Below are positions 1-64,000 of a stretch of 64,000 bases of DNA, piece by piece (position 1 is the first letter of the stretch; every line of letters begins with the position of its first letter). Under the pieces are notes generated by a model. The model had not been told where the DNA came from. It searched no databases and worked only from the letters and a program-made list of their open reading frames with translations. Source of the stretch: an uncultured Chloroflexia bacterium (lineage in GTDB: Bacteria; Chloroflexota; Limnocylindria; Limnocylindrales; CSP1-4); contig CAWHSS010000003.1 of NCBI GenBank assembly GCA_963832105.1, positions 813,615 to 877,614 of the forward strand, given 5' to 3'. The translations under genes were made by a program, and so were the position numbers.

Positions 1-3412
<3,412 letters not shown>

Positions 3413-3447
3413 TCAGGACACCTGTCGCATTGGGCTCACGATCATGA

Positions 3448-3456
3448 ATTCTACCA
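3448..3456 (-). promoter_or_regulatory. Extended -10 promoter element (TG-g-TAGAAT) for parA-parB-gyrB
   Basis: Reverse complement reads ATGGTAGAAT about 35 nt upstream of the parA start. Confidence 0.5.
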
Positions 3457-3582
3457 TCTGAGGGCCTCTCACTCATTCGGCGGAGCGTGCTTGGCCGCCC
3501 ACGCGGAAACGCAGGCCTAAGCGATGGCAAGGGCCTCTTACTGCCGCTCTCCGCGGCCGGCCTTGCCACGTTGTCCTAGAGC

Positions 3583-3598
3583 TGTTTCACGTGAAACG
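3583..3598. promoter_or_regulatory. parS: parS centromere-like site
   Basis: TGTTTCACGTGAAACG, 15/16 match to the canonical TGTTTCACGTGAAACA palindrome, about 170 bp upstream of parA. Confidence 0.9.
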
Positions 3599-3636
3599 TC
3601 GCCGGGTACCCTGTCCTCGATCAGCGCAACGGGGCG

Positions 3637-3665
3637 TTGCCCCATTGCAATGCCCGTGGGATACT
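3637..3665 (+). promoter_or_regulatory. Sigma70-type promoter for mreD-mrdA-rodA
   Basis: TTGCCC-17 bp-GATACT, about 90 bp upstream of the mreD ATG. Confidence 0.5.
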
Positions 3666-3753
3666 GCGCCCGACGTCGCCGCCGCAACGAGCGTCACGCA
3701 CGCGAGCAAACACGGCGGGCGCGACCCTGGCCAGACGCCGAGGATCGACCGCC

Positions 3754-4254
3754 ATGTCCCTGTTCGTCGCCGCGATCGGAGCGACGGTGACCGCGATCTT
3801 CGAACTCACCATCAGTCCATACCTGTCGGTGGGCAATGCCCAGCCGCACCTTGTCTTCATATTGGCGATCGTCTGCACCGTCGCTGTCGGGCTCGAAAGC
3901 GGGCTCGTCTGGGCCTTCGTCGGCGGTCTTGCCCTCGACGTGTTGGCGCAACGGCCGCTCGGCGTGTCCTCGTTCGCACTCATCGTCGTGGTTGGCATCG
4001 CCGCCTCGTTCGCTCGTCCATTCGTTCGGATCCGGCCGCTCGTGGTCGTTCCGGCTGTCGCCGTTCTTAGCCTCGTGTACTCAATGACCTTGTTTGTTCT
4101 CCTCGGAGCCCTGGGCTCCTCAGTCGCCATCAAAGACCCCATCGCCGCGCTGGCGCCGGGCGTGGTCTATGACGCCGTGGTCGCCGTGATCATCGGTCCG
4201 CTCGCGGTTGCCATCCACGACCGGTACGGGGACGAGGAGCGGGCCGACTGGTGA
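3754..4254 (+). CDS. mreD: Rod shape-determining protein MreD
   Basis: About 166 aa, five hydrophobic segments, PHLVFILAIV...GLVWAFVGGLALDVL; directly upstream of PBP2. ATG at 3754 chosen. Confidence 0.85.
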   Translation: MSLFVAAIGATVTAIFELTISPYLSVGNAQPHLVFILAIVCTVAVGLESGLVWAFVGGLALDVLAQRPLGVSSFALIVVVGIAASFARPFVRIRPLVVVPAVAVLSLVYSMTLFVLLGALGSSVAIKDPIAALAPGVVYDAVVAVIIGPLAVAIHDRYGDEERADW

Positions 4255-6177
4255 GCACCTCCTACCTGGACCGCCGCCACGAATACACGCGACCGCTGTC
4301 GCGGTTCTTGATCTTCGGATTGGCGGTGATCATCGGCCTGAGCGCGCTCACGGCTCGGCTGTTCTACCTCCAGGTCATGAACGGCGCTCAGTTCTCGACG
4401 CTGGCAGACGGGAACCGGACCGTCGTCCAGGCAATCCCGTCCTCACGCGGCCTGATCTACGACCGATCGGGGCAGGCCCTGGTCATCAACGTCCCGACGT
4501 TCGCGGTGAAGATTCGGCCGGCAGACCTCCCCGAGGATCGCCGGGACGAGGTCGTGACCCGCCTGTCGGCCCTCATCGGCACGCCCGTCCCCGACATCAA
4601 CGCGGCGATCGACGGCAATCCGGGCTCTCGGTTCGATCTCGTGCGGGTCGCTCAGGACGTTCCGAAGGGGACGGCCAACCTGATCGCCGAGGCAGGCTTC
4701 GACCTGCCGGGCGTCGAGGTCGTGATCGAGGCCCGACGCCAGTACGCCGAAGGCCCACTGCTGTCGCAGATCCTCGGCTACACAGGTCCGGTCTCGGCGG
4801 AGCAACTCGAAGAGCTGAAGACCGCGGGCTACCTGCCGGACGACCTGCTCGGGAAGACCGGGCTCGAGGCGTATTACGAGGATGACCTCAGAGGGACCTA
4901 CGGCGAGGAGACCGTCGAACGCGACGCCGCGGGGCGCAAGCTCCAGGTCCTCGACACCGTTGCCGAGGCGCAAGGCCGGCAACTCGCTTCGGCTGACGAT
5001 CGACACGAAGGAACAGAAGCTCGCCCAGCAGGCGCTCCAGTGGGGCATGAAGACGGTCGGCCTCAAGCGGGGCGTCGTCATCGTCATGAACCCGCAGACC
5101 GGCGAGGTCCTGGCGATGGTGAGCCTGCCGACATACGACAACAACTCGTTTGCGCGTGGCATCAGCGGCACGGACTTCGCCGCGCTCCTGGCGAACCCGG
5201 ACAAGCCGCTCCTCAATCACGCGGTCAGCGCCCACTACCCGCCCGGCTCGACGTACAAGCTCGTGGCGGGGACCGGCGCCCTCGCCGACAAGAAGATCAC
5301 GCCCTTCACGCGAGTTCAGACGAAGCCCTACCTCACGCTCGGGACGACGAAGTTCTGGGAATGGAATCACCGCGGCTGGGGCGGTTGCGACCTCGACTGC
5401 GGGTTCGGTCACTCGAGTGACACGTACTTCTTCCAGCTCTCGGGCATGCTCGGGATCGATCGGCTCGGGTACTGGGCCAAGGAGTACGGCTTCGGGGCGC
5501 CAACGGGGATCGATCTCCCCGGTGAGGTGTCCGGGATCGTGCCGACGAACGAGTGGAAGCTCCAGGCCCTCGGCGACGAGATCTTCCCGGGCGAGGTCTA
5601 CCAGGCCGGGATCGGGCAGGGCTACGACGCCGTGACCCCGCTCCAGCTGATCAACGCCTACGCGGCCCTTGCCAACGGCGGCAAGCTCTATGAGCCGCGC
5701 CTCGTCCACGATGTGCTCGGTCCCGACGGCCAGGTCGTCAAGGCATTCGAGCCGACGCTCATTCGCGAGCTCGACGTGAAGCCCAGCGTTCTGAAGGAGA
5801 TGCGCGAGGCCGCCCGATCGACCGTGACGATCCGTCACACCTACAACCTCGTGGATCTGCCGATCGTCATCGCGGGCAAGTCCGGAACCGCCGAGTTCGG
5901 CACGCGCGACAGCAAGGGCCGGCTGCCGTTCCACTCCTGGTTCGTCGGCTTCACCCCGAAAGACCCGACGAAGAAGCCGAGCGATCCCAACGGCCTGAAG
6001 GCCCTGGCAAAGGGCGACTCGGAGCTCGTCGTGCTCGCGTTCGCCTACGACTCGCGGACGAAGGGCAACATGGCGACCGAGATCGTCAAGTACTACATGC
6101 AGCTCCACTACGGGATCAAGAAGGACTACAGGAACTTCGATCTCCTGGAGCGCGGCAACTTCTACCAGTCGAACTGA
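4251..6177 (+). CDS. mrdA: Penicillin-binding protein 2 (one apparent frameshift near 4975)
   Basis: TM anchor plus RGLIYDRSG dimerisation domain in ORF 4251-5420; transpeptidase motifs PPGSTYK (SxxK), HSSDTYF (SxD) and KSGT in ORF 4882-6177. Confidence 0.93.
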
Positions 6178-6208
6178 GCGTGGACATGACGGCAAGGCAG
6201 GAAATGAA

Positions 6209-7370
6209 TTGGGCGTGATCCGGGCCGAGCCCGCGCGCGTGACCGATTGGGCGGCCCGCTCGATCGGCGCGGCGTGGCGCGCCTTCGACCTGCAGATGGC
6301 CGCGTACGCCGCGTTGCTCGTCGCGATCGGGCTGGTGATGGCCTACAGCAACAGCGCGGAGCAGGGCCGTTCGGTCCTCGAGGGTGGAACGACGTTCGTG
6401 CGCGGCCTGATGTGGACCGGGATCGCGCTCATCGTCTACGTCGTCGCGACCGCCTTCGATTACAAGTGGCTCAAGACGTTCGCCTGGCCGCTGTACGCAC
6501 TTCAGCTCGGCCTGCTGGTCACGACCCTGGCGATCGGCCACGGCGTCGGTGGATCCGCCCGCTGGGTCTCGATCGGCCCGTTCGACTTCCAGTTCAGCGA
6601 GCTGGCGAAGATCCTGATGATCGTCGTCCTCGCGAACTACCTCGTCGGCCCGACAGGGCCGGCTGAGCTCGCTCGCGTCGATCCTCGGCGCCTGCATCCT
6701 CGTCGTTCCGCCATGGATCCTCGTGATGATCCAGCCTGACCTCGGTACGTCGCTCGTGCTCCTGGCCGTCCTCGGCGGGATGCTCTTCATGTCAGGTGCG
6801 AGCCTGCGCTGGCTCGGCGTGCTCGTCGGCACGGCCCTCGCCTCGTTCCCGTTCGTCTGGACCTACATCCTGCGCGACTACCAGAAGCAACGGATCGTCA
6901 GCTTCCTCGATCCGGCGTCGGACATGCAGGGCGCGGGCTACCAGCTCTTCCAGTCGCAGATCGCGGTCGGGTCGGGTGGCTGGTTCGGCAAGGGGCTGAC
7001 GAACGGCACGCAGAACCAGCTGAACTTCCTGCCGGTCCAGGAGAGCGACTTCGTCGCCGCGATCTACCTGGAGGAACTCGGATTCCTCGGGGCGATGCTG
7101 CTGATCGTCCTGTTCGGAGCGCTCCTCTGGCGGATCCTCGTGTCCGGATGGCGGTCGCGCGATCCCTTCGGGATGATGTTCGCCAGCGGACTCGCCTCGA
7201 TGATCCTGTTCCAGCTTGTCGTGAACCTCGGCATGGTCATCGGGATCATGCCGATCACGGGCATCCCGCTGCCGTTCATCTCGCACGGCGGAGCCTCGCT
7301 CATCAGCCTCGCCGTCGGCCTCGGCATCCTTCAGAGCGTGAACATCAGGCAAACCCGGGCGGAGTGGTGA
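6209..7370 (+). CDS. rodA: SEDS peptidoglycan polymerase RodA (frameshifted near 6650-6720)
   Basis: GGSARWVSIGPFDFQFSELAK, QPDLGT, GYQLFQSQIAVGSGG, PVQESDF, GIPLPFISHGG. Confidence 0.93.
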
Positions 7371-7425
7371 CGCGCGCCCATTGAACGGGCGATTTCACCG
7401 AGTCCGTGGCCGGCCAGCGACTCCT

Positions 7426-8135
7426 TCAGCGCCGCCTGAACAGGCCTCGTTGTTTCGTGGCATCTGCCGAAGCTGAAGTCCGGCGTCCGGCGCGGCGCAG
7501 GATCCCGTCGATCTCGTCGCGATACGGCCGCCCGATCGGCATCCGATCCAGCCACTCGATGTACTCGAGATCGGCCCGCCCGACCTCTCCGAGCGACCAG
7601 CCGGCGTAGCGGCCGAAGTTCAGGACGCTGCCCGACGGGTTGCCCGGCGCCGGGCCGGCGGCCCCGAAGCCCTCCGGCGCGCGCATCGTCTTGGCGTCGT
7701 AGCCACCGCCGATCGGTCGAGCGGCCCGGCGTCCAGTCCCGCGACACCACGTCGGGCGGTCGCGGCCCGGGAGGCCGCGCCTGAACCGGCGGCGGAGCAC
7801 CAGCGCCGGTAGCTCCCGGTGGAGCACCCGCCGGCGGCGAGGCGGGCCGCGCTCCGCCAGGCCGCGGCGCCTCGGGCTGTGGCGCCCGTCTGGGCGAGGT
7901 CGGCCGCTGCCGCACGGCGAGCCTGATCGAAGCTCGCCCGCCGCTTCGGGTCGCCGATCGTCTCCCAGGCCGCGTTGATCGCTACCATCCGGTTGATCGC
8001 CTCCTGCCCGGTCGATCGGTCGGGATGGTATTTCTGGGCAAGCCGGCGGTAGGCGGCCTGGATGACCTCATCCTCCGCCTCCGGATCGACCTGCAGGATC
8101 TTGTACGGATCGGGTGCGTCCGCCACCGTCCTCAC
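7426..8135 (-). CDS. J-domain (DnaJ-like) protein with C-terminal FGRY..W.L.E...YIEWL domain (frameshifted in the linker)
   Basis: DPYKILQV...AYRRLAQKYHPD (HPD motif) in ORF 7620-8135; LNFGRYAGWSLGEVGRADLEYIEWL in ORF 7426-7827. Confidence 0.8.
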
Positions 8136-9455
8136 GCCCCCGCGGCGGCGACGTCGGCGGGCTCGGCCGGCCCGCTCGAGACGACCATCGGGCGAGCCCG
8201 GATGATCGCGATCGCCTCGTCGGGCGTCGCCGGCGGCTCGTCGAGCCGATGGAAGAGATATCGGAAGACGTCGCGTCCGGCGGCCGCGACCGGCAGCGCC
8301 AGGATCGCCCCGAGCAGGCCCGCGATCGCGCCGCCGATGACGAGGGCGAGCATCACGGCGCTCGGGTGGAGCTCCACGGCGTCACCCTGGATCTTCGGCA
8401 CGAGGAGGTTGTTCTCGAGCTGCTGGATGACGGTGTAGAGCACGACCGCGGCGACGGCCGCGTCGATCCCGCCGGTCAGCGCGAGGAGCACGGCCGGAAT
8501 CGCGGCGATGATCGGGCCGATGATCGGCAGGAGCTCGAGGACCCCGGCGATGATCGAAAGGAGCAACGCAAACCGTCCGAACACTGGATCGATCGTGCCG
8601 CTCAGCAGCAGCAGTCCAGCGAACGTCGCAACGCCGACCGTGATGCCAAGGAACAGCTGGCCGCGAAGCCACTGGGCGAATACGCGCAGGACGAGGCCGC
8701 TGACCGCCCTCACGTCCGGCCACCATTCGGCCGGCATCGACCGCTCGGCGGCGGCGGCGAGCGCCGGCCGATCCTTGATCAGGTAGAAGATCCAGACCGG
8801 AATGATGATGTAGCCGACGATCGAGCCGACGATCCCGGCGATCCCGGTAACCACGGGAAGAAGGGCCGAGGGATCGATCCCACCGACGCCCTGCCCGAGG
8901 TCGAGGAGCCAGCCGTCGATCGCCTGGCGGAGCGCCGGCGGCAGGTCGAGGTGGGCATACATGTCGGCGACCTGGGCCGTGAACGACGGGAACTCGCGGA
9001 TGAACGTCGCGAGCTCCGTGCCGAGCGGGCGCAGCACGATCGACAGGGCCTGGGCCGTGACCACGACCACGACGGCGTACACGATCAGGACCGACACCCA
9101 GCGTGGCAGGCCGAGCCGGGCCATCCGCTCGACCGGGAGGTCGAGGAGATAGGCGAGGACGAGACCGACGACAAACGGACCGAGCGCCGAGCGCCCGAGA
9201 TAGAGGATCGCGAACAGGACGATCGCGCCGGCGATCACGAGGCCCACGCGGGGGGTCGGCGGCCCGATGCGCGCGGCGCCGGAGCGCCGGGGCGGCGACG
9301 GTGGCGATGGGCGGCGGGGTCGGTTCGGACGGCCTCGTCGTGGGCTCGACGGCGCGCTCGACCGGGGGCTCCGGTGGGGGTTTCGAGGCCTCGGCCTGGG
9401 GCCGAACCGGCTCAGCGGGTGACGGTGCCGGGTCGGGCCCGACGGGCTCGTCCAT
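8132..9455 (-). CDS. AI-2E (PerM/UPF0118) family transporter; start uncertain (9247, or 9455 with a frameshift)
   Basis: AYLLDLPVERM, WLRGQL, LELLPIIGPIIA, QQLENNLLVPKIQG..V.LHP motifs. Confidence 0.88.
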
Positions 9456-9476
9456 CGTTGCCGCAGACTACCAGAC

Positions 9477-10208
9477 GTGGACCCGCCGACCGAGCCTCGC
9501 GCCGCACCCGAATCCGCCCCGCCGCCACCGCCCGAGGCGCGGCAGCGCTGGCGGCTGACGTTCAGCCGGCGCCCGGCGGGGGAGGGGGAGACGCCGAGCG
9601 GCCGCGACTACATCTCTCTATGGGAGGCGGCGCTTGCGGAGTCGGGCCTGCCGGTCGCGACGAACGACGCGGGTCGGTATCGCTTCGCCCTCGCGGCGCC
9701 GCTGCCTGCGCGAACCTCGGGCAGCGCGGAACTGGCCGACCTTTGGCTGACAGAACGCAGCCCGGCCTGGCGGGTCCGGGAGGGACTCGAAGGCGTCCTG
9801 CCGGCAGGGCACGCGCTCGTGGCGCTCGAGGACATCTGGCCGGGCGCCCCGGCGCTGGCCGGGCGCGTCGCCGCAGCCGATTACGTCGTGGCTCTCGAAG
9901 GGTCAGTGGACGAACCCGCGATTGCGGCTGCGGCAGGCCGGCTGCTCGCGGCCGACCGGCTCCCGCGCGAGCGAGCGAAGGGCGGCGGGGTGAAGTCGTA
10001 CGACCTGCGACCGCTGCTCATCTCAATCGATACGGCCGTCGAAGACGAACGGGTCGTCGTCCGGGTGCGGACCCGGATCCACCCAGAACTGGGTTCTGGC
10101 CGGCCTGAGGAGGTGGTCGCCGCGCTCGCCGATGCGTGCGCCTCCGTGCTCGAGCCGCTCGAGACCGTGCGCGAACGGCTCGTCCTCGCCGACGATCTCG
10201 AGGGTTGA
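9477..10208 (+). CDS. TIGR03936/DUF2344 radical-SAM-linked protein
   Basis: RYRFALAAPLP..SG.AELADL, R.KGGGVKSYDLRPL, GSGRPEEV, matching remembered family features. Confidence 0.75.
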   Translation: MDPPTEPRAAPESAPPPPPEARQRWRLTFSRRPAGEGETPSGRDYISLWEAALAESGLPVATNDAGRYRFALAAPLPARTSGSAELADLWLTERSPAWRVREGLEGVLPAGHALVALEDIWPGAPALAGRVAAADYVVALEGSVDEPAIAAAAGRLLAADRLPRERAKGGGVKSYDLRPLLISIDTAVEDERVVVRVRTRIHPELGSGRPEEVVAALADACASVLEPLETVRERLVLADDLEG

Positions 10209-10214
10209 TGTCCC

Positions 10215-10421
10215 ATGCCGGACCCGATCGTGCTCAGGAGCATCCTGATCGCCATCGCCATTGCCGCGATCGTCCTGCGAGTGGTGGCATTCAGGGGCCC
10301 GGGCAGGCGCGGTTCGGCGACGGTCGCAACGCTCGTCCTCTTCGCGATCCTGGCCCTGAGCCTGGGGCTCTTTGCCTGGTCCGTGGTCGGTGCATATGTC
10401 GACCGGCTGCCGCACGATTGA
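10215..10421 (+). CDS. Small two-TM hypothetical membrane protein
   Basis: 68 aa ORF with two hydrophobic stretches filling the gap before the rplU promoter. Confidence 0.6.
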   Translation: MPDPIVLRSILIAIAIAAIVLRVVAFRGPGRRGSATVATLVLFAILALSLGLFAWSVVGAYVDRLPHD

Positions 10422-10447
10422 CGCTCAGCGCGGGTTCGACATACACT
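10418..10447 (+). promoter_or_regulatory. Sigma70-type promoter for rplU-rpmA-rpmE
   Basis: TTGACG-18 bp-TACACT, 90 bp upstream of rplU. Confidence 0.65.
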
Positions 10448-10536
10448 CCGCATTCGCGTCTCGGGCCTGCCGAGCGCCTCTCCCTGTCCGCTGTCGCGCT
10501 CGCCGCATGCGAACGCCACGTAACTCCTGAGGATCC

Positions 10537-11166
10537 ATGTACGCAGTCATCGAGACCGGCGGAAAGCAGTACCGCGTCGAGGTCGGAACAGAACTCGAAG
10601 TGGAGCTGCTCGACGTCGAGCCCGGTCAGGCGATCACGCTCGACCGCGTGCTGCTCGTCGCCGACGGCGACGAGTCGTCGATCGGCCGCCCGCTCGTCGC
10701 CGACGCCGCCGTCAGCGCGGAGGTTCTCCGCCAGACCCGCGGCGAGAAGCTCATCTCATTCAAGTACCGCCCGAAGGCGCGAAGCCGAGTCAAGAAGGGC
10801 CATCGCCAGGAGCTGACGGTCCTCCGGATCACGGACGTGCGGCTCGGGAAGAAGAGCGCCGCCGAGGCCGTCCGCAAGGCCGAGGCCGAAGCCAAGACCG
10901 AGCGCCAGCGCCTCGAGGAGGCCGCCGCCAAGCAGGCCGCTGCGGACGCCGCGCTCGCCGCCAAGCTCGCCAAGAGCAGCGCCGCGGAAGAGAAGTCGAC
11001 CAAGGCTTCGGCGAAGGCCGCGCCCAAGTCGGCCGCCAAGACCGAGACCAAGTCGGCCGCCAAGAAGCCGGCTGCCAAGGCGTCGGCCGCCGACGACAAG
11101 GCCAAGAAGCCCGCGTCGAAGGCCGATGCGCCCAAGAAGACCACCCGCGCGAAGAAGGACGAGTAA
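10537..11166 (+). CDS. rplU: 50S ribosomal protein L21 with long Ala/Lys-rich C-terminal extension
   Basis: [14 protein letters not shown]...[14 protein letters not shown]; 209 aa. Confidence 0.97.
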
Positions 11167-11171
11167 CCGAG

Positions 11172-11612
11172 ATGGCCCACAAGAAGGCAGGCGGCAGCGT
11201 CAAGAACGGCCGCGACAGCGTCGGCCAGCGGCTCGGCGTGAAGGCCGGCGACGGCCAGCTCGTCCCGGCCGGCTCGATCATCGTCCGCCAGCGCGGCATG
11301 ACGTTCCTGTCGGGAACGGGAACCGGCCTCGGGCGGGATTACACGGTGTTTGCGACCGTGACCGGCCGCGTCAGGTTCGAGAACGCCAGGAAAGACAAGA
11401 AGCGGATCCGCGTGATTTCGGCCGACGAGATCGCCGCCGCTGCCGCCCGCGCTGCGGCCGTCGAATCAGCGTCGACGGCGAAGAAGGCCGGCAAGGCCGA
11501 GCGCGCCAAGTCGTCAGCATCTGCGCCGAAGCGCTCCACCGCGAAGCCCGCAGCCGCGAAGCCCGCAGCCACAAAGCCCGCAGCCGAATCGGCCCAGGCG
11601 GCCGAAGCCTAG
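11172..11612 (+). CDS. rpmA: 50S ribosomal protein L27 with Ala/Lys-rich C-terminal extension
   Basis: [24 protein letters not shown]...IIVRQRG...GRDYTVFA; 146 aa. Confidence 0.97.
11541..11585 (+). repeat. 3 x 15-bp tandem repeat encoding (A/T)KPAA in the L27 tail
   Basis: GCGAAGCCCGCAGCC twice, then ACAAAGCCCGCAGCC. Confidence 0.9.
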
Positions 11613-11681
11613 AACCACGACAGCCGGCGACCACCGGCGGGGCGATGGCCCTGCACGGACGGCGTCGGAGGAGAAGCAACA

Positions 11682-11894
11682 GTGAAGCCCGAGATCCATC
11701 CCAAGTATTACGAAGCCAAGGTCCATTGCGGCTCGTGCGGCACCGAGTGGACGGTCGGCTCGACCCGACCGGAGCTGCGCGTCGATGTCTGCGCCAGCTG
11801 CCACCCGTTCTTCACGGGGACGCAGAACATCATCGACACCGCCGGCCAGGTCGAGCGGTTCCAGAAGCGCCTGGAGCGCACGGCCAAGGCCTAG
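11682..11894 (+). CDS. rpmE: 50S ribosomal protein L31 (Zn-binding form)
   Basis: MKPEIHPKY...CGSCG...DVCASCHPFFTG. Confidence 0.97.
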   Translation: MKPEIHPKYYEAKVHCGSCGTEWTVGSTRPELRVDVCASCHPFFTGTQNIIDTAGQVERFQKRLERTAKA

Positions 11895-11918
11895 GTCGCC
11901 CCTGGGCAGAACCACGCA

Positions 11919-11946
11919 GGCGGGTCCGAAGGGCCCGCCGTTGATT
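11919..11946 (+). terminator. Probable intrinsic terminator after rpmE
   Basis: GGCGGGTCC-GAA-GGGCCCGCC hairpin followed by a weak T tract. Confidence 0.55.
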
Positions 11947-12156
11947 CACGTCGCCAGACCGCCGCCGTGCTACCTACCAGTCCCGTGGCGACTACTAATC
12001 GGTCTGACCAGGCTTCCGAAGCGATCACCAGTCGTCAGGAGACTGGTACGAAGAACGCTCGTGCACGAGACGGCTCGGAGCCTCGGGTGGGCTGCCAGTA
12101 CCGTGGAACTGATCGGCGAGGCCGACACTGCGGCAGCAAGCGCCTACGATTCGAGC

Positions 12157-12882
12157 GTGCTCGATGACGTCACGACCTGGCAGGGCGACAGCCGCGAGCT
12201 GCTCGCCCGCATCCCGGACCACAGCGTCGACCTCATCTGCACCGACCCGCCGTACAACCTCGGTGGCTACTCGACCGGCAACATCAAGATGGCCTGGCGG
12301 TCCGACTTCAACAACGACGTCGCCGCCTGGGACCAGATCGCCTTCGAGCCGTCAGAGTGGCTCGCGGAGTTCCGCCGCGTCCTGAAGCCGACCGGCACGA
12401 TCTTCGCGTTCACGAGCTACAACATGCTCGGACGCTGGCACGAGGTGTTCGATCCCGCGTTCGACACCTTCCAGTTCATCGTCTGGCACAAGACGAACCC
12501 GCCGCCGAAGCTTCGGCGCGTCGGCTTCCTGAACAGCTGCGAGCTGATCGTCTGCTGCTGGGACAAGGGCCACACCTGGAACTTCACCCGCCAGCGCGAC
12601 ATGCACAACTTCATCGAGGCGCCGATCTGCAGCGGCAACGAGCGGGTGAAGGATCCGGTCCACCCGACCCAGAAGCCGCTCCGCGTGCTGCGCCGCCTCA
12701 TCGAGCTGGCGTCCGCGCCCGGTGACCTCGTCCTCGACCCGTTCATGGGCGTCGGATCGACGGGGGTCGCGGCGGTCGAGCTCGGCCGCCGCTTTGTCGG
12801 AATCGAGATCGACGAAGGCTACGTGGATGCCGCCCGGCGGCGGATCGACGTCGCTTCGGCGAAGGTGGCCGCGGCGGGCTGA
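12157..12882 (+). CDS. Orphan beta-class N4-cytosine/N6-adenine DNA methyltransferase
   Basis: Motif IV TDPPY near the N-terminus, HPTQKP, and motif I DPFMGVGST near the C-terminus. GTG at 12157 is preceded by TACGAT at 6 nt (leaderless-type start). Confidence 0.9.
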   Translation: MLDDVTTWQGDSRELLARIPDHSVDLICTDPPYNLGGYSTGNIKMAWRSDFNNDVAAWDQIAFEPSEWLAEFRRVLKPTGTIFAFTSYNMLGRWHEVFDPAFDTFQFIVWHKTNPPPKLRRVGFLNSCELIVCCWDKGHTWNFTRQRDMHNFIEAPICSGNERVKDPVHPTQKPLRVLRRLIELASAPGDLVLDPFMGVGSTGVAAVELGRRFVGIEIDEGYVDAARRRIDVASAKVAAAG

Positions 12883-12932
12883 CGCGACGGCCGTACGGGG
12901 CGGGATCGGTGACAGCCGGTAGACTTCCCGCC

Positions 12933-13955
12933 ATGCCTCGCTTCAACTATGGCGGCCAGGCGCTGATCGAAGGCGTCCTGATGCGTGGCCGCGACGCGAT
13001 CGCGGTGGCCCTGCGACACCCCGACGGACGAATCCTCTACGCCACGGAGCGCCTCGATTCCGGCGTCCACGGAACGCGCGGCTCCAAGCTGCCGTTCCTG
13101 CGCGGATTGGTCGTGCTGTACGAGACGCTGATCGTCGGTACCCGCTGGCTCGTCCGCAGCGCCAGCGTCCAGGCGGAGGAGGACGGCGTCGAGCTCGGCA
13201 AGGGTTCGATCGCGCTCATGCTCCTGATCACGCTGTTCGCGGGCATCGGGATCTTCTTCCTGCTGCCGCTCTTCATCGCAAGCGTCACCACGGCAAACGT
13301 CGAGAACGGCGTCGTGCAGCACCTCGTCGAGGGCCTCATCCGGGTCGCGATCTTCCTCGGCTACCTCGTGCTGATCGGCCAGTCGTCCGACATCCGGCGG
13401 GTCTTCCAGTACCACGGCGCCGAGCACATGACGATCCACGCCCTCGAGGCCGGCGATCCGCTCACGCCATCGGCGATCCGCAAGTACCCGACGGCCCATC
13501 CCCGCTGCGGGACGGAGTTCATCGTCGTCGTCATCGCCCTGTCGATCATCGCCTTCAGCCTCGTCGGGCGGCAGGAGCCGCTGGTGATGATCGGCAGCCG
13601 GATTCTCCTGATCCCGGTGATCGCGGCGATCGGCTACGAGATCCTCCGCTGGGGTGCCCGCCACCGCGGCAACCCGATCGTTCGGGCGATCATGTGGCCG
13701 GGGATTCTCGTCCAGATGATCACGACCCGCCAGCCGACCGACGACATGATCGAAGTGGCGATCGTGTCGATGGAGCAGGCCCTCGAAGCCGACGGCGAGC
13801 CGCTGCCCGACGGGAGCGGCACGCTCGAGCGGTACCCGTTGCCGCCGCCCGGCGCAGCCGGCGCAGGAGCAGGCGCCGGCGCGGGGACCTTGACAGGCCA
13901 GGAAGCGGAGACGGTCGCCCCCGTCACGATCGACCCGCCGCTCCCCGGGGTGTGA
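12933..13955 (+). CDS. DUF1385 family membrane protein (HPRCGT motif)
   Basis: YGGQALIEGVLMRG, FQYHGAEH, HPRCGTEF; usual position upstream of prfA. Confidence 0.88.
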   Translation: MPRFNYGGQALIEGVLMRGRDAIAVALRHPDGRILYATERLDSGVHGTRGSKLPFLRGLVVLYETLIVGTRWLVRSASVQAEEDGVELGKGSIALMLLITLFAGIGIFFLLPLFIASVTTANVENGVVQHLVEGLIRVAIFLGYLVLIGQSSDIRRVFQYHGAEHMTIHALEAGDPLTPSAIRKYPTAHPRCGTEFIVVVIALSIIAFSLVGRQEPLVMIGSRILLIPVIAAIGYEILRWGARHRGNPIVRAIMWPGILVQMITTRQPTDDMIEVAIVSMEQALEADGEPLPDGSGTLERYPLPPPGAAGAGAGAGAGTLTGQEAETVAPVTIDPPLPGV

Positions 13956-13963
13956 GCGTCGCG

Positions 13964-15070
13964 ATGGCCGCGACAGACCTCGACAATCGGCTCGCCGACG
14001 TCGCCCGCCAGTACGACGACCTCCAGACGGAACTGGCCCTCCCCGAGAACAGCTCCGACCCGGACTCGATCAAGCGGCTCGGCAAGGAGATGGCTCGCCT
14101 CGAGCCGGTCGTCGCCGCGTTCCGTCGCCTCGAGGCGACCCGGGCGGAGCTGGCCGGTGCCCGCGAGCTGCGCGACAGCAGCGACGGCGACGCCGAGCTG
14201 CGGTCGATGGCCGAGGACGAGATGACCCGCCTGGGCTCGGACGAGGCGCGGCTCATCGATGAGCTGAAGTTCCTCCTCCTGCCGCGCGACCCGAACGACG
14301 ACCGCGACGTGATCATGGAGATCCGGGCCGGCGCCGGCGGCGACGAGGCCGCCCTGTTCGCCGCGGAGCTCTACCGGATGTACGTCCGCTACGCCGAGCG
14401 GCACAAGTACAAGCCGGAATTGCTGAGCCTCAACGAGACGGGCATCGGCGGGGTCAAGGAGGCGATCCTCCAGATCCACGGCGACGGGGCGTACAGCCGC
14501 TTCAAGTTCGAGGGCGGCGTCCACCGCGTCCAGCGAATCCCGGCGACGGAGTCCTCCGGCCGGATCCACACCTCGACGGTGACCGTCGTCGTCATGCCCC
14601 AGGTCGACGAGGTCGAGATCGAGATCGACGAGGACAAGGACCTCCGGATCGACGTCAAGCGCTCCTCGGGGCCAGGCGGCCAGTCGGTCAACACGACCGA
14701 CTCGGCGGTTCGCATCACCCACCTGCCGACGGGCCTGGTCGTCGAGATCCAGGACGAGAAGAGCCAGCACAAGAACAAGGCCAAGGCGATGGCCGTGCTG
14801 CGGTCACGGCTGTACGACCGCCAGCAGGCGCAGCAGCGGGAGGCCGATTCCGTCGCCCGGCGCTCGATGGTCGGCGCCGGCGACCGATCCGACAAGATCC
14901 GGACCTACAACTTCCCCCAGGACCGGCTCACCGACCACCGGATCGGGATGGACCTGTCGGCCCTGCCCAGGGTCATGGACGGCGAGATCGATCGGCTGAT
15001 CGACGCGCTCATCATGGCCGACCAGGCCGAGCGGCTGGCGACGCTGACCGGAGGCGACGATGACGCATGA
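13964..15070 (+). CDS. prfA: Peptide chain release factor 1
   Basis: EIRAGAGGDEAALFA, RVQRIPATE (PxT), SSGPGGQSVN (GGQ), IRTYNFPQ. Confidence 0.97.
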   Translation: MAATDLDNRLADVARQYDDLQTELALPENSSDPDSIKRLGKEMARLEPVVAAFRRLEATRAELAGARELRDSSDGDAELRSMAEDEMTRLGSDEARLIDELKFLLLPRDPNDDRDVIMEIRAGAGGDEAALFAAELYRMYVRYAERHKYKPELLSLNETGIGGVKEAILQIHGDGAYSRFKFEGGVHRVQRIPATESSGRIHTSTVTVVVMPQVDEVEIEIDEDKDLRIDVKRSSGPGGQSVNTTDSAVRITHLPTGLVVEIQDEKSQHKNKAKAMAVLRSRLYDRQQAQQREADSVARRSMVGAGDRSDKIRTYNFPQDRLTDHRIGMDLSALPRVMDGEIDRLIDALIMADQAERLATLTGGDDDA

Positions 15071-17442
15071 GACGAAGGCGGCACGGGCCGCCAGCAAAGC
15101 GGCGCGAGCGGCGACGGACGACGGCGTGAACGGCGCCGGAAAGGTCGGGAAGGCCGGTGCGGTCGCGAGCGCCGACGGTGTGCTGATCATCGAGCCGCGC
15201 CTCATCCCGATCGTCAAGGCGACCGACCTCGGCAGCGTCCAGGTCCTCAAGCACGGCAACCTGTTCCTGCTCACGGACCAGTTCGGCGACATCCACTCCG
15301 ACTCGCGCGGGCTGGGGCTCTACCGCGACGACACGCGGCTCCTGTCCTGTTCCGTGCTGCGCGTCGGGGGCGAGCGGCCGGTCGTCCTCCAGGGCTCGAC
15401 CGGGGCGAATTACCGCGGCGTCATCCAGCTGACGAACCCGACCCTCGATCGCAACCCGAACGACAAGATCCGGCCGGGCAAGAGCCTGCTGGGCCGGAAG
15501 CTGGGCATCACCCGGGAGCGCCTGATCAACGGCGACGCGCTCGAGGAGCGGGTCCACATCGTCAACTTCGCCGAGCACGACGAAGAGGTCGAGATCTTCA
15601 TCGAGCTGGCCGACGACGCGGCCGACATCTTCGAGGTCCGGGGCTTCCCGCGGGACCGCGGAACGCTCCTGCCGATCGTCGCCACGCCGTCGCAGGTCGC
15701 GTTCCGCTACGACGGGCTCGACGGCCGCCGGCGCCGGACCCATCTCGCGTTCTCGGAGGCGGCGGGCGCCGTCGAGACGGTCAAGCCGAGTGACATACCC
15801 GTCCTGGGCGGGAGCGTCAGGTACCGCTGGTCGTGGGAGCTGGCCGCCGGCGCCGAGCACGAGCTGTCGTGGGTCGTCTGGTCGTCGGAGGTCCCGACGC
15901 CCGCGGCTCCGCCGACTGCCTCGCCGTCGCCGGCCGTGTCCGCGGCGGAGCTTCGCGATCTCTTCCCGGACCCGCCCCGGATCGCGACCGACGAGGGCGC
16001 GGCGGCCTACCACGCCTGGGCGCGGAGCACGACCGCGGTCGCGACCGATCACGAGCTGTTCAATCTCACGATCGGCCGGAGCGTCGCCGACCTGCGGCTT
16101 CTCGTGAACGACGGGCCGGGCGAGGGCCAGCGCTACGTTTCGGCCGGCGTGCCGTGGTTCACGACGCTCTTCGGGCGAGACTCGATCATCACGGCACTCC
16201 AGACGCTCGCGTTCCGGCCGCAGCTGGCTGTCGAGACCCTCGAGGTGCTCGCCTCCCTCCAGGCGACCGAGGTGGACGACTGGCGCGACGCCGAACCCGG
16301 CAAGATCCTCCACGAGCTGCGGGTCGGTGAGACGGCACGGGCGGGCGAGCTGCCCCACTCGCCGTACTACGGCAGCATCGACTCGACACCGCTCTGGCTC
16401 GTCCTCCTGGGCGCGACCTACGAGTGGACCGGCGACCGGGCGATGGTCGACCGGCTCTGGCCGAACGCGCTGGCGGCGCTGCGCTGGATCGACGAATGGG
16501 GCGATCGCGACGGCGACGGCTTCGTCGAGTACGAGCGACGGTCGCCGCGGGGCCTGCTCAACCAGGGCTGGAAGGACTCCGGCGACGCGATCCGCGACCG
16601 GACCGGCCGCGAGGCGAAGGCCCCGATCGCCCTGGCCGAGGTCCAGGGCTACGTCTTCGACGCCAAGACGCGGATGGCGGCGCTCGCCCGGATGCGGGGC
16701 GAAACCGACCTCGCCGACCGGCTCGGTCGAGGACGCCGAGACCCTGCGGGCCCGGTTCGAGGAAGCATTCTGGGTCGAGGACCAGCGGTTCTACGCGATG
16801 GCCCTCGACGCCGACAAGAACCAGGCCGACGCCATCGGGTCGAATGCCGGCCAGTGCCTGTGGAGCGGGATCGTCTCGCCGGCCGCGCTCGCGACGTCGC
16901 CGACAGGCTGCTCAGCCCGGCGATGTTCTCCGGCTGGGGGATCCGGACCTACGCCCAGGGCCAGCCGGGGTTCAACCCGTTCGGCTATCACACGGGCACG
17001 GTCTGGCCCCACGACACGTCGCTTGCAGCCGCCGGGCTGAAGCGCTACGGCTTCCAGGACGAGGCGAACCGGCTCGTCGGCCAGGTGTTCGAGGCGGCCC
17101 AGCATTTCGGCGAGTTCCGGCTGCCGGAGCTGTTCTGCGGGTTCGATCGCGAGAAGGCCCCGATGCCGGTGCCGTATCCGGTCGCGTGCTCGCCGCAGGC
17201 ATGGTCCGCGGGCGCCGCGTTCATGTTCCTCCAGACGATGCTCGGGCTGCGCGGGCACGCCGAGACGAACGAGCTCGAGCTTCTGCGACCGAACCTGCCC
17301 GGACTGGCTCGGCAAGGTGACCGTCACGAACCTCCGGATCGGCGAGGCGTCGGTCGACCTCCTCTTCCATCGTTGGCGCGGAACGACGAGCGCCGAGGTC
17401 CTGCGCAAGGTCGGCGACCTGTCCGTGACGATCAGGCTCTGA
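15060..17442 (+). CDS. Amylo-alpha-1,6-glucosidase / glycogen debranching family protein (about 3 apparent frameshifts)
   Basis: GLYRDDTRLLS N-domain; AGVPWFTTLFGRDS, EPGKILHELR, YYGSIDSTPL, NQGWKDSGD, YHTGTVWPHD, RLPELFCG, ACSPQAWSAGA. Confidence 0.9.
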
Positions 17443-17450
17443 GCCTGGCC

Positions 17451-18368
17451 GTGGCGACCGTCGGGGAGCTCTTGTCGGCCGCGGTCGCGCGCCTCCGCGA
17501 GGCCGGGTCCGAGTCCGCCGCGGCTCGACGCCGAGGTCCTGCTGGCCCACGCGATCGGGGCGGAGCGGACGATCCTCCTCGCCCACCCGGAGCTCCCCGT
17601 CGGGGACGAGGCTGCGGCGCGCTTCGAGGACGCCCTGGCTCGGCGGTCGGCTGGTGAGCCGGTTGCGTACATCCGCGGGATCAAGGAGTTCTTCGGGCTC
17701 GCGTTTGCGGCCGATAGCCGGGCCCTCATTCCGCGTCCGGAGACGGAGCGCCTCGTCGAGGCGGGCCGGAGTACGGTGATGACCCGGCTCGGCGCGCCCG
17801 GACGCGGCCGCGACCCGGCGCCGGTTCGCATCGTCGACGTGGGCACTGGCAGCGGCGCGATCATCGTCGCGCTCGCCGTGGAGCTGCGGCGCCGGAAGGT
17901 CGACCTCGCGACGGACGTGACGCTCGTGGCGACCGACGCCTCGTCGGACGCGCTCGGGCTCGCCCGTGAGAATGCCGTCGGCCACGCCGTCGCCGACGTC
18001 ATCGAGTTCGTCGAGGCCGACCTGCTGCCGCCGGCGCCCGATCATGGCGGCCCCATCGACGTCGTCCTTGCGAACCTGCCGTACGTCAGGAGCGACGCGA
18101 TTGGCGGGTTGCCCGTCGCCGCCTCGTTCGAACCCGTGATCGCGCTCGACGGCGGCCCGGACGGCCTCGATGTCGCGCGGCGCCTCCTCGGCCTGCTGCC
18201 GGCGCGCCCTCGCCGACGACGGTGTCGCGTTGCTCGAGATCGGGGCGGACCAGGGTTCGGCAGCTCCGGCGGCCGTCGAGGAGATCTTGCCCGGGTGGAC
18301 GGCTCGATCGAACCCGACCTGGCGGGGCTCCCGCGGGTCCTGCGCGTGACGCGCGGGGACGCCGATGA
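17451..18368 (+). CDS. prmC: Release factor glutamine methyltransferase PrmC/HemK (several apparent frameshifts)
   Basis: RRSAGEPVAYIRG.KEF, LIPRPETE, DVGTGSGAI, ANLPY (NPPY-like), ALDGGPDGLD. Confidence 0.9.
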
Positions 18369-19325
18369 CCGCCCGGTCGATGACGGCCCGGCGCGCGCGC
18401 ACGCCGCCGCCCGGGGACGCGGGCCCGGCGTTTCCGATCGGGCTCATCGCGCTCGACCTCGACGGAACGCTCGTCGGCGACGATCTCCTGCTTCGTGAGC
18501 GGACGAAGGCGGCGATCCGGAGGCGCGATCGAGCGCGGGGTCGCGGTGTCGATCGTCACGGGCCGGATGGCGACGAGCGCCCTGCGCTTTGCCCGGGAGC
18601 TCGGCATCCGCGACCCGATCGTCGGCTACCAGGGCGCGCTGATCCGGGCGATCCCGGAGCCCGGCGACGATCGCCTCGGTCGCCTGCTGCTCCATCGGCC
18701 GCTCGCCGCGGCGGCGACGCGCGAAGCGATCGAGTGGACCCGCTCGATCGGCCTCGACCCGCACGTCAATCACCTCGAGCGGTTCGTCATCCGCGCCGAC
18801 GACCCGCGCGCCGAGGACTACTCGTCGTTCCTCGGCGGCCGGGCGGTCGTCGTCGACGATCTCATCGCCTGGGTCGACCGGCCGGTCTCGAAGGTCATCG
18901 CCGTCGCCGAGGAGCCGATGGACCACGCGGTCCTCGACGTCGCGCGCGAGCGCTTCGCCGGGCGGGCCGAGGTCACGATCAGCCATCCGCGCTTCCTCGA
19001 GTTCCTCCGGCCCGGCGTCTCGAAGGGCGCGGCAGTCCGCTGGCTTGCCCGGCGGGCGGGAGTGCCGCTGGCGAACGTGCTGGCGATCGGCGACCAGTTC
19101 AACGACCTCGAGATGATCGCGGCCGCGGGTCACGGCGCGGCCATGCCCCACGCGCCACTGCCGGTTCGCGCGGCGGCGCGCTACATCGCTCCGCCGCTCG
19201 CCGACGAGGGTGTCGCCGAGCTCATCGAGCGTCTCGTCCTGGCCGGACCGGATGTCGCGGCGCGTTCCTCGGCGCGCCTGGCAGCCGAGGCACGAGCTGC
19301 GGCCGACCTCGCCGCGACCGCGTGA
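18365..19325 (+). CDS. Cof-type HAD hydrolase (frameshift near 18525)
   Basis: [31 protein letters not shown]...GAAM. Confidence 0.9.
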
Positions 19326-20071
19326 CCGCGCCGCCGCGAATCGTCCCGGACGACGACGCCGGCCGGGCCGAGGCGATCCAGGTCCTGAAGGCGGGCGGGA
19401 TCGTTGCCCTGCCGACCGACACCGTCTACGGCCTCGCGGTGGACCTCGCCGCGCCCGGCGGAATCGAACGACTCTTCGCCGCCAAGCGGCGGCCGACCGA
19501 CCGGGCCGTCATGCTGCTGCTGGCCGACGCCGAACAGGCCGGCGGACTCGTCCTGTGGACGCCGTCCGCGGCCGCCCTGTCGGCGGCGTTCTGGCCGGGT
19601 GGCCTGACGATCGTCGTCGCCCAGCGCCCGGATGCCGCGCTGCCGCCGGAGCTCACCGGTGGTCGTTCCGACCGTCGGGCTTCGGCTTCCGGACCACGCC
19701 GTCGCCGCGCGCGCTGGCGGCGTCACTCGGCCCGCTGCCCGTCACCTCCGCCAACGTGTCCGGGCTGCCCGAGGCGTCCGACGCCGTCGAGATCCGCGAC
19801 CAGCTCGGCGATGCGGTCGATCTGATCCTCGATGGGGGACCGTGCCCGGGGCGGGCCGCCTTCGACCGTCGTCGACTGCTCCGGGCCCACGCCGCGGATC
19901 CTGCGCGACGGCGCGATCGTGGCGGACGCGATCCGGCGCCACCCTCGCGCAGCGGGCCTCGCCGGCGACCCGAGCCGGGAGCCGATACCGGCTCGCCGGC
20001 CCGTCGGCGCCCGCGTTCGTGGGAAGATAGCGGCCGACGAGAGGGCGTCCAGACGAGGAGGCGAGCGATGA
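19322..20071 (+). CDS. tsaC: L-threonylcarbamoyladenylate synthase (YrdC/Sua5 domain); frameshifted, end uncertain
   Basis: [44 protein letters not shown]. Confidence 0.85.
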
Positions 20072-21426
20072 CGCATCTCCGAGCGCGCGGGCCTCGGCAG
20101 CGCGCCGATCTCGGCGGTCGACCCGGAGCTCTGGGAGGCGATGCTGGGCGAGCGCGCCGCCAGCACGACAAGATCGAGCTGATCGCGAGCGAGAACTACA
20201 CGTCCGCCGCCGTGATGGAGGCCCAGGGCAGCTGGCTGACGAACAAGTACGCCGAGGGACTGCCCGGCAAGCGCTACTACGGCGGCTGCGAGTACGTCGA
20301 CATCGCCGAGACGCTGGCCCAGGAGCGAGCGCTGGCGCTGTTCCCGGGCGCCGAGCACGTCAACGTCCAGCCGCACTCCGGCGCCCAGGCGAACATGGCC
20401 GCCTACTTCAGCGTCCTCGAGCCCGGCGACCCGATCCTCGGGATGAAGCTCGACCAGGGCGGCCACCTGACCCACGGCATGAAGCTCAACTTCAGCGGCA
20501 AGCTGTACGACGTCCACGCCTACGGCGTCCGCGAGGACACGGAGCGGATCGACTACGACGCCCTGGCCGCCCAGGCCGCCGAGGTCCGCCCGAAGCTCAT
20601 CGTCGCCGGGGCCTCGGCGTATCCGCGGATCATCGACTTCGAGCGGATGGCGGCGATCGCCCACGGCGTCGGCGCGCTGCTGTTCGTCGACATGGCCCAC
20701 ATCGCCGGGCTCGTCGCGGCCGGCGTCCACCCGTCGCCGTTCCCCCACGCCGACATCGTCACGACCACGACCCACAAGACCCTCCGCGGGCCGCGCGGCG
20801 GCCTGATCTTCAGCCGCACCGACCTGCCGGCGGCGGTCGACGCGGCGCGATTCCCGACGGTCAAGGGCACGCTCGGCGGCGGCGGTCGACAAGACCGTCT
20901 TCCCGGGCGTCCAGGGCGGCCCGCTCATGCACGTGATCGCCGGCAAGGCGGTCGCCTTCAAGCTCGCCCTCGGCGAGGAGTTCCGGCGCGACCAGCGGCG
21001 GACCGTCGAGAACGCCGCGATCCTCGCCGAGACGCTCAGCGGCGCGCGGCGCCCGGCTCGTCTCGGGCGGCACGGACAACCACCTGATGCTCGTCGACGT
21101 GATGTCGCTCGGCGTGACCGGCAAGGAGGCCGAGCATCTCCTCGACGAGATCGGGATCACCGTCAACAAGAACCAGATCCCGTTCGACGGCCAGCCGGCG
21201 AACACCTCGTCGGGGATCCGCGTCGGGACGCCGGCCGTCACGTCGCGGGGCATGGGCACCGACGAGATGCGCGAGATCGGCCGCCTGATCATCGAGGCGA
21301 TCGAGCGCCGCGACGACGCGGCCGAGCAGGCCCGCCTGGCCGATCGCGTCGCGCGAGATCTGCGCCCGATTCCCGGTTCCGGGCCTGGCCGGCCCGCCGA
21401 TCCCGACGGGGCTGCCGGCGGCGTGA
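20068..21426 (+). CDS. glyA: Serine hydroxymethyltransferase (multiple apparent frameshifts)
   Basis: [51 protein letters not shown] (PLP Lys), [14 protein letters not shown]. Confidence 0.95.
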
Positions 21427-22551
21427 GGCTCAGCCCCTTCGCCGGTCAGGCGCTGCCGTACATTCTGGCGCGCCTTCGTCGCGGCGGCGGTTCTCGCGTT
21501 CGTCCTCACGCCGCTCGTCCGGCGGATCGCCCTGCGCGTCGACGCCGTCGACCATCCGGACCACCGACGCGTCAACGTCGTCCCGATCCCGCGCGGCGGC
21601 GGCGTCGCGGTCGCGATCGCCTTCATCCTCGTCGGCCACGGCCGTCGGCCTCGCGAACGGCGACTCGCACTTCCTGCCCGTCCCGCGCGCCGTCGATCCG
21701 GCCAGCGTCGTCGCCCTGCTGCTCGGCGGGGCACTCGCGGCCGCGTTCGGCGTCCTCGACGACTACTTCGACCTGCGGGCGCGGTGGCAGTTCGCCGGTC
21801 AGCTCGGACTCGCGCTGTTCGCGGTCGGCATGGGCATCCTCGTCGAGCTCGTCAACAACCCGTTCGGTCCGGGCGTGATCCGGCTCGACGGCCCGTTCGC
21901 CGCTCGGGTTCACGGTCGTCTGGATCGCGGGCATGATCAACAGCATCAACTTCATCGACGGCCTCGACGGACTGTCGTCCGGGGTCGCGCTGATCGCCGC
22001 GGCGACGCTCGGGATGATCAGCCTGACCGCGCAGGTCAACCAGCCGTTCATCGCGGTGCTGTGCTTCGCCCTGGCCGGGGCCCTGCTCGGGTTCCTGCGC
22101 TGGAACTTCCATCCGGCCACGGTGTTCGTCGGGACCAGCGGGGTGATGTTCATCGGCTACACGCTCGCCGTCCTGTCGATCCTCGGCTCGGCGAAGGTGG
22201 CGGTCGCACTGCTCGTCCTGGGCGTGCCGATCATCGACGCGTTCTGGATCATCGTCCGCCGGATCTCCCAGCGCCGTTCGCCGTTCTCGCCCGACCGCGG
22301 CCACCTCCACCACCGGCTGCTCGACGTCGGCCTGTCGCACCGCCAGACGGTGCTGCTGATCTACGGGATCTGCATCGGCCTCGGGGCGCTGTCGCTCGCT
22401 CCTGTCGGGCGCCGGCCAGGTCTACGCGTTCCTCGGCGTGTTCGTCCTCATCGGTCTTGCGCTCTTCGGCCTCGCCCGCATCGATCTTGGTGGCCGGAAC
22501 GGGGGAATCGAGGCCGAATCGCCGATGACCGAGGCGTCGCCCCGGCGGTAG
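21423..22551 (+). CDS. WecA/TagO-like polyprenyl-phosphate GlcNAc-1-phosphate transferase (GT4/MraY family; frameshifted)
   Basis: [62 protein letters not shown]. Confidence 0.88.
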
Positions 22552-22592
22552 GGTCCGTCCGGTGGGGTTAGTTCGGACCGGTCTAGGCCGGT

Positions 22593-22620
22593 TTGCTCGG
22601 GCACGAGCCGGTGCTAGCAT
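22593..22620 (+). promoter_or_regulatory. Promoter (TTGCTC-16-TAGCAT, with TG extension) upstream of the Pro/Thr-rich protein
   Basis: Motif spacing and position 43 nt upstream of the TTG start. Confidence 0.45.
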
Positions 22621-22663
22621 CCAAGGGGAGGTCGGGTCCACGGCCGCGACCACCTTGTGAGGT

Positions 22664-23595
22664 TTGGCGCTGACCGAGTACATCGTTTTCGCGTTCGTCG
22701 CGGTTGGCCTCGTCGCGATCACCGTCCGGTTCCTCCCGCGCGACGAGCACGGGGCGAGGCGCCTTCCACGGGTCATCGACGAGTCCATCGGCGTGGCCGC
22801 GATCCGCGCCGTTCTCCGCCGGCGCCCTCGAAGAAGCGCCCGCAGCGCAGCCGGGGCAGCCACGCTCGCGGGGCCTGAGCCATTCCCCGAGCCAAGCGCG
22901 GAGGAGATCGCCTACCGGATCGGCGCGGCCGAAGCGCCCGCCCCGACGATCCCCACCCGCCTGGTCGTCTCCAGGGGAGCGTTGCAGGCCCATCCGCCCG
23001 CAATCCTGGGTCTGCCGCCCACGACCCCCGTCCACGGCCAGGTCCCCAGCGAGCTGCAGCCGCAGTGCCCCAGCGACGCCTGCAGGCGCATCCCGCCAGC
23101 TCGCTCGGGCTCCAGCGTCGCATCGCCGGCGCTGTTGCGGCGTTCGCCGTGACGATCGCCTTCCTCGGGTTCGTGTTCGTGCCGCGCGGGATCGAGGGCG
23201 GCGTCCTGTCGGCGACGGGGCTGCCGTCGACCCCCGATCCCAACCTCTTAGCGAGCCCATCGAGCGAGGAACCCAGCAGCGCTCCGACCCGTCCACCTCG
23301 CCGGATCTCGCCTCGCCGAGCGCTCTCGGCTTCACGAGCCTGCCTGCGCCGACCCCCGCGGCAGCGGCTCCGACGCCGGCCGCGACGCGACGACCGACGC
23401 CGACGCCAGCCCGTACGGCCAAGCCCACCGCCAAGCCGCCAACCCCTGCGCCGACGCCACCACCGCCGCCTGCGCCGACGCCGACACCCACGCCGCTGCG
23501 AACTCCGACACCGTCGCCGCCGCCGACGCCGCCACCCACGCCCACGCCCACCCCAACGCCGACCCCCAACGCCGCCCCCAACGCCGCCTCTCTGA
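22664..23595 (+). CDS. Hypothetical membrane protein with Pro/Thr-rich C-terminal tail (frameshifted)
   Basis: Two hydrophobic segments (EYIVFAFVAVGLVAITV; IAGAVAAFAVTIAFLGFVFV) and a PTPTPTP tail spread over ORFs 22664-23152, 23065-23595 and 22704-23666. Confidence 0.6.
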
Positions 23596-23641
23596 CCCGT
23601 TCCCAGCGCAGTCCCGGCCACAGCGACCGCGAAGGCGCAGC

Positions 23642-23650
23642 TGCTATACT
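23642..23650 (+). promoter_or_regulatory. Extended -10 (TG-c-TATACT) for the atp operon
   Basis: Near-consensus element 23 nt upstream of the first atp gene. Confidence 0.55.
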
Positions 23651-23673
23651 CCCGGCGGTTCGCTAGGGGGCCT

Positions 23674-23895
23674 ATGAACGGGCTCGGACCGGTCGGCGCA
23701 TACATTGCGATCCTCTCCGAGGTAGGCCTCGTCCTCCTCATCACGATCCTGGCGGGAGTCCTCGCCGGTGTCTGGGTAGACTCGCAACTGAGGACCGGAC
23801 CGATCTTCCTCCTGGTGGGCCTCGGGCTCGGTCTGACGGCCGGTTTCGTCGGCTCGTACCGGCTCATGACACGGTTCCTGTCTCGGTACGACTGA
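23674..23895 (+). CDS. AtpZ/AtpI-family small ATP synthase protein
   Basis: 73 aa, two TM, G.LAG.WVD..L.T.PIFLLVGL.LG pattern; first gene of the atp operon. Confidence 0.8.
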   Translation: MNGLGPVGAYIAILSEVGLVLLITILAGVLAGVWVDSQLRTGPIFLLVGLGLGLTAGFVGSYRLMTRFLSRYD

Positions 23896-23967
23896 CCGGC
23901 GACGCGGACCGTTCGAGAAGGATCTTCCCTGCGCGCCAGTTCGGCGCGGAGGAGCACGGGAGTCAGC

Positions 23968-25024
23968 GTGACGATCGACGAGACGCGGGCGGAGGAGGAG
24001 CCGACGGGTGAGCCGTCGGAGGCCCCGGCCGACGCCCCCCGCAAGAGCTCGCGACTGCCGATCCTGGCGGTCATCGCCGCCGTCGTCATCATCGACATCC
24101 TGGCGTTCATCCTCGTCCCGCCACCGCCGGGCGAAAGCGGCGCCGGGAAGTACCCGACGGACGGGATTGCCGCGAACCTCGAGCTCGTGCCGCCGCACGT
24201 CATCTACGACCCGATCCACGGCGACGAGCCCGTTCCCGGAGCGCTCGTCTTCTTCGAGCCGACGATCACCTCGACGATCCTGACGTCATGGATCGTCATG
24301 GCCTTCATCCTGATCTTCGCCTTCGTGTTTACCCGTGGCCTGCAGGACATCCCGCGCCGCGGCCACAACTTCATCGAGTTCATCTACGAGAGCCTCTCGA
24401 ACTTCGCGTACTCGATCGGGGGCGACCAGGCGCGACGCTACGTGCCCCTGTTCGCGGCGCTCTTCCTGTTCATCCTGTTCTCGAACTGGAGCGGCCTGCT
24501 CCCGCTCGTCGGGAAGGTCGAGCTGCTGCGCGCGCCGACGAGCGATCTCAACATCACGATCGGCCTGGCGCTCGTCAGCTTCGTCACCTTCCACGTCGAA
24601 GGCGTCCGCAGCCTCGGCCTGCGCGGCTACCTCGCGAAGTTCTTCCCGCTCGGCGAGTTCCGCAAGGGAATCGGTGCCGGGCGTGCTGGGCCTGTTCGTC
24701 GGGACGCTCGAGTTCCTGCTCGAGTTCGTCAAGCCCGTCACACTGGCAATGCGACTCTTTGGCAACATCTACGGCGGGGAGGTCGCGCTGGGCGTCGTGA
24801 CGGCGCTGCTGATCTCGGTCTTCCCGATCGCCCTCGTCGGCCTGGAGTTCCTGCTGAACTTCGTCCAGGCCCTCATCTTCTCAACCCTGACCCTCATGTT
24901 TACGCTCATCGCCATCGAGGGTCACACGGAGGATCACGCCACCGAGCATCCGCTCGAGGAGATCCCGGAAGGCAACATTGGACCGCCCAGGTCGGCTGAG
25001 CCGCACGGCTCGCCGGCGACCTGA
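23968..25024 (+). CDS. atpB: ATP synthase F0 subunit a (frameshift near 24680)
   Basis: LFLFILFSNWSGLLP, RAPTSDLN, KPVTLAMRLFGNIYGGE, FVQALIFSTLT. Confidence 0.95.
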
Positions 25025-25082
25025 GCGACAGGACTGGTCAAACACCTCGACGTTCGATCGAGGCCAAGGAGGAAGGGTTCAT

Positions 25083-25319
25083 ATGGATCTGATCGGAGCG
25101 GGCCTGGCGGCCCTCGGCGTCATCGGCCCCGGCATCGGGATCGGCATCCTGACCGGAATGACGAACGCCGCCATCGGTCGTAATCCTGATGCGGCCGGCC
25201 AGATGCGCCTGCAGTTCATCCTGGGCGCGGCGTTCGCCGAAGGCCTCGGCGTGCTCGCAGTCGTCGTCGGCCTGCTGGTCATCTTCGCCAATCCGTTCGT
25301 CGGCGTAGCGACGCCCTAG
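25083..25319 (+). CDS. atpE: ATP synthase F0 subunit c
   Basis: GPGIGIG...IGRNPDA...GAAFAEGLG (ion-binding Glu); ATG at 25083 after GGAGG. Confidence 0.95.
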   Translation: MDLIGAGLAALGVIGPGIGIGILTGMTNAAIGRNPDAAGQMRLQFILGAAFAEGLGVLAVVVGLLVIFANPFVGVATP

Positions 25320-25340
25320 GCGCAGGAGCAGACGATCGTC

Positions 25341-25925
25341 GTGGACATCCTGCTGTCGCTTGCTGCCGGTGCGGCCGACCTTGGCGTGCCCGCGCTGGCC
25401 GAGGAAGGCGGGGGCGCGGGTCTCCAGATCAACCTGTTCTGGATCATCGTCAGCTCGCTGAACTTCCTGCTGTTCCTGTTCCTGATCTCACGATTCGCCT
25501 TCAAGCCGATCAGTGAGCTGCTCGAATCGCGCCGGTCGCGGATCGAGCAGGGACTCAAGGACGCCGAGCAGGCGCGTCGCGACCGCGAGAGCGCCGAGAA
25601 GGAGCGCGTGGCCGCGCTGCAGGAAGCCCGCCGGGAGGCGAACGAGATCCTCGTTCGGGCCCAGAAGGTCTCCCAGGAGGCGCGTGACGCCGACATTGCC
25701 GCCACCAAGGCCGAGCTCGAGCGCATTCGGGAGCGGGCGGCAGCGGAGATCGAGTCGGAGAAGCAACGCGCCATCGCCGACCTCCGCAACGAGGTCGCGG
25801 ACCTGGCGCTGCGGGCCGCGAGCAAGGTTGTCGGCGAGAGCCTGAACACCGAACGCGAGCGCCGCCTCGTCGAGGAGTTCCTGACCGAGATCGACGCCGA
25901 ACCGACCGGCAGCTCGAGCGGCTGA
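25341..25925 (+). CDS. atpF: ATP synthase F0 subunit b
   Basis: FWIIVSSLNFLLFLFLI..FAFKPI..LL..RR.RI..GL, then coiled coil. Confidence 0.93.
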   Translation: MDILLSLAAGAADLGVPALAEEGGGAGLQINLFWIIVSSLNFLLFLFLISRFAFKPISELLESRRSRIEQGLKDAEQARRDRESAEKERVAALQEARREANEILVRAQKVSQEARDADIAATKAELERIRERAAAEIESEKQRAIADLRNEVADLALRAASKVVGESLNTERERRLVEEFLTEIDAEPTGSSSG

Positions 25926-26468
25926 TGGCCCGACGAGACAGCGCACCTCGGCGGTTCGCCGACGCGGCCTTCGAGATCGCGCTTCGCGACGGCAACGTCG
26001 AGACGTGGCGGAAGGAGCTCGACGGCGCGGCCGAGCTGGCCGCCAATCGAGGAGCTTCAACGCGTGCTCGCCAACCCCGCCATCCCGCTCGACGAGCGGA
26101 TCGACGTCGCTCGAAAGGTGTTCACCTCGCTCAGCAAGCCCGTGCTGAACCTCGTGCTGCTGCTGCTCAAGCGCGGCCGGATCGAGCAGCTGCCGCGCGT
26201 CGCCGCGGAATTCCGCCGGCTCGACGACAAGCGCAACAACATCGTCCACGCCACTGTCACGAGCGCCGCCCCTCTTCAAGCCGACGAGGTCAAGGCCATT
26301 GCGGCCCGCCTCGAGGAACTGACGGGGAGCAGCGTCGACCTCGAGACGTCGGTCGATCCGGACCTGCTCGGCGGCGTCGTCGTGCGTGTCGGCGACCGCC
26401 TCATCGACGGGAGCGTCCGGGGCCGCCTCGAACGGCTGCGGAACCAACTCGCCTCGGGCGCCCTGTAG
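25925..26468 (+). CDS. atpH: ATP synthase F1 subunit delta (frameshift near 26040)
   Basis: RRFADAAFE N-terminus; VDPDLLGGVVVRVGDRLIDGSVRGRLE C-terminus. Confidence 0.93.
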
Positions 26469-26480
26469 GAGACCCCACCA

Positions 26481-28016
<1,536 letters not shown>

Positions 28017-28051
28017 TCGGCGCCCGAACGGCCCGAGGCCGAGCCCCCTAG

Positions 28052-28903
28052 ATGGCGAGCCAGCGAGACATTCGCCGGCGGATCGGCGCTGTCAAGAACA
28101 TCAAGCAGATCACTCGGGCGATGCAGTTCGTGGCCGCGTCGAAGCTGAAGCGCGCCCAGGACGCGACCCTCGCCTCGCGCCCGTACAGCCAGAAGATCGA
28201 CGAGGTCCTGGCCGACCTCGCGGTCGTTCTCAGCGGCGAGGAGCACCCGCTACTGGCCAAGCGCGAGGGCGGCAAGCGGCTGATCGTGCTGATCACGACC
28301 GACCGGGGCCTCGCCGGGCCGCTCAACACGAACACGATCCGGTTCGCCGCCCAGGAGATCACCGGCAAGGCCGCGGATCTCGCCGTGGTCACGGTCGGCC
28401 GCAAGGGGCGCGACGCGATGCGCCGCGCCCGCGTGCCGCTCGAGGCCCATTTCGAGGGCTACGGCGACCGGCCGACGTTCGCCGACGTCCTGCCCCTCGC
28501 GCGGCTCATCACCGACGACTACATGGCCGACAAGTACTCGAGCGTCGACATCATCTACAGCCAGTTCGTCTCGACGCTCACCCAGCGGCCGGCCCTCGAC
28601 ACGCTCCTGCCGATCGAGCCGAGCGAGGACACGGAGGGAATCCCGGGCAACCAGTTCATCTTCGAACCGGATCCCGCGACGGTCCTCACCCAGCTGCTCC
28701 CCCGTTACGTCGCGACCCGCCTCTTCCAGGCCGTGCTCGAGAGCAAGGCCAGCGAGGAGTCGAGCCGGATGGTCGCGATGAAGAACGCGACCGAGAATGC
28801 CGACGAGCTCGTCGAGGACCTGACCCTGTCCTACAACAAGGTCCGCCAGGCGAACATCACCCGCGAGATGATCGAGATCGCGTCGGGCGCGCAAGCGCGC
28901 TAG
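28052..28903 (+). CDS. atpG: ATP synthase F1 subunit gamma
   Basis: IRRRIGAVKNIKQITRAM, DRGLAG, RMVAMKNATENA, RQANITREMIEI. Confidence 0.98.
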   Translation: MASQRDIRRRIGAVKNIKQITRAMQFVAASKLKRAQDATLASRPYSQKIDEVLADLAVVLSGEEHPLLAKREGGKRLIVLITTDRGLAGPLNTNTIRFAAQEITGKAADLAVVTVGRKGRDAMRRARVPLEAHFEGYGDRPTFADVLPLARLITDDYMADKYSSVDIIYSQFVSTLTQRPALDTLLPIEPSEDTEGIPGNQFIFEPDPATVLTQLLPRYVATRLFQAVLESKASEESSRMVAMKNATENADELVEDLTLSYNKVRQANITREMIEIASGAQAR

Positions 28904-30352
<1,449 letters not shown>

Positions 30353-30356
30353 GGTC

Positions 30357-30783
30357 ATGCCCCTTCAGCTGGAGATCGTGACGCCCGAGAGGCAGGCCTA
30401 CGCCGACACGGTCGACTCGGTCGTCCTGCCCGGGACCGAGGGCGAGCTCGGCGTGCTGCCCCATCACGCTCCGCTCGTGTCGACGCTGGGCATCGGCGAG
30501 CTGCGGATCCGGAAGGGCGGCGTCGAGGAATCGTTCGCGATCGTCGGCGGGTTCCTGCAGGTCCTGCCGGACAAGGTCGTCGTGATGGCCGAGACGGCCG
30601 ACATGGCGTCCGAGATCGATCTCGACAAGGCCCAGCAGGCGCGCGCCGAGGCCGAACGCGCGCTCGCAGGAGGGCTACCACGAGGGCGCCGACCTGTCGG
30701 CGGCGCGCGCCGCGCTCCAGCAGGCACTCCTTCGGATCCGGGTCGCCGAGCGCCGTCACCGCGAGGGTCGTCGTCCCCGCTGA
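30357..30783 (+). CDS. atpC: ATP synthase F1 subunit epsilon (frameshift near 30675)
   Basis: LQLEIVTPER...LPGTEGELGVLPHHAPL; the alternative frame ends with TGA at 30781-30783. Confidence 0.95.
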
Positions 30784-30795
30784 GGGTGGCACTCA

Positions 30796-32142
30796 TGGCT
30801 GACGCACGGCCGTTTCAATGGGAAGTCACCCCGGAGCCGGTCACCCGGGAAGTGTTCCGGATCGAGGGCGGCCGGCCGCTGCGCGGGACCGTTCCGATCA
30901 GCGGCTCGAAGAACGCCGCGCTCAAGCTGTTCGCCGCGGCGACGCTGACCGGCGAACGCTGCCGGTTCACGAACGTCCCGGAGATCGAGGACGTCCGCGT
31001 CATGGCCGAGACCCTGCGCGATCTCGGCGTCGTCGTCGACCATCCGACGGCCAACACCTACGAGGTCGCCTCGGGCGACGTCGAATGGCTGTTCGTGCCC
31101 CTCGAGGCCGCGGCCAAGATGCGGGCCAGCTTCATCCTCCTCGGCCCGCTCCTGGCGCGGTTCGGCCGGGTCATCATCAGCAACCCCGGCGGCGACCGGA
31201 TCGGGCGGCGGCCGGTCGATCTCCACGTCGACGCGATGCGCTCGCTCGGTGCGCAGATCGACTACCGCAACGGCTACTTCTTCGCGACCGCGCCGGGCCG
31301 GCTCCGCGGCACGGAGGTCCGGTTTCCGTTCGTGTCGGTCATGGGCACGGAGAACGCGATGCTCGCCGCGACCCTCGCCGACGGCGAGACGGTCATCAGG
31401 CCGGCCGCCCAGGAGCCCGAGATCGACGACCTCATCGCGTTCCTCCAGAAGATGGGCGCCGATGTCCAGCGGACCTACCCGGACACGATCGAGATCCACG
31501 GCAAGAAGCGCCTGCGCGGCGCCGAGCACCACGTCGATGCCGGACCGGATCGAGGCCGGTACGTTCGTGATTGCCGGAGCCGTCACGGGCGGCAGCATCA
31601 CGCTGACCGGCGCTCCCTGCGACCACCTCGGTGCGTTCATCGAGACCGTTGGTCGAGCCGGGGTCTCGCTCAACTGCGGCCGCGACACGATCGAGGTCGA
31701 CGGGAGCGCGATCCGTGGCGACGGCTTCCGCGCCGTCGACATCGAGACCGCTCCGTATCCGGGCCTGGCCACGGACCTCCAGCCGCCGACCTCGGTCCTG
31801 CTGACCCAGGCCCACGGCGTCTCGAACGTCCACGAGGCGATCTTCGAGGACCGACTGGAGTGGCTGTCGGAGCTCAACCGGATGGGCGCAAAGGCGCAGA
31901 TCCGGGACGGACAACACGCCACGATCGCGCGGCCCACGCCGCTCCACGGCGCCGAGGTCGAGATCGGCGACCTCCGGGCGGGGGCATCGCTCATCCTCGC
32001 CGCCCTCGCCGCCGAGGGCGCAACAACGATTCACGGCGCACACCACGTGCACCGGGGGTATGAGAACATCGAGCGCAAGTTCCTGGACCTCGGGGCCAGG
32101 ATTGAGCGCCTCGCAGAAGGGAACGATTCGACCAACTCATGA
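30796..32142 (+). CDS. murA: UDP-N-acetylglucosamine 1-carboxyvinyltransferase (frameshift near 31540)
   Basis: [65 protein letters not shown]. Confidence 0.95.
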
Positions 32143-33137
32143 AGATCGGCATCGACCTCGGCACCGCCAACGTCCTCGTCTACGTCAAGGGCAAGGGCGT
32201 CGTGATCACGGAACCGTCCGTCGTGGCGGTCTCCGACGACAACCGGATCGTGGCCGTCGGCGAAGAGGCCCGCGAGATGATCGGCCGGACGCCCGGCAAC
32301 ATCCAGGCCATCCGCCCGATGAAGGACGGCGTCATCGCCGACTACGTCATCACCGAGGCGATGCTCCGCTTCTTCATCGCCAAGGCGACGAAGGGCCGGA
32401 TCGGCTTCACCCGGCCGGAGGTGATGATCAGCGTTCCCGCCGGCGTGACGTCCGTCGAGAAGCGGGCCGTCCGCGACGCCGCGCTCAAGGCCGGCGCGAA
32501 GGAGGCCTACCTGATCGAGGAGCCGCTCGCGGCGGCGATCGGGGCCAACGTCCCGATCAGCGGACCGTCCGGGAACATGGTCATCGACATCGGCGGTGGA
32601 ACGAGCGAGATCGCGGTCATCGCCCTCGGCGGCATCGTCGTCTCCACGTCGCTGCGGGTCGGCGGCAACAAGTTCGACGAGAGCATCGCGACGTACATCC
32701 GCAAGAAGTACAACCTCATGATCGGCGAGCGGACGGCCGAGGAGGTCAAGATCCAGATCGGGACGGCGCTCCCGCTCGAGCGCGAGCTGACGATGGAGGT
32801 CCGGGGCCGCGACCTGATCGCCGGCCTGCCGCGCACGATCCCGATCACGAGCTCCGAGGTGATGGAGGCGATCGAGGCGCCGCTCCAGCAGCTCGTCGCA
32901 GCGGTACGCCTGGTCCTCGAGCAGACGCCGCCCGAGCTCAGCTCCGACATCATCGACAAGGGCATGGTGATGTCCGGCGGCGGCTCGCTCCTGCGGAACA
33001 TCGACAAGCTGCTCACCCAGGTGACGGGCGTCCCGTGCCACGTGGCCGAGAACTCGCTCAATTGCGTCGCCATCGGTACGGGACTCGCGCTCGAGCACTT
33101 CGACTTCTTCAAGAAGTCTCTCGTCTCGCAGGTTTAG
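32139..33137 (+). CDS. mreB: Rod shape-determining actin homolog MreB/Mbl
   Basis: [50 protein letters not shown]. Confidence 0.97.
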
Positions 33138-33155
33138 GGCTGGGACCCTCCCCAG

Positions 33156-33869
33156 ATGGCCGGCCCTCGCCCTAACCGTGCATTCGTCGACCTTCACGTG
33201 CATACGTCGGCCTCGTTCGACTCGATCGCCTCGCCCGAGTCCGTCGTCCGGGCCGCGTCGATGCGCGGGCTGACCCACGTCGCCATCACCGATCACGACC
33301 GGATCGACGGCGCCCTGGCCGCCCGCGAGATCGCCCGGACAGCGGCTCCGGAGTTGACGGTCATCGTCGGCCAGGAAGTGCGGACCCGCGACGGCGACCT
33401 GATCGGCGCCTTCCTCGAGGAGGACGTTCCGAGCGACCTGCCCCCGGCCGAGGCGATCGCCGAAATTCGCGCCCAGGGCGGCCTCGTGGGGATTGCCCAT
33501 CCGTTCGACCGCTTCCGGGGCTCGCTCCTCGACGACGAGGTGCTCGAGTCCGTCGCGCCGCTCGTCGATTGGGTCGAGTCGCACAATGCTCGGATCATGG
33601 TCGGCAAAGGCAATGAGCACGCCGCGACATTCGCCCTCGCCCACGACCTGCCGGGCGTGGCCGTCTCCGACGCCCACTCGGCGATGGAGATCGGCGTTGC
33701 CTACGTGGCCCTCGAGGGCGATCCGTCATCGGCAGCGGGACTGCTGGCGGCGCTCCGCACAGCCGAGCTCGTCTCGGGGCGGGCGACCTACTTCGTCCGC
33801 GCTCTCACGCCAATCGCGAAGCTGATCCAGGCCGCGCGCGGCAACGGCCGCCAGCTGAGCGCCCGATGA
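33156..33869 (+). CDS. PHP-domain metal-dependent phosphoesterase
   Basis: DLHVHT, AITDHD, GQEV, AHPFD, E.HNAR, SDAH. Confidence 0.9.
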   Translation: MAGPRPNRAFVDLHVHTSASFDSIASPESVVRAASMRGLTHVAITDHDRIDGALAAREIARTAAPELTVIVGQEVRTRDGDLIGAFLEEDVPSDLPPAEAIAEIRAQGGLVGIAHPFDRFRGSLLDDEVLESVAPLVDWVESHNARIMVGKGNEHAATFALAHDLPGVAVSDAHSAMEIGVAYVALEGDPSSAAGLLAALRTAELVSGRATYFVRALTPIAKLIQAARGNGRQLSAR

Positions 33870-35113
33870 GCGAGCGTCCGCCAGCCGATCCGGCATCGAC
33901 GCCGCCCGAGGGCTCCCCGGTCGAAGATTCCGGTGTCCCCGCCGACGAGCGTCGGTCCGGATTCGACCGCCGCCGTGGCCAGCGCCGTCGCGACCGGCGA
34001 GGCGTCCGTGCGCCGGATCGGCGATCGGGCGCCGATCGGCGCCTCACGGAGGAGCGTCGCAGCGACGATCGGGTCAGCGCCGACTCGCTGTCGCTCGGCC
34101 GCCGGCTGCGCCAACCGAAGACGATCATCTCGCTGATCCTGCCGATCATCCTGCTGTTCTTCTTCGCCAGGGCCCTCCCCGGCTTCAAGCTCGACGCGGT
34201 CCCCGGCCTCATCCTCGAGGCGAATCCGCTGCTGCTCCTCGCGGCCTTCGCCGTGTTCTATCTCGGGTTCCCGCTGCGTGGGCTGCGCTGGGCACTGCTC
34301 ATTCGCGGCACTGGCTACCCGCTCCGCCTCCGCGATGCCACCGAGATCATCTTCATCTCGTGGCTCGTGAACTGCCTCGTTCCGGCGAAGCTCGGCGATC
34401 TCTACCGGGCGTACCTCCTGAAGATCAACAGCACGGTCTCGCTGAGCCGGACGTTCGGGACGGTGTTCATCGAGCGGGTGCTCGACCTCTTCGCGATCGT
34501 CGTATTGGGCCTGGCCTCCGGCTACTGGAGTTTCCGCGGGAAGTTGCCGGACCAGGTCCAGCTGGTGTTCCTGATCGGCGTCATCGTCGTCATCGTCCTT
34601 GCCGCCGGGCTCCTGTCGATGCGGAACTTCGGACGGCGCGTCATCCTCGCCCTGCCGCTGCCGCAAAAGATCATCGAGTTCTACGACCGGTTCGAGGAGG
34701 GGGTCTTCTCGGCCGTCGGGATGCGGGCGCTGCCTCGCCTGATTCTCCTGACCGGGCTCGTCTGGACGACCGAGGCGATGCGCCTCTTCCTCGTGGTCGA
34801 GGCGCTCGGCTTCCCCGACGTCCATCTCGGCATCAGCGGCGCCTTCTTCGTGGCGCTGACGGGATCGCTGCTTACCGCCGTGCCGTTCACGCCGGCGGGG
34901 ATCGGCGTCGTCGAGGCCGGGGTCGTTTTCGTGCTCACGGCTGTCTACGGGATCCCGCCGACGGAGGCGATCGCGATCACCCTCGTCGACCGGGTGATCA
35001 GCGTCCTCTCGATCATGCTGTTCGGCTCGATCGCCTATTGGGTCTCCGGCAAGCGACGCGGTGAAGGACTCGAGGGTCCGGGGCACAGCCCGGAGCCAGA
35101 ACCCGCCGGCTGA
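33866..35113 (+). CDS. Lysylphosphatidylglycerol-synthase TM / UPF0104 flippase-like protein with Arg-rich N-terminus
   Basis: LRGLRW..L, N.LVPAKLGDLYRAY, ERVLDL, TP.G.GVVEAG, DRVI; translationally coupled to the PHP gene by an ATGA overlap. Confidence 0.85.
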   Translation: MSERPPADPASTPPEGSPVEDSGVPADERRSGFDRRRGQRRRDRRGVRAPDRRSGADRRLTEERRSDDRVSADSLSLGRRLRQPKTIISLILPIILLFFFARALPGFKLDAVPGLILEANPLLLLAAFAVFYLGFPLRGLRWALLIRGTGYPLRLRDATEIIFISWLVNCLVPAKLGDLYRAYLLKINSTVSLSRTFGTVFIERVLDLFAIVVLGLASGYWSFRGKLPDQVQLVFLIGVIVVIVLAAGLLSMRNFGRRVILALPLPQKIIEFYDRFEEGVFSAVGMRALPRLILLTGLVWTTEAMRLFLVVEALGFPDVHLGISGAFFVALTGSLLTAVPFTPAGIGVVEAGVVFVLTAVYGIPPTEAIAITLVDRVISVLSIMLFGSIAYWVSGKRRGEGLEGPGHSPEPEPAG

Positions 35114-35517
35114 CGACCCCTGCAAGTCAGGCTGCAAGCTACGTTGTGTAGAGTTACGCCCGTACCGCACTGACCCACCTGCCCGCCCCCGGGAATGGCG
35201 TGACGAGCGAGTCGGTGGTGATGACGGACGGCCCCGCGGCCGACCCAGGAGGGCCCGCGGCCGACCCGACCTACGGTCAGCGTCGCCGCCTCAGTAGTCG
35301 AGTCTTCCTGCGTGGTCCTTCAGCATTCTTGGTTCGCCGCTCCCAACTCTCTCTCGCCTGCACCGTGGCAGACCGCACCGGAGCCGACCGATCCCTCGGC
35401 TCGCAGCGGCACCGCGGGGGTACGAACGGGTGATACAGCCCGGGTATGCCCAGACGGGATAGTGCGGTGAGCGCGGCATACCCCGCGCGCGCGACGCACG
35501 GAGCGCCGAACCACACA

Positions 35518-36042
35518 ATGACCAGCCAGAACGGCCGCGCATTCAACGAATGGCTTCGAGCTCAGCTCAAGGCCAAGAAGATGTCGCAGCGGCAACTCGC
35601 CCAGCAGTCCGGTGTCGATCACTCGACGATCTCCCGGTTGATCCGGGGCGACCGCATGCCCTCGCTCGGCACGGCGACCAAGCTCGCCCGTGGTCTGCGC
35701 GAGCTGCGCGAGGATGCCGACACCGCGCAGTACCTGGGCCTCGTGACCGCAGGCGCGATGAACCCGACGGCCCGCGTCGAGTACGCCCTCCGAGCGGACG
35801 AGATGCTCAGCGAGCCGCAGGTGCGCCAGATCATGGAGTACTACCTGGCCGTCCGGATGCGCCGCTTCGGTCGCGCCTTCCAGCCAACCGAGACTTCCTC
35901 GAATCGGCCGCCAGAGCGACCTGTCGCTCGATCGCAGCCCTCGATCGGCGGACCCGTCGTCGCCGGCGTCGGACAGACGACCTCCGGTCTCTCCGGCTCC
36001 CGACCCGTCGGCCGGCCCATGGGCCGCCAGGGTCGTCCGTAA
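35518..36042 (+). CDS. XRE-family helix-turn-helix transcriptional regulator
   Basis: WLRAQLKAKKMSQRQLAQQSGVDHSTISRLIRGDRMPSLGT. Confidence 0.85.
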   Translation: MTSQNGRAFNEWLRAQLKAKKMSQRQLAQQSGVDHSTISRLIRGDRMPSLGTATKLARGLRELREDADTAQYLGLVTAGAMNPTARVEYALRADEMLSEPQVRQIMEYYLAVRMRRFGRAFQPTETSSNRPPERPVARSQPSIGGPVVAGVGQTTSGLSGSRPVGRPMGRQGRP

Positions 36043-36110
36043 GGGCCCACTACCGACTACACCTCAGGGCTCGACCCGGATCGCCCTCCACGTCCGGGTC
36101 TCGGGGACAG

Positions 36111-36150
36111 CGAAGGCCGGCGTCTGGGGCGCCGGCCTTCGTCTTGTTGC
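36111..36150 (+). terminator. Intrinsic terminator after the XRE gene
   Basis: 12-bp stem CGAAGGCCGGCG/CGCCGGCCTTCG followed by TCTTGTTGCTT. Confidence 0.75.
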
Positions 36151-36191
36151 TTGCTTGCAGTTGACGGCTGTCGCGCCTGGACGACGATGGG

Positions 36192-36291
36192 CTGCGTTGG
36201 AGCCTGCGCTCCTCGCTCACGCGCCTTGAAGTGCGCTCGCTCCGGTGCTCGGCTCCGCCTTGCCCGCGCCGCCCCTGCGCGACGAACGCAG
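36192..36291. repeat. About 100-bp nested-palindromic (REP/MITE-like) intergenic element
   Basis: Ends CTGCGTT...AACGCAG (inverted); internal GAGCC/GGCTC and GCGC/GTGC arms; lies between convergent genes. Only one copy in the window. Confidence 0.4.
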
Positions 36292-36298
36292 TAACGTC

Positions 36299-37853
36299 TT
36301 AGGGCGCGAGGTAAACCGACACCCAGCGGCCTGGGGCGGCTTCGAATCGGTCCACCAGTTCGATCTTGCCCACCAGGGCGTCCTCGGCTGGGCCACCACA
36401 GGCTGCACCGATCGCGGTTTCGAACAGGGAATCGCATAGGACGACTCGGGTTGCGGGCTGCGTGGCCGGCTCGGCGGTCCCTGGGAGCACATCGGCCCCG
36501 GCCGCGACTAGCGGGAAGCGCATCGCGTCGGCCGACTTGAAGTTGGGCAGGCTGGCTAGGGAGATCGGTGAGGGAGCGATCGACATGACGCGGGCGGCCG
36601 CTGCGCGCGCGGCCGGCCAGCCGCCGTCGGCGACGACAGCCGGGGGCTGACGCGACAGGTTGAAGACGACGAGCACCGCCACGAGTCCGGCCGCAACGGC
36701 GGTTCCCACGGGAATTGAGACCTTCGCCGGCCGCCAGCGCGCCAGCGCCGCGGCGCCGAGGCCCACGGCGGCGAACACGATCGGGTCGGCGAAGGCGTGG
36801 TAGTGGTCGTTCGGCAGGCCAGGAATGACGGTGGCGAGGCCGCTCGCGGCGACGGTCAGGGCGAGGATCGACCAGGCCAGCGTCGCCGCGAACCATCGGG
36901 CCGCCGTCCGCTCGGGCCCGACCGCGGCAAACGCGCGCCAGGCCAGGAGTCCGACCACGAGGGTCGCCGCGAGAAGCGCGGCGATGGGGGCGTCCGTCAC
37001 GAGTCCCGTGAGCGGCCACGCGAGCACCCGCAGCGCCACTACCAGGAGTCGGAAGGGTAGCGCCATCGCCGAGGGCTCCCCGCCGCCCGTCGATGAAGTC
37101 CAGCGCCGCTCGAACCTCGGAGAAGTCGTTGCCGAGCTCGTGAACCGCCAGCGGAACGTAGCTGAGGGCCAGCAGTGCCAACGCCACCAGCCCTGCCCGG
37201 ATCCGAGCCGATCGTTCGGGCCCTGGGAACCGCCTCCGCACGTCTGCGATCCACAGGGCGGCGACCGGAGGAAGGAGAACGCTGCCGAGCACGTGGCAGT
37301 GCATCGTGACGATGACGCCGACACCGGCCACGATCCACCAGGCGGCTCGGCCACCCGTCCACGCCCGCCACGCTGCTGCGAGAGCGATCGAGCTCGAGAG
37401 CGCGATGAGGTTCGGGTTCCAGATGAACGTCGACTCGTCGACAGCGCTCGCGGATACGGCCATGAGGAGTCCCGCAACCGCGCCGGCGACGGGCCCGCCG
37501 ATCGCCCGGGCGAGCCACCACGTGACCCCGACGGCGGCGACGCCCGCGAGCGCGATCGCCCCGACCACGCCGAGTGGATCCGCGCCGGTCAGCGCGGCCG
37601 CGGGCGCCAGAAGGTAGTAGTAGAGGACGCCGTGGTGAAAGTCGCCGATCGACGTCGGTGGGCCGAGAAGCGGCAGCTCGCCCCCGGTGACGAGCGCCCG
37701 CAGAACGAGCATGTCGTGGCCCTGGTCCGCGTCCCACGTCCCGCGAGTCGCCAGGTCGACGAACCGAAGCGCCGCGGCCAGCAGCAACAGGCCCGCGAGG
37801 ACGAGCCAGTCGAGGTTCCGCTCGGAGATCGATCCGCGAAGGCGAGCGAGCAC
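36299..37853 (-). CDS. ArnT/GT83-GT39-like (GT-C) membrane glycosyltransferase (frameshift near 37075)
   Basis: TWDADQGHD, LLGPPTS.G..HHG..YYYLLAP, STFIWNPN, many TM segments, soluble C-terminal domain. Confidence 0.8.
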
Positions 37854-37860
37854 CGCGGGC

Positions 37861-38844
37861 TCAGGCCCGTGCCGGGTCGAGCTCGAGCTCCGGGTCCGGC
37901 GCGGGGGCGGACCGGGCCCGGCTGCCGCGGACCGTCATCGCCCCAGGCGGCAGCGGCTCGAGCGGACGCCCCGCGGCCAGGGCGAGGGCTCTGGCGACGT
38001 TGATCGCGTCATAGCCTTCGTCCATCCCGGGCGTCTCGAGGTAGTAGGTGGCCTTGGCGAGCAGCGGGTGCCGCAGGAGATGGGCCATGCCCACTTCGCC
38101 GATCTGTCCCGCGCCGACATGTTCGTGCCGATCCATATGCGAGCCCAGCTCCGACTTGGAGTCGTTGAGATGGACCATCGGCAGCCGGCCGATTCCGATC
38201 AGGGCATCGAACCGCGTCAGGAGCTCGTCGATCGCGTCCGGGTCCGACAGCCGGTAGCCCGCACCCCAGGCGTGCGCGGTATCCAGGCAGAAGCCGACAC
38301 GCTCGTCGGGGACGCCGCGCGCGGCGATGGCCTCGGCGATGTCGGCCAGCTCCTCGACGGTCGTCCCGATCCCGAATCCGCCGCCCGCGGAATTCTCCAG
38401 CACCAGCACGGCCGCGTCCGAGCTGTCATTCGTGTCGGCGATCACCCGGGCGACGCCGTCCGCGATGCGCTGCGTCCCGGCTGCGATGCCGGTGCCCCGG
38501 TGCGACCCGGTATGGACATTGACAAATCTCGCGGCAAAGCCCGGTGCGCTGAGCAGGTCGTTCGTCAGCACGCCGATCGAGCGCTCGAAGAAATCCTCCT
38601 CGGGTCCGGCCAGGTTGACGAGATATGCCCCATGAATCGCCACGGGGCCGATGTCGTGCTCGCGGAGGCGCTCCCGGAACGCGGCCTGTTCCCGGGGCGG
38701 ATCCGCCCGTCGTCGCCAGGCGGTCGGGTTGTCGCCGAAGATCTGGAGCGCGGATGCGCCGATCTCCTTTGCTCGGTCGACGGCCCGGACCATTCCGGCG
38801 CCGAGCGGCAGGTGGGCGCCGAGTCGACGGCCGTCAGGGAGCAT
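37861..38844 (-). CDS. nfo: Endonuclease IV
   Basis: Zn ligands in HGAYLVNLA, NVHTGSH, LENSAG, CLDTAH, VHLND, DRHEH, LETP; leaderless-type start at 38844. Confidence 0.95.
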   Translation of the reverse strand: MLPDGRRLGAHLPLGAGMVRAVDRAKEIGASALQIFGDNPTAWRRRADPPREQAAFRERLREHDIGPVAIHGAYLVNLAGPEEDFFERSIGVLTNDLLSAPGFAARFVNVHTGSHRGTGIAAGTQRIADGVARVIADTNDSSDAAVLVLENSAGGGFGIGTTVEELADIAEAIAARGVPDERVGFCLDTAHAWGAGYRLSDPDAIDELLTRFDALIGIGRLPMVHLNDSKSELGSHMDRHEHVGAGQIGEVGMAHLLRHPLLAKATYYLETPGMDEGYDAINVARALALAAGRPLEPLPPGAMTVRGSRARSAPAPDPELELDPARA

Positions 38845-38920
38845 GGCCGCCATCGTAGCCGACGGTGCCCGGCTCGGACCGAAGTCCCTCGTCCGGGTCT
38901 GGTGCTACGGTTTCCCGACC

Positions 38921-39307
38921 ATGGCGGACGAGCTGCGCCGGCTGACGGACCAGGAGCGCGTGATCCGGGCGTTCGTTCGCGACGGCCGGCTAACGTCGAT
39001 CCCGGCCAAGCCGAAGAAGCGCGAGCTGCTTCTGCCGTATCTCCTCGACTTGGCGTTCCCGGAGGACCGCGACTACGAGGAGCGGGAGGTGAACCAGCGG
39101 TTGGCGCTCCTCCATCGGGACGTCGCCGCTCTGCGCCGCTACCTCGTCGACGGCGGGCTCATGACACGCGATTCCGGCATCTACCGGCGGGTGGCGCCGA
39201 TGGCCGAAGGGACGATTCGGCCCGATCCATGGCCGACGGTCCAGCCACCTCGCCGCCCGCGGCAAACAAACGAGGGTGACGGCACGGAGCCGCCGCGGGG
39301 TCGGTGA
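38921..39307 (+). CDS. DUF2087 domain protein
   Basis: F.RDGRL.SIPAK.KKR...L...F....Y.E.EVN..L...H.D.A.LRRYLVD.GL..R....Y.R. Confidence 0.85.
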   Translation: MADELRRLTDQERVIRAFVRDGRLTSIPAKPKKRELLLPYLLDLAFPEDRDYEEREVNQRLALLHRDVAALRRYLVDGGLMTRDSGIYRRVAPMAEGTIRPDPWPTVQPPRRPRQTNEGDGTEPPRGR

Positions 39308-39316
39308 TCGTCGGGC

Positions 39317-39937
39317 TCAGTGCTGGCCGTTCGACCGGCGTCTCGCCTTCGATCCGTCGGCCGGGTAGGTCGTGTACTCGCCGCCGACCATCGGTTCGAT
39401 CAAGCCGAGGTCGCCGTCGCCGCGCCGGTAGAGGACGTTGATCCGCTCGTTCTCCGCGTTGACGAAGATGAAGAACTGGTGGCCGAGCTCCTCCATCCGA
39501 GCTGCGGCGTCCTCCTCGAACATCGGCTCGATCCCGAACCGCTTCGTCTTGACGATCTTGTGCTCGCGTTCCGCGGTCGATGTCCCGTCGGCGATCCGGC
39601 GCAGGATCTGCTTCTCCTGCTCCGGCCGGGCGCGCACCCGCGGCTTTTCGCGGTGGTCGACGGCACGGCGCTCGAGCTTGTCGACCACCTCGTCGACGCC
39701 GGCGCGGTGACTGACCGCTGCTGCGTGCGTCCGGAGCGGCTGACCGTCGATGACGAGCGTCACCTCGACGATGTGGGAATCGGCGGCGCTGCGGTGCTGC
39801 TCGACCGATAGCTCCACGAGGGCGTCCGAACGATCGTCGAGCATCCGCTCGAGGCGCTTGAGCTTGCGCTCCGCGTAGGCCCGAACGCGATCGGAAACCT
39901 CGATGTTCTTGCCCTTGACGATCGTCCTCACGCTCAC
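39317..39937 (-). CDS. hpf: Long-form ribosome hibernation promoting factor (HPF/RaiA with C-terminal domain)
   Basis: KGKNIEVSDRVRAYAERKL; C-terminal KIVKTKRF..EPM..EDA...MEELGHQFFIF.N....INVLYRR.DGDLGLIEP. Confidence 0.95.
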   Translation of the reverse strand: MSVRTIVKGKNIEVSDRVRAYAERKLKRLERMLDDRSDALVELSVEQHRSAADSHIVEVTLVIDGQPLRTHAAAVSHRAGVDEVVDKLERRAVDHREKPRVRARPEQEKQILRRIADGTSTAEREHKIVKTKRFGIEPMFEEDAAARMEELGHQFFIFVNAENERINVLYRRGDGDLGLIEPMVGGEYTTYPADGSKARRRSNGQH

Positions 39938-40150
39938 CTCCCCGGTGACGCGCGTCTCTGCTCGACGCGGGGGATTGGGTCGGCTGAGGCGGATCGGCAG
40001 GACGACCCGCCGCCACCCGAGTCTACACCCGCCCCGGCGCGCGACCCCACCTGTCGCCTTGGCTCGTACGAGTCACCGAGCGACTGTTAAACGCCCTCGA
40101 AACGGGTGCGGCGTTCGTTTGATGCCGTGGGCGACTACAACGCACAAGTG

Positions 40151-40879
40151 TCACGCACGAGCACGCGATGTGCGACGGATTCGAGTCCGCGCGACCGACA
40201 TACCAGTCCCCAGGGAACTGGTAGAGACGAACCAGACCCCGGCGAGCGCACCAACCGGTCGGCGCAACCAGGCATTCACCTCTCGCGAGCGAGCTGGAAA
40301 GGAGGCATCAAACGTGGCGGCATGTCGGGCGACGACGGATCGATTTGCCGCGGTGCCGGCGACGACCACGATCCTTGCGACGTGATCCGCGTCCCAGCCG
40401 AGGCTCTTCCTGACGATGTCCGGAACGACGCGGAGCTTCCGTGATAGCGAGCTGAGTAAGTCCTGCAGATCCGTCAGGGTGGCCTTGACCTCGATGATCA
40501 ACAAGATCCGACGGCCGGGGTGCCAGGCGAGCACATCGACGGATCCGCGGTCGCCGAAGTGATTGAAGCTGAACTCCGCCACCACGTCCCAGTCCAGCTC
40601 CTTCAGCGTCTGGATCACGTGATCGACGATCGCGGCATGCGCCCGATCGAGCAGTCTGTCGCCCTGTCCGCCATGCCAGTTGGCCGAGATCGTGATCGAC
40701 ACATCGAGCTCGCTGGCGACACGTCGGAGCGCCCCCAAGCCGACCGATTCGAGCCGGCCCCGCTCGAGCCGAGAAACCACACTCTGGCTCACGCCGATCG
40801 TCGCGGCGATGTCGGACTGGCGGAGTCCGCGCCGCTGCCGAACGGCGCGCATGATCCGACCAATCCTTCGATCATCCAT
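40151..40879 (-). CDS. XRE-HTH fused to a PD-(D/E)xK-like nuclease domain
   Basis: RAVRQRRGLRQSDIAATIGVSQSVVSRLERG, then VAEFSF...RGSVDVLAW...LLIIEVKA. Confidence 0.75.
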   Translation of the reverse strand: MDDRRIGRIMRAVRQRRGLRQSDIAATIGVSQSVVSRLERGRLESVGLGALRRVASELDVSITISANWHGGQGDRLLDRAHAAIVDHVIQTLKELDWDVVAEFSFNHFGDRGSVDVLAWHPGRRILLIIEVKATLTDLQDLLSSLSRKLRVVPDIVRKSLGWDADHVARIVVVAGTAANRSVVARHAATFDASFPARSREVNAWLRRPVGALAGVWFVSTSSLGTGMSVARTRIRRTSRARA

Positions 40880-40990
40880 CGACCAGATGGTGCCAGCGGC
40901 CACTCGACTGAGACTCATCGAGTGGTCTACTGCGGCTTCCACTCCGCCCCGTTTGGTGGCAGCTGAAGCGGGCCCTGTCAGGATCGGGCG

Positions 40991-41686
40991 ATGAGCGGCC
41001 TCGCTGCGTTCGGGACGCGCATGCTGGACCTCGCGCTGCCCGCTCGGTGCCCTGGCTGCGGGACGGAGGGCCCGCCGATCTGTGCTGCCTGCCTGCCCTC
41101 GCTCGACGCCCGACTGGATGTACCGGCGGGGATCGCCATCGGGCTGCCGTCCGACGTTCCACCGCCGTTGCTCCAGCTTGAGTGGTGCGCGCCGTTCACG
41201 GGGTTGATCAGGAACGCGCTGCACGAGCTCAAGTACGCCGGTGAGAAGCGGTTGGCGGTTCCGCTCGGGGCGGCGATCGCCAAACGCTGGCGCCGGGCGG
41301 GTGCCGGCGGCGACCTGCTGGTGCCGGTTCCCGTCCATGCCGATCGGGCGCGGTCGCGCGGCTATGACCAGGCGGAGCTGATCGCGCGCGCGGCCGCTCG
41401 GGAGCTGGGGCTTCCGTGCGCCGCGATCCTCGAACGCGCGCGCGCCACGATCGCCCAGTTCGACCTCGACCGAACGGCGCGCGCGACGAACGTCGAGGGC
41501 GCGTTCCGGCTTCGGCCAAGGGAGACGCGTGGTGGCCAGCTGGATCCACGCCCGCTCACGGGCCGCTGGATCATCCTCGTCGACGACGTCGTCACGACCG
41601 GAGCCACGCTCGGCGCATGCGCAGAGCCGCTGATCGACGCAGGTGCGATCGGCGTGTCGGCGGTAACGGTCGCGAGGGAACGCTGA
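40991..41686 (+). CDS. comF: ComF/ComFC family (double zinc ribbon plus PRTase) protein
   Basis: PARCPGCG...CAAC, LHELKY, LVPVP.H..R...RGYDQA, ILVDDVVTTGATL. Confidence 0.9.
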   Translation: MSGLAAFGTRMLDLALPARCPGCGTEGPPICAACLPSLDARLDVPAGIAIGLPSDVPPPLLQLEWCAPFTGLIRNALHELKYAGEKRLAVPLGAAIAKRWRRAGAGGDLLVPVPVHADRARSRGYDQAELIARAAARELGLPCAAILERARATIAQFDLDRTARATNVEGAFRLRPRETRGGQLDPRPLTGRWIILVDDVVTTGATLGACAEPLIDAGAIGVSAVTVARER

Positions 41687-41710
41687 GCCGCAGGAGCTCG
41701 CCCGCCGCCG

Positions 41711-42070
41711 TCAATCGATGGCGATGCGATCCCCGACGGCCGTCCCGGTCGCAGCGATCGTCCCGGCGGGCAGCTCCAGCACCCCGTCGGCGCCCCGCAC
41801 GAGCGGCACGAGACCGCGCCACGCGGGGAGTCGCTCGTGGACGGACACGACGGGTCGCGTGCCGTCCGCGTCCGGCCGACCGAGGAAGACGGCATCGATC
41901 GGGAACCGCATGAACATCATGTGGATCCCGTTGCTGTCCGGCAGCCACAGTGCGGCGCCGTCAGGCAGCGTCGGCCGGCCCATCAGCCCCATGAACTTGC
42001 CCCACAGGCCGCTCGCCGCCTCGACGCTCGAGGCAAGGACGGTCGACTGCGTCAGGTTGCGCGCAGCCAT
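41711..42070 (-). CDS. DUF192 family protein
   Basis: A.GLW.KFMGLMGR, IHMMFMRFPIDAVFL, VLELPAG. Confidence 0.88.
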   Translation of the reverse strand: MAARNLTQSTVLASSVEAASGLWGKFMGLMGRPTLPDGAALWLPDSNGIHMMFMRFPIDAVFLGRPDADGTRPVVSVHERLPAWRGLVPLVRGADGVLELPAGTIAATGTAVGDRIAID

Positions 42071-42101
42071 GCCGCGTCGTCCGCGAGCGGAGCGACTCGG
42101 G

Positions 42102-43055
42102 CTACTGGCCGCCGGACGCCGGCGACAGGTTCAGGATGATCAGGATGATGGCCGGCCCGAGGATGACGATGAAGAGCGACGGGAAGATGCACCCGACGAG
42201 CGGGAAGAGCATCTTGATCGGCGCCTTCGCGGCCTGCTCCTCGGCGCGCTGGCGGCGCTCGATGCGGAGCTGCTCGGACTGGACCTGGAGCACCTTCGAG
42301 ATCGACACGCCGAGCTGTTCGGCCTGGATGATCGCGCCGATGAAGTTCGTCAGCGGGCCGACTTCGGTTCGCGGGACGATGTCGCGCAGCGCCTCGCGGC
42401 GCGCCTTGCCGACGCGGACCTCGGCCAGCGCCCGGCGGAACTCTTCCGTCAGCGGGCCCTGGAGCTTCTCCACGACCTTGCCGAGCGCGGCATCGAAGCC
42501 GAGACCGGCCCGGACGGAGATCGTCAGCAGGTCGAGGGCGTCCGGGATCTGCAGCAGGATCGCGTGCTGGCGCTTGCGAACCCGGCCGCCGAGCCAGAAC
42601 TCGGGGATCGTGTAACCGAGCAGGAGCCCGACGACGCCCATCCCGAAGTTGAGCGGGATCGGCAGCTTCATGACGCCGACGATGACGAACAGGAGGATGA
42701 AGATGATCGCGCCGATGACGGCCGCGACAGCCTTGACGCCGAGCCAGTCGGCGACCCGCAGGTTGCCCGGGTTGCCGGCGAGCGCCAAGCGCTTCTCGGC
42801 CTTCTCCTGGAAGGAGCTGCTGGCCATGCGCGAGACGCGGCCAGAGAGCGCGGCGGCGAGCGGCCGCAGGGTGCGCTCGAGGAACGGCTGCTGAAGCTCG
42901 AGCTCTTCGAGGTTCTTCGCCTGCATCGCCCCGAGCTGGGTGAGTCGAGCCTGGACCGGATCGACCGGCGACTTGCCGGACAGGCCCAGGAAGATCAGCA
43001 GGATGGCGCCCGCCGCGACGGCGGCGACGATGATCGGAAGGAGGGTGGCGGGCAT
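42102..43055 (-). CDS. tadC: Tad pilus inner-membrane platform protein TadC
   Basis: QIPDALDLL.ISVRAGLGFDAAL, EQLGVSISKVL, R.QRAEEQAAKAPIKMLFPLV.CIFP. Confidence 0.92.
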   Translation of the reverse strand: MPATLLPIIVAAVAAGAILLIFLGLSGKSPVDPVQARLTQLGAMQAKNLEELELQQPFLERTLRPLAAALSGRVSRMASSSFQEKAEKRLALAGNPGNLRVADWLGVKAVAAVIGAIIFILLFVIVGVMKLPIPLNFGMGVVGLLLGYTIPEFWLGGRVRKRQHAILLQIPDALDLLTISVRAGLGFDAALGKVVEKLQGPLTEEFRRALAEVRVGKARREALRDIVPRTEVGPLTNFIGAIIQAEQLGVSISKVLQVQSEQLRIERRQRAEEQAAKAPIKMLFPLVGCIFPSLFIVILGPAIILIILNLSPASGGQ

Positions 43056-43059
43056 CAGC

Positions 43060-44059
43060 TCAGACCTCGATGTCGACGATTTTTCGGATGAGCATGAAGC
43101 CGATGAACATCATGAAACCGCCGACGAGGAGGAGGACGACGCCGGCCGGCAGGCCGAGAACCGCCGGCGGGTTGAGGAACATGGCGTCCATGAAGTTGGG
43201 GGCGGCGATGAACAGGAAGCCGGCCAGGCCGATCGGCAGGAAGCCGACGACATAGCCCGACAGTCGCTGCTGCGCGGTCAGGGTCTGGATCTCGCCCTTG
43301 ATCCGGACGCGCTCGCGAATCGTGTAGGCGATCGAGTCGAGGATCTCGGCGAGGTTGCCGCCGACCGTGTGCTGGATCGAGATGGCGGTTGCCATCAGCT
43401 CGAGGTCGTCCGACCGCACGCGGCGAACCATGTTCTCGAGCGCCTGCTCGAACGGCAGGCCGAGGTTGACCTCGCGGATGACCCGCCCGAACTCGATCGA
43501 GATCGGGGGTCGCGACTCGCGGACGACGAGCTCGATCGCCTGGAGGAACGACGAGCCGGCGCGGAGTGCGTTGGCGAGCAGGGTGATCGTGTCCGGAAGC
43601 TGCTTGTTGAAGGACTTGAGGCGGCCGCTCTTGCGGCGTCCGAGCCACATCCGCGGCAGGAAGAAGCCGAGCATGACCGCGACGAGCAAGGCGATCGGTG
43701 TCCGCAGCGCCGGCAGGCCGAGCGAGAAGACGATGAAGAGGAGCGGGACGCCGATGATCGAGGCGCGCCCAGATCGCGAGGAACTCGCTTGGCTTGAGCT
43801 TGAGGTCGGCGCGGGCGATGTCGCGGGCGAGGTTCGCCCCGAAGTCGCGCTGCTCGACGACCCGGTTGAGCGAGGCGAGCGCCACGCTCTGCGAGATCAT
43901 CTCGGCGATGCCGCCGCCGGCGACATTGGCCGTCGGATCCTTGCCGGACGCGTAACGCTCGAGGCGGTTGCTGACCGCGGAGCCGCTGCCGGACGTCGCA
44001 ATGCCGATGGCGATCAGGAAGATCGCCGCGGCCGCAATCCCGGCGACAATCAGCGTCAT
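43060..44059 (-). CDS. tadB: Tad pilus inner-membrane platform protein TadB (frameshift near 43770)
   Basis: FNKQLPDTITLLANALRAG.SF.QA, GGNLAEILDSIAYTIRER..IKGEIQTLTAQ.RLS. Confidence 0.92.
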
Positions 44060-44089
44060 CGGAGTTCCACAGGTCTGCCTCCTCCCCGC

Positions 44090-45499
44090 TCAGTAGCTGA
44101 AGCCGAAGACGCCGGGTGGCAGGTTGATTCCCATCACCTCGAACTTCTCGACGAATTTTGGACGGATGCCGGTCGGCTTGAGCCGACCCTGGATCTTGCC
44201 TTCGACGATGCCGGTCTGCTCGAAGACGAACACGTCCTGCATGACGATGACGTCGCCTTCCATCCCCTGGACCTCGGTGATGTTGACGATCCGGCGGGAG
44301 CCGTCCTTGAGGCGGCTCTGCTGGACGATCAGGTCGACCGCGGAGGCGACCTGCTCGCGGATGGCCCGGACCGGCAGGTCCACGCCGGCCATGAGGACCA
44401 TCGTCTCGAGGCGCGACAGCATGTCGCGGGGGCTGTTGGCGTGGCCGGTGGACATCGAGCCGTCGTGGCCCGTGTTCATGGCCTGGAGCATGTCGAGCGC
44501 CTCGCCTGACCGGCACTCCCCGACGATGATGCGGTCGGGCCGCATCCGGAGGGAGTTGCGGACGAGCTCGCGGATCGGGATCGCGCCCTTGCCTTCGATG
44601 TTCGGCGGGCGCGACTCGAGGGTCACGACGTGCTCCTGGCGGAGCTGGAGCTCGGCCGCGTCCTCGATCGTCACGATCCGCTCGTCGTTCGGGATGAACG
44701 ACGACAGGACGTTGAGCGTCGTCGTCTTGCCGGAGCCGGTGCCGCCCGAGACGAAGAGGTTCAGGCGAGCCTCGACGCAGGCGCGGAGGAAGTCGAACAT
44801 GTCGGAGGTCGCGGTGCCGAACCGGATCAGGTCCTCGGTCGTGAACGGCGACGCGGAGAACTTCCGGATCGTGATCACGGGCCCGACGAGCGACAGGGGC
44901 GGGATGATGGCGTTGACGCGGGAGCCGTCGGTCAGGCGAGCGTCGACCATCGGGCTCGACTCGTCGACGCGGCGACCGATCGGGGCGATGATCCGATCGA
45001 TGATCCGCATCACGTGGTCGTCGTTCTGGAAGACGACGTTCGTCAGCTCGAGCTTGCCCGACCGCTCGATGTAGACCTGGCGGGGGCCGTTGACCATGAC
45101 CTCCGAGATCGACTCGTCGCGGAGGAGCGGCTCGAGCGGGCCGAGGCCGATGATCTCGTCGGTGATCTGCTCGAGCATCCGGACGCGCTCGGCACGGGTC
45201 AGGGCGAGGCCTTCCTCGTCGATGACCTTGCCGAAGATCTCCTCGATCTGGCGCCGGACCTCGACCTGGTTGGACAGGTCGAGCTTCGGGTCGAGATCCT
45301 GGATGACGCGGCTCTGGATCCGGAACTTGACGTCGCGGAACGACTCCCGGACGGGAGCCTGCGTCATCAGGCGCTGCGACGGCGTCGGCGGCATGCCACC
45401 GGGCGCGCCGGGGCCTCCGCCTGGAACCGCGGGAACACCGGGCGCCGGAGCGGGACCGGCCCCCGGCCGAGCGCTCTCGATCCTCTTCAGGAGTGACAT
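44090..45499 (-). CDS. cpaF: Tad pilus assembly ATPase CpaF/TadA
   Basis: GLGPLEPLL.D..ISEVMVNGP, GGTGSGKTT, TIEDAAEL, LRMRPDRIIVGECR, AMNTGHDGS. Confidence 0.96.
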   Translation of the reverse strand: MSLLKRIESARPGAGPAPAPGVPAVPGGGPGAPGGMPPTPSQRLMTQAPVRESFRDVKFRIQSRVIQDLDPKLDLSNQVEVRRQIEEIFGKVIDEEGLALTRAERVRMLEQITDEIIGLGPLEPLLRDESISEVMVNGPRQVYIERSGKLELTNVVFQNDDHVMRIIDRIIAPIGRRVDESSPMVDARLTDGSRVNAIIPPLSLVGPVITIRKFSASPFTTEDLIRFGTATSDMFDFLRACVEARLNLFVSGGTGSGKTTTLNVLSSFIPNDERIVTIEDAAELQLRQEHVVTLESRPPNIEGKGAIPIRELVRNSLRMRPDRIIVGECRSGEALDMLQAMNTGHDGSMSTGHANSPRDMLSRLETMVLMAGVDLPVRAIREQVASAVDLIVQQSRLKDGSRRIVNITEVQGMEGDVIVMQDVFVFEQTGIVEGKIQGRLKPTGIRPKFVEKFEVMGINLPPGVFGFSY

Positions 45500-45547
45500 C
45501 GCATCAAACCCCTTTTCGCCCCGAAGGGCACGCTACCACCGACATGA

Positions 45548-46807
45548 TCATCGGAATGAGAACAACGACTTCTTCTGGACTGCCTTGCGCGGTTCCTCCG
45601 CCGAAACGGCGGCCCGCTCGCCCGTCACCGCGGTGGCGAGCCGGAGAATGTCCTGGGAGACCTGGGCCTCCCGGTTTGAGAGAAAGAAGGGTACCCCTCG
45701 ATTGAGGGCGTAGACGACACTTCGGCCGTCGCTGACGATCGTATGGTCGACCTTCCGGCCGATCGAGTTCTCCACATCCGTCACCCGGATACCGAGGCTC
45801 GAATCCGCCCGGTTGAGGACGAGCTTGACCTTGTTCTGCTCGTAGCCGAGCTGCTCGGCGACCTCGAGGAAGAGGCGCATGTTCTTGATGCTCGTGATCT
45901 CGAGGCTGAGCACCGTCAGAACGGTGTCGGCGACGTCGAGGATAGCCAGCGTCGTCTCGTTGAACCACGAGGTGCAGTCGACGATGACGAGGTCGTGCTC
46001 GCGGCGGAGGGCCTCGAGCACGCGCTTCACGACAGTCGGCGTGATGAGCTCGGCCATCTCCGGCGACGGCGGGGCGAGGAGCACCCGCACGCCGGCCGAG
46101 TGGTTGATGACGAACGTGTCGAGCGACTCGGGCTCACCGGCTTCGAGCTCCGGGACCAGGTCTGCGATCGACTTGTTCTTCGGGTTCAGGTTGAGCAGGA
46201 CGCCGACGTCGCCGAACTGGAACGATGCGTCGACGAGGACCACGGTCTGGCCGAGCTCGGTGGCCGCCGCGATCGCCATGTTCACCGCGATCGTCGTCCG
46301 GCCGACCCCGCCCTTCGGGCTGAAGATCGCGACGATCTGGCCGTCGCGGTCGCCGCCTCCGCCGCTGGCAGCGCCGGCCGGTCCGCCCGGGGCCATGACG
46401 GGAGCGGCGGCTCGGCGGTTGGCCTTCTCGAGCTCCCGGGCGTAGACCTGTCGGATCGAGGCCGTCAGTTCGTCGCTGCTGAAGGGCTTGACGAGGAATT
46501 CGCGGGCCCCGGCGAGCATCGAGCGGCGCAGGTAGTCCGCCTCGCCCTGGACCGACATCATCACGACCGCGGCGTCGGGGACTTCGGAGCTCATTCGCTC
46601 GGTGGCCGCGATGCCGTCCATGTCCGGCATGTTGATGTCCATCAGCACGACGCCCGGCAGGAGCTGAGCCGCCAGCTCCAGCGCCTGTGCGCCGGACGCG
46701 GCGGCCCCAACCACCTCGATGTCGCTCTCAAAGCTGAGGAGCTTCGTCAGGTGATCGCGGGTCTCCGGGATGTCGTCCACGATGAGGACTCGGATCTGAT
46801 CGGCCAT
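45548..46807 (-). CDS. cpaE: CpaE/TadZ-like protein: receiver domain plus MinD/ParA-type ATPase
   Basis: VLIVDD...LMDINMP...FLVKPF receiver; FSPKGGVGRTT, DASFQFGD, LLAPP.PE, LVLNRAD. Confidence 0.9.
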   Translation of the reverse strand: MADQIRVLIVDDIPETRDHLTKLLSFESDIEVVGAAASGAQALELAAQLLPGVVLMDINMPDMDGIAATERMSSEVPDAAVVMMSVQGEADYLRRSMLAGAREFLVKPFSSDELTASIRQVYARELEKANRRAAAPVMAPGGPAGAASGGGGDRDGQIVAIFSPKGGVGRTTIAVNMAIAAATELGQTVVLVDASFQFGDVGVLLNLNPKNKSIADLVPELEAGEPESLDTFVINHSAGVRVLLAPPSPEMAELITPTVVKRVLEALRREHDLVIVDCTSWFNETTLAILDVADTVLTVLSLEITSIKNMRLFLEVAEQLGYEQNKVKLVLNRADSSLGIRVTDVENSIGRKVDHTIVSDGRSVVYALNRGVPFFLSNREAQVSQDILRLATAVTGERAAVSAEEPRKAVQKKSLFSFR

Positions 46808-46953
46808 CTGGTGGTTCGTTTTCCGCTTTCTGTGGTTGCCTGGGTCATTGGGCCCGGAGAGGCGAACGGGCGCGGGACCGGTGGGGTCCTTCGCGCCCGT
46901 CGCACCGCCGGGATCGCGGTCGCGGGTGCGACCGAGCTATCTCGATGTGCGCC

Positions 46954-47850
46954 TTACTGAGCCGGGATGATGGCCTCGACGAGCTCCGGTCGGAGGACGC
47001 CATAGCCACCGTCGACGAGGGTCTTGAGGATCACGCCGGTCGTTCCGGCCGGCAGGCTGACGACGGGGTTGCCCTGCGCGTCGAGGAAGTCCCTCGAGTT
47101 GCGGAGGAGGAGGGAGATGTCGCCGTCGATCTGGGAGTACTTGATGAGCTCCGCCTGCTGGGCGGTGACGGCAAGGATGACGAGCTCCTGGCCCTCATCG
47201 CTGAGCGTCGTCGTCGGCGCCTGGGCGGCGCTGCCGGACGGCGCTGCGTTGGTCCGGTTGGTCGCGGTGGTCGGCGGTCGGATCGTGCCGATGACCTGCA
47301 TGCCTTCGATGAGGAGCTTGACGCTCGTGCTGTTCAGGCCCTGGACGACGGTGATCGACTCGTCCTCGGGGTTGAGGGTCACGACCGGGAACTTGTCGCC
47401 GGTGATGCCGAGGACGAGGTCGACGTAGTCGCCCGTCTTGATGAGCGTGCCGACGCCGTTGACCTGGTTGACCTGGAGGGAGATCGCGCGCTTGCCCTCG
47501 GGGACGACGATGTTGTCGATCGGTTTCCAGGAAGTCCGCGCGGCTGAGCTGGGCGCCGTTCGTGATGGGCTGTCGAACCTTCTGGCCGACGATCTGGCTC
47601 GGCGTCGCCGAAGGCGCCCGGCTTGCGGTCGGCCGGCTTGACGTGCTGCGGTCGTCAGCATTCCGTCGTGCAGCGTCGCGCCCAGGGGGATGTCCTGGGC
47701 CGCGACGACGGTCGTGACGGGGGCGGCGGCGGATGCCGGCGGGCCGTGGGCCTGGGTCCGGTCATTGCTCAGAACGATGACGATTCCGACGAACGCGACG
47801 ATCGCCAGGAACACGCCGATGAGCAGCACGAGCCGATTGGAACGCTTCAA
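46954..47850 (-). CDS. cpaB: Flp pilus assembly protein CpaB/RcpC (probable compensating frameshifts mid-gene)
   Basis: N-terminal TM, VVAAQDIPLG (SAF), PEGKRAISLQV..V.GVG.LIK.GD.VDLVL; TTG start at 47850. Confidence 0.85.
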   Translation of the reverse strand: MKRSNRLVLLIGVFLAIVAFVGIVIVLSNDRTQAHGPPASAAAPVTTVVAAQDIPLGATLHDGMLTTAARQAGRPQAGRLRRRRARSSARRFDSPSRTAPSSAARTSWKPIDNIVVPEGKRAISLQVNQVNGVGTLIKTGDYVDLVLGITGDKFPVVTLNPEDESITVVQGLNSTSVKLLIEGMQVIGTIRPPTTATNRTNAAPSGSAAQAPTTTLSDEGQELVILAVTAQQAELIKYSQIDGDISLLLRNSRDFLDAQGNPVVSLPAGTTGVILKTLVDGGYGVLRPELVEAIIPAQ

Positions 47851-47911
47851 GTTGGATCTCCCGAGACTTGTGACAGGTGGCACCACTGTAGCACCGCTCA
47901 AGAGCGGCGCG

Positions 47912-47920
47912 ACTATACCA
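47912..47920 (-). promoter_or_regulatory. Extended -10 (TG-g-TATAGT) for the cpaB operon
   Basis: Reverse complement reads TTTGGTATAGT about 60 nt upstream of cpaB. Confidence 0.55.
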
Positions 47921-48017
47921 AAGGGCTAGGACCATTAGGAGGATTAGGCAGGAAACCAAGCGTGAAGAAAGGTGATTCGCAAGGTTGCCCGGCGGCCCCC
48001 AGACCGTTGACAAAAGG

Positions 48018-48046
48018 AACGGCCCGTCCTCGTCGGACGGGCCGTT
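48018..48046 (-). terminator. Intrinsic terminator downstream of flp1
   Basis: 12-bp perfect stem AACGGCCCGTCC/GGACGGGCCGTT followed on the minus strand by CCTTTT. Confidence 0.8.
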
Positions 48047-48062
48047 TGCGCGGTACGAGGGA

Positions 48063-48257
48063 TCAGTTCTGGACTGACTGCAGCTGGCTACCGATAACGC
48101 TGAGCTTGTCGCTTACCTGGCTGCCCAGGAAGATGAGGCCCACGATAGCAACGATGGCGATGAGCGCAAGAATGAGTGCATATTCGGCCAGTCCCTGGCC
48201 GTCGTCCGCGCGGCGGACGCGGTTCACGAGAGCGGAGAGCTGCCGTAGCAACGACAT
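48063..48257 (-). CDS. flp: Flp family type IVb/IVc pilin 1
   Basis: MSLL...DDG|QGLAEYALILALIAIVAIVGLIFLG (Glu at +5, Tyr at +6); RBS GGAAAGGAGG. Confidence 0.93.
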   Translation of the reverse strand: MSLLRQLSALVNRVRRADDGQGLAEYALILALIAIVAIVGLIFLGSQVSDKLSVIGSQLQSVQN

Positions 48258-48341
48258 CCGCTTCACCTCCTTTCCGAGAGGATCCCCGACCCCCGAGGAT
48301 GGACTCTTTGCGATTCGCCGGGCATAAAGGCCGGTGCGTCC

Positions 48342-48369
48342 AAGGTAGGACCCCGGGTTGGGCTGTCAA
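48342..48369 (-). promoter_or_regulatory. Promoter for flp1 (TTGACA-16-TACCTT)
   Basis: Perfect -35 with TAnnnT -10 on the minus strand. Confidence 0.65.
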
Positions 48370-48419
48370 TAGCCCGAACGGTAGGGGCGTCGCGCCAGCG
48401 CACCGGAAGGATATGAGAA

Positions 48420-48450
48420 GGGCCGCAGCCGCCGTGGGCGGGTGCGGCCC
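48420..48450 (-). terminator. Hairpin terminator downstream of flp2
   Basis: GGGCCGCA/TGCGGCCC stem extended by GCCGCC/GGCGG, followed by TTCT on the minus strand. Confidence 0.6.
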
Positions 48451-48477
48451 CCTGTAGGTCGATATGATCGGAGAACT

Positions 48478-48648
48478 CTAGATCGAGTTACCGACGTTGC
48501 TGAGGATGCTCGAGACCTGGCCGCCCAGGAAGATGAGGGCAACGATCGCGATGATCGCGATCAGGGCGAGGATCAGCGCGTACTCGGCGAGACCCTGACC
48601 CTTCTCCTCGCGGCGGAAGGACGAGATAAGAGCGTGAAGAACTGACAT
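48478..48648 (-). CDS. flp: Flp family pilin 2
   Basis: MSVLHALISSFRREEKG|QGLAEYALILALIAIIAIVALIFLGGQVSSILSNVGNSI; RBS GGAAAGGAGG. Confidence 0.93.
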   Translation of the reverse strand: MSVLHALISSFRREEKGQGLAEYALILALIAIIAIVALIFLGGQVSSILSNVGNSI

Positions 48649-48699
48649 GTCTTGGATCACCTCCTTTCCGGAAGTCTCCCGGAATACCGGGGGCTCGTT

Positions 48700-48729
48700 A
48701 CCGTACGGGGCATGCTTCATGGGTGTCAA
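48700..48729 (-). promoter_or_regulatory. Promoter for flp2 (TTGACA-18-TACGGT)
   Basis: Perfect -35 with TAnnnT -10 on the minus strand. Confidence 0.6.
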
Positions 48730-48800
48730 GGTGACGACTTACCTATGCGGTGCGTCCTCGGCAACGCGGCTTTGAACGCCGCGTTGAAACCCTAAGAATC

Positions 48801-48834
48801 GAAAAACCGCCGGGGCCCGAAGGCTCCGGCGGTT
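48801..48834 (-). terminator. Intrinsic terminator downstream of flp3
   Basis: AACCGCCGG...TTCG loop...CCGGCGGTT followed by TTT on the minus strand. Confidence 0.8.
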
Positions 48835-48852
48835 CTTTGTCAAGCGACTCGG

Positions 48853-49023
48853 TTAGATCGAGTTACCGACGTTGCTGAGGATGCTCGAGACCTGTCCGCC
48901 CAGGAAGATGAGGGCGACGATCGCGATGATCGCGATGAGGGCGAGGATCAGCGCGTACTCCGCGAGTCCCTGGCCTTCCTCGTCGCGGCGAAGCGAGGCG
49001 AGGAACTGGTGAACGAGTGCCAT
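48853..49023 (-). CDS. flp: Flp family pilin 3 (56 aa, missing from the ORF track)
   Basis: Manual translation MALVHQFLASLRRDEEG|QGLAEYALILALIAIIAIVALIFLGGQVSSILSNVGNSI; RBS AGGAG. Confidence 0.93.
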   Translation of the reverse strand: MALVHQFLASLRRDEEGQGLAEYALILALIAIIAIVALIFLGGQVSSILSNVGNSI

Positions 49024-49147
49024 GTGATGTTTCTCCTGGATGAGTACTCACCCCCAGATGAGGGCTTCGCCACTATGCAGCGGCCTCTCCGGGATGACCA
49101 CTAGGCAATTCGTACCGAACTCATAGGCCCCTCGGCTGCCGCCGCGC

Positions 49148-49305
49148 TCACGACGCAGCCTCGATCGCCTGGCCGATTGCCTCAAGGACGGCCGACAGCG
49201 TCCCGCCGAAGAACACGAGCACGACGGTGGCGACGACGGCCGACAGGGCGAGGATCAGGCCGTACTCGACGAGACCCTGGCCACGTTGCGCCCCTCATGG
49301 CCCAT
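49148..49305 (-). CDS. flp: Divergent Flp-like pilin 4 (needs one extra G in the GGGG run near 49290 to join its ATG)
   Basis: Manual translation ...QRG|QGLVEYGLILALSAVVATVVLVFFGGTLSAVLEAIGQAIEAAS*; missing from the ORF track. Confidence 0.75.
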
Positions 49306-49313
49306 CGGCCCGG

Positions 49314-50515
49314 TCAGGCGTGCTCTTCGGAGGGCAGGTCGACGCCGATCACGAGCTCCGCGCCGCCGGCGAGCAGCTCCGCCGAGATCCCGACCGTCGC
49401 CGCCCGCTGCTGGATCTCCCGCCAGGCGGTGGCGGGAAGCGCCACGATCGCCGCGTTGCGGGCGCTCTCGGCCGCGGCCTCGGCCTGCTCGCGGCGATCC
49501 TCGATCATCGCCGCGAGGGCCGGCGGCAGGTCCTTGCCTCCGGCCGGCGTGGCTGCCTGGGCGGCGGCCTCGCGCTCGGCCTCTTCCACGGCACTCGTCC
49601 GGTCGCGGGTCGCGGAGACGCGTCCCTCGATTCGCTCGTCCGTCCAGTCGAGGCGCAGCGAGACGTGATCCGGCGACGCGGCGACGTAGCCGTCCAGCGC
49701 CTCGTCGAGGATCCGGAACAGGCCGCTCTCGAGCTCCATCGGCAGGCGCCGGTCCGTACCCATCGATTCGAACTCGACCGTCACGCCGGCTCGCTGGCCT
49801 CGCTCGCGGACCGAGCGGCGGAGCGTCGGCACGAGGCCGAGATCGTCGAGGACCATCGGCCGGACGTCGAAGATGAAGGACTTCGTCGCGTCGAGCGTCT
49901 GCTGGACCATCGCGACGAGCTGGCGAACCTCGCCCCGGGCCATCTCCGGGTCCCGTGCGCACGAGCCGCTCGACGATCTGGGCCTGGAGGACGATGTTCG
50001 TGAGGCTCTGGGCCGGGCCGTCGTGCATCGCCCGGGCGATCTCCCGGCGGAGGTCTTCCTGGGCCGTCAGGACGATCCGCGACATTCCGGGGGCGCCGTC
50101 GTCGGCGGCACGCTTGGCTCCGCTGTCGGCCGCCGGAAGCTCCGCGCCTTCTTCTGACCGCGACGCCGAGGCTGGCAGCCATCTCGCCCAGCGATTCGCG
50201 GAATCGGGCGAGGATCTTGCGCTTGCCGTCGAGGACCTCGACCTGTGCCTCCATGACGGCGGCGCGGCGGGTCAGGTTGACGAGCTGGGCATTGAGCGCG
50301 ATGACATCCTCGGACGGGGTTGCCTCGGGCAGGCTGGCGAGCTTGTCGGTCGCCTGGGTCCGTTTGAGCTCGTGCCGCTCCGCCTCCGTCCGGGCCTGCG
50401 TGACGAGCATGTCGATCTCGGCGAGCTCACCGTCGAGGGTCGCGAGGTCGCGGCCGACGCGCGCCGTCAGCTCCCCGAGGGAATCCGGTGTCGCGCGAGG
50501 TTCTACCGAGGACAC
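49314..50515 (-). CDS. Soluble DegS-like HisKA_3 protein with degenerate ATP-binding domain (two apparent frameshifts)
   Basis: Coiled-coil N-terminus; H-box REIARAMHDGPAQSLTNI; DVRPMVLDDLGL; N-box Asn and DxGxG absent. Confidence 0.8.
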
Positions 50516-50525
50516 GGCCGTGCGA

Positions 50526-51263
50526 TCAATCCTCCGGCATCCGGATCCAGCCCTGGCGCATCGCGTAGACGACGGCCTGCGTCCGGTCGTTGACGGACAG
50601 CTTGCGGAGGATCGAGCTCATGTGGTTCTTGACGGTCTGCTCGCTGATCGAGAGGGCGTAGGCGACCTGCTTGTTCGTCATGCCCTGGGCGATGTTGTCG
50701 AGGATCTCGACCTCGCGGGGCGAGAGCGGCGCGAAGATCGGGGCGGCCTCCTGGCCGTAGACCGCGAGCTCACGGAACTCCTTGAGGACGCGAGACGCGA
50801 CGGCCGGCTTGGCGAACACCTTGTCGTTGATCAGGTACTCGCCGTTCACGACGCGCCGGATGATCGTGACGAGGTCATCCGGGCCGACGTCCTTGAGGAT
50901 GAAGGCGGCCGCGCCGGCCTTGATCGCGTCGAACAGGGCGTCCTCGTCCTCGTTGGCGGCCAGGACGATGATCCCGGTCGAGGGCAGCTCGCGCTTGATC
51001 CGCTGGGTGGTCTCGATGCCGCCCGGCGAGCTGAGCGAGAGGTCCATGAGGATGATGTCCGGCGACGTCTCGATCGCCCGATCGACCGCCGATCGGCTGT
51101 CGTCGGCCTCCGCAACCACGAGGAAGTCGGATTCGTGGCCGAGGATGTTGGCGATCCCGACGCGGAACAGGGCGTGGCCGTCGACGATGAGGATCTTCGT
51201 CTGCTCGCCCTCCGCGCGACGGTCCGGTCCGCCACGGCGGCGTTCAGGTCCCGAATAGTTCAT
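50526..51263 (-). CDS. NarL/DegU-like response regulator (receiver plus LuxR HTH)
   Basis: KILIVDGH...LMDLSL...FILKD; LSPREVEIL...GMTNKQVA..L.ISEQTVKNHMSSILRKLSVNDRTQAVV; RBS AGGAG before ATG 51263. Confidence 0.92.
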   Translation of the reverse strand: MNYSGPERRRGGPDRRAEGEQTKILIVDGHALFRVGIANILGHESDFLVVAEADDSRSAVDRAIETSPDIILMDLSLSSPGGIETTQRIKRELPSTGIIVLAANEDEDALFDAIKAGAAAFILKDVGPDDLVTIIRRVVNGEYLINDKVFAKPAVASRVLKEFRELAVYGQEAAPIFAPLSPREVEILDNIAQGMTNKQVAYALSISEQTVKNHMSSILRKLSVNDRTQAVVYAMRQGWIRMPED

Positions 51264-51274
51264 CAGGCGGTCTC

Positions 51275-52492
51275 CTATGTTCCCATCGGGATCGCCAGCC
51301 GGACGGTCGTTCCACTGTCCGGTTGCGAGTGCACCTCGAAATGGGCCCCGATCAGCTCTGCGCGCTCTTGCATGAATTGAAGCCCGAAGTTGCGGCGGCC
51401 ACGAGCCGCCACCGCTCCGACATCGAACCCTCTGCCGTCGTCGCGAACCGTGAGGACCCATTCCTCACCGTCAATGACGCTCGCGACGATGACAGATGAC
51501 GCCCCTCCGTGCTTGCGCACATTCTGAAGGGCTTCCTGGACGACCCGCAGCACAACCGTCTGCTGGGCCTCAGTCAGGCGGTCCGACGGAGCTGTCAGCT
51601 CGGTCGTGATCGCCAGGCCCGTCAGGGCGGTCGTCCGGCCGACCGCGTCGGCCACGGCGCCGTCCAGGCCCAGCTCATCGAGAACGGGCGGCCGGAGCTG
51701 GCTGATGAACGTCCTGACCGACCCGAGCTCGCGCCGGAGCAGCTCCCGGAGGAACCGCAGCTCCGTCCGGGCCAGCCGATCGTCGTGGTCGATCACCCGC
51801 TCGATGTACTCGACCTGGAAGATCGCGTTCGACAGGACCTGGGCCGGCCCATCGTGGATCTCCTGGGCCAGTCGGGATCGCTCCGACTCCTGGGCCTCGA
51901 CGATCCGCATCTGGATCTCGGTTGGCAGGTTCTCGCCCCGGTTCAGGCGGCCTGAGTCGCCGCGCTGCAGGAACGTCCCGGTGCTCTCGAGATTGCGGAG
52001 CGCGACGTCCAGCTTGGCGAGCTCGGTCTGATGGCTGCCGAGCTCGTGGCCGAGGTTCGTGACGTCCGACCGCAGGGCGCGGACGCGATCGTCCTCGGCG
52101 CCGGAGCGGGCGGGTTCGGCGGTGTCTGCGGCGTGCGCGTCGGCGCTGCCCCCGGATTCGCCGTCCGCGGCCCTCACGAGCCGGGGCCGGCTGTCCGTGG
52201 CTCGCCGCTCGAGTGCGTCGAGCTCGTCCGTGAGTGCCTGCCAGCGCGTCAGTTCATCGTTGTACGCGGCGCGGTACCGCTCGCGGATGCTCCGGAGCGC
52301 GTCGGCGCTCTGGCTGACCGCCGCGCTTGCCTCGGCGTGCAGCGCGTCGATCGACGCTGCGCTGACCTCGCGCAGGTCGCGCGGGTCCCGAGTCGCGCGT
52401 GGATCGTGCGCCGGGGGCGCGTCCTCGTTGCGGGTATCGGCATCCGTGCGTGCTGCGTCCATCGGCTTCCGAGTATAGGGGTCGCCACTCAT
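51275..52492 (-). CDS. Soluble DegS-like sensor histidine kinase (HisKA_3 plus HATPase)
   Basis: QESERSRLAQEIHDGPAQVLSN, QLRPPVLDELGL, EALQNVRKH (N box), VRDDGRGF (G1), FGLQFMQERA, GTTV; ATG overlaps the upstream stop. Confidence 0.92.
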   Translation of the reverse strand: MSGDPYTRKPMDAARTDADTRNEDAPPAHDPRATRDPRDLREVSAASIDALHAEASAAVSQSADALRSIRERYRAAYNDELTRWQALTDELDALERRATDSRPRLVRAADGESGGSADAHAADTAEPARSGAEDDRVRALRSDVTNLGHELGSHQTELAKLDVALRNLESTGTFLQRGDSGRLNRGENLPTEIQMRIVEAQESERSRLAQEIHDGPAQVLSNAIFQVEYIERVIDHDDRLARTELRFLRELLRRELGSVRTFISQLRPPVLDELGLDGAVADAVGRTTALTGLAITTELTAPSDRLTEAQQTVVLRVVQEALQNVRKHGGASSVIVASVIDGEEWVLTVRDDGRGFDVGAVAARGRRNFGLQFMQERAELIGAHFEVHSQPDSGTTVRLAIPMGT

Positions 52493-54118
52493 GGGCAATC
52501 CAGCCTGTACACACGGGTGTTCTCGAGCGCGCGGGCGAGTTTTGGATCGGCCGGAGTCCCGATATCGATCTCGTCGAAGCAATCGGCGCTCGGGGCGTCC
52601 GTATCGAGGATCTCCGGCCAGTCGCCGTGATCGTCGCCGTGCAGGATCAGGAGCGACGTTCCCTTGAAGTGGCTCGCGAGATCGATGACGTCCGCGGGAC
52701 TCTCGGCGGGCAGTGCCAGCGCCCTGGCCCCGGTCGATTCGGACAGCCAGATCGGGAAGTTCGTGATGATCGGGCCCTGGTCCTCGAGCGGCAGGCCGGC
52801 GGCATCCATCTGCGCGGCGAGCGCCTCGTAGCGCTGCGCCAGGCCGACCGACAGCCCACCGAACGATGGCATCAGCGCGGCCATGAAGAGCAGCGAGCCG
52901 AAGATCGTCAGCGCCCCGCCAAGCCACGCGACGGGTCGCGTCCAGCCCCGCATCTGCCCGACGCGCTCGATCGCGGCGTCGAGCGCCAGCAGCGCACAGA
53001 CGATCAGCAGGACGTGGGCCGGCCCGGCGGCATGGAGGTAGGTCCCCCACGTCGTCGACACCGGGAACAGGAGGCTCGTGACGAGGAACGTCGTGATGGA
53101 CAGGACCGCCAGCGGCAGGATCGCCCGGAGGCGGATGAAGAACGGCAGCGCGATCAGCCCGAGGAACGCGGCCGGGATGCCCGGCAGCAGCAGGACCGTG
53201 AAGAGGTTGTGGTAGAGGCCCTCGGCGCGCATCAGCAGGAGGCGCTGGGGACCCTCGGCGAGATAGCGCGCGACCGTCGGCGGGTCGTTCCAGGCGAAGA
53301 TGTCGAAACCGGTCACCGACAGGGCGTTGGACAGGGCCTGGCCCGGCAGCGGGTTCCCGAACACGAGCCAGTCCCGGACCATCCACGGGACGAAGATCGC
53401 GAGGGCGACGGCCGCCGGCATCGCGATGAGGGCGAGCTTCCGGCTCCGCTCGAGGACAGGCGTGCGCCAGACGGCGACGACCCAGGCGAGGCCGATGAAC
53501 GCCGCCTCGTTGCGGGTCAGGGCCGCGAGGCCGATCAGGACGCCGAGTGTGACGACCTTCGGGTTGGCAAGGCTCACCCGCCCGGCGTCGCGAAGGATGC
53601 GCGGCATCAGGATGCACGCGGCGAGGGCCAGCGCCGCGAAGGGCATCGTCGAGTCGGGCAGGGCGGAGTGGAGGACGAGCGGCAGGTAGACCGCGCTCGT
53701 CAGGCCCGCCCCGAGCGCCAGGACGCGCGTGCGGCTGAGCGACAGTCGCCGTTCCGTGGCGGCGTCGGCGCCGAGGCGCCAGGCCAGGACCGGGACGATC
53801 GCGCCGACCACCACCGAGCTCAGCTGCGCCGACTGGAACGTCGAGCCGAACAGCGCCATCGGGATCGCGGCGAGGAACGTCGGCAACGGCAGCCAGACCT
53901 CGAAGGCGGGCCGGGGGAAGGACAACGGCGGGGTGCCGTAGCTCCACAGCGCGTCGCTCGTCAGGCCCTGGCCCTCGAGGAGGTTGCGAGCCACGCCGAC
54001 GTAGTAGGCGGTGTCCTCGGGCTGGGGGAACACGACCAGCGACGCGGCCACGATCGCGGATCGCCAGCGCGATCACGAACACGAGGGCGGCCGACAGGAA
54101 GATCTCGCGGCGTCTCAC
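52489..54118 (-). CDS. GT-C fold (GT39/PMT-like) membrane glycosyltransferase (frameshift near 54055)
   Basis: PEDTAYYVGVARNLLEGQG, LAALTRNEA, WMVRDWLVFGNPLP, many TM segments. Confidence 0.8.
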
Positions 54119-55763
54119 GGTGTCGCTCCGGCCGCCGTCACGGCGCAGCGCGGGTCAGCGGCGCTGACGCAGACCGGGTAGATCGCGGCACTCGTGTCGC
54201 CGCCCGGTCCGGGGATCCCGATGAGCCGCGGGCCGATCCACCGTGGCCTGGCCGCGCCTGTGAACACAGGTTCCAGCGCCGCCACCGAATCGTCGCTCTC
54301 GATGACCAGCCACTCGATCCGATAGGCATCGGCGACCTCTTCGATCGTGTCGAGCGGATCGTTCGGCGTCACGACCCCGCCGTGACCCGTGTGGTAGCGG
54401 TAGCCCGCGGCGTCGATCGTCATGAGGCGGGCATCAGGCGCCGCGCCGGCAAGGTCCAGTGCCGCCGCCACGGCCCGCCGTTCCGTCCGTTCGCGATCCC
54501 AGCGCCCCTGGACCAGCAGGGCGGTCGGGATGGCCGCAACGACCGCGAATCCGACGGCCGCGGTCACGAAGAGCTTCGTCGCGGCCTCCCGATCCCAGGC
54601 CCGCCGCCGCGCCGCGATCCAGGCGACAGCGACGACGATCCCCTCGAGGGCCAGCAGATACGCGTGTGGCGCCAGGGCGACGGCCGAATGGATGAAGGTG
54701 CCGCCCGGGACGTGGACGGCCGACACGAGCGCCGAGAACGCGAACAGGATGGCGGCGTAGGTCAGGAACGGTCCGAAGTCCACCGACCGTCGCCGAGCCC
54801 ACCCGCCGATCAGCATGAACGGCAGCAGGATCCCGCCGCGCAACGAGCGTCGTGAAGATGCCGACAGCGGCCACGAAGCCGCCCACGCGGCTCAGGAGCA
54901 GCGGACCGATGCCCTGGCCGAGCAGGTGGCTGAGCGTCGCCGGCGTCGTGATCGAGTTCCACTCCTCGATCGAGCGGATGTAGAGGACCTTGCCCGATGC
55001 CGTCGACGGCGAGAGCTGGCCGAAGACCTCGAGCTGGCGGATCCACCACGGCACCATGACCGCGAGGAACAGCCCGAAGCACGCGGCGGCCGCCCAGACC
55101 GGGATCGCCGGTCGCCGGGCGCCACCTGACCGCCACGCCCGCCACCGGTCATAGAGGAAGGCGAGACCCAGGGTCCCGCCGACGAGCAGGCCGTCGTTCC
55201 GCGACAGCGTCGCCAGGCCGACCAGCAGCCCGCCCAGCGCGAACGCCCGAGCGTGCCCGCGCAGCCCGCGAGCGGCCATCCAGAGGGCCCCGGCGACGAG
55301 CGGCTGATAGAGGGAGAAGTTGTCGGGCTGGGTCATGTAGACGAGCGACAACGCCGGGATCGCCGTCAGGACGCCGGCCCCGACACGACACGAGCGGGCG
55401 CAACCCGGCGTCCCGCCCGATCGCCCACGCGAGCGGCGCGGCGAGCGCCCCGATGATGGCGAACGGCAGCGCCGACGCGACGGGCGTCGGCCCGAGCAGC
55501 CAGATGAACGGGACCTGGACGAGCGAAGCGAGCGGCATCCAGTGGGCGTTGCTCGGAATCGGGAGCGTCGGGTCGGCCGGGATCGTCCCGCCGACCTCGG
55601 CGAAGATCCAGATGAAGTCGACCTGGAAGCCCTGTCCGCCGGCCACCGATCGGGCGACATCGACGTAGTAGTACGAGTCGGGATACGCAGGGTCGGGGAA
55701 GAGGGCAATCAGTACCAGCCGGACCGCGAGGGCGAGCACGTACAGGGCGATCGGGGTTCGCAC
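54115..55763 (-). CDS. GT-C fold (GT39/PMT-like) membrane glycosyltransferase, paralog of the downstream gene (frameshifted)
   Basis: PDSYYYVDVARSVAGGQG, HWMPLAS, LATLSRNDG, PWWIRQLEVFG, LMTIDAAG C-terminal domain. Confidence 0.8.
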
Positions 55764-55876
55764 GGTCGGTGCAGCGTAGCACCGCCCCCCGCCCGTTCCG
55801 ACCGGTACGAATCGGCTATTCGATGGCACCCGCCGGGAGGGCGTGAGCCGCCCTTCCGGTCGCTAGGATGGTCGCC

Positions 55877-56763
55877 ATGGCATCTGCCGGCAGGCTTGCC
55901 GCGTTCGATACTCCGAACGTCCGCCGCGTCCTCGCCGGCGCGGCCGTCCTCGGGCTCGCACTCGGCATCCAGACGCTCGTCCTCCACCTGTCGACCGATC
56001 CCCTCGCCGACGTCCACGCCTACTACGACGCCGGGGCCAGGCTGAACGCCGGCTTGCCGCTCTACGACCAGCCGGCGACGACCAACGACAACGAGTTCTA
56101 TCGCTACCCACCGCTGCTCGCGATCGCGTTCCGGCCACTTGCCCTGCTTCCGTTCGAGGTCGCGGCCGCGATCTGGGAGGCGTTCCTCGTCGCCTGCCTC
56201 GCGCTCACGATCGTCCGGCTCGGCGCTGAATCGCCGGACATGGATCGTCCTCGGGATGCTCGCCCTGCCGATCTTGTGGAGCCTCGCGATCGGCCAGGCG
56301 CAGGTCGTCGTCACGCTGCTCATGGCCCTCGGGCGCGCCGTGGGCCATCGCGCTCGCCGCGCATCTCAAGATCTTTCCGGCGCTCGCCGCGATCTGGTGG
56401 CTCGGCCGGCGCGACGTCCGCTCGTTCGGGCTGTTCGTCGCCTGGCTGGCTGGGATCGGCCTCCTGCAGCTCGTCCTCGAGCCGGCTGGGACGCTGGCGT
56501 TTCCGGCGACGCTCGGGCTGGAGCAGGTCGGCAACGTCGAGAATCGGTCGCTCTATGCGTATTCGCCGATCGCGTGGGCCGTGGCGGTCGTGGCGGGCAT
56601 CATCGTGGCCTGGCGCCTGGCCCCGACGCGCTACGGCTGGGTGGCGGCGGTGGCGCTGTCCGTCCTGGCGACGCCGCGGCTGCTGATCTACCAGCTCTCG
56701 ACGCTCGTGGCCGCGCTCCGAGAGCCACGATCCGAGGCTCCGTCCGGGGAGCGGGCTTCGTGA
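55877..56763 (+). CDS. GT87/DUF2029-like glycosyltransferase (frameshifted)
   Basis: DVHAYYDAGARLNAGLPLY, FYRYPPLLA, W..AIGQAQ, ..KIFPAL. Confidence 0.78.
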
Positions 56764-56768
56764 GCGAG

Positions 56769-57965
56769 ATGAGCGAGCGACCCGCGAGGCGGCGACCGAA
56801 CCCCGTCTGGCTCGGGCTGGGGATCGTCGGCTGGGCCGGGCTGGCCTGGTTGGCGGTGCAGATGTACTCGACGACGCCGCGGAGCGCGGCGTTCGATCTC
56901 GAGCTGCTGCTCCAGGCCGGACGCGACGTCGCTGCGGGGCGGTCGCCGTACGACCCGGCGATGGTCGCCGGCGGCGTCCCCGGCGCGGCCGACCTCTTCT
57001 ACTCCTACCCGCCGCCGGTCGCCCAGGCGTTCAGCCTGTTCGCGGCGGTGCCGTCGGCCGCGATGTTCGCCGCGCTCTGGATCCTCGCCATCGCCGGCCT
57101 CGCGGTCGCGCGCCGCCATCGTGAGCCGCAACCTCGATCCGGGGCGGCCGAGTCGCCGCGATCGTCGTTCCGACGCTGGCCGTCGCGCCGCTCTTCCTGC
57201 CATTCGGGATCGCCCTGCTCTTCGGCAATCTCGACGCGCTCTTTCCGTTGGCTTATGCGCTCGTGCTCGTGGCGGCCGTCGTCCCGTCGCCTCGGTCGAG
57301 CGTCGCCGGCGGCATCGCCCTGGGTTTGGCAACGGTGGCGAAGGTCCACCCGGCGGGCCTCGGGCCGTGGTTCGTGGGCCGCCTCGTGCGCGATCGTCAG
57401 GAGGGCCAGGCGGCGGCCTCGTTGCGGCTGATCCTCGCGGCCGTTGCGACTGGCGGTGCCGTCCTCGTCCTCAGCCTGCTGGCCGGCGGCGCAGACCTGT
57501 GGCGCGACTATGTGCCCGTCGCGGGGGCGGCGAGCAATGCCCGCCTCCTCGATCCGCGCAACGCCGGTCCGGCCGCGCAGCTCGCGATGCTCCTCGGCGG
57601 CGACGAAGGGCTCGTACGGGCCCTCCACGTGCCGGTGGCCCTGGCGGCGCTCCTGGCGTCGCTGTGGGCCGGCTGGGCGGTCAGGGACCGGCTGGCGGGG
57701 ATCGCCATTGCGGCGATCGCGTCGCTCGTGCTCCTGCCGGTCACCTGGTACCACTACCCGACGGCGCTCATCCCGTTCGCCATCGCGGCGGTCGTCCGGG
57801 CACGGGGGAGCGCGGCAGCTCAGCGGACGACGCGCTGATCGCCGCCGCGGCCGTCGTGGCGACGCTCTCGATCGCGTGGATCCCGGGGATGTGGCTCGCC
57901 GTTGGGCTTGGGATTGGCGGGCGTCGTCGCGAGCGGCCGCACGAGCGACAGCCGGAGCGCCGTAG
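56769..57965 (+). CDS. GT87/DUF2029-like glycosyltransferase (frameshifted; end approximate)
   Basis: FDLELLLQAGRDVAAGRSPY, FYSYPPPVA, LLFGNLDA, AKVHPAG, PVTWYHY. Confidence 0.75.
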
Positions 57966-57978
57966 CCCCGAAACGGAA

Positions 57979-58009
57979 AGCGCCGGTGGCCGCAATGGCC
58001 ACCGGCGCT
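57979..58009. terminator. Bidirectional terminator hairpin between convergent genes
   Basis: 13-bp perfect stem AGCGCCGGTGGCC-GCAAT-GGCCACCGGCGCT. Confidence 0.75.
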
Positions 58010-58029
58010 CATTTCCTGCCCGCGAAGCG

Positions 58030-61000
58030 TCAGGGTGCGAAGTAACCGGTGATGTCGAGGATGAGGTGGGTCGTCTTGCCGGACGAGGCCTTGTAGACGA
58101 GCCCAACGCTGCCGCCCGCGGTGAGCGGACCGGTGACGCCGTTCGCCCGGACATCCCCGACGGGGAAGTTCAGGGTCGAGGTGTCAGGGGTGTTGTCCAA
58201 CGCCTTGCGTCATCGAGACGTAGCCGTCGTCGGTCTGGCCGACGACCGTGAGGTTGCCGGTGATGCCGTCGGCGGCCGTCGGGACGCCGACGTGGCCCTC
58301 GATCTGGAGGGCTCGCGCGATGTCCGTCTTGAACGTGCCGCTCAGGCCCGTGCCGAAGCGCGAGTCGAGTACGCGGCCCGGCGCAAGCGGGTAGAACTTC
58401 GAGCCCGTCAGATTCTGGACGTAGTAGCCCGTCACGTCGAAGAGCAGGTGGGTGGTCTTGCCGGGTGCCGCGATGTAGATCGCATCGAGGTGACCGACGT
58501 CGTTGGTGGAGTTGAGTCGGACGGTGATCCCGTTCGCCCTCGTGTCGGCAAGCGGGAAGTTGATCGTGGAGGTCTCAGGGTTGTCGGCGAGGTCCGGCCC
58601 CAGGGTCACGTAGCCGCCGCCGTTCTGACCGACGACCGTGAGGTTGCCGGTGACCGCCGTCGCGTTGGCGGGGACGCCGCCACGGCCGGCGACGTCGAAG
58701 TCGCGGACAACGTGGGAGGTGAACTTGCCGCTGAGCCCGTTGGCGAACCGGGTGTCGAGCAGGCGCGCTGGCGTGATCGCTTCGAACGTCGCGCCGGTGT
58801 TGTTCTCCAGGAAGTAGCCGGTGACATCGAGGAGGACGTGCGTCTTCTTCCCGGCGCCCGCCCGGTACACGATGCTCAGCTTGCCGTCATCGGCGAGCGT
58901 GCTCGTGATGTTGTTCGCCCGGACGTCCCCGAGGGGGAAGTTGAGGGCCGAGGTGGACGGGTTGTTGTCTGGATCGGGCGTGACCGACAGGTAGCCCGCC
59001 TGCTGCTGGCCGACGACGGTCAGGTTGGCGGTGATCGCCACCGCGTCGTTCGGGATGCCAAGGCGGCCGGCGATCGTCACCGATCGGGCGATGTTCGCGG
59101 TGAACTGGTTGTTCAGCCCGATGTCGAACCGGGTGTCGAGGAGCCGGACCGGATCGATCGGGACGAACGTGGTCGCGGTCGGCGGTGGCGGTGGCGCCGT
59201 GCCGATATTGAACGTGCGTGTAGTTGGAGGTATTGAGGACGTTGCCGGCCGCATCGAGGGCCTTGATCCGCCAGCAGTAGGTGCCGTCGGCATAGGCCGT
59301 GATCGGTGCCCACGACGTCATGACCGTCGTCTGGTTGTAGAGGATCGTCGCGAACGTGCAGGACGACGCGACCTCGATCCTGTACTGGACCGCTCCCGCG
59401 ACGCCGCCCCACGTGAAGAGGAGCGTGTTCGCGGCGACCGTGGCACCGTTCGCCGGCGCCGTGAGCGTCGGCTTGGCCGACTGAAGGGTGAACGTCCGAC
59501 CGGCCGACCAGGGACCGGGCCTGTTGTCGGCGTCATTGCGTCGGACGCGCCAGGCGTAGTCGCCGGACGGCCAGTGAGGTCGTCGGCGCCCATGCGGAGA
59601 ACTTCGTGGTCGTGCTGAGGACCTTGTTGGCCGGCGAGAACAGCAGGTCGCCGTTCTTGTAGACCTCGATGAGGTAGGTCGCCGCGAACGCCTGCGGAGT
59701 CCACTGGAAGTACGGCACGCCGGCCTGAGTGCTCCCGTTACCGGGGAACGTCAGCGACAGCGCGGGCGAGGCCTTGTTGACGAGCCGCGACGGACTCTTC
59801 GTCAGCGTGTTGCCGCTGCCGTCGATCGCCTGGACCCGCCAGTAGAGCGGACCTTCAGGGTAGGTCTTGCTGAACGGCGTGTAGGTCGTCTGGTCGACGG
59901 TGGCGGTGTCGAAGATCGACACGAAGTCGGAGACCGTCGAGACCTCGATCTTGTAGGACCGGGCCTCCTGATCGACGGCCGGGTTGAGTGCCTGGTTGGT
60001 CGTCAGGTATGGCGTCCAGTTGAACGTGATCTGATCGGGGAACGTCTGACCCACGGTCGGGGTCAGGAGCTCGACTGCCGCCGAATTCTTGCGGAACGCC
60101 GAGGCGTTGTCGTTCGCGTTCGTCTGGGCGCTCGGGCCGCAGCGCGACAGGTTGTAGTCGACGCACGGCCTGACAAACCAGTAGATCGCCTGACCGGCCT
60201 GCTGGTCGAGGAAGGACTCCCGCGGCGTGATGGTCGTGAAGATCGTCTTGTAGCGCTTGATCTCGTTGGTGAACTCGGCGTCGTTGGCGAGCGTGACTTC
60301 GTACGCGCCTGCACCGGCGATGGGCTCCCACTCGATCGTGGGCGTGTCGGCGAGGGTCGTGCACGTCGCGATGAGCGTGCAGCGTGGCGGGCGACGAGTA
60401 GTCAGTCGACCCGAGTTGGAGCGGTGCCGCTCACCGTGAATGTCTGCTCCGCGCTCGTGGCCAACAAGAGGTCGCCCGCATCGAACGCCTCGACCTTGTA
60501 CTTGTACGTGCCGCCAGCCAGTGGCAGGGCACTGTATGTGAACCCGGCGTACTCGAGCTCCGTGCTGCCGCTCAGCGGCGCCACGAAGTAGAAGGCCGCC
60601 TGACGGGCCATAGATGACCTTGTAGTAGGCCGCGCCCGTGTATGGATCCCACGTCATCTTCGGCATCCGGACGCTCGAGGCGCCGTCGGCCGGGCTCGTG
60701 ATGTCGAAGCTCGTGTCGGTCGTGACGGGATCAAGCGAGAAGTGGAACCAGCCGCCGCTCGCCGGCGTGACGCTCGGGTTGCCGAGGCCGTCGATGGTCG
60801 TGACGTACCACTGGAACGGCTCGTCTGCCTCGTCGAGGAGGGCCGGCGGCGTGTACGAGGTTGCGTACGTGACGGCTGTGTGGACGGTCGCCCCACCGGA
60901 GTCCTTGATCGTGATCGCGGTACTGCTCGGACGTTGTCGACAGCCGTCCAGGTGAACGTCGGGGTCTGGACAGTCGCGTTGTTCGCTGGCGTCAGGAGCG

Positions 61001-62341
61001 TCGGCAAATCGCCGATGTAGATGAATCGCCATGTATCGAGGGGCTCGAGCTCGGACCAGATGCCGACGATGTCGCCCGAAGTCATCGATCGCGCGGACCT
61101 TCCAGAAGTACGTCGCGCCGTGGGTCGGGGGTCCCCAGTTGCAGCTGCCCGGTTCCCCGCCGGTGCCACCTGCGAACGCGCATACGGCGTCAGCTTCGTG
61201 CGGTTCGTCAAACAGGTGTCGTAGGAGCCGGGCGAGAAGAACTGGTCGTCACCGATCCACACCTCGTAGTGCGAGGCGAGCGGGACGGGGGTCCACTCGA
61301 GCGTTGGCACCCCGACGAAGGGCGTAGCGCCGCCGTTGTAGAACGGGGCGATCTCGTCTGGGTGCTGGGGCCAGTTGCGGGTGAACTGCCACTCGGTCGA
61401 CCAGCCGCCGTTGTTGGCCGGGCTCTTGGCGTCCTTGGCGCGGACGCGCCAGAAATACGAGCCGTTGTCGAGGTTGACCGGCTTGTTGATATTTCGTGCT
61501 CTTGACGTCGAGATCAACGACAACGTTGTTGTCCCAGTCGCCATTCGGGCTGACCTGGATCTGGTACGTCTTCGCGCCGACGACCGGCGACCAGCTGAAC
61601 GTGATGTCGCGGATCGGCGTGCCGACATCGTCCGCCGGCGTGAGGAGCGTGGGTACGCGTTGGCCAGGCGTAGGTGTACTGGCGCGGGGTCGTCCACTCG
61701 CTGACGACGCCACCCGTCGAGGACGTGGCCCGGAGTCGCCACCAGAACGACTGATTGATCGTCGGCGGTTCCGTCAGGGTGAAGTTCGTGTTGTTCGTCG
61801 TGAAGGTCGTCGGGAGGATGAACTGGTCGTCGCTATCGATTTCCAGCGTGTAGCTCTTGGCGCCGGCGAGCGGCTGCCAGTCGAAGAGGACGGGCTCGGT
61901 CGGGAAGTTGAAGGTGTCCCCGTCGGCTGGCGCATCGATGACAGGCGCGGTGCCCCACTCCTTGGTGAATGAGCCCACCGGCGAGAACGGTCCGATTCCG
62001 GAGCTGCCGTCCGTCCCGGCGACACGCCAGTAGAGGAGGCCCAGCGGCAAGTCGGCCGGCGGGGTGGCCTTCCGGTTGACGGTGTCCACGTTGTAGACGA
62101 GCGGGGTCATGTCAGATTCGGTTGAAATCTGGACGCGATACTTCGCTGCGCCGGTGACGGCGCTCCAGGAGAACACCGGGTTGGACGAGACCGTGTCGCC
62201 TGTGTCTGGATTGAGGAGGGTCGGCGCGCCGGACGGAGCGACGGCTCCGACGGCTGCGGGGAAGAGGCCGGCGAGCATCACGAGCGCGGCAGCTACCGAG
62301 AAGATTCGCGCGCGAGACGAGCGGCTGGAAGCGCTGGGCAC
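58030..62341 (-). CDS. Large secreted/surface protein: signal peptide, about 10 FN3/Ig-like modules, 3 C-terminal PxRLLDTR repeats (many apparent frameshifts)
   Basis: Stitched from ORFs 61514-62503, 61249-61713, 60654-61742, 60402-60611, 59533-61032, 58887-59321 and 58184-59293. Signal peptide RARIFSVAAALVMLAGLFPAAVGA; repeated W..V.GA..Y....YWRV.A; stop TGA at 58030. Confidence 0.75.
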
Positions 62342-62630
62342 GATGAGGGTTCCTCCCCGAGATGCGAGCGGCCGAAACGACCCGGCCAGAAAATGACTCA
62401 GCCCGCTGACGGAGCGGGCGAACCCACTGTAGCCCTCGGCGGTGCAGTTGGTAACCCTCGATACGGACCACGTCCACGTTGGTACTTCCGGGCCATTCGG
62501 CAAGAGGCAACGTTTCCGTAGGGTTAGGGGACGTCTTGCGCATCCGCGCGGTCGGCGTCAGGCTACGCTCGCACCTCGGGTTCCCGGAGGGTGGCTCGGG
62601 GTCAATCAATCATCTGGGGTACGTGCACTC

Positions 62631-62810
62631 ATGGACTTCCTCGCTTACATCGATCCGGGCTCCGGGAGCCTCATCATCCAGGCGGTCATCGCGAGCGTCG
62701 TCGCGATCCCGTTCTTCTTCCGCCAGCAGATCGGGCGACTGCTTCGCACCGTCCGCCGCGGCGAGAGCGACTCGAGCCCCGCGACACCGCCGACCGACCG
62801 GCCTTCCTGA
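62631..62810 (+). CDS. Small single-TM YIDPGSG-motif protein
   Basis: MDFLAYIDPGSGSLIIQAVIASVVAIPFFFRQQIGRLL; 59 aa, directly upstream of the methyltransferase. Confidence 0.75.
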   Translation: MDFLAYIDPGSGSLIIQAVIASVVAIPFFFRQQIGRLLRTVRRGESDSSPATPPTDRPS

Positions 62811-62833
62811 GTCCAGCCTCCTCAGCGCAGCTG

Positions 62834-64000
62834 GTGCCGGCGACAGCCGAGAGCGACCGCGCCCGACGGGACCCGGGCTCATTCCGCGACCCGTCCGGGT
62901 TCGTGTTCTCCCGTGACGGTGTCCTCCTCCGCCAGATCAACGCATCCTTCGCCGCCGACTGGGACGACCTCGTCGCGAGCGGCCTCCTGACGACCCTCCA
63001 GGAGCGCGGGCTCCTCGTTCCCCATGACGTGGCGACGACCGATCTCGCGGCGGCCCCGGAGATGGCCCATGCGGTCATCCGGCCCGAGCGCATCGATTTC
63101 ATCTCGTACCCCTATGAGTGGTCGTTCGGAATGCTCCGGGACGCCGCGCTCCTGACGCTCGAGGCCCAGGCGCTCGCGTTCGAGCGCGGATTCACGCTCC
63201 GCGACGCCACCGCCTACAACGTCCAGTTTCGGCGCGGCCGGCCGATCCTCATCGACACGCTCTCGTTCGAGCGGGCGGAGGAGGGAGCGCCCTGGATCGC
63301 GTATCGCCAGTTCTGTGAGCACTTCCTCGCCCCGCTGGCGCTGATGGCGAACCGCGACGTCCGGTTGGGGCTGATGCTCCGCGACTTCATCGACGGCATT
63401 CCGCTCGACCTCGCCGCGCGGCTGCTTCCCGGCCGGACCCGCTGGAACCTGGGTCTCGGACCGCACATCCACGCCCACGCCCGGGCCCAGGCTCGCTTCG
63501 CCGACCAGGGGGACGAGGCGGCCGCGGCCACGAGGCGAACATCCGTCAGCCCGCTGAAGCAGCGGGCGCTCATCGACAGCCTCCAGCGAACGATCGGCAA
63601 GCTCGACTGGACGCCCGAAGGCACGGAATGGGCCGACTACGCCGAGAACACCTCGTACGGTGACGACGCGACGGTCGTGAAGGACGATCTGGTCCGACGG
63701 TTCCTCGACGCGGCCGGTGGCGACGTCGTCTGGGACATCGGGGCGAACACGGGGCGCTTCAGCCGCATCGCCGCGGATCTGGGGCGCCGCGTCGTCGCCT
63801 GGGACGTCGATCCCGCGGCCACCGAGCGCCACTACCGGCTGATCCGGCGGGACGGCACGGAGTCGATCGTGCCGCTCGTCCTGGACCTCGCCAATCCGAG
63901 CCCGGGCCTGGGCTGGGGCGGCGAGGAGCGGCGGACGCTCGAGGATCGCTCGAACGCCGATGTCGTCCTCGCCCTTGCCCTCATCCACCATCTCGCCATC
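62834..64000 (+). CDS. NoeA-like class I SAM-dependent methyltransferase (3' end runs off the window)
   Basis: Manual translation: GSFRDPSGFVF, ISYPYEWSF.MLRDAALLTL, DATAYNVQF, FCEHFLAPL, WADY, VWDIGANTG, LDLANPSPGLGW, ALALIHHLAI. Confidence 0.85.
   Translation, partial: MPATAESDRARRDPGSFRDPSGFVFSRDGVLLRQINASFAADWDDLVASGLLTTLQERGLLVPHDVATTDLAAAPEMAHAVIRPERIDFISYPYEWSFGMLRDAALLTLEAQALAFERGFTLRDATAYNVQFRRGRPILIDTLSFERAEEGAPWIAYRQFCEHFLAPLALMANRDVRLGLMLRDFIDGIPLDLAARLLPGRTRWNLGLGPHIHAHARAQARFADQGDEAAAATRRTSVSPLKQRALIDSLQRTIGKLDWTPEGTEWADYAENTSYGDDATVVKDDLVRRFLDAAGGDVVWDIGANTGRFSRIAADLGRRVVAWDVDPAATERHYRLIRRDGTESIVPLVLDLANPSPGLGWGGEERRTLEDRSNADVVLALALIHHLAI

Follow-up and report, generated by a model that had tools for sequence, protein, structure and literature searches.

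A kinase, a NarL-type regulator and a kinase-dead histidine kinase before the Tad pilus genes of Limnocylindria: an apparently undescribed two-component signalling variant

The window analyzed here is a stretch of 64,000 nucleotides from an uncultured soil Chloroflexota bacterium (GCA_963832105.1, CAWHSS010000003.1:813615-877614), in which a trio of signalling genes precedes the Tad pilus genes, all on the minus strand. Read along that strand, the order is an intact kinase (HK1), a NarL-type regulator (RR), a second, kinase-dead protein (HK2), four flp genes and cpaB-cpaE-cpaF-tadB, with gaps of 11 nt between HK1 and RR, 10 nt between RR and HK2, and 8-14 nt between HK2 and flp4, depending on the choice of ATG. 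Upstream, two GT-C glycosyltransferase genes, missed in an earlier sequence-only reading of this DNA, belong to the trio's transcription unit, and the stop codon of GT39b overlaps the HK1 ATG (ATGA). The features are as follows.

54115-55709, minus: GT39a, PMT/ArnT-like GT-C glycosyltransferase, first gene of the co-directional block (tblastn pieces, three frames here)
52489-54051, minus: GT39b, membrane PMT_2-like glycosyltransferase, 520 aa (Pfam PMT_2 E 9.7e-5, under the curated cut-off; syntenic)
51275-52492, minus: HK1, intact soluble HisKA_3 histidine kinase, 405 aa (Pfam HisKA_3 56.4 bits, HATPase_c 47.1 bits)
50526-51263, minus: RR, NarL/LuxR-type response regulator, 245 aa (Pfam Response_reg 83.5 bits, GerE 79.6 bits)
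51216-51263, minus: N-terminal Arg-rich tail of RR, MNYSGPERRRGGPDRR, with the ARR-like tandem YSGPERR + RGGPDRR
49314-50515, minus: HK2, kinase-dead HisKA_3 protein (pseudo-histidine kinase), composite of 401 aa (Pfam HisKA_3 only)
49148-49299, minus: flp4, divergent mini-pilin (GQGLVEYGLIL...) with a very short leader, directly after HK2; 1-nt insertion near 49288
49024-49116, minus: promoter and leader of flp3, the first major pilin gene (40-locus alignment)
49116-49099 and 49077-49072, minus: conserved flp3 elements GGTACGAATTGCCTAGTG and -10 CATAGT
49064-49051 and 49049-33, minus: flp3 5' hairpin CCCTC-N4-GGGGG, and GAGTACTCATCCAGGAG with the SD
48853-49023, minus: flp3, major Flp pilin, 56 aa (Pfam Flp_Fap 23.9 bits, cut-off 32.2; G-XXXX-EY motif present)
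48840-48802, minus: flp3 terminator hairpin (partial Rfam matches and sequence)
48729-48724 and 48705-48700, minus: flp2's own promoter, TTGACA-N18-TACGGT, with GCACC 24 nt upstream of the -35
48478-48648, minus: flp2, mature part identical to flp3
48369-48364, minus: TTGACA of flp1's own promoter, followed by N16 and TACCTT
48063-48257, minus: flp1 pilin, 64 aa, with a terminator at 48046-48018
47851-47985, minus: cpaB promoter and leader, highly conserved (42-locus alignment)
47985-47967 and 47933-47912, minus: cpaB direct repeat ACCTTGC-N5-ACCTTTC, and GGTCCTAGCCCTTTGGTATAGT
47893-47869, minus: invariant cpaB element TGCTACAGTGGTGCCACCTGTCACA, holding GGTGC-N6-GGTGC; SD GGGAG
46954-47850, minus: cpaB, RcpC family (Pfam RcpC 53.6 bits), TTG start at 47850 placed from the conserved SD
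45548-46807, minus: cpaE/tadZ, receiver plus MinD/ParA-type ATPase (Pfam Response_reg 95.9 bits, AAA_31)
44090-45499, minus: cpaF/tadA secretion ATPase (Pfam T2SSE 218 bits)
43055-44059, minus: tadB-like membrane platform gene, assigned by synteny, with no Pfam match at the threshold used

The order GT39-GT39-HK1-RR-HK2-flp(n)-cpaB-cpaE-cpaF-tadB is found in 80/80 fetched Limnocylindria loci, with GT39a itself upstream in most of them, and the same gene order is shared by all 12 loci from the genus, so the arrangement is not due to chance. HK2-flp4 adjacency likewise holds in all 80 and extends to other Chloroflexota, and the module was confirmed in at least 571 stretches from a species-representative genome collection. 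The sequence-only reading had placed a kinase, a regulator and a second kinase-like protein with a degenerate ATP pocket before flp/tad genes, as the gene map and Pfam domains confirm, and had proposed to drop the idea if relatives lacked the trio beside flp/tad; these genus and Limnocylindria loci all keep it.

HK1 displays an N-terminal coiled-coil region, an H-box (HDGPAQ), an N box (EALQNVRKH) and G1 (DDGRGF) and G2 (FGL) motifs in the alignment, and is the sole ATP-using kinase of the locus; in NCBIfam it has generic NarL-family kinase matches only, under cut-off. Calling the pair "DegS/DegU-like", as was done originally, is apt for the architecture: DegS-DegU of Bacillus subtilis also pairs a NarL-family regulator of surface behaviour with a soluble HisKA_3 kinase that has a coiled coil at its N-terminus, and JGI pipelines label HK2 homologues "DegS". 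It does not extend to family membership, with no match to PF05384, the family of the DegS N-terminus, or to an NCBIfam DegS or DegU equivalog, and, unlike in DegS-DegU, two kinases flank the regulator, one of them catalytically dead.

The regulator itself has an essentially invariant HTH among its orthologues, and PprB of Pseudomonas aeruginosa is also a LuxR/NarL-type regulator. The RR receiver in the window reads DG...D...A...K, with the phospho-Asp and Lys retained; the acidic pair, DG here, is DD in 47/54 orthologues, and 52 of the 54 carry Ala in place of the beta4 Thr/Ser switch residue, a loss that may weaken classical phospho-activation. The AF2 model is confident for REC and HTH and predicts a disordered tail (pLDDT 40-47). 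Within family f1, that tail consists of two units in 59 of 72 sequences and of one unit in 13, with G5, R8, R9 and R10 invariant, and it was not found in RR orthologues outside this family.

HK2, described earlier as a kinase with a degenerate ATP pocket, proves to be a conserved kinase-dead protein and not a decaying gene. It comprises an N-terminal helical hairpin, a DHp domain and a CA-like domain with an insert of ~55 aa; the alignment reveals no N or G boxes in the CA-like domain, and HATPase_c was unmatched in the Pfam search of the composite. Across 58 sequences, H166, D167, G168, P169, A170 and Q171 are invariant, and this HDGPAQ, which combines the phospho-His with the DxxxQ phosphatase motif, is always kept. 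Structurally, the AF2 model (pLDDT 75) shows a DHp and a CA-like alpha/beta domain, and Foldseek returned DesK (E 3e-8) and the VraS CA domain (TMt 0.74) as best matches, with DivL (4q20) and ChpT (4qpk) also among them. Purifying selection acts on the DHp (dN/dS 0.10), the pseudo-CA core (0.20) and the insert (0.34), and of the 23 family genomes sampled, 22 encode a full-length degenerate HK2; in metagenomes, 4303 proteins have PF07730 alone. Evolutionarily, an intact HK2 homologue lies directly before flp in about 23/30 loci elsewhere in Chloroflexota, from about 20 families, and the HK2 DHp shares 51-56% identity with these flp-linked kinases of the phylum versus 39% with HK1. Judged by these identities, the ancestor of HK2 was an intact soluble kinase of the kind found directly upstream of flp across Chloroflexota, and HK1 and HK2 represent separate kinase lineages. 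That the phylum-wide flp-linked kinase has its orthologue in HK2 and not in HK1 had gone unnoticed in the sequence-only reading.

The pilin genes carry their own promoter-like elements and terminators, in support of the earlier claim that they are individually transcribed, and the flp3 5' hairpin shows compensatory changes across the 40 loci. In the promoters of the middle and last pilins the -35 box is a near-consensus TTGACA, so these promoters may need no activator; the GCACC/GGTGC half-site occurs in only about one third to two-thirds of them. Neither the flp3 nor the cpaB promoter elements have a further copy in the genome, so no regulon backs their assignment as binding sites.

A plausible partner in signalling, equal to the regulator in this respect and missed originally, is CpaE, whose N-terminal receiver is fully canonical (DD, D, S, K), as it is in all Chloroflexota loci examined, and finds its best NCBIfam receiver matches in the NarL family. 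TadZ/CpaE proteins with an atypical receiver domain (ARD), as outlined in bioRxiv 10.64898/2026.07.08.737194, are likewise encoded in the tad operon and have an N-terminal receiver fold fused to an ATPase of MinD/ParA type; the CpaE receiver here differs from theirs in retaining the complete canonical set of phosphorylation residues, so it may genuinely accept phosphoryl groups instead of serving, like an ARD, in protein interaction.

We posit, at a probability of about 0.5, that the locus is the Limnocylindria form of a Chloroflexota-wide Tad/Flp phospho-signalling system, with who phosphorylates whom, the phosphatase activity and the DNA targets being what we infer from sequence. HK1 would phosphorylate the NarL-type RR, which would act on the unusually well conserved flp3 promoter, the cpaB promoter, or both, and HK2, having lost ATP binding, would serve RR, and possibly also the canonical CpaE/TadZ receiver, as a dedicated phosphatase or phosphoryl sink, working via its DHp helix. 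As HK2 lacks ATP binding but keeps the phospho-acceptor His and the HisKA_3 phosphatase motif H-D-x-x-x-Q, this is its most likely role, though the HK2 sequence by itself does not tell phosphatase, relay and heterodimer roles apart. Two-component systems beside tad loci that control Flp pilin/tad expression are known from P. aeruginosa (PprAB, PMC3510237; the tad-adjacent PprA-PprB of Bernard et al. 2009, as cited in PMC3510237 and PMC3767616) and Pectobacterium (PMC3767616). These have no second, kinase-dead kinase, Arg-rich tail, canonical TadZ receiver or GT-C genes and belong to another phylum and envelope type, and regulation was shown experimentally there, whereas we infer it here.

It is possible, if unlikely, that HK2 instead serves as a Spo0B/ChpT-like histidine phosphotransferase in a phosphorelay, running from HK1 (ATP) to the RR receiver, the HK2 His and the CpaE/TadZ receiver, or from HK1 through HK2 to CpaE, so that one signal would switch both pilin transcription and pilus assembly. 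Like Spo0B of Bacillus and ChpT of Caulobacter/Brucella (PDB 4qpk, among the fold matches above), HK2 is histidine-kinase derived, keeping the His and DHp, a phospho-His bundle, next to a CA-like domain without ATP motifs. The relay would also suit the phylum-wide conservation of the HK2 DHp, the canonical, NarL-type receiver of CpaE, and the many families in which flp and cpaE(REC) follow an intact HK2 homologue and no regulator lies nearby, which makes CpaE-REC a natural ancestral partner. However, in at least seven other families a NarL-type RR lies immediately upstream of the HK2 homologue, the classical cognate arrangement, and the intermediates in known relays are single-domain or hybrid-kinase receivers, not DNA-binding regulators. 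HK2 further differs from Spo0B and ChpT in its long N-terminal coiled coil, its ~55 aa insert and its textbook HisKA_3 H-box with DxxxQ, a motif required by a phosphatase but for which a pure transferase has no known need; its relay role is putative.

Rather doubtful is the mechanism first proposed for this locus, namely that an HK1/HK2 heterodimer set by the dead subunit and c-di-GMP bound to the RR tail jointly gate the pilins. The YxGPxRR extension, singled out earlier as unusual, resembles the published Cle ARR motif, [Y/F]xGP[D/E][R/K]R (PMC5677366, PMC7382256): YSGPERR is an exact match to the unit and RGGPDRR agrees at 6/7 positions, a partial match that suggests the tail as a candidate c-di-GMP binder. 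Its pattern of retained Y and G, variable P and invariant RRR agrees with the CSP alanine scan, it is a short Arg-rich peptide beside a receiver and is predicted to be disordered, like the apo ARR peptide, and the genome encodes about 22 GGDEF domains but no PilZ domain, which calls for other effectors. Of the 302 known ARR proteins, though, 294 are alphaproteobacterial, and the Cle tail is C-terminal with units six residues apart, whereas this chloroflexotal tail is N-terminal on a regulator of another, DNA-binding NarL-type class, has contiguous units, and lacks the second aromatic (Tyr), the flanking Arg and the terminal Asp. The CleD motif, DRR-x11-(R/K)RxxD, needs both flanking acidic residues, with no binding by peptides without both; the 13 one-unit orthologues lack the second unit altogether, and the tail variants showed no covariation with the HK2 insert. 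As for the heterodimer, true kinases modulated by pseudo-kinases are known, such as DivL of Caulobacter (PMC4211667, PDB 4q20), a histidine-kinase fold acting as non-catalytic partner of a true kinase-regulator pair. DivL has lost its His (Tyr) and kept its CA domain, HK2 being the reverse with its His kept and ATP motifs lost, and the 39% DHp identity and different lineages of HK1 and HK2 do not favour heterodimerisation.

The assembled HK2 is spread over three frames by insertions of one base each near 50155 and 49955, and the insertion near 49288 puts the flp4 start codon in a different frame from the pilin body; neither frameshift appears in the sequence-only reading. These three private insertions could mean that HK2 and flp4 are genuinely pseudogenised in this strain, leaving only HK1-RR to operate, which we consider highly improbable. 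Both genes are intact in relatives, HK2 as a single ORF, and the window insertions are private versus 4-5 close relatives. Similar private 1-2 nt indels affect essential pilus genes nearby, namely cpaB (segment 47665-47531 is out of frame compared with relatives) and GT39a (1-nt insertions at about 55385 and 54839), and every long-read relative compared, each with its own (7-36 per 14.5 kb); GGDEF matches elsewhere in the genome are likewise fragmented, completeness is 72% in only 4 contigs, and, indels aside, the coding sequence is free of stops and decay, with 94% identity to intact orthologues. The genome thus looks like an indel-prone long-read MAG, and the breaks in HK2 and flp4 are probably consensus errors.

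Least probable of all is that the module mainly controls the co-transcribed GT-C glycosyltransferases (envelope/pilin glycosylation), its flp neighbourhood reflecting operon history: HK1 is translationally coupled to GT39b, and the module has GT39-like genes beside it in the family and several other Chloroflexota lineages, but the phylum's most conserved linkage is kinase-flp, in many families without GT genes, and non-coding conservation is strongest at the promoters of flp3 and cpaB.

The kinase/regulator/kinase-dead trio at the tad locus is a real and apparently undescribed variant of two-component signalling. If HK1 indeed acts as the kinase and HK2 as the phosphatase or sink, kinase and phosphatase functions would be split between two proteins.

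All genes of the locus lie on the minus strand (G+C of the window 65-72%), and a three-gene signalling module, consisting of the intact kinase HK1, the NarL/LuxR-type regulator RR and HK2, a HisKA_3 protein without ATP motifs, leads directly into four Flp pilin genes and the Tad assembly genes.

Genes of the signalling and pilus locus, in reading order
54051-52489, minus strand: GT39b, PMT_2/GT39-like membrane glycosyltransferase, its 3' end overlapping HK1 as ATGA
52492-51275, minus strand: HK1, 405 aa, HisKA_3 plus HATPase_c
51263-50526, minus strand: RR, 245 aa, Response_reg plus GerE, 11 nt after HK1
50515-49314, minus strand: HK2, composite protein with HisKA_3 only, 10 nt after RR
49299-49148, minus strand: flp4, with a motif of the GQGLVEYGLIL/GQGLAEYALIL type
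49023-48853, minus strand: flp3, Flp pilin
48648-48478, minus strand: flp2, Flp pilin
48257-48063, minus strand: flp1, Flp pilin
Downstream of flp1, minus strand: cpaB, cpaE (canonical receiver plus MinD-like ATPase), cpaF (by Pfam) and tadB

The sequence-only reading had described three co-oriented signalling genes with gaps of 11 bp or less, and both the shared strand and the spacing hold; what it had not noticed is that HK2, as assembled, is not one open reading frame, with the coiled coil, the H-box segment and the remainder falling into three different frames of a three-frame translation. Alignment with four close relatives revealed single-base insertions private to the window near 50155 and 49955 in HK2, and another near 49288, by which the flp4 start codon is shifted into a different frame from that of the pilin. 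These breaks are most likely long-read consensus errors rather than pseudogenisation, since private 1-2 nt indels occur over 14.5 kb of syntenic DNA not only in the window (13) but in all five compared relatives (7 to 36 each; assemblies with only a few large contigs), since cpaB (segment 47665-47531 out of frame, the same segment matching relatives in another frame), GT39a (split into three pieces at ~55385 and ~54839) and GGDEF genes elsewhere in the genome are also broken, and since HK2 is a single intact frame of ~400-435 aa in most genus relatives, with identity of up to 94%. The cpaB and GT39a breaks fit indel errors spread over the whole assembly (2.5 Mb in 4 contigs, scored 72% complete), and many of the relatives are long-read MAGs. 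Among L036 (G009:C14:182000-195053) and L079, one relative has the whole locus twice, the second copy bearing 36 private small indels and probably representing a duplicate contig that was poorly polished; another near relative has its own single-base insertion within HK2.

The pilus genes themselves are readily recognized. The motif GQGLAEYALIL or GQGLVEYGLIL (G/XXXXEY) occurs in all four flp genes, with the Pfam Flp_Fap match for the pilin (23.9 bits) under its curated cut-off of 32.2, and the Tad (type IVc) assembly set is present by Pfam (RcpC 53.6 bits, AAA_31 57.8 bits, T2SSE 218 bits) and synteny, TadB being assigned by synteny alone. GT39-like GT-C genes also stand alongside the kinase-flp module in several Chloroflexota lineages (window 52489-55709; loci L127, L132, L138, L139 and L148). 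The GT-C gene is translationally coupled to HK1 in the window, and pilin or envelope glycosylation is a possibility.

The two kinase-like proteins differ in their ATP-binding halves, much as first read. HK1 matches both HisKA_3 (56.4 bits) and HATPase_c (47.1 bits) above the Pfam cut-offs and keeps the boxes EALQNVRKH, DDGRGF and FGL in its orthologues; its N-terminus has a weak coiled-coil-type match (ATG16), and neither HK1 nor HK2 contains a hydrophobic segment, as expected of a soluble coiled-coil sensor such as DegS, so that the description of an intact and soluble first kinase is borne out. The label "DegS/DegU-like" survives at the level of architecture but not of family: the DegS N-terminal domain PF05384 has no Pfam match at E ≤ 0.01 in either protein, no DegS model appears among the NCBIfam matches, all of which fall far under cut-off, and membership in the DegS or DegU family is rejected. 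HK2 matches HisKA_3 (52.5 bits) without any Pfam match to HATPase_c, and the N-box Asn, DxGxG (G1) and G2 box are absent from alignments of 10 and of 58 orthologues, confirming the degenerate ATP pocket proposed for it. The H-box HDGPAQ is invariant among the 58 sequences and retains both the phospho-acceptor His and a DxxxQ phosphatase motif, the D...Q pair after the His being known from NarX-type kinases as the phosphatase motif of HisKA_3 proteins; a second motif of the His-bearing helical (DHp) domain, FIFDVRPMVLDDLGLVPTLRR, is likewise invariant in the 10 and 58 orthologues. In place of the ATP-lid region stands an insert of ~55 residues with a conserved KDLPPAL...M..DRR.

Structurally, the AlphaFold (AF2) model of HK2 (pLDDT 75) comprises a helical hairpin (residues 13-121), the DHp domain and an alpha/beta domain, and Foldseek places it closest to DesK (E 3e-8, over ~250 aligned columns) and to the ATP-binding domain of VraS (TMt 0.74), with DivL and the phosphotransferase ChpT lower in the list. 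A sequence search against the PDB gave the DesK DHp domain as sole match, the resemblance to a catalytic ATP-binding (CA) domain being visible only by fold search. A decaying pseudogene family is ruled out by the invariant motifs and by Nei-Gojobori dN/dS values (DHp domain 0.10, pseudo-CA core 0.20, insert 0.34). Alignments and model thus indicate that HK2 is a functional protein unable to use ATP in the usual way, and its architecture, a DHp domain with His followed by a degenerate CA-like domain, appears compatible with a phosphotransferase of the Spo0B/ChpT type. Spo0B and ChpT are kinase-derived proteins without ATP binding. DivL has been cited as another such protein (PMC4211667).

Conservation of the module is extensive. 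The order GT39-GT39-HK1-RR-HK2-flp4-flp(2-3)-flp1-cpaB-cpaE-cpaF-tadB was found in 12 of 12 fetched genus loci, and at least 571 stretches were confirmed as HK2 relatives when species-representative genomes were scanned; each of the 80 loci kept from that scan has this order, the pilin genes numbering 1-6, where the contig is long enough, although these loci were chosen via HK2 and therefore only the neighbours count as independent evidence. Loss of the trio from beside tad/flp genes in relatives, which would have spoken against the proposal, was thus not observed. The HK2 profile is matched by 4303 proteins in a collection of metagenome proteins, and the best 120 of these carry PF07730 only and are named "DegS" by JGI pipelines.

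Evolutionarily, a survey of 400 sampled Chloroflexota genomes found full-length degenerate HK2 in 22 of the 23 genomes of the window's family, and a shorter degenerate form in a second Limnocylindria family (345 aa, without the large insert, in L123 and L124). Elsewhere in Chloroflexota, weaker matches span the coiled coil, the DHp domain and the start of the CA domain. Among 30 such loci fetched from ~20 families, an HK2-like gene is followed directly by flp in ~23, often with cpaE-cpaF-tadB thereafter, and in some families a NarL-type regulator lies immediately upstream of the HK2-like gene; a few families have an HK1-RR-HK2 trio with both kinases intact. These flp-linked homologues look like working kinases, because, of the three ATP motifs searched (N box, G1, G3), one or more can be recognized in each of the 28 loci that lie outside Limnocylindria. 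In three large, complete Chloroflexota genomes (L129, L130, L131), an intact DegS-like kinase stands directly upstream of 1-4 flp genes. Over the 84 residues around the His, window-type HK2 shares 51-56% identity with flp-linked kinases versus 39% with the neighbouring HK1, and the DHp comparison therefore identifies HK2, not HK1, as the orthologue of an old pilin-linked kinase, with the ATP pocket lost within Limnocylindria.

The regulator is of NarL/LuxR type by Pfam (Response_reg 83.5 bits, GerE 79.6 bits), in agreement with its AF2 model; NarL and NarP are its best NCBIfam matches, under the equivalog cut-offs, and its helix-turn-helix half is nearly invariant across 46 orthologues. As first read, its receiver is not canonical, although it keeps the phospho-Asp and Lys: Ala stands at the beta4 Thr/Ser position in 52 of 54 orthologues, and the acidic pair, DD in 47 of the 54, reads DG in the window and otherwise only among its near relatives. 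In the second Limnocylindria family (L123, L124), the regulator lacks the Arg-rich tail and its acidic pair reads AD-S (VVLADSS).

This N-terminal tail (peptide MNYSGPERRRGGPDRRAEGE) is predicted to be disordered (AF2) and follows a family consensus, [DE]-[YF]-x-G-x-[DE]-R-R-R-G-G-P-D-R-R, occurring in a two-unit form in 59 of 72 orthologues and a one-unit form in 13, with G5 and R8-R10 invariant; RR orthologues outside the family are without it, and no covariation was seen between tail variants and the HK2 insert. It recalls the arginine-rich c-di-GMP-binding peptide (ARR) of Cle proteins, a tandem [Y/F]xGP[D/E][R/K]R flanked by Arg on the N-side and Asp on the C-side and positioned C-terminally of a CheY-like receiver; of the 302 proteins in which it was found, 294 are alphaproteobacterial (PMC5677366). 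Binding by the minimal CleD peptide is via DRR-x11-(R/K)RxxD, and peptides without both terminal acidic residues do not bind (PMC7382256). Compared with the ARR, the tail has one exact unit (YSGPERR) and one without the aromatic residue (RGGPDRR), which abut rather than lying six residues apart as in CleD; it starts at the protein N-terminus, is without the flanking residues, having no Asp at +3 after the second RR, its spacer is 5 residues rather than 11, and its host protein is NarL-type, not CheY-like. By sequence the resemblance is real but partial, and we put the chance that the RR tail binds c-di-GMP at roughly one in four. The genome encodes ~22 GGDEF domains and no PilZ domain; c-di-GMP signalling seems extensive, with room for other effectors. 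A genome-wide regex scan for a family of ARR-like tagged proteins returned RR and one flippase-like protein, the other matches being off-frame Arg-rich noise. The flippase-like protein (~33947-34072; G000:C3:847573) begins with a run of SGxDRR / [DE]RR units (ERRSGFDRRRGQRRRDRRGVRAPDRRSGADRR).

A receiver with every canonical residue is found in CpaE, whose N-terminal domain reads LIVDD ... VLMDINMP ... MMSVQG ... FLVKP (acidic pair, Asp, beta4 Ser, Lys) and has NarL-type best NCBIfam matches, whereas TadZ is usually described with an atypical receiver domain (bioRxiv 10.64898/2026.07.08.737194). Every Chloroflexota locus examined has a canonical CpaE receiver, also where a kinase is present without a nearby regulator. 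CpaE is thus a plausible direct phospho-acceptor, which keeps alive a phosphorelay in which HK2 would serve as phosphotransferase between receivers, CpaE among them. A more elaborate version, a dual-input, dual-output switch in which a c-di-GMP-binding ARR tail on RR is combined with HK2 phosphotransfer between RR and the TadZ/CpaE receiver, is in our judgement very improbable. If true, it would couple pilin transcription and pilus assembly in one phosphorelay, and the tail would be the first ARR on a protein that is not CheY-like, and essentially the first from beyond the Alphaproteobacteria.

As for the targets of the regulator, the proposal that the pilins are individually transcribed gains support from the middle and last pilin genes, flp2 and flp1, which have their own promoters (TTGACA-N16-18-TAnnGT, ~85-90 nt before the start codon) and hairpins between genes; separate transcription is thereby favoured, and the same elements suggest that these two promoters may not need an activator. 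They were derived from comparative alignment, and a simple sigma-70 scanner at strict settings found no promoter. A palindromic operator, GGTGC-N6-GCACC, upstream of flp2/flp1 is no more than a lead, the full palindrome being rare (4 of 87 promoters); its half-sites are enriched and positionally fixed, with GCACC 23-24 nt upstream of the -35 in about one-third of the 87 and GGTGC at -35/-36 in about one-sixth.

The flp3 and cpaB promoter regions are far better conserved than those of flp2 and flp1. The flp3 promoter has GGTAC...CTAGTG upstream of a TATAGT -10, without a -35 consensus. In its leader (49064-49033), a 5' hairpin, CCCTC-N4-6-GAGGG, shows compensatory changes between relatives and precedes GAGTACTCATCCAGGAGG, which includes a palindrome; the hairpin is possibly an mRNA-stabilizing 5' stem-loop. 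The promoter and leader of cpaB (47985-47869) hardly vary within the family and comprise a direct repeat, ACCTTGC-N5-ACCTT(G/T)C (second unit ACCTTTC in the window), then GGTCCTAGCCCnTTGGTATAGT (GGTCCTAG...TATAGT, -10 region), a 5' hairpin of variable sequence, and a 25-mer without variation, TGCTACAGTGGTGCCACCTGTCACA, in which GGTGC-N6-GGTGC is found and which lies upstream of the SD. The annotated-looking TTG at 47901 falls inside this leader, and the likely start of cpaB is the TTG at 47850. An Rfam search at E ≤ 1 for riboswitches, c-di-GMP-binding or other, in the leaders of the pilin genes and cpaB returned terminator-like partial matches only. The conserved flp3 and cpaB elements have no further copies in the genome, each being unique, so no regulon is defined; as candidate RR targets they would be the natural probes for binding.

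Control of flp by a two-component system encoded next to the tad locus has precedents in PprAB (PMC3510237) and in Pectobacterium (PMC3767616). The open literature, as far as we searched it, yielded no account of this module from Chloroflexota or Limnocylindria, nor one of Tad pilus regulation in Chloroflexota. We rate the finding as real; as a two-component system serving pili it is of an ordinary kind, and its design is unusual. Linkage between flp and a soluble kinase emerges from the data as a phylum-wide feature, and HK2 represents a natural case in which, once there was a second kinase, ATP binding was lost while the His and phosphatase motif were kept under purifying selection. A long-standing question, whether the kinase and the phosphatase or relay activities of a bifunctional sensor can be split over two proteins, thus becomes testable with four small soluble proteins, and cultivable Chloroflexota with an intact flp-linked kinase could serve for genetics. 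If the tail binds c-di-GMP, the ARR module would extend to transcription factors and provide an effector for a lineage with many cyclases and no PilZ. Tad pili are the sole pili of many Chloroflexota and candidates for adhesion and gliding (PMC7332563), and Limnocylindria are abundant soil bacteria, which makes the control of their surface attachment of ecological interest.

Follow-up and report, generated by a model that had tools for sequence, protein, structure and literature searches.

A Conserved Arginine-Rich N-Terminal Tail on a NarL-Type Response Regulator of Limnocylindria as a Candidate Sensor of c-di-GMP

Introduction

Does a NarL-type response regulator encoded beside Flp/Tad pilus genes sense c-di-GMP through a short arginine-rich tail ahead of its receiver domain, and is that tail the ARR known from the Cle proteins? 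The question is raised by a locus in a 64,000-nucleotide stretch of DNA (referred to throughout as the window) from a bacterium of the class Limnocylindria, whose members are abundant and mostly uncultured Chloroflexota of freshwater and soil. Pili and adhesion are classical outputs of c-di-GMP; in the regulator-bearing families of Limnocylindria there are 4−22 diguanylate cyclases per genome, set against hardly any recognised protein receptor for the messenger. What is new at this locus is a NarL-type regulator with an uncharacterised, ARR-like N-terminal tail, and the regulator that carries it is found class-wide. By analogy with known c-di-GMP-binding systems, the tail is considered a good candidate for c-di-GMP sensing of a new kind.

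The Regulator Gene and Its Start Codon

The window protein is a DegU/NarL-type (NarL/LuxR, NarL/FixJ) response regulator, in which a receiver domain (REC) is combined with a GerE-type helix-turn-helix. The gene and its parts are as follows:

50526..51263, minus strand: whole response-regulator gene (P0001, 245 aa), from the open reading frame and Pfam
51272..51276, minus strand: ribosome-binding site AGGAG, read from the sequence, 8 nt 5' of the ATG at 51263..51261
51201..51263, minus strand: predicted disordered N-terminal tail, residues 1−21, from AlphaFold2
51216..51257, minus strand: tail motif Y3-S-G-P-E-R-R-R-G-G-P-D-R-R16, 14 residues, from conservation and motif scans
50856..51194, minus strand: receiver (REC), residues 24−136, Pfam PF00072, E = 1.5e-23
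50562..50729, minus strand: GerE/LuxR-type helix-turn-helix, residues 179−234, Pfam PF00196, E = 1.3e-22

The minus strand from 51263 to 51216 translates to MNYSGPERRRGGPDRR; the N-terminus of the 245-aa regulator reads MNYSGPERRRGGPDRRAEGEQTKILIVDGH, and its tail, taken as a peptide, is MNYSGPERRRGGPDRRAEGEQT. The N-terminal motif pointed out in a preliminary description of this DNA is real, with one exact unit, YSGPERR, followed by a second GPDRR. The AGGAG site noted there is borne out as well, at 51276..51272 and 8 nt from the ATG; it overlaps the TAG stop codon of the upstream histidine kinase gene. That description had also kept in view a true start located beyond the motif. In the stretch that leads from the motif to receiver strand β1 there is no in-frame ATG, GTG or TTG, and the next such codon, V49, lies inside the receiver; because a start at V49 would remove β1 and α1, a start downstream of the motif is ruled out. 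The ATG just 5' of the motif is present in all same-family orthologs examined (29/29), and nearly all of these have a GGAG-type site 5−9 nt 5' of it. The source genome assembly comprises 2.5 Mb at 70% G+C and is 72% complete.

The regulator resembles the NarL/FixJ proteins VraR, LiaR, NarL, DevR/DosR, DesR and DegU in its REC and GerE architecture and in its pairing with a HisKA_3 kinase, here a soluble coiled-coil kinase reminiscent of DegS. Its closest relatives in the PDB are VraR (E = 2e-36) and NarL, which fall in the 30−45% identity class. Both the phospho-Asp (LMDLS) and the Lys (ILKD) of the receiver can be read in the sequence; in contrast to these relatives, the acidic pair is D-G instead of D-D, a pair that is D-D in most same-family orthologs, and the β4 Thr/Ser switch position is occupied by an atypical Ala. 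A further difference lies at the N-terminus: the solved VraR, NarL, DevR and DesR align only from residue 19−24 and have no comparable tail, and ordinary NarL-type relatives at or below 50% identity begin directly at β1.

Conservation and Predicted Disorder of the Tail

The tail motif consists of two [D/E]RR triads with a Gly-containing linker between them, the first unit of which fits the Cle consensus. Residues 1−21 are coil in the AlphaFold2 model, with a mean pLDDT of 52−63, and both domains are modelled at >90.

One explanation of such a sequence is that it is functionless, either Arg/Gly/Pro-rich low complexity arising from 70% G+C DNA or the product of a mis-called start. Sequences of this kind do occur by chance: GP[DE]RR is found about 200 times in out-of-frame translation of the source genome, and a single match to [YF]xGP[DE][RK]R is expected 0.2−0.5 times per proteome of such composition, as an upper-bound estimate; a match to the Cle unit therefore proves little alone, and it is conservation that carries the weight. 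Counting of the motif in real proteins across the genome was done by eye and is approximate, because the coding-frame filter by GC3, GC1 and GC2 still passed Arg-rich spurious frames (18% Arg).

Conservation of the tail is sharp. Six residues, namely Y3, G5, R8, R9, R10 and R16, are invariant among the 30 species compared within the window's family, each being encoded by 2−5 synonymous codons, and the species-level orthologs keep [D/E]7 in 30/30, G12 in 29/30 and P6 in 27/30; the neighbouring position 4 and positions 17−21 are hypervariable, with 5−11 different residues. The pattern [YF]xG[PQ]ERRRGGPDRR is kept in 120 of the 120 closest database homologs (>90% identical), and the flanks vary. 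In a DNA scan with one genome per species the exact motif lies on at least 120 contigs, and of 109 instances that were read, 107 immediately precede the receiver of the regulator, the other two being frameshifted copies. Judged from these alignments, the tail is translated and is a short linear motif under purifying selection at the protein level. The synonymous-codon analysis rules out a chance sequence driven by GC content; together with the motif placement and with the conserved ATG, usually preceded by a Shine-Dalgarno site and followed by no alternative start, it effectively refutes the functionless explanation on sequence grounds, leaving it scarcely credible.

Distribution in Limnocylindria

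Of 151 Limnocylindria genomes, 133 have an ortholog of the regulator, and the tail varies among the families that have it. Within the window's own family (80−93% identity) most genera display the motif in full; in one genus YxGP[D/E]RRR is retained with a second unit that has decayed to PGxxxR, and in another genus the second unit is GGQDRR or GNSDRR. The sister family (74−78% identity) features an invariant ERRxGxDRR after a Lys/Glu-rich leader, without the Tyr and without Gly-Pro, as exemplified by KVDERRRGGDRRAGKT. In a third family (55−60% identity) the regulator is present without any Arg tail, and in a family with 1.0−1.4-Mb genomes the regulator is absent altogether. Conservation in orthologs, named as a check in the preliminary description, is thus seen across two families and ends at the third. 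Among representatives clustered at 50% identity, tails occur only in relatives of ≥70% identity; the spacing of the triads ranges from 2 to 4 residues among relatives, for example in SDRRRGERR. As compared between the families, the conserved core is the pair of [D/E]RR triads on a Gly hinge, to which the YxGP prefix appears to be a family-specific elaboration.

A word search with residues 1−40 against 5.8 billion proteins returned 356 candidates, and the matches listed all belong to this regulator family. A portable module found on other proteins was considered and rejected; in both the word search and the DNA scan the exact motif was seen only ahead of this receiver, and it is therefore a private tail of the regulator and no mobile module.

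Neighboring Genes and Linkage to the Pilus Genes

The regulator gene is flanked by kinase genes and followed by a Flp/Tad pilus locus:

51275..52492, minus strand: upstream soluble DegS-like histidine kinase (coiled coil, HisKA_3, HATPase_c), from Pfam
49314..50521, minus strand: second kinase-like gene, split over three reading frames in the source assembly
48853..49047, 48478..48729 and 48063..48266, minus strand: tandem Flp pilin genes, directly downstream, from open reading frame translations with the GQGLAEY Flp motif
to about 42100, minus strand: cpaB, cpaE, cpaF and tadB/C after the Flp pilin genes, the gene order being the same in related genomes (tblastn)

The DegS-like kinase adjoins the regulator in all three families examined and is likely its cognate kinase; the two genes belong to one operon. 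The second kinase-like gene, in its intact ortholog, has HisKA_3 and lacks HATPase_c. In the window's family the order is kinase, regulator, second kinase-like gene and flp; in the sister family it is kinase, regulator and flp-cpaB-cpaE-cpaF, with the second kinase-like gene absent; in the tail-less third family it is kinase, regulator and second kinase, with the tad locus elsewhere in the genome. From this synteny, which covers only three families, the tail tracks linkage to the pilus genes and not the second kinase. The regulator most likely controls the adjoining Flp/Tad pilus genes.

Another reading is that the tail is a docking motif for a protein partner, such as the kinases, a protease adaptor, RNA polymerase or a part of the Tad machinery (CpaE/TadZ or CpaF); transcription would thereby be coupled to the assembly state of the pilus or to protein turnover. 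A disordered and sharply conserved short motif with variable flanks is the usual signature of peptide docking, and the tail co-occurs with flp/tad linkage; however, no candidate partner co-varies with it. The cognate kinase is found in all three families and tad genes are found in the tail-less family also, and the spacing of 2 to 4 residues between the triads suits independent units for a small ligand better than a fixed protein groove. The second kinase-like gene was rejected as the docking partner, as the sister family keeps the tail without this gene and the tail-less family has it. Docking is considered unlikely.

Comparison with the Cle ARR

[quoted passage not shown] The Cle consensus is a tandem [YF]xGP[DE][RK]R (PMC5677366). 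In CleD, the segment of which is AYVGPDRRRFNSADYKGPRKRKAD, binding is attributed to DRR and [R/K]RxxD elements 11 residues apart, along with Y150/Y163 caps and a turn at G165; D154, R155 and R156 contact guanine, and the peptide is disordered before ligand binding (PMC7382256). In a minimal CleD-derived peptide single-residue deletions in the loop raise the Kd 2- to 11-fold, Y163A raises it 25-fold and G165A 43-fold, and the increase is about 10-fold for either R167A or D172A (PMC7382256).

The tail might be supposed to be a genuine ARR of the Cle type, acquired by descent or transfer, with one tail wrapping an intercalated c-di-GMP dimer. Its first unit speaks for this: residues 3−9, YSGPERR, match the single-unit consensus [YF]xGP[DE][RK]R, and YSGPERRR has the pattern of CleD 150−157, YVGPDRRR, including its three residues in contact with guanine (D154, R155 and R156), and is succeeded by a second G-P-x-R-R. 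Both peptides are also short, Arg-rich and joined to a receiver domain, the tail being predicted to be disordered as free CleD is, and both organisms are rich in diguanylate cyclases.

Past the first unit the two part ways. The unit period, from Gly-Pro to Gly-Pro, is 7 residues in the tail and 13 in CleD; 5 residues separate the Arg pairs of the tail, as opposed to 11 between the CleD elements. The tail has Gly at the position of Y163, and so lacks a second aromatic, and Asp at the position of R167; there is no fixed acidic residue at +3 after R16 and the [R/K]RxxD turn is absent, and the expression [DE]RR-x(9-13)-[RK]Rxx[DE] has no match in the window regulator. The tail is N-terminal on a NarL/LuxR transcription factor, whereas the ARR is C-terminal on a stand-alone CheY-like receiver with a conserved α4 Arg. 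It belongs to Chloroflexota and its exact motif is private to the regulator, whereas 294 of the 302 hits in ARR searches are in Alphaproteobacteria (PMC5677366). The features of a Cle-type ARR that lie beyond the first unit are therefore lacking from the tail.

Since changes of these kinds cut the affinity of the CleD peptide, it is unlikely that one tail wraps an intercalated dimer in the manner of Cle. Moreover, the sister-family tail has neither the Tyr nor the Gly-Pro, so that the Cle-like appearance would be a local elaboration; the tail looks like a lineage-specific elaboration of a two-triad [D/E]RR motif, and not like a transferred Cle module. Descent or transfer from Cle is accordingly held to be very unlikely. 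Of the resemblance reported in the preliminary description, the match of the first unit to the consensus stands, and the period of 7, the missing second aromatic and the missing RxxD speak against the rest; the further proposal made there, that the same Cle module is grafted N-terminally, is not upheld in view of the spacing, the absence of YxGP from the sister family and the restriction of the motif to this regulator.

c-di-GMP Machinery in the Genomes

The preliminary description had left the presence of c-di-GMP enzymes to a check of the genome, and the source genome does possess them, with about 20 GGDEF genes (22 GGDEF hits). A lack of such enzymes is thereby rejected as an objection to c-di-GMP sensing; GGDEF is found in every tail-bearing genome examined. 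Among the genomes examined there are 4−22 GGDEF hits per genome in all three regulator-bearing families, the tail-less third family included, in which GGDEF genes are just as many as in the tail-bearing families. In the family with reduced genomes (1.0−1.4 Mb) no GGDEF was found, and it is this family that is also without the regulator.

The source genome contains three c-di-GMP-I riboswitches, and at least one is present in 9 of 9 genus genomes searched, the source included. The PilZ domain (PF07238) has no hit in the source genome, and a set of 12 genomes from the genus yielded two, both marginal; with PilZ nearly absent, protein receptors for c-di-GMP are largely unaccounted for.

Proposed Function of the Tail

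The reading preferred here, to which we assign a probability of about 0.4, is that the tail folds on binding and so forms a site for c-di-GMP or for a guanine nucleotide closely related to it. Following the analogy with CleD, each Asp/Glu-Arg-Arg triad would read one guanine, with Arg directed to the Hoogsteen edge and the acid to N1, and one tail would bind one c-di-GMP. Cle-style wrapping of an intercalated dimer is excluded from the proposal, because the triads are too close together; alternatively, the tails of two regulators may clamp a c-di-GMP dimer, which would favour dimerisation and DNA binding. The tail would emerge on the face of the receiver where the interdomain linker leaves, and a second-messenger input would be added to a pilus regulator that is controlled by phosphorylation. 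Which ligand is bound, at what stoichiometry and with what effect on transcription are all inferred; c-di-GMP binding by the tail is plausible.

Direct c-di-GMP input to REC-HTH transcription factors has precedents among LuxR/NarL-type proteins, namely VpsT of Vibrio cholerae and DevR of Mycobacterium smegmatis, and in DevR this input works together with phosphorylation by the kinase (PMC12564702). The route would differ from both. VpsT has a W[F/L/M][T/S]R motif at a helix of its receiver, which is absent from the window regulator; c-di-GMP binding by DevR is reported to occur via its C-terminal domain (PMC12564702); and neither protein has an Arg-rich N-terminal tail. The window regulator was also searched for other binding motifs, with no match to the BldD RxD-x8-RxxD or the I-site, no PilZ (PF07238) hit and no RRxxxR.

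Several observations favour the c-di-GMP reading. The core [D/E]RR-x-G-(x)-x-DRR is kept also in the sister family, at 74−78% identity; the invariance of Y3, G5, R8−R10 and R16 is accompanied by codon turnover, and the first unit has the guanine-contact pattern of CleD; the predicted disorder of the tail is like that of the free CleD peptide. The abundance of GGDEF, the c-di-GMP-I riboswitches, the near-absence of PilZ, the pilus linkage and the VpsT and DevR precedents point the same way, as does the presence of the tail in the two families in which the regulator lies beside flp/tad and its absence where the tad locus is elsewhere. Against the c-di-GMP reading, all Cle-specific features beyond the first unit fail, the second triad is lost in one genus of the window's family, the third family is without a tail and yet has equally many GGDEF genes, and the pilus association is based on three families only.

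If the tail binds c-di-GMP, it would be the missing link between the messenger and the adhesive Tad pili of Limnocylindria, and its receptor peptide of 9−14 residues would be far shorter than the Cle ARR. It would constitute a third independent route of c-di-GMP sensing for NarL-type regulators, after VpsT and DevR, and would supply a simple signature by which receptors could be sought in the sequences of other lineages. If it does not bind, a sharply conserved and unexplained linear motif remains on a class-wide regulator, and the outcome would warn against equating [D/E]RR clusters in general with c-di-GMP sites.

Related Repeats and a Possible Nucleic-Acid Arm

Arg-rich tails of transcription factors often contact DNA, which counts against the c-di-GMP reading. 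The tail could accordingly be a nucleic-acid arm, the Arg pairs of which would enter DNA, for example the major groove at G:C beside the helix-turn-helix site, or bind RNA, and so tighten or extend recognition of the pilus promoter. The regulator is a GerE-type DNA binder; its tail is predicted to be flexible and, by inference from the CheY fold, exits the receiver on the side of the interdomain linker. Arg-guanine contacts are the commonest read-out of DNA, and the tail is confined to those families in which the genes presumed to be regulated lie next to the regulator. However, both triads have an invariant acidic residue, and acids are unusual in DNA-binding arms; VraR, NarL, DevR and DesR all bind DNA without such a tail.

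A further point against an arm is that [D/E]RRSGx[D/E]RR is also found on a polytopic membrane protein of the source genus, where an LPG-synthase-like protein that lies in the window, at 33947−34072, carries repeats of it on its cytoplasmic N-terminus; DNA is thus unlikely as a ligand common to both. A nucleic-acid arm is considered rather unlikely overall.

The core of the regulator tail in both tail-bearing families is exactly a unit of the loose form [D/E]RR-x-G-x-[D/E]RR; the other copies differ in being genus-specific or poorly conserved, whereas the regulator copy is kept in two families. Class-wide conservation of the repeats on the LPG-synthase-like (flippase-like) protein was considered and rejected, as they are confined to the source genus; from this it follows that disordered tails acquire such units easily. 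A literature search for a named [D/E]RRxGx[D/E]RR motif gave nothing relevant.

A more far-reaching form of the c-di-GMP reading, which is doubtful, is that the triads define a new class of receptor, analogous to the Cle ARR and not derived from it. On the regulator of the pilus genes this receptor would have become fixed, and dimerisation would be driven there by a c-di-GMP dimer gripped between two tails; its acquisition by the LPG-synthase-like membrane protein and by small zinc-ribbon proteins would be more recent.

As a separate observation, the loose form [D/E]RR-x-G-x-[D/E]RR is present on a small zinc-ribbon protein of the source genome as well.

Receiver domain of the regulator

The response regulator contains an atypical receiver domain, in which the Thr/Ser switch residue of β4 is replaced by Ala.

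50856-51194, minus strand: receiver of the regulator, with acidic pair D-G and Ala at the β4 switch position

The acidic pair is D-G in the window's species and D-D in most orthologs from the same family; the sister family, which bears the ERRxGxDRR tail, displays D-G/T/E, and the tail-less family displays A-D.

Genes downstream of the regulator

Two further features lie downstream of the regulator gene.

49314-50521, minus strand: second kinase-like gene, in three reading frames in this assembly
49142-49312, minus strand: a fourth frame of Flp type (GQGLVEYGLILAL...), immediately following the kinase-like gene

The frame of the kinase-like gene changes near 50155 and 49950; its ortholog in L012, a genome of the same genus, is a single open frame of 413 codons that contains HisKA_3 and lacks HATPase_c. 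The split gene is either a real pseudogene or the product of assembly indel errors. In the fourth Flp-like frame a stop codon lies 6 codons upstream of the GQGLVEY motif, so that the assembly either lacks the leader or has it in another frame.

Cyclic di-GMP machinery

The window's genome (G000) encodes approximately 20 GGDEF genes and three c-di-GMP-I riboswitches; a search of the same genome for PilZ domains detected none, and 12 genomes of its genus (the survey took in G151-G162) gave two marginal PilZ hits. Several of the GGDEF domains are matched as two or three neighbouring fragments, which may reflect frame changes and hence assembly indel errors. Positions are on contigs C1, C3 and C4 of this genome.

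C3:605432-605900, C3:681194-681666, C1:270116-270495 and C4:100158-100626: fragmented GGDEF domains
C1:134597-134682 and C3:287270-287345: two of the c-di-GMP-I riboswitches, both with ORFs downstream

By eye, the ORFs downstream of these two riboswitches resemble a subtilisin-like protease and a protein that is rich in Pro and Thr and has a hydrophobic segment at its N-terminus. Within the same order, one family with genomes of 1.0-1.4 Mb (G011, G044, G056, G065, G104 and G143) contains neither the regulator nor any GGDEF gene; it has the look of a reduced lineage from which c-di-GMP signalling has been lost entirely.

Other occurrences of [D/E]RR units and of the tail

Clusters of [D/E]RR also occur in two other proteins of this genome.

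33947-34072 of the window, plus strand: [D/E]RR region of an LPG_synthase_TM (flippase-like) membrane protein, gene start ~33866
C1:150401-150694, plus strand: zinc-ribbon-like protein, 97 aa

The cytoplasmic N-terminus of the LPG_synthase_TM protein contains six [D/E]RR units, two of them as [D/E]RRSGxDRR; these repeats occur in both genomes examined from the window's genus (G000 and one other) and are absent from the orthologs of all other genera examined. The zinc-ribbon-like protein is a further carrier, with ERRGEERR and ERREGDRRQGRRR on a disordered tail.

The exact Limnocylindria regulator tail is also found on four public MAG contigs (L068, L108, L111 and L140) whose records assign them to Gemmatimonadales, Thermomicrobiales, Sulfotelmatobacter and Verrucomicrobiia; these assignments are likely binning or labelling errors.
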